In this document: positions 1 to 9,142 of the stretch, piece after piece
How the letters are laid out: each line of letters begins with the position of its first letter
Position numbering within the stretch: the stretch's first letter is position 1
Origin: Candidatus Iainarchaeum sp.
GTDB lineage: Archaea > Iainarchaeota > Iainarchaeia > Iainarchaeales > CSSED10-239
Direction of reading: 5' to 3'
NCBI GenBank assembly: GCA_937968065.1
Contig: CALBUD010000080.1
Coordinates: 1-9,142 of the forward strand
DNA: 9,142 nucleotides
Made by a program: the position numbers and the translations under genes
The notes under the pieces: generated by a model
Seen by the model: the letters and a program-made list of their open reading frames with translations, nothing else
What the model was told of the DNA's origin: nothing
Databases searched by the model: none

Positions 1-12
1 GCAGAATGTTTT

Positions 13-579
13 CTAAGCGCAAATATTCGCCAAAGAGTTTAGAAAATTCCTTTTAAAAGAAGAAATAATGATATCAATTTTCTTTTCATTTTCTGGATAC
101 AACTGAATTATGCAAATTCCTTCTTTTTTTAGAATTGTTTTTAAATCATTTCCAATTTTTTTAATAATATTTTTAATTTCGATTTCTTTTTTGTTTGGTA
201 AAAGCCATTGAAGAGCAGAGATTGAAAGAATAAGATCATATTTTTCAGAAATCTTATTAAGTTCTTGAAAACCACCAATCTTAACATTTAGTTTTTTAAT
301 TTTTGCAAGTTTTATCATTTCTTTAGAAGGGTCAATACCTTTTAGAGAAGAATAACCTAAAGACTTTAAAAACTCTAAAGAAAAACCAGTACCACAACCA
401 ATATCTAAAATATCTATTATTTTATTTTCAGATAAAGGTTTTGATAAATTCAGCGCAATTTTTGTAAGTTCTATTTGTGTCTTTCTCATTCCTGAGCTTT
501 GATTATATCTATTTGCTTCTTCTTCTGTATAAAAATCATTTGGATCTGTAAATTTTTGTTCAGGAGTTTCTTGCGTCAT
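13..579 (-). CDS. Class I SAM-dependent methyltransferase, Bud23/WBSCR22-like (putative small-subunit rRNA methyltransferase)
   Basis: 188-aa ORF with its TAG stop at 13-15. It has SAM motif I, ILDIGCGTGFS. The blocks FYTEEEANRYNQSSGMRKTQ, LSISALQWL and IQLYPEN line up with Bud23/WBSCR22 blocks as I recall them (PPE.FY..EA.KY...SR...IQ; ISISA.QWL; LQLYPEN). The C-terminus looks short compared with the eukaryotic methyltransferase domain. Confidence 0.8.
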   Translation of the reverse strand: MTQETPEQKFTDPNDFYTEEEANRYNQSSGMRKTQIELTKIALNLSKPLSENKIIDILDIGCGTGFSLEFLKSLGYSSLKGIDPSKEMIKLAKIKKLNVKIGGFQELNKISEKYDLILSISALQWLLPNKKEIEIKNIIKKIGNDLKTILKKEGICIIQLYPENEKKIDIIISSFKRNFLNSLANICA

Positions 580-611
580 TCTTTTTTAACTCTTTTTCTT
601 TTTTTAAAAAA

Positions 612-1670
612 TTATTTTTGAACATGAATTGTTTGTGTTGGAAATGCAAACTCAATTTTTTCTTTTTCAAATTCTTTTTTAATTGTTAGATTAATTTTAT
701 CTTTTATCTCAAGATAATATTTATAATCATTTGCAACAATCCAATAAATAATTCTTATATTTAAAGAAAAATCTCCAAAAGATTCAAAAGAAACTAAGAA
801 AGAATCTTGCTCTACAAATTTATTTGATTTTAATATTTTTATAATAATTTGTTTTGCTTTTTCAAGTTTTTTAATATTTGTTGAGTAAGTTACACCAATT
901 GTAAAATTTTCTCTTCTAGCTCTTCTTGCAGAAATATTTTCAACAAAATTTGAAGATAAATGTTTGTTTGGAACAACAACTAAAGTATTATCAAAGGTTC
1001 TTATCTTTGTAGATCTAATTCCAATTTCTTCAATAGAACCAAGACCATCTGATGTTTTTAAAACATCACCAATTTTAAATGGTTTTTCAAGAAAAATAAC
1101 AACACCTGATAAAAAATTTTCAAAAATATCTTTTGATGCTAAAGCAATTGCAAGACCACCAATACCAAGCCCTGCAAGTAAAGCACTGATATTATATCCA
1201 AGGTTTGATAGTACTAAAAGAACTGCTATTACAAAAAATATAATTCTGATTAAAGCTTTTAAAACTGGGATTAACTGATCATCATATTTTGATTCTGTTT
1301 TTTTAGCATATGGTTCAAAATATTCTTCTATTAAACCTATACAAAACTTAATAATAAATAAAGTAACTGCTAAAACATATACTAAAAAAGAAGCCTGTTT
1401 TATAAAATTTATCCACCAATCAGAGACTACTAAATATTTAAAACCAATATTAAAAAAAATAGCAACAATTACAAGAACAAAAGGAATTGGTTTTGCTAAA
1501 ATTTTTGCAATAATATCATCTATTTTTGTTTTTGTGTATCTTGTAAGTTTATATAAAACATGCTTACTTATAAAAACAACAATCCAACTTACAACAAAAC
1601 CAATTACTATAAATAAAAAAAACCAAAAATAATTGTTTAAAGTGTTTCCAAATAATATAAAATCAGCCAT
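612..1670 (-). CDS. MscS-family small-conductance mechanosensitive ion channel
   Basis: 352-aa ORF. The N-terminal half is hydrophobic with several TM helices and carries two TK.K.DD / TESKYDD motifs. The pore-helix and beta-domain signature GLGIGGLAIALASKDIFENFLSGVVIFLEKPFKIGDV...IEEIGIRSTKIRTFDNTLVVVPN is typical of the MscS family. Confidence 0.93.
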   Translation of the reverse strand: MADFILFGNTLNNYFWFFLFIVIGFVVSWIVVFISKHVLYKLTRYTKTKIDDIIAKILAKPIPFVLVIVAIFFNIGFKYLVVSDWWINFIKQASFLVYVLAVTLFIIKFCIGLIEEYFEPYAKKTESKYDDQLIPVLKALIRIIFFVIAVLLVLSNLGYNISALLAGLGIGGLAIALASKDIFENFLSGVVIFLEKPFKIGDVLKTSDGLGSIEEIGIRSTKIRTFDNTLVVVPNKHLSSNFVENISARRARRENFTIGVTYSTNIKKLEKAKQIIIKILKSNKFVEQDSFLVSFESFGDFSLNIRIIYWIVANDYKYYLEIKDKINLTIKKEFEKEKIEFAFPTQTIHVQK

Positions 1671-1802
1671 ATATATTCGTTTTTAAAAATTTATAATAAT
1701 ATATAATATATACCAAAATGTTTATATTATTATAGATATATATATTATTTATAGATATATTAATTCACAACTATTTTTAAAAATTATAAAAAAAGATTAA
1801 TC
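1671..1802. promoter_or_regulatory. Divergent intergenic region, presumably holding promoters for the MscS gene (-) and the ABC cluster (+)
   Basis: 132 nt with almost no G or C between two divergent start codons. TATA-like tracts sit at tttttaaaaa 1774-1783 (20-29 nt upstream of ATG 1803) and at ttttaaaaatttataa 1681-1696 (upstream of the minus-strand ATG at 1670). Neither ATG has an SD-like motif in front of it. Promoter positions are inferred, not demonstrated. Confidence 0.4.
1730..1760 (+). repeat. Two perfect copies of the 12-nt direct repeat TTATAGATATAT (1730-1741 and 1749-1760)
   Basis: Read directly from the sequence, with 19 nt from start to start. Each copy contains one of the few G residues in this intergenic region. 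Function is unknown. Confidence 0.85.
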
Positions 1803-2510
1803 ATGGATAAAAAAACAATTATTGAACTTAAAAATGTCTCTAAAATATATAAAATGGGAGAAGTTGAAGTTAAAGCTGTAAATGATGTCTCCCTTAAAAT
1901 TTATGAAAAAGAATTTGTAGCTATTATGGGTGCTTCAGGATCAGGAAAGTCAACAATGATGCATCTTATTGGAGCTTTAGATCTTCCTACAAAAGGAGAT
2001 ATTTATATAAATAAACAAAAATTAACAAAATTTACAGAAAATGAACTTGCAAAATTAAGAGGTAAAACAATTGGTTTTATTTTTCAAGATTTTAATCTAA
2101 TTTCTACATTAACAGCATTTGAAAATGTAAGACTTCCTTCTCTTTTTCAAGATGAAAATAATGAAGAAGAATTAGATAAAAGATGTAAAAACCTTTTAGA
2201 AATTGTTGGACTTAAAGATAGAGTTAATCACAACCCTAGTGAGCTTTCAGGTGGACAACAACAAAGAGTTGCAATTGCAAGAGCACTTTCAAACAATCCA
2301 CAAATAATTCTTGGAGATGAACCTACTGGTGCTCTTGATTCTAAATCTTCTGTTGAAATTATATCTCTTTTAAAAAAATTAAATAAAGATGGTAAAACAA
2401 TAATTCTTATAACACATGATCCTAATGTTGCAAATAATGCAAGAAGAATAATTACTTTAAAAGATGGAAAAATAATTGAAGATAAGATAAATAGAAAAGA
2501 AAAAATATAA
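1803..2510 (+). CDS. ABC transporter ATP-binding protein, MacB/LolD/SalX-type (COG1136-like)
   Basis: 235 aa. Walker A GASGSGKST (nt 1929-1955), Q-loop FIFQDFNL, ABC signature LSGGQQQRVAIARAL, Walker B IILGDEPTGALD and H-loop ILITHD are all present. The N-terminal IELKNVSKIYKMGEVEVKAVNDVSL is typical of the MacB/LolD subfamily. Confidence 0.96.
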   Translation: MDKKTIIELKNVSKIYKMGEVEVKAVNDVSLKIYEKEFVAIMGASGSGKSTMMHLIGALDLPTKGDIYINKQKLTKFTENELAKLRGKTIGFIFQDFNLISTLTAFENVRLPSLFQDENNEEELDKRCKNLLEIVGLKDRVNHNPSELSGGQQQRVAIARALSNNPQIILGDEPTGALDSKSSVEIISLLKKLNKDGKTIILITHDPNVANNARRIITLKDGKIIEDKINRKEKI

Positions 2511-2546
2511 ATTATTTTTAAAAAGAAATTTAAAAAAGGAAAAAAA

Positions 2547-3737
2547 ATGAAACAAACACTTCCATTTATTTTAATGAATCTTAAAAGAAGAAAATTAAGA
2601 AGTTATTTAACAATTATTGGAATAATTGTAGGTGTTGTTGCAATTGTATCTTTAATGTCACTTTCAGAAGGACTTAAAACAGGAATAACTGATGAATTTG
2701 CAAAAACAGGTGCACAAAAAATAACAATAACTTCAAAATATATACAGTTTGGACAAGGATCAGATTCAGGACTTACAACTGATGATGTTAGAGAAATTGA
2801 AAAAATACAAGAAATTGAATTTGCAACAGGATATTTAAGTTCACAAACATCATCTAAATTCTCAAGAGAAGAAAGATTTGTAACTATTACTTCTTTTGAA
2901 ACAAAAAACTATGAAAAAATATTATTTTTAGAAGGAAAAGAGATATTAAGAGGAAAAATAATAGATAATGATAAAGCAAAAGAAGTTGTAATTGGTTTTG
3001 ATTTATTTAATAGTTCTAATTTTTTTGGAAAAGAAATTAAGATTGGAGATACCATAGAAATTTCAAATCAAAATTTTAAAATTATTGGAGTTTTAAAAGA
3101 TACAGGAAATAGAAGTGCTGATAGAGTCATGTATATTTCCATGGACAACATGAGAGAAATTACAAACTCAAATGATATAGAAGTTGATAGTATTTATGCA
3201 GTTGTTAAAGATAATAGTGATGTTGAAGAAGCGGGAAAAAAAATAGAAGACAGACTTGAAAGATTTAGAAAAGATAATGATTTTGTAGTAACTACTGCAA
3301 AAAAAGCATTAGAAGATAGAGAAGAAACATTAAAGGTAGTTTCAATTATTGTTATTGGAATTGCTGCAATTTCTTTGTTAGTTGGAGGAATAGGTATTCT
3401 TAATTCTATGTATACTTCTGTTCTTGAAAGAAAAAAAGAAATTGGAATCATGAAAGCAATTGGGGCTAGAAGAGAAGATATTTTAAAAATATTTTTATTA
3501 GAATCTGGAATTATTGGGCTTATTGGAGGAATAATAGGAACAATAGGTGGATTTTTAATATCTTTTATAGTATATATTATAGGAAGATTTGCAGAAGTTG
3601 AAATTGCAATTTCATTTGACATATCAATAATTTTAATAGCTCTTAGCTTTTCATTTTTACTAGGATTATTGGCAGGATTTATGCCAGCATACCAAGCTTC
3701 AAAACAACAAGCAATTGATTCTTTAAGAGAAGAATAA
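2547..3737 (+). CDS. ABC transporter permease 1, MacB/FtsX-type (COG0577-like)
   Basis: 396 aa. The N-terminal NLKRRKLRSYLTIIGIIVGVVAIVSL forms TM1. A hydrophilic extracytoplasmic domain of about 220 aa follows, then three C-terminal TM helices with the FtsX-domain loop NSMYTSVLERKKEIGIMKAIGARREDI. An SD-like AGGA sits at 2537-2540. Confidence 0.93.
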   Translation: MKQTLPFILMNLKRRKLRSYLTIIGIIVGVVAIVSLMSLSEGLKTGITDEFAKTGAQKITITSKYIQFGQGSDSGLTTDDVREIEKIQEIEFATGYLSSQTSSKFSREERFVTITSFETKNYEKILFLEGKEILRGKIIDNDKAKEVVIGFDLFNSSNFFGKEIKIGDTIEISNQNFKIIGVLKDTGNRSADRVMYISMDNMREITNSNDIEVDSIYAVVKDNSDVEEAGKKIEDRLERFRKDNDFVVTTAKKALEDREETLKVVSIIVIGIAAISLLVGGIGILNSMYTSVLERKKEIGIMKAIGARREDILKIFLLESGIIGLIGGIIGTIGGFLISFIVYIIGRFAEVEIAISFDISIILIALSFSFLLGLLAGFMPAYQASKQQAIDSLREE

Positions 3738-3740
3738 AAT

Positions 3741-4394
3741 ATGAAACCAAAATACGGAAGAAGTAGAGAACCTGTTAAAGGTTTTGAAAAAATTTTAGAA
3801 ACAAAAAAAGAAAGTTGGCCAAGCTTTGGTCAAGAAAATAAATATTTCCAAGTTTATTTTGTAAAATTTAAAGAAAAACCAATAGAATTTTTAAAAACAA
3901 AAAAAAATCCAAAAATAATGGTTCTTGGTGCTGGAGAAGGTAAAGATCTAAAATTATTAAAAAATGAATTTAGAGATGCAAAAATTGATGTTTTTTCTTT
4001 AACTAAATCTTTAAATAAAGATATTAAAAGAAATGTTATAAATAGAGATCATACAATTTTTGTAGCTCTTGAAAGTTTAGATTCAAGATTTAAAAAACAT
4101 AGACAATTAATAGAAAAATTAAAAAATAAATATGATTTAGTAATTGCTCCTTTAAGTGTAGGGATATATACTAATTATCCTGTGTTTAATATTTTTAGAT
4201 CTTCTATGATGCTTAGAAAAAAAGGACAATGTTTTATAGAGATATACACTAGAGAAAATGTTGAAAAAATATTTAATAAGTTTGTAGAAGTATATAATCG
4301 TCAACAAAAAACAAAATATTCTTTTGAAATTAAAAAAATAAATCAAAATGCAGATAATACAAGAAGTTATTATCAAATAATTAGAACAAATTAA
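3741..4394 (+). CDS. Hypothetical cytoplasmic protein with a possible Rossmann / class I methyltransferase-like fold
   Basis: 217 aa with no signal peptide or TM segment. Its start lies 3 nt after the permease 1 stop. The Gly-rich motif KIMVLGAGEGKDLKLL (nt 3912-3959) is followed by KIDVFSL, YDLVIAPLSVGIY and LRKKGQCFIEIY, in the order expected for beta1/beta2/beta4/beta5 of a SAM- or nucleotide-binding Rossmann fold. I recognise no family. I am fairly confident it is a real gene, but confidence in the fold call is low. Confidence 0.6.
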   Translation: MKPKYGRSREPVKGFEKILETKKESWPSFGQENKYFQVYFVKFKEKPIEFLKTKKNPKIMVLGAGEGKDLKLLKNEFRDAKIDVFSLTKSLNKDIKRNVINRDHTIFVALESLDSRFKKHRQLIEKLKNKYDLVIAPLSVGIYTNYPVFNIFRSSMMLRKKGQCFIEIYTRENVEKIFNKFVEVYNRQQKTKYSFEIKKINQNADNTRSYYQIIRTN

Positions 4395-4411
4395 AAAAAA
4401 GGTGAAAAAAT

Positions 4412-5653
4412 ATGAAAATAAATAGAATTTTAATTGCTTTTTTTGCATTAATTTTGATATTAAATCCAATTAATGCACAAACAACAGATTATGATATAAT
4501 TAATCTAAATGCAGATACTTATAATTATACTCCAACACCTGTTATTTCTGGTGAAGAGTTTGAAATATGGATACAACTTACAAATAAAAGTAATCTTCCT
4601 GCAGAAAATATTGAATATTTTCTAGAAGTTGATTATCCATTTATTTTAGTTTCTGAAAATGAAGAAAAAATAAATAAAATTGAACCATATCAATCAAAAA
4701 TAATAAAATATAAATTAAAAACATATGGAGATACCTTAACAGGTACTTATGATCTTGATTTTAGATATACAAGAGAAGGTATTTTTGTATATAATGTTAA
4801 AAAATATACAATTGATGTTAAAGGAAAAAATGCAATCATAGAAGTTATTTCTTCAAATATTAAAAACACAAATATTGGAAGTAGTTCTGAAATAATATTA
4901 AATCTTAAAAATCTTGGACAAAAAGATTCAAAAGATATTTTTATAACTTTAGGAGATTCTTTAGATGAAACTATAAAAGTTATTGGTCTTAAAACACAGT
5001 ATCTTGAAAAAATAAATGTTAATGAACAAAAAGAAGTTACCTTTAAGTTAGATATTTCAAAAAATATAATTAACTCAAGTTATACTCTTCCAATAACAAT
5101 TAACTATTCAGATGTTGATAGAGAATATACTATTGAAAGAAACATTGGTTTTAGAATAGAAGATGAACCAAAAATGATTCTAAATATTGTAAATATTGGA
5201 AAAGATTTTAAAATAAAACCTAATTCTTTAGAAAAAATTTCATTAGAGATATATAATATTGGAAATGTAGATACAGAAGTTTCATATATAATTGTTGAAG
5301 GAGAAGGAATTAACCAAACACAAGAATTTATAGGATCTATTGAAAAAGACAATTATGATAGATTAGAAATTGATTTAAAAACAAAAGATATTAAAGAAAA
5401 AGAAACAAACATAACTGTAAATCTTTTCTATAAAGATAGTTATTTACAAGAACAGAAAATAACAAAAACAATTACTGTTGAAACTGATTTTACAACAAAT
5501 GGACAAAAAGCAAATAGCCTTATAATGTCTTTGTTTGGAATAATTGGTTTTATTGTAGGACTTGCATTGTTTATCTTAATTGCAAGATGGCTTATAAAAA
5601 TATTAATAAAACCGGCATATAAAGTTATTTTAAATATTTTTAAGAAAAAATAA
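4412..5653 (+). CDS. Secreted, C-terminally membrane-anchored surface protein with three CARDB/COG1361-like beta-sandwich modules
   Basis: 413 aa. GGTGA SD at 4401-4405. Signal peptide MKINRILIAFFALILILNPINA|Q. Three modules of about 110 aa (aa 24-138, 139-252, 253-359) each carry the pattern G..(E/S).I.L.L.N.G/S ... charged beta strand ... Y.L.I.I.Y, for example SEIILNLKNLGQKDSKDIFITLG and EKISLEIYNIGNVDTEVSYIIVEG. The C-terminal TM helix SLIMSLFGIIGFIVGLALFILIA (nt 5516-5584) is followed by a basic tail. There are six N-x-S/T sequons. Confidence 0.7.
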   Translation: MKINRILIAFFALILILNPINAQTTDYDIINLNADTYNYTPTPVISGEEFEIWIQLTNKSNLPAENIEYFLEVDYPFILVSENEEKINKIEPYQSKIIKYKLKTYGDTLTGTYDLDFRYTREGIFVYNVKKYTIDVKGKNAIIEVISSNIKNTNIGSSSEIILNLKNLGQKDSKDIFITLGDSLDETIKVIGLKTQYLEKINVNEQKEVTFKLDISKNIINSSYTLPITINYSDVDREYTIERNIGFRIEDEPKMILNIVNIGKDFKIKPNSLEKISLEIYNIGNVDTEVSYIIVEGEGINQTQEFIGSIEKDNYDRLEIDLKTKDIKEKETNITVNLFYKDSYLQEQKITKTITVETDFTTNGQKANSLIMSLFGIIGFIVGLALFILIARWLIKILIKPAYKVILNIFKKK

Positions 5654-5674
5654 CTTTTTTTTATTTTTTTATAA
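5654..5674 (+). terminator. Oligo-T tract (T8, A, T7) between the surface-protein gene and permease 2; possible archaeal-type partial terminator or attenuator
   Basis: CTTTTTTTTATTTTTTTATAA lies directly after the TAA at 5651-5653 and abuts ATG 5675. Archaeal RNA polymerase terminates at oligo-dT runs. There is no stem-loop, and function is inferred only. Confidence 0.25.
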
Positions 5675-6904
5675 ATGAAAAACATGAATAAAAAATATAA
5701 ACATTTAGTAGATTTAACTATTAAAAACATATATAGAAGAAAACTAAGATCAATTCTTACAATCATTGCTGTAGTTATAGGTATTGCAACAATTGTATCT
5801 TTATTTTTAATTAGTGATGGGTTATTTAATTATGTTGAAGATGCTTTTATGACAATGGGAATTAACACTATTTTTATTTTTCCTATTAGTTTTCAAGGAG
5901 GACCGTCACAATCAATTGGAAGAATTTCTGAAGAGATAAAAATAACTGAAAATGATTTAAAAATAATTGAAAGGATAAATGAAGTTGATTATGCAGTTGG
6001 TTTTTCATTTAGAACTGGAAAAATAGAATTTAAAAATGAAGAGTTATTTCAATTTGTAATATTTATTGATTCAAAAGAAGTTGATAAAACCTTTGAAATA
6101 ATGAATATAGAACTAAGAGAAGGAAAAACATTTCAAGGAAAAGAAGGAAGTAATGTTTTAATAGGGCCATATATTGCTGATAACTTTTTTAAAGAACCTG
6201 TAAAGGTGGGACAAAAAATAAAAATACAAGATAAAGATTTTAAGGTTATAGGTATACTTGAAACTGTTGGAAACATACAAGACGATTCACAAGTGTACAT
6301 TACAAGAAAAAGTGCAGAAGAAATATTTACTATTGGAGATACTTTAGATCAAATATTTGTAAGTGTTAAAAAAGAATATGATCCTTTAATTGTAAAAGAA
6401 GAAATTGAAAAAAGACTTGAAAGAGAACATGGAAAAGATAAATTTTTTATAATTACTGCACAGCAAGTATTAACAATGATTAAATCAGTTATTGGACTTT
6501 TAAAAGTTATTTTAATATCAATTGGATTGATTTCTTTAATTGTTGGAAGTATTGGAATCATGAACTCTATTTATACTTCTGTTATTGAAAGAACTAAAGA
6601 AATTGGTATATTAAAATCATTAGGTGCAAAAAAAGAAGATATTTATTTTATATTTACTTTAGAATCTGTTATTTTATCAATTATTGGTGGGATTATTGGC
6701 CTTGGACTTGGAATATTTATTTCAAAAGCTGTTGAATATTATGTTGCAAGTCAAGGTTTCTTAACTCTTAAAATAATTGTAACTTGGCAAATAATTGTTC
6801 TTGCTATTATTCTTTCAATAATTATTGGTATTGTATCAGGACTACTTCCAGCAAATAAAGCATCAAAAATGAATGTTGTTGAAGCTTTAAGAAAAGTTGT
6901 ATAA
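5675..6904 (+). CDS. ABC transporter permease 2, MacB/FtsX-type, paralog of permease 1
   Basis: 409 aa; an alternative start exists at ATG 5684. The architecture matches permease 1: NIYRRKLRSILTIIAVVIGIATIVSL as TM1, a large extracytoplasmic domain, then the NSIYTSVIERTKEIGILKSLGAKKEDI loop plus three TM helices. A 35-nt block at 6572-6606 matches 3411-3445 at 32/35 positions. Confidence 0.93.
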   Translation: MKNMNKKYKHLVDLTIKNIYRRKLRSILTIIAVVIGIATIVSLFLISDGLFNYVEDAFMTMGINTIFIFPISFQGGPSQSIGRISEEIKITENDLKIIERINEVDYAVGFSFRTGKIEFKNEELFQFVIFIDSKEVDKTFEIMNIELREGKTFQGKEGSNVLIGPYIADNFFKEPVKVGQKIKIQDKDFKVIGILETVGNIQDDSQVYITRKSAEEIFTIGDTLDQIFVSVKKEYDPLIVKEEIEKRLEREHGKDKFFIITAQQVLTMIKSVIGLLKVILISIGLISLIVGSIGIMNSIYTSVIERTKEIGILKSLGAKKEDIYFIFTLESVILSIIGGIIGLGLGIFISKAVEYYVASQGFLTLKIIVTWQIIVLAIILSIIIGIVSGLLPANKASKMNVVEALRKVV

Positions 6905-6974
6905 GTTTGTTTTAGAAACTCTTTTAAAATTATTGATTATAAATATATCTTATATATTTAAAAAAGAAAAAAAT

Positions 6975-8126
6975 ATGATTGATGAAAAAATTATTGAAAT
7001 TATTAATAATCTTAAAAATAAAAGATTAACTGATGTTGAGATTACAGATATTCTTCTCGAAAATAATTATAAAATAGATGAAATTAAAGAAAATTTACAT
7101 GAATATAATAGAAAACATGGACTTGTTGATGAAGACTATCTTGAAGAATATTATAAACTTCAAGAAAATGTTAAAAAAATGAAATATTTTGAAAAAAAAA
7201 AGATGGCAAAAAATAAAACTAAGTCTATTAAAAAAACCAAAAAAACAAATAAGATATTCTATGTTATTTTAATAATTCTTATTTTAGCAATATTAATTAT
7301 GGGTTACTTATATTTAGAACAAACAGAATTTGATTTTGATTTTTTAAAAAATAAAGAAGTTGTGGATAATAATATTATAAATCTAAACCAAGATCTAAAT
7401 GTAGATAATAACACAAATCAAGAAAATGAAAATCCACCCTTAGTAGATGAAAATGCATTTATTCCAGATGAAAATATCTATCTTCCAGATGACAGTAATT
7501 CAGAAGAAGAAAACGATATTGAGGCTCTAACAAATCAAGAATTTTTAATTGAATTATCTTCTTATCAAAATCTTTTAAGAACAAAAGAATTTTTTAATAT
7601 TAATATTTCTGAAGAATATATTATCTTAGGAGATGTTTATTTTGAAGATGAAAATATATTTGATTTAAACTTAGTAATTATGTATATTAGTGATAATAAT
7701 CTTGAAAAACAAGAATTTCATAATCTTTCTTTAAATAAAGTTGAAAAATATAATGAGATTGTTTTAAAATCTTTTAAAGATTATAATTTTTTAGAAGATC
7801 AAGAATTATTTAATACTTTAGAATATCAAGAGGTTCCTGATTCTCAGAAATATAGATATTATTTATTAAAAATGATTTTACAAGAAGCTAACTTAAGAGA
7901 GATTTATTCTTCAGAACTATTAAAATTATCTTCAGTAATTTTAAATACAGATTACAAATTTAGTAATATTAATTTAGAATATGCTATTGAAGAAAATATT
8001 GAAAATAAAAATATATTTATTATGAATTTTTTAAATGATCTTGAGATAATACAGACAACAATAACTGATTTTAATACTAATGAAAAAAACCTTATTATTC
8101 AAAATTTTAATGAGATAATCAATTGA
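6975..8126 (+). CDS. Hypothetical single-pass (type II) membrane protein with an acidic N/D/E-rich linker and an unknown ectodomain
   Basis: I prefer ATG 6975 (383 aa) over the TTG at 6897 used in the ORF track. A small helical N-terminal domain (KIIEIINNLKNKRLTDVEITDILLENNYKIDEIKENL) comes first, then a Lys-rich stretch KKKMAKNKTKSIKKTKKTNK. This is followed by the TM helix IFYVILIILILAILIMGYLYL, a low-complexity acidic linker, and a Cys-free domain of about 200 aa. I recognise no family. ATG 7203 is another possible start. Confidence 0.7.
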   Translation: MIDEKIIEIINNLKNKRLTDVEITDILLENNYKIDEIKENLHEYNRKHGLVDEDYLEEYYKLQENVKKMKYFEKKKMAKNKTKSIKKTKKTNKIFYVILIILILAILIMGYLYLEQTEFDFDFLKNKEVVDNNIINLNQDLNVDNNTNQENENPPLVDENAFIPDENIYLPDDSNSEEENDIEALTNQEFLIELSSYQNLLRTKEFFNINISEEYIILGDVYFEDENIFDLNLVIMYISDNNLEKQEFHNLSLNKVEKYNEIVLKSFKDYNFLEDQELFNTLEYQEVPDSQKYRYYLLKMILQEANLREIYSSELLKLSSVILNTDYKFSNINLEYAIEENIENKNIFIMNFLNDLEIIQTTITDFNTNEKNLIIQNFNEIIN

Positions 8127-8188
8127 AAATATTAAAGCAGTATGTTTTTAAAGTTTTAGATATATATAATATTTATATTATATCTATC

Positions 8189-8202
8189 TTTTAAAAAATA
8201 GA
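8189..8202 (+). promoter_or_regulatory. TATA-like box upstream of tRNA-Thr
   Basis: cttttaaaaaatag is centred about 20-25 nt upstream of tRNA position 1 (8217). That spacing fits an archaeal TATA-to-start distance. Inference only. Confidence 0.3.
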
Positions 8203-8216
8203 TAAATATAATTTAG

Positions 8217-8289
8217 GCCTCTATAGCTCAGTGGCTAGAGCGGCAGTCTTGTAAACTGTAGGTCGAGGGTTCAAATCCCTCTAGAGGCT
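8217..8289 (+). tRNA. tRNA-Thr (anticodon UGU), 73 nt, no encoded CCA
   Basis: I folded the cloverleaf by hand. Acceptor GCCTCTA/TAGAGGC gives 7 Watson-Crick pairs, with U8. D arm is GCTC-AGTGGCTA-GAGC. Anticodon arm is GCAGT-CTTGTAA-ACTGT, with TGT at positions 34-36. The variable loop is AGGTC, the T arm is GAGGG-TTCAAAT-CCCTC, and the discriminator is T at 8289. The next bases are TCTTTC, so CCA is not encoded. Confidence 0.93.
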
Positions 8290-8372
8290 TCTTTCTATAA
8301 GTTAAAAGCCCTTTTTCTAAAAAACAAAGATTTAAAATTAGTTTATAACTATAATATATTAGGTGAAATAAA

Positions 8373-8576
8373 ATGCAAATAGAAATAACAAAAGAAGTAG
8401 ATACAAAACTTAAAAAAATAAGTTCAGTATCTGGTCTTGATAGAAAAAAAATTGTTACAAAAGCAATAGATTATTATTTATTGGTTTTAGACCAAGAATT
8501 AAAATTAAAAAATGAATTTGGTTCTCTAGACAAACTTAGTGATGAAGCACTATTAAATTTTGAGGAGAATTTGTAA
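8373..8576 (+). CDS. Ribbon-helix-helix (CopG-like) antitoxin of a MazF/PemK-type toxin-antitoxin pair
   Basis: 67 aa. AGGTGA SD at 8361-8366. N-terminal MQIEITKEVDTKLKKISSVSGLDRKKIVTKAIDYYL fits a beta-alpha-alpha RHH layout, and the acidic C-terminal tail is LSDEALLNFEENL. Its stop overlaps the toxin ATG by 1 nt (TAATG at 8574-8578). Confidence 0.75.
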   Translation: MQIEITKEVDTKLKKISSVSGLDRKKIVTKAIDYYLLVLDQELKLKNEFGSLDKLSDEALLNFEENL

Positions 8577-8902
8577 TGTTTGATGTTGGAGATGTTTGTT
8601 TAATGGAACTACCATCATCAGATGGTCATGAACAAACAGGCCAAAGACCATGTTTAATTATTTCTGAAATGGAAGCAAACACGCTTTTAGTTGTCCCCTT
8701 TACCACTAATCTAAGAGCTATAAAATATTTAAGTTCTATACAAATAGAACCCTCTTCTTTAAATGGACTTGATAATACCTCGATCGCCTTAGTTTTTCAA
8801 TTAAGAGCAATTGATGTAAAAAGACTAATAAAAAAAATTGGAGTCTTAGAAGAAGAATATCTAAAAGATGTCAAATTAATTTTATCTAAAAAAATATTAT
8901 GA
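8576..8902 (+). CDS. mazF: MazF/PemK-family endoribonuclease toxin
   Basis: 108 aa. GAGGAG SD at 8562-8567. GDVCLMELPSSDGHEQTGQRPCLIIS...LLVVPFTTN matches the MazF/PemK core (GD..wv...p..G.EQ.G.RP.vvls...v.vvP.Tt). Its size and its position after a small antitoxin gene are typical. Confidence 0.9.
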   Translation: MFDVGDVCLMELPSSDGHEQTGQRPCLIISEMEANTLLVVPFTTNLRAIKYLSSIQIEPSSLNGLDNTSIALVFQLRAIDVKRLIKKIGVLEEEYLKDVKLILSKKIL

Positions 8903-8907
8903 AGCCT

Positions 8908-9142
8908 TTAAAAATTATTTAACTTTTCTTGTATTTTAGCGGCCTTATTTAATCTACCAGAAATTTCACAAAACTTTAATTCAGATTCTAAAGTATAAAC
9001 AGGTATTTTATATTCTTTAAAATTAATATATATTTTATTTTTAAGATTTGACTTAATCCAAGTTTTATTTTTAATATCAAATACTTTAATATCTCCAATA
9101 ACTTCTAGATTAATTCCTTCAATATTATATAAAGCATAGTAT
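8908..9142 (-). CDS. C-terminal fragment (77 aa visible) of a hypothetical protein whose N-terminus lies beyond the right edge
   Basis: I translated the reverse strand by hand in the frame that begins at 9141. It reads YYALYNIEGINLEVIGDIKVFDIKNKTWIKSNLKNKIYINFKEYKIPVYTLESELKFCEISGRLNKAAKIQEKLNNF, with the TAA stop at 8908-8910. It is absent from the ORF track because the fragment has no start codon. The C-terminal LESELKFCEISGRLNKAAKIQEKL loosely resembles a UVR motif. Confidence 0.45.
   Translation of the reverse strand, partial: YYALYNIEGINLEVIGDIKVFDIKNKTWIKSNLKNKIYINFKEYKIPVYTLESELKFCEISGRLNKAAKIQEKLNNF

Follow-up and report, generated by a model that had tools for sequence, protein, structure and literature searches.

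The window, by which we denote the whole stretch of 9,142 nucleotides analysed here, contains six co-directional ORFs on the + strand, separated by gaps of 36, 3, 17, 21 and 70 nt (Table 1). This layout had been described in an initial annotation and is borne out by the ORF coordinates; the motifs AGGA (2537-2540) and GGTGA (4401-4405), listed there as SD-like, were both found at these positions. For OrfB, the mechanical ORF begins with TTG at 6897, and an alignment of homologues backs the later ATG at 6975 chosen before. The closest relatives of the window are Iainarchaeota (DPANN), e.g., Ca. Forterrea multitransposorum. The assignment to a MacB-type ABC cluster of a DPANN archaeon holds.

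Table 1. Genes and sequence features of the cluster.
Feature	Position	Strand	Description	Evidence
ABC ATPase (NBD)	1803..2510	+	235 aa, MacB/LolD/FtsE type	PF00005 1.2e-34
Permease P1	2547..3737	+	396 aa; TM1, MacB periplasmic core domain, FtsX TM bundle	MacB_PCD 3.7e-29, FtsX 1e-21
OrfA	3741..4394	+	217 aa, predicted cytoplasmic, class I SAM-methyltransferase fold	AF2 pLDDT 81, pTM 0.82
BS protein	4412..5653	+	413 aa, COG1361/CARDB-like	AF2 pLDDT 85; CARDB 0.0022, sub-threshold
T8-A-T7 tract	5655..5670	+	directly 3' of the BS stop codon; holds the window's sole T8 run	
Permease P2	5675..6904	+	409 aa, P1 paralogue, same MacB layout	MacB_PCD 9e-28, FtsX 6.1e-22
OrfB	6975..8126	+	383 aa; N-terminal helical domain, Lys-rich linker, one TM, acidic/Asn-rich extension	no family match

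The ATPase scores 120 bits against PF00005 (cut-off 25). Locating the motifs in its translation confirmed the full set claimed in the initial annotation, and the protein has all the elements of a type VII NBD: Walker A GASGSGKS (residue 43), Q-loop, signature LSGGQ (148), Walker B IILGDE and H-loop ITH (203). Its best NCBIfam matches are the NBDs of MacB, LolD, DevA and FtsE, all under the equivalog cut-offs. M. jannaschii MJ0796 (PDB 1f3o, 1l2t) is the closest solved homologue at 3e-73, and the structures of MacB and LolD are also close. MJ0796 is the classic archaeal LolD-like NBD and has been studied as NBD only.

Both permeases exhibit the type VII architecture, i.e., TM1, a large MacB_PCD domain and a C-terminal FtsX bundle. 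P1 and P2 score 102.9 and 98.4 bits against MacB_PCD (PF12704, gathering score 27), and 77.7 and 78.4 bits against FtsX (PF02687, gathering score 25.5). In a hydropathy scan, TM1 is followed by a large loop and, towards the C-terminus, by a cluster of TM helices in each of them, in agreement with the MacB layout proposed before. The nearest solved structures of P1 are MacB 5lil (3.2e-36), Spr0695 (5xu1_M) and YtrF, and P2 matches 5lil at 1.2e-34. The two permeases share 36% identity. Throughout about 18 species, the P1 orthogroup is always the upstream and the P2 orthogroup always the downstream permease, and both remain distinct in all genomes. The duplication is therefore ancient, and both copies were retained.

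The BS protein comprises a cleavable signal peptide, beta-sandwiches at residues ~30-137, 143-248 and 255-358, a C-terminal TM helix and a conserved basic tail. Signal helix, three sandwiches and TM helix are likewise found in its AF2 model, and the three-module beta-sandwich surface protein of the initial annotation thus stands. BS itself stays below the threshold of PF07705 (18.6 bits, cut-off 22.7), most of its close homologues have precomputed matches to this family, and hhalign of the BS family profile with a Hfx. volcanii COG1361 protein yields 98.2% (E 4.7e-14) with all three domains aligned. With tandem beta-sandwich domains in an anchored archaeal protein, BS is COG1361/CARDB-like. 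Foldseek returned generic Ig-like arrays only (integrin legs, transglutaminase barrels, ciliary ASH proteins) at TM-scores of ~0.3, and the fold therefore offers no functional clue; a sequence search of BS against the PDB gave no match.

There are 57 close homologues of BS, and looking up its exact sequence yielded no contig. For the family as a whole an exhaustive profile search was needed, a second word-indexed profile search having given few extra sequences; it found 5188 representatives at E<1e-3 with a constant architecture of ~400 aa, signal peptide, C-terminal TM and basic tail. Conservation is 0.62-0.69 in the folded domains, 0.68 in the TM helix and 0.62 in the tail, as opposed to 0.46 in the signal peptide and 0.37 in the linker. 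W393 is invariant, G383 nearly so, and a KPAY motif is present.

The genomic neighbourhood of BS is highly regular. About 18 Iainarchaeota (DPANN) species, represented by GTDB loci, and extra contigs all share the order ATPase-P1-BS-P2, and the ATPase heads the cluster in every locus long enough to show it. As a more distant set, 66 metagenome loci were fetched by means of the BS protein alone (25-45% identity, GC 0.26-0.58); their named relatives are archaeal, mostly Diapherotrites/Iainarchaeum. Where the contig leaves room, an ATPase or permease lies upstream of BS in 42 of 43 loci and a permease downstream in 41 of 41, the commonest order being ATPase-BS-Perm(-Perm). ATPase and BS genes overlap by 4 nt in 24 of 46 distant loci, which implies translational coupling. 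The initial annotation had mentioned a recurrence of COG1361/CARDB genes beside COG0577/COG1136 ABC genes in archaea, and these counts bear it out. It had also called it unusual that such a gene helps to split the two permease genes; a beta-sandwich gene inside the cluster is the rule for the BS family, and only the position between the permeases is clade-specific. Linkage to a transporter is not universal across family members, since a paralogue subfamily (27% identity) that has no tail extension is flanked by RelA/SpoT and by a KaiC-like ATPase, and by no transporter.

A different picture emerges for OrfA and OrfB. The top Foldseek matches of the OrfA model are all SAM methyltransferases, including UbiG (2.4e-8), BpumL, spermidine synthase, Bud23 and MnmM, and range from 1e-8 to ~2e-6 at TM-scores of 0.4-0.6. 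These matches, and the motif LGAGxG conserved in the OrfA family, place OrfA in the Rossmann-like seven-strand class I fold with its GxGxG motif I, and the methyltransferase-like character noted earlier is thereby upheld. OrfA has no Pfam or NCBIfam match, and a sequence search against the PDB was empty. Methyltransf_23 is matched by only two of 19 family members (best E-value 1.2e-4), and the family profile reaches a spermidine synthase in the PDB at a marginal 0.046. An origin of OrfA by duplication of the upstream methyltransferase (13-579) was rejected, hhalign giving 35% probability and covering motif I alone.

OrfB has its TM at residues 94-112, followed by 258 C-terminal amino acids that are acidic and Asn-rich (D+E 20%, K+R 6%) and predicted to be extracytoplasmic; the earlier description as an acidic single-pass protein holds. 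It matches no Pfam or NCBIfam family. The N-terminal ~125 aa correspond to proteins of 143-152 aa located downstream of P2 (1e-19 to 1e-25) and are confined to the four nearest species (L001/L007, L006, L008 and L009). Neither phmmer nor tblastn found a homologue of the C-terminal part in any locus, and its interpretation as a fused neighbour gene was rejected on these grounds.

It was suggested that all three non-transporter genes form one conserved unit with the transporter. In such a unit, methylation of the substrate or of a component by OrfA would precede export, and OrfB would be a further membrane subunit or an attachment factor. With gaps of 3 and 17 nt, OrfA sits within the operon; the window and four of about 18 related species have it between P1 and BS. 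An OrfA paralogue is found less than 7 kb from the cluster in approximately 12 of 19 clade loci, which looks beyond chance. An OrfB N-terminal homologue also occurs 3' of P2 in the four nearest species. Yet the core is found without either gene in most genomes. OrfA is a multi-copy family missing from the operon in most species, close ones included (L006, L008, L009); in the remaining clade species it is absent, convergent downstream of P2 or amplified upstream, so that position, strand and copy number all vary, and L018 has five copies in tandem. In the distant set of 66 loci, L063 alone contains OrfA, and L063 is the contig of GTDB locus L014 and hence of the window's own clade. Past the nearest relatives there is no OrfB, and the 258-aa extension occurs in the window only. 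The survey thus keeps BS only, and a functional unit of six genes seems improbable to us. OrfA paralogues near the cluster take three positions, namely in the operon, convergent and abutting P2, or in tandem upstream.

Judged by this distribution, the core module consists of ATPase, P1, BS and P2, with BS as the only one of the three non-transporter genes that belongs to it. We regard OrfA as a clade-specific addition and OrfB, which is small and anchored and whose acidic extension is found nowhere else, as a lineage-specific neighbour, both outside the core. The window thus shows a variant, in gene order, of an archaeal exporter module that is widespread and uncharacterised. With respect to transcription signals, a promoter scan was uninformative at 23% GC (80 promoter-like sites, 71 expected), and a scan for hairpin terminators found none in the window. 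T-rich tracts follow the BS stop codon in about 10 of 16 relatives, and the T8-A-T7 tract is a possible archaeal oligo-T terminator or attenuator. Because it could end transcription between BS and P2, the four core genes may not all be co-expressed.

The best explanation of the locus is, at a probability of roughly 0.65, a four-component MacB-type (type VII, FtsX-fold) ABC system at 1803-6904 with BS as its extracytoplasmic accessory subunit. The product of the single ATPase gene is predicted to act as a dimer, and P1 and P2 are predicted to pair as a LolC/LolE-like heterodimer. BS, a COG1361-family type I membrane protein, would most likely be present in stoichiometric amounts, anchored beside the TM bundle of the permeases, with which it may be in contact. 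ATP-driven mechanotransmission would close the periplasmic domains of the permeases and expel the substrate, presumably outwards, where BS would receive or guide it. What is transported is probably an envelope molecule or a peptide, lipophilic or amphipathic in nature. BS would thus represent a functional analogue of bacterial periplasmic adaptors such as MacA/AcrA in a single-membrane cell.

Among known systems, MacAB(-TolC) and Spr0693-0694-0695 (PDB 5lil, 5nik, 5xu1) resemble the window in their permeases, with TM1, periplasmic core domain and FtsX bundle, and in having the gene of a dedicated extracytoplasmic, membrane-anchored partner in the operon; the NBD is not fused to the permease, which also holds for Spr0694/0695. 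Unlike MacAB, the window pairs its permeases not with an MFP/HlyD adaptor but with a type I membrane protein of three beta-sandwich domains (COG1361); the permeases are two paralogues instead of a homodimer, and the host is an archaeon without outer membrane. Pfam and NCBIfam searches found no HlyD or MFP family match among the window proteins, which sets the locus apart from a MacAB tripartite system. NBD and permeases are unfused and score 263, 145 and 144 bits with the E. coli MacB equivalog NF007826, whose cut-off is 966.

LolCDE shares with the window one ATPase gene and two paralogous type VII permeases that form a predicted heterodimer, and LolD is among the best NBD matches. The similarity of the permeases to LolC/E is weak (1e-7 to 1e-6), and no LolA/LolB-like gene was found in the window. 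This system bears on the second role that the initial annotation had considered for the surface protein, namely that of cargo. A MacB/LolCDE-like heterodimer would then extract the anchored BS and either position or release it, with the S-layer or a host cell as destination. Of the heterodimeric type VII systems, LolCDE is the best known, and it does extract proteins anchored in the membrane. There is exactly one BS-type protein per cluster, adjacency alone is compatible with a dedicated cargo, and some sources name family members S-layer proteins; NCBI labels one BS relative "COG1361 S-layer family protein". We take "S-layer" as an annotation name only, and the exporter operon context argues for a putative accessory role. 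BS has no lipobox or sorting motif, its TM helix and cytoplasmic tail are conserved as much as the folded domains, the 4-nt overlaps suggest the equimolar synthesis expected of a subunit, and the permeases score 67 and 53 bits with the lolCE model TIGR02212, far under its cut-off of 362. Haloarchaeal COG1361 homologues, moreover, are located directly upstream of an MMPL/RND transporter in all ten plasmid loci inspected, and such transporters are proton-driven and not known as protein exporters. An adaptor-like accessory subunit is therefore favoured over cargo, which we consider unlikely, and the adaptor-like reading offered in the initial annotation gains support.

FtsEX represents a third kind of type VII system, in which FtsX binds a hydrolase activator via a small extracellular domain. 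Type VII ABC systems include pure mechanotransducers. The window could accordingly encode a regulator that transports nothing and switches BS, or an enzyme bound to it, at the cell surface, with EnvC, PcsB and RipC as bacterial analogues. The dedicated extracytoplasmic partner and the match of the ATPase to the FtsE NCBIfam model (8.6e-66) would fit. The permeases, however, match MacB at 1e-36, and FtsX structures of the PDB at 1.7e-4 (P1) or not at all (P2); both carry a full MacB_PCD domain, and the FtsX models of NCBIfam, with cut-offs of 225-255, give 26-42 bits. In BS, Pfam, AF2 and Foldseek revealed neither a coiled coil nor a domain resembling a hydrolase, and the RND/MMPL pairing of its family points to transport, which leaves an FtsEX-like regulator very unlikely.

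LptB2FGC offers an architectural analogy only. It combines an ATPase dimer, a paralogous permease heterodimer and a single-pass beta-sandwich partner, LptC, whose TM helix packs against the transporter and whose beta-jellyroll hands the lipid cargo onward. Its transporter has the unrelated type VI fold, LptC is anchored N-terminally, and neither sequence nor fold gave a match.

Bacterial type VII ABC systems and RND pumps have become well understood, and periplasmic adaptors link them to the outer envelope; we know of no described archaeal equivalent of such adaptors. In their genomes, DPANN-related archaea combine the BS family with MacB-type pumps almost without exception, and haloarchaea combine it likewise with MMPL/RND pumps. 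It is thus a specific candidate for the adaptor that has been missing in archaea. In working with two unrelated classes of exporter, this accessory family would mirror bacterial MFP adaptors. More tentatively, COG1361 beta-sandwich proteins in general might be the archaeal counterpart of MFP adaptors, recruited by MacB-type ABC and MMPL/RND exporters and ferrying lipophilic cargo across the pseudo-periplasm or S-layer, a generalization that we hold to be possible but doubtful. If true, lipid-auxotrophic DPANN episymbionts, the source of the window among them, could use the system to exchange lipids or envelope material with their host. For DPANN biology, ATPase-P1-BS-P2 is among the few conserved envelope machines of a minimal genome. 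In the literature we found no paper describing COG1361/CARDB proteins paired with ABC, MacB, MMPL or mechanotransmission systems in archaea, and a dark-matter review (PMC6393860) does not mention this association.

The haloarchaeal TetR-COG1361-MMPL/RND modules carry the same beta-sandwich family immediately beside an exporter. They differ in that the partner is a proton-driven RND/MMPL transporter instead of an ABC system and in their longer COG1361 proteins (460-640 aa), and they are uncharacterised as well. The COG1361-MMPL pair on plasmid pHV4 of Haloferax volcanii (HVO_RS03915/03920) provides a tractable test system. Most of the haloarchaeal loci inspected also comprise a divergent TetR or HTH regulator.

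The beta-sandwich protein BS, encoded between the paralogous permease genes P1 and P2, is a bitopic protein and a near-obligate genomic partner of MacB-type systems as well as of RND/MMPL pumps. The window in which its gene lies (9142 bp, GC about 23%) has its nearest relatives in the Iainarchaeota (DPANN), among them the complete genome of Ca. Forterrea multitransposorum. An ORF check agrees with the initial annotation on six co-directional ORFs of the + strand, separated by gaps of 36, 3, 17, 21 and 70 nt, and the motifs AGGA (2537-2540) and GGTGA (4401-4405) are present as described there. The downstream boundary of the cluster is marked by a tRNA-Thr gene.

Features of the window (coordinates in nt)
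Feature	Position	Strand	Remarks
Class I SAM methyltransferase	13-579	-	Methyltransf_11
MscS channel	612-1670	-	
ATPase	1803-2510	+	PF00005, 1.2e-34; full set of canonical motifs
P1	2547-3737	+	upstream permease
OrfA	3741-4394	+	no family match in Pfam and NCBIfam
BS	4412-5653	+	CARDB (Pfam) sub-threshold
T8-A-T7 tract	5655-5670		within the 21-nt spacer from BS stop to P2 start
P2	5675-6904	+	downstream permease
OrfB	6975-8126	+	start codon is ATG 6975; the mechanical ORF begins earlier, at TTG 6897
OrfB C-terminal extension	7350-8126	+	residues ~126-383
tRNA-Thr	8216-8291	+	anticodon TGT; 90 nt past the OrfB stop
Antitoxin-like ORF	8373-8576	+	67 aa; no family match; L023 homologue (clade locus), 3e-31
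PemK/MazF toxin	8576-8902	+	PF02452, 3.9e-22

The ATPase and the two permeases constitute a MacB-type set. In NCBIfam, the top matches of the ATPase are the nucleotide-binding domains of MacB, LolD, DevA and FtsE, none of which reaches equivalog level; among solved structures, M. jannaschii MJ0796 is nearest (3e-73), followed by Spr0694, MacB and LolD. P1 and P2, which are 36% identical to each other, both exceed the Pfam gathering scores for MacB_PCD and FtsX. Their nearest solved structure is MacB (about 1e-36), followed by Spr0695 and YtrF, and their matches to LolC/LolF and FtsX are much weaker. As a type VII system, the transporter is unremarkable. A function as an FtsEX-like switch is disfavoured, since the permeases are MacB-like and an enzyme-activating domain is missing.

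The AF2 model of BS (pLDDT 85) starts with a signal helix, followed by three beta-sandwiches in tandem and a long helix at the C-terminus; Foldseek returned nothing for it beyond generic Ig-like arrays. A signal-peptidase-like site (…INA|Q) is conserved at the N-terminus, and mature BS is thus a type I membrane protein. The TM helix (0.68) and the tail (0.62) are as conserved as the folded domains (0.62-0.69); the signal peptide reaches 0.46 and the linker 0.37. W393 is invariant, G383 nearly so, and the tail carries a KPAY motif.

For the synteny within the clade, 18 species-representative loci fetched via the BS alignment, together with further contigs, were annotated with the window's own proteins. 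The arrangement ATPase-P1-BS-P2 was found in every clade locus of sufficient length, with a P1-type permease always upstream and a P2-type always downstream. From this constant order it follows that the permease duplication is older than the clade and that both copies have been kept, which is what one would expect of an obligate heterodimer.

An exhaustive profile search with BS yielded 5188 representatives at E<1e-3; for 460, the E-value is under 1e-30. Most of the top 150 family members have a length of about 400-420 aa and share the signal peptide, the C-terminal TM helix and a basic tail; one relative is labelled "COG1361 S-layer family protein" by NCBI. From an alignment of 30 distant members alone, 25-45% identical to the reference sequence P0078, 66 metagenome loci (GC 0.26 to 0.58) were fetched. 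Where the contig leaves room, BS is immediately preceded by an ATPase or a permease in 42 out of 43 loci and immediately followed by a permease in all 41. The main orders are ATPase-BS-Perm (25 loci) and ATPase-BS-Perm-Perm (13 loci), while the window's own order, ATPase-Perm-BS-Perm, occurs in low-GC Iainarchaeota-like loci only. Where the distant loci have two permeases, the first shows weak similarity to P1 and the second to P2, which suggests, although not strongly, that BS and P1 have changed places in the window's clade. The ATPase and BS genes overlap by 4 nt in 24 of 46 distant loci; this arrangement implies that their translation is often coupled.

A second exporter class was met in haloarchaea. 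In tblastn searches of the distant BS proteins against annotated plasmids, all matches were haloarchaeal proteins of the "COG1361 S-layer family", CARDB or NEW3 type, and an hhalign alignment of the BS-family profile with the Hfx. volcanii protein spans the full set of three domains (98.2%, E 4.7e-14). All ten gene pairs inspected, located on nine plasmids, consist of a COG1361 gene followed by an MMPL/RND family transporter at a distance of 0-28 nt, most of them with a divergent TetR or HTH regulator beside them. Such a module (TetR/HTH regulator, COG1361/CARDB, MMPL/RND) is found on Hfx. volcanii pHV4 at 472294-476165, one of the plasmid loci L094-L102, where HVO_RS03915 is the COG1361 gene and HVO_RS03920 the MMPL gene, and two of them stand in tandem on Har. 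marismortui pNG500. This order matches that of the bacterial acrR-acrAB locus, except that a COG1361 gene stands where the adaptor gene would be. The literature searched contained no experimental work on this haloarchaeal module, and neither the COG1361 partner nor its dual tie to ABC and RND exporters is described in the searchable literature.

BS is probably a stoichiometric accessory subunit that packs against the permease bundle, with about three Ig domains rising above the periplasmic domains. Cargo pushed out by ATP-driven mechanotransmission would then be accepted or guided by BS, in a role functionally analogous to that of MacA/AcrA. For both classes of partner transporter (LolCDE, DevBCA, HrtBA and MacB on the one hand, MmpL and HpnN on the other), most known substrates are lipids, lipoproteins or amphipathic compounds, and our best guess is therefore a lipophilic envelope substrate. 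That COG1361 proteins are the adaptor family of archaea, with a possible role in lipid or envelope exchange in DPANN, is a tentative reading to which we assign a probability of about 0.3. Alternatively, BS could itself be the cargo of the transporter, but the pairing of the COG1361 family with RND pumps, the translational coupling to the ATPase and the conserved membrane anchor all count against this.

An exception to the linkage with transporters is a paralogous subfamily of BS (27% identity, about 385 aa) without the extended conserved tail. In six loci (L004, L005, L024-L027) its gene has a conserved position, flanked by a RelA/SpoT-family gene on one side and a KaiC/GvpD-like ATPase gene on the other, and no transporter lies close by.

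The initial annotation had treated the three non-transporter genes as one unit with the transporter. OrfA and OrfB are patchily distributed around the constant ATPase-P1-BS-P2 core, and a six-gene unit is thus disfavoured. The window is a gene-order variant of a COG1361–exporter module with two lineage-specific add-ons. The AF2 model of OrfA (pLDDT 81, pTM 0.82) adopts a class I SAM-methyltransferase fold, the top Foldseek matches are SAM methyltransferases throughout, and motif I (LGAGxG) is conserved. An OrfA gene between P1 and BS is confined to the window, Forterrea (L001/L007) and three further clade loci (L011, L016, L021); L006, L008 and L009 have none at this place, although they are close relatives. 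A longer paralogue on the opposite strand abuts the 3' end of P2 in L010, L013 and L023; in L012, L014 and L022 a paralogue follows 0.6-2.5 kb downstream; and in L018 five tandem copies (3-3647) immediately precede the MscS gene and the ABC cluster. Given these varied placements and copy numbers and just eight word-indexed homologues, we regard OrfA as a multi-copy, clade-restricted family whose nearness to the cluster is loose, yet possibly non-random.

OrfB consists of a conserved helical N-terminal domain of about 60 aa, a Lys-rich linker, one TM helix and an acidic, Asn-rich extension of 258 aa. Its N-terminal module occurs as a tail-anchored protein of 143-152 aa after P2 in the four nearest species only, and the nearest relatives stop right past the TM helix. 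For the extracytoplasmic extension no homologue was detectable in any fetched locus; perhaps it arose recently, as a surface elaboration specific to this lineage.

The sole T8 run of the window is part of the tract that separates BS from P2; in about 10 of 16 relatives, too, T-rich sequence comes after the BS stop codon. Archaeal transcription is terminated by oligo-T tracts, and the tract could act as a terminator or attenuator within the cluster, so that P2 may be subject to attenuation or have a transcript of its own.

The methyltransferase and MscS genes are divergent from the cluster, and many related loci have conserved this pair upstream of their ABC genes. The methyltransferase, whose N-terminal motif we take to resemble that of Bud23-type rRNA methyltransferases, also occurs without MscS in two distant loci (L035 and L050). 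A Cas1 gene that is absent from the window follows the cluster at a distance of about 3 kb on the Forterrea-like contig (L001:12498-13679, - strand). The antitoxin-like ORF and the PemK/MazF toxin gene overlap by 1 nt and form a type II toxin-antitoxin pair.

What the first reader, a model, noticed from the sequence alone, without database searches (positions are those of the whole stretch)
4412..5653. Triple CARDB/COG1361-like beta-sandwich surface protein encoded between the two permeases
Seen: a Sec-type signal peptide with a likely cleavage site INA|Q. Three modules of about 110 aa repeat a strand pattern (I.L.L.N.G....., Y.L.I.I.Y). A single C-terminal TM anchor is followed by a basic tail, and there are six N-x-S/T sequons (NYT, NKS, NSS, NYS, NQT, NIT). 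There is no PGF-CTERM-like sorting motif; the anchor reads SLFGIIGFIVGLALFILIA. Established: CARDB-type Ig-like modules are common in archaeal envelope proteins. Inference: three tandem Ig-like modules tethered to the membrane would form a rod roughly 10 nm long. That would fit a spacer or stalk reaching from the permease ectodomains toward the S-layer or a host cell. Its position inside a transporter operon argues for a dedicated partnership rather than a generic envelope protein.
Basis: partly seen in the sequence, partly recalled or inferred. Interest (0 to 1): 0.7.

Follow-up and report, generated by a model that had tools for sequence, protein, structure and literature searches.

The report
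Ig-repeat partner of archaeal ABC exporter
This gene encodes a membrane-anchored protein made of three Ig-like (CARDB) domains that is always encoded inside a MacB-type ABC pump operon in DPANN archaea, so it is probably an outer-face subunit of that pump; the family is already catalogued (COG1361 'S-layer family') but I found no paper on its function.

Summary
The ORF is real (4412-5653, +, 413 aa, GGTGA Shine-Dalgarno 6 nt upstream). The described anatomy holds:
- a short, cleavable-type signal peptide;
- three homologous beta-sandwich modules of about 105 aa (profile-profile P 5e-7 to 3e-3; AlphaFold2 pLDDT 86);
- one C-terminal TM helix with a basic tail.

The six N-x-S/T sequons are no more than chance.

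The protein belongs to a very large family (5,189 clusters at 50% identity). NCBI names members 'COG1361 S-layer family protein'. Orthologs pass Pfam CARDB, although this sequence alone does not.

In all 22 close loci (Iainarchaeota/Forterrea-like) and 7 of 7 distant loci, the gene lies inside a MacB-type ABC cassette: an ATPase plus one or two MacB_PCD/FtsX permeases. Gene order is permuted and stop/start codons often overlap. The 'dedicated partner' reading is therefore supported. The '10-nm stalk towards the S-layer or host' reading is untested.

Best explanation: a type-I bitopic accessory subunit of a heterodimeric type VII ABC mechanotransmission machine. Long haloarchaeal relatives pair with MMPL/RND exporters instead (3 of 3), which echoes bacterial periplasmic adaptors.

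Verdict: known family with uncharacterised function; new member of a known kind; moderate interest.

The parts
1803..2510 (+). MacB/LolD-type ABC ATPase (235 aa), first gene of the cassette
   Evidence: Pfam ABC_tran E=1.2e-34. Best NCBIfam matches are the MacB NBD (4.3e-78) and LolD (3.6e-72).
2547..3737 (+). Permease P1 (396 aa), MacB-type: TM1, extracytoplasmic core domain, then 3 TM
   Evidence: Pfam MacB_PCD 3.7e-29 and FtsX 1e-21, both above the gathering score. 36% identical to P2.
3741..4394 (+). ORF217: divergent class-I SAM-methyltransferase-like cytoplasmic protein. A variable insertion, not a core part of the cassette.
   Evidence: No Pfam or PDB sequence hit. AlphaFold2 pLDDT 81.4, pTM 0.82. 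Foldseek hits UbiG, Bud23 and MnmM at E about 1e-8. Its position varies among loci, or it is absent.
4401..4405 (+). Shine-Dalgarno-like GGTGA, 6 nt upstream of the target's ATG
   Evidence: Sequence read. It is the only gene of the cassette with such a motif in the 20 nt upstream.
4412..4477 (+). Target aa 1-22: Sec-type signal peptide (n-region MKINR, 12-residue h-region, c-region NPINA|Q)
   Evidence: Hydropathy. Ala at -1 in most orthologs by eye. pLDDT below 50 at aa 19-27. Cleavage itself is inferred.
4505..4822 (+). Target module 1 (aa 32-137), CARDB-like beta-sandwich. The most conserved module (YxPxPxxxG, N58, YPF motifs).
4838..5155 (+). Target module 2 (aa 143-248), CARDB-like beta-sandwich. 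Site of the sub-threshold Pfam CARDB hit (aa 146-228).
5174..5485 (+). Target module 3 (aa 255-358), CARDB-like beta-sandwich, nearest the membrane
5519..5650 (+). Target aa 370-413: single TM helix (370-392) plus a conserved basic cytoplasmic tail (RWLIKILIKPAYKVILNIFKKK)
   Evidence: Hydropathy 2.74. Helix 364-412. Entropy is 1.39 bits for the TM and 1.49 for the tail, against 2.23 for aa 1-22 (signal peptide). W393, P401 and A402 are at least 90% conserved.
5675..6904 (+). Permease P2 (409 aa), MacB-type paralog of P1
   Evidence: Pfam MacB_PCD 9e-28 and FtsX 6.1e-22. P1 and P2 are separate orthologous lines in all close loci.
6975..8126 (+). ORF409 (likely start ATG 6975, 383 aa): small conserved cytoplasmic N-domain, one TM, and a lineage-specific Asn/Asp/Glu-rich ectodomain. 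Follows P2 in the closest relatives; membership of the module is uncertain.
   Evidence: Homologs of 143-161 aa directly after Perm2 in L001 and L004-L007, beginning at the residue equivalent to M27. No family hit.

Best explanation
The gene encodes a secreted, type-I bitopic membrane protein. It has three tandem CARDB-type Ig-like modules outside the cell, one C-terminal TM helix and a short basic cytoplasmic tail.

I propose it is a dedicated accessory subunit of a heterodimeric type VII (MacB/Lol/FtsX-like) ABC machine built from the flanking permeases P1 and P2 and the upstream ATPase.

Proposed mechanism:
1. ATP binding and hydrolysis by the NBD dimer is transmitted through the permease stalk helices to their extracytoplasmic core domains. 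This 'mechanotransmission' is established for bacterial MacB and is only inferred here.
2. The triple-Ig protein is held beside the permeases by its conserved TM helix and tail. It supplies the extracytoplasmic partner on which that movement acts.
3. That partner is most likely a scaffold or chute that receives or guides a substrate expelled from the outer face of the membrane. It would be a functional stand-in for the membrane-fusion/adaptor protein that archaea lack.

Shown: the fold, topology signals, repeat homology, family membership and conserved operon linkage.
Inferred: physical association, adaptor role, substrate.
For: Anatomy:
- Three homologous modules.
- Confident all-beta model plus a C-terminal helix.
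- Ig-array fold matches.
- Signal-peptide-like N-terminus and a single C-terminal TM.

Family:
- 5,189 representatives, mostly 400-450 aa and full length.
- At least 107 of 123 have the same signal peptide / C-terminal TM architecture.

Linkage:
- ATPase-P1-(+/-ORF217)-target-P2 in all 22 close loci. 17 are complete, 5 are cut by contig ends, and none contradicts the pattern.
- In 7 of 7 distant loci (L023-L027, L029, L032) the order is ATPase-COG1361-permease(-permease). 4-bp stop/start overlaps occur in L024, L025 and L032, and longer overlaps in L026 and L029.
- Linkage that survives rearrangement and 20-28% sequence identity is the classic signature of functional coupling.

TM is more than an anchor: TM and tail are as constrained as the folded modules, and far more than aa 1-22 (signal peptide).

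No HlyD/MFP-type gene appears in any locus.

Long relatives pair with MMPL/RND exporters in 3 of 3 cases. This parallels bacterial adaptors, which serve both ABC and RND pumps (PMC8277102, seen).

Mechanotransmission in MacB: PMC8277102.
Against: - There is no direct evidence of physical contact. Co-folding could not be run.
- TM and tail conservation holds within the close clade only. Across the wide family, TM sequences and tails diverge.
- CARDB arrays are typical of cargo-like surface proteins, so the protein could be what the pump handles rather than part of it.
- I did not test how many archaeal MacB-type cassettes lack a COG1361 gene.
- Inter-module geometry is uncertain (pTM 0.53).
- The substrate is unknown.
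Confidence: 0.55

Rival explanations
1. The protein is cargo, not a subunit. It would be an envelope or S-layer-associated protein whose release from the membrane, or assembly, is driven by the adjacent MacB-type pump, in the way LolCDE extracts lipoproteins.
For: - Relatives carry the name 'S-layer family'.
- CARDB arrays are common in surface proteins (PMC5498576).
- Long multi-repeat relatives exist.
- Tight operon linkage fits a dedicated pump-cargo pair equally well.
Against: - The TM helix and cytoplasmic tail are as conserved as the folded modules, which is unexpected for a segment that is merely extracted.
- Size and module number are constant across thousands of clusters.
- There is one copy per cassette.
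- COG1361 genes occur in Thermoplasma. PMC10354927 reports that S-layers were seen by microscopy only in Picrophilus, so the 'S-layer' label is not a demonstrated function.
Confidence: 0.2
2. It is a DPANN-specific adhesin or spacer that contacts the host cell or the S-layer. It would be co-transcribed with the pump but act independently.
For: - The closest relatives come from Iainarchaeota/Diapherotrites and Woesearchaeota, which are lineages with small genomes and a predicted symbiotic lifestyle (PMC5905446 abstract).
- Three Ig modules in series could span about 10 nm (inference).
Against: - The protein is highly conserved (55% mean column identity over 37 orthologs, with 21 invariant positions), unlike host-contact proteins.
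- Linkage to the ABC genes persists after gene-order changes.
- Long relatives in free-living haloarchaea show the same pairing logic with an exporter.
Confidence: 0.08
3. It is a generic envelope protein that is adjacent to the transporter genes by chance.
For: Only the single-window view supports this, where any secreted protein could sit in an operon.
Against: 29 of 29 loci show the linkage, across 20-79% identity and two different gene orders.
Confidence: 0.02

Closest known systems
COG1361 'S-layer family protein' / Pfam CARDB (PF07705) repeat proteins of archaea
   Same: - Homologous. Distant full-length relatives are named COG1361 by NCBI (MFH1257009.1, MBS3107415.1, MBS3062663.1) and score 38-54 bits on CARDB.
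- Same architecture: signal peptide, CARDB modules, C-terminal TM.
   Different: - This sequence alone is below the CARDB gathering score, and its own record carries no name.
- The family name implies an S-layer role that has not been shown. What I show is a fixed three-module form tied to MacB-type ABC cassettes.
Bacterial periplasmic adaptor / membrane-fusion proteins (MacA, AcrA; HlyD family)
   Same: - Single-TM-anchored extracytoplasmic partner encoded with a MacB-type pump.
- Both protein classes are found with two unrelated exporter classes (ABC and RND/MMPL) (PMC8277102).
   Different: - No homology. MFPs have an alpha-hairpin, lipoyl, beta-barrel and MP domains with an N-terminal anchor. 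Here there are three Ig-like sandwiches with a C-terminal anchor.
- Archaea have no outer-membrane duct to dock to.
- This is a functional analogy only, and it is untested.
FtsEX with EnvC/PcsB/CwlO, and LolCDE (type VII ABC mechanotransmission systems)
   Same: - The flanking ATPase and permeases have the MacB_PCD + FtsX architecture.
- Two paralogous permeases suggest a LolC/LolE-like heterodimer.
- The work is presumably done outside the membrane on a partner protein (own knowledge; PMC8277102).
   Different: - The partner here is an integral bitopic Ig-repeat protein with no hydrolase or coiled-coil domain.
- The substrate is unknown.
- None of the NCBIfam equivalog cut-offs (LolC/E, FtsX, MacB) is reached.
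LptC in LptB2FGC
   Same: A single-pass protein with an all-beta ectodomain, encoded with and bound to a heterodimeric ABC permease pair, extending the pathway away from the membrane (own knowledge).
   Different: - Different ABC type (VI rather than VII).
- Beta-jellyroll rather than Ig-like fold.
- N-terminal rather than C-terminal anchor.
- No homology.
Integrin alpha-chain leg (thigh/calf domains plus TM), e.g. PDB 3ije_A
   Same: Best-scoring solved architecture of the same overall form: a series of Ig-like sandwiches ending in one TM helix (Foldseek E=1.2e-10).
   Different: - 9% identity and TM-score 0.32.
- It is a generic Ig-array resemblance with no functional implication.

Membership tests
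Pfam CARDB (PF07705) | This sequence alone scores at or above the gathering threshold (22.7 bits) | tested here: not met
   18.6 bits, E=0.0022, aa 146-228 only. No hit at E<=1e-3.
Pfam CARDB (PF07705) | Homology to CARDB shown through orthologs and family relatives | tested here: met
   - 29 of 37 aligned orthologs (26-77% identical) hit CARDB at E<=1e-3, best 1.4e-12.
- Distant relatives score 36-54 bits.
- The three modules are homologous to one another.

The miss for the single sequence reads as a sensitivity limit in a 23% GC genome, not as exclusion from the family.
Pfam CARDB (PF07705) | Ig-like beta-sandwich fold | tested here: met
   The AlphaFold2 model has three all-beta modules, pLDDT 86. 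Foldseek hits are Ig-like arrays, including a DUF11 repeat protein.
COG1361 'S-layer family protein' | Match to the COG1361 model | not testable with these tools
   No COG/CDD library was available. Indirect evidence: relatives found with the family profile at E 2e-72 to 1e-39 carry that NCBI name.
COG1361 'S-layer family protein' | Signal peptide + CARDB-type modules + C-terminal TM anchor | tested here: met
   At least 107 of 123 representatives of 370-470 aa share this architecture.
True S-layer lattice protein | Forms the paracrystalline surface layer | not testable with these tools
Evidence against: COG1361 genes are present in Thermoplasma, and PMC10354927 reports that S-layers were seen by microscopy only in Picrophilus.
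Type VII (MacB/FtsX) ABC system (the operon) | Cytoplasmic NBD of MacB/LolD type | tested here: met
   ABC_tran 1.2e-34; MacB NBD 4.3e-78; LolD 3.6e-72.
Type VII (MacB/FtsX) ABC system (the operon) | Permease with a MacB periplasmic core domain between TM1 and TM2, plus an FtsX C-terminal TM bundle | tested here: met
   Both P1 and P2 are above the gathering score for MacB_PCD and FtsX.
Type VII (MacB/FtsX) ABC system (the operon) | HlyD-type membrane-fusion adaptor (tripartite MacAB-TolC subtype) | tested here: not met
   No HlyD/MFP Pfam family appears on any called gene in the window or in the loci whose called genes carried Pfam annotation.
Membrane-fusion / periplasmic adaptor proteins (HlyD family) | Alpha-hairpin, lipoyl and beta-barrel domains | tested here: not met
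   The model is all-beta Ig-like apart from the two terminal helices (signal peptide and TM), and there is no Pfam hit. This is a functional analogy only, not membership.
PGF-CTERM / archaeosortase substrates | C-terminal PGF motif + TM + basic tail | tested here: not met
   The C-terminus reads SLFGIIGFIVGLALFILIARW..., with no PGF. NCBIfam gives no hit at E<=0.1.
Lipoproteins | Lipobox Cys after the signal peptide | tested here: not met
   The protein contains no cysteine.

The most novel reading that the evidence does not exclude
COG1361-type bitopic CARDB-repeat proteins are the archaeal functional counterpart of bacterial periplasmic adaptor proteins. They would be a non-homologous, Ig-based accessory subunit class that couples exporters with large ectodomains to the archaeal envelope. 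The short three-module form would serve type VII ABC machines, and long multi-repeat forms would serve MMPL/RND pumps.
Probability: 0.25. Interest if true: 0.7.

Novelty: new member of a known kind. Interest (0 to 1): 0.4.

Why it matters
Type VII ABC systems (MacB, LolCDE, FtsEX) do mechanical work outside the membrane. In bacteria they are always understood through their extracytoplasmic partner: MacA/TolC, LolA, or EnvC/PcsB. I found no paper describing such a partner for archaeal systems.

The survey shows that a fixed-size, three-Ig, C-terminally anchored protein travels with these cassettes across very divergent DPANN lineages. It persists even in a genome of only 0.84 Mb. Its long relatives travel with MMPL/RND pumps in haloarchaea.

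This gives a concrete, testable candidate for the missing partner. It also suggests that the 'S-layer family' label on thousands of archaeal genes is misleading.

On the other hand, the domain family, the fold and the transporter type are all known. The association could be read from any gene-neighbourhood resource. This is an annotation and hypothesis gain, not a new kind of system.

Tried and rejected
- **PDB sequence search** with the family profile gave only a spurious Ig+TM match (sodium-channel beta-4, E=0.048).
- **Second homolog search** with a broad profile (A2) was saturated by close relatives and added almost no named organisms.
It was redone with 8 database homologs.
- **Literature searches** on COG1361+ABC, CARDB+ABC+archaea, MacB+archaea+S-layer, type VII ABC+archaea, arCOG+S-layer domain, MMPL+CARDB and MJ0795/MJ0797 found no paper on the linkage.
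- **A lead from memory** could not be checked and is not used as evidence: that the genes flanking the M. jannaschii LolD-like MJ0796 might form the same cassette.
- **Glycosylation** was rejected as a signal. Sequons equal the chance expectation and only one is conserved.
- **Viral fold library** gave generic Ig arrays only.
- **Permease-COG1361 fusion proteins** did not appear among the 150 best representatives, judged only by their TM pattern. No Pfam scan of the long hits was done.
- **Rod length and inter-domain geometry** could not be assessed, because model coordinates were not readable.
Full report
**1. The window**

The window is 9,142 bases at about 23% G+C. It carries, in order:
- a SAM methyltransferase (13-579, -);
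- an MscS channel (612-1670, -);
- on the + strand, a tightly spaced run of genes:
  - a MacB/LolD-type ABC ATPase (1803-2510);
  - a MacB_PCD+FtsX permease, P1 (2547-3737);
  - a 217-aa ORF (3741-4394);
  - the target (4412-5653);
  - a second MacB_PCD+FtsX permease, P2 (5675-6904);
  - a 383-409-aa ORF (6897/6975-8126);
- tRNA-Thr (8216-8291);
- a small ORF plus a PemK/MazF toxin pair (8373-8902).

Gaps inside the run are 36, 3, 17, 21 and -8 nt. The target's ATG is preceded by GGTGA at -11 to -7.

**2. Checking the observation**

- **Signal peptide.** The N-terminus has a 12-residue hydrophobic core followed by NPINA|Q. By eye in alignment A1, most orthologs carry Ala at -1 while its neighbours vary. 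There is no Cys and no twin-Arg. Cleavage is inferred, because SignalP was not available.
- **C-terminal anchor.** It is the only other hydrophobic segment, at aa 370-392 with a hydropathy peak of 2.74. A basic tail follows.
- **Repeats.** The three-fold repeat survives a formal test. Sub-alignments of the three modules match each other in register by hhalign, with P=1.7e-5, 4.7e-7 and 3e-3.
- **Fold.** AlphaFold2 on a 37-sequence alignment gives pLDDT 86.1. The model has three all-beta modules (aa 32-137, 143-248, 255-358) and one long C-terminal helix.
- **Fold matches.** Foldseek finds only arrays of Ig-like sandwiches: HYDIN, integrin alpha legs with their TM, transglutaminase C-terminal domains and alpha-2-macroglobulin MG domains, at E about 1e-10. 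In the viral library the best hit is a DUF11 repeat protein.
- **Sequons.** The six sequons are real but uninformative. Shuffles give 4.6 +/- 1.9. Only N58-K-S is conserved (35 of 37), and N58 is the invariant module-defining Asn that recurs as N167 and N282 outside any sequon.

**3. What family it is**

- Pfam CARDB is sub-threshold for this sequence alone (18.6 against 22.7 bits). It is hit by 29 of 37 orthologs, best E=1.4e-12.
- A profile search of 1.84 billion cluster representatives finds 5,189 relatives at E<=1e-3 and 468 at E<=1e-30. 123 of the best 150 are 370-470 aa, and the listed matches mostly span nearly the whole profile.
- At least 107 of those 123 have the same signal peptide plus C-terminal TM layout.
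- NCBI names the relatives that carry a functional name 'COG1361 S-layer family protein', from Diapherotrites/Iainarchaeum and Woesearchaeota.
- The closest genomes are Iainarchaeota MAGs. They include the complete 0.84-Mb Candidatus Forterrea multitransposorum chromosome, at 68% identity.

The window protein's own record carries no name at all.

**4. Genomic linkage**

This is the decisive evidence.
- **Close loci.** In all 22 loci the order is ATPase-P1-(+/-ORF217)-target-P2. 17 are complete, 5 are cut by contig ends, and none contradicts the pattern. P1 and P2 are 36% identical and form separate orthologous lines.
- **Distant loci.** Relatives at 20-28% identity were sampled in seven independent contexts (L023-L027, L029, L032). 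In all seven the order is ATPase-COG1361-permease, with or without a second permease. Stop/start overlaps of 4 bp occur in L024, L025 and L032, and longer overlaps in L026 and L029.
- **Interpretation.** Linkage that survives both deep divergence and gene rearrangement is strong evidence of functional coupling.
- **ORF217 is not part of the conserved unit.** It lies between P1 and the target in only some loci. Elsewhere it is downstream on the other strand, triplicated (L016), or absent.

**5. Is the TM helix more than an anchor?**

Within the close clade, the TM helix (entropy 1.39 bits) and the tail (1.49 bits) are as constrained as the folded modules (1.35-1.56 bits). They are far more constrained than aa 1-22 (signal peptide, 2.23 bits) or the juxtamembrane linker (2.74 bits). 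W393, P401 and A402 are nearly invariant.

That pattern suggests specific helix-helix or tail contacts. Across the whole family the TM sequence is not conserved. This could reflect co-evolution with the partner or simple drift, so the point is suggestive only.

**6. Mechanism**

MacB-family transporters do not carry substrates across their own membrane. NBD closure is transmitted through the stalk helices to the extracytoplasmic core domains, which do work outside the membrane (mechanotransmission; PMC8277102).

In bacteria that work is always delivered to or through a partner: MacA/TolC, LolA, or EnvC/PcsB (own knowledge and the same review). No HlyD-type adaptor gene occurs in any of the loci examined.

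I therefore propose the following:
- P1 and P2 form a LolC/LolE-like heterodimer energised by two copies of the ATPase.
- The triple-Ig protein is its bitopic accessory subunit, docked by its TM and tail.
- Its Ig modules form the scaffold or chute on which the core domains act.

The fold, topology signals, family and linkage are shown. Physical association, the adaptor role and the substrate are inferred. I rate the 'dedicated functional partner' claim at about 0.8. I rate the specific 'physically bound adaptor-like subunit' claim at about 0.45-0.55.

**7. An unexpected parallel**

The three long relatives I sampled are 1,292-1,510 aa. Two are from cultivated haloarchaea: Haloarcula rubra WP_220619364.1 and Haloarchaeobius baliensis WP_440992201.1. 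Each lies 2-45 nt upstream of an 805-834-aa MMPL/RND exporter on the same strand, with no ABC genes nearby.

One protein class serving both ABC and RND pumps is what bacterial periplasmic adaptors do. This is the basis of the most novel reading: COG1361 proteins as archaeal, non-homologous adaptor analogues. I give it about 0.25.

**8. Rivals**

- **Cargo of the pump (0.2).** This fits the linkage and the surface-protein flavour of CARDB. It fits less well with the conserved TM and tail, the fixed size and the single copy per cassette.
- **Host-contact stalk or adhesin (0.08).** High conservation argues against it, and so does the same pairing logic in free-living haloarchaea.
- **Chance adjacency (0.02).** This is excluded by 29 of 29 loci.

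The '10-nm rod' cannot be judged. pTM is 0.53 and I had no access to model coordinates.

**9. Comparison, novelty and score**

- The protein is a member of a catalogued family (COG1361/CARDB), next to a known transporter type.
- It is not a member of the MFP family, the PGF-CTERM substrates or the lipoproteins. Each was tested and not met.
- Eight searches of the paper library found nothing on the COG1361-ABC or COG1361-MMPL linkage. The linkage would nevertheless be visible in neighbourhood databases, and much subscription literature is not covered.
- One paper notes that COG1361 genes occur in Thermoplasma and that S-layers were seen by microscopy only in Picrophilus. That undercuts the 'S-layer' name (PMC10354927).

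Verdict: new member of a known kind. Interest is about 0.4. The finding gives a clear, testable hypothesis for a missing partner of archaeal type VII ABC systems. It is not a new kind of system.

Noticed in passing
L028:5001-11630; L030:5001-11386; L031:5001-11996: Long COG1361/CARDB relatives (1,380, 1,292 and 1,510 aa; two from cultivated haloarchaea) each sit immediately upstream of an MMPL/RND exporter of 805-834 aa, with no ABC genes nearby. The family therefore pairs with two unrelated exporter classes.
   Followed up: partly
window 3741-4394 (+): ORF217 has no Pfam or PDB sequence match and only 8 database homologs. It folds (pLDDT 81) as a class-I SAM-methyltransferase-like Rossmann domain with an IMxLGAGxGE motif. 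It is a variable insertion: between P1 and the target in some loci, downstream on the opposite strand in others, three tandem copies in L016, and absent elsewhere.
   Followed up: yes
window 6897-8126 (+), likely start 6975: The ORF after P2 has a conserved cytoplasmic N-domain of about 65 aa plus one TM. It shares these with 143-161-aa proteins that follow P2 in the closest relatives (L001, L004-L007). The window copy carries an extra Asn/Asp/Glu-rich C-terminal extension of about 260 aa. It may be a lineage-specific fifth component.
   Followed up: partly
P0116, P0134, P0150, P0158/P0205, P0171, P0172, P0198; and P0118, P0179, P0201: The cytoplasmic tails of distant family members fall into distinct conserved classes. 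One class is a basic '...RWRNLKRIPRKIKIFL' tail. Another has a second TM with a PLDc_N-like segment (PF13396, E=7.7e-6 in P0118). This hints at specific contacts on the cytoplasmic side.
   Followed up: no
window 13-1670 (-): A divergently oriented SAM methyltransferase + MscS channel pair upstream of the ABC cassette is syntenic in many close relatives (L001, L004-L006, L008, L011, L014, L022).
   Followed up: no
window 8216-8291 (+) and 8373-8902 (+): tRNA-Thr(TGT) (Rfam 75.5 bits), followed by a 67-aa ORF that overlaps by 1 nt a PemK/MazF-like toxin (Pfam E=3.9e-22). This is probably a type II toxin-antitoxin pair.
   Followed up: no
L001:12498-13679: A Cas1 gene lies about 3 kb downstream of the cassette in the Forterrea-like 663-kb contig. 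It is not present in the window.
   Followed up: no
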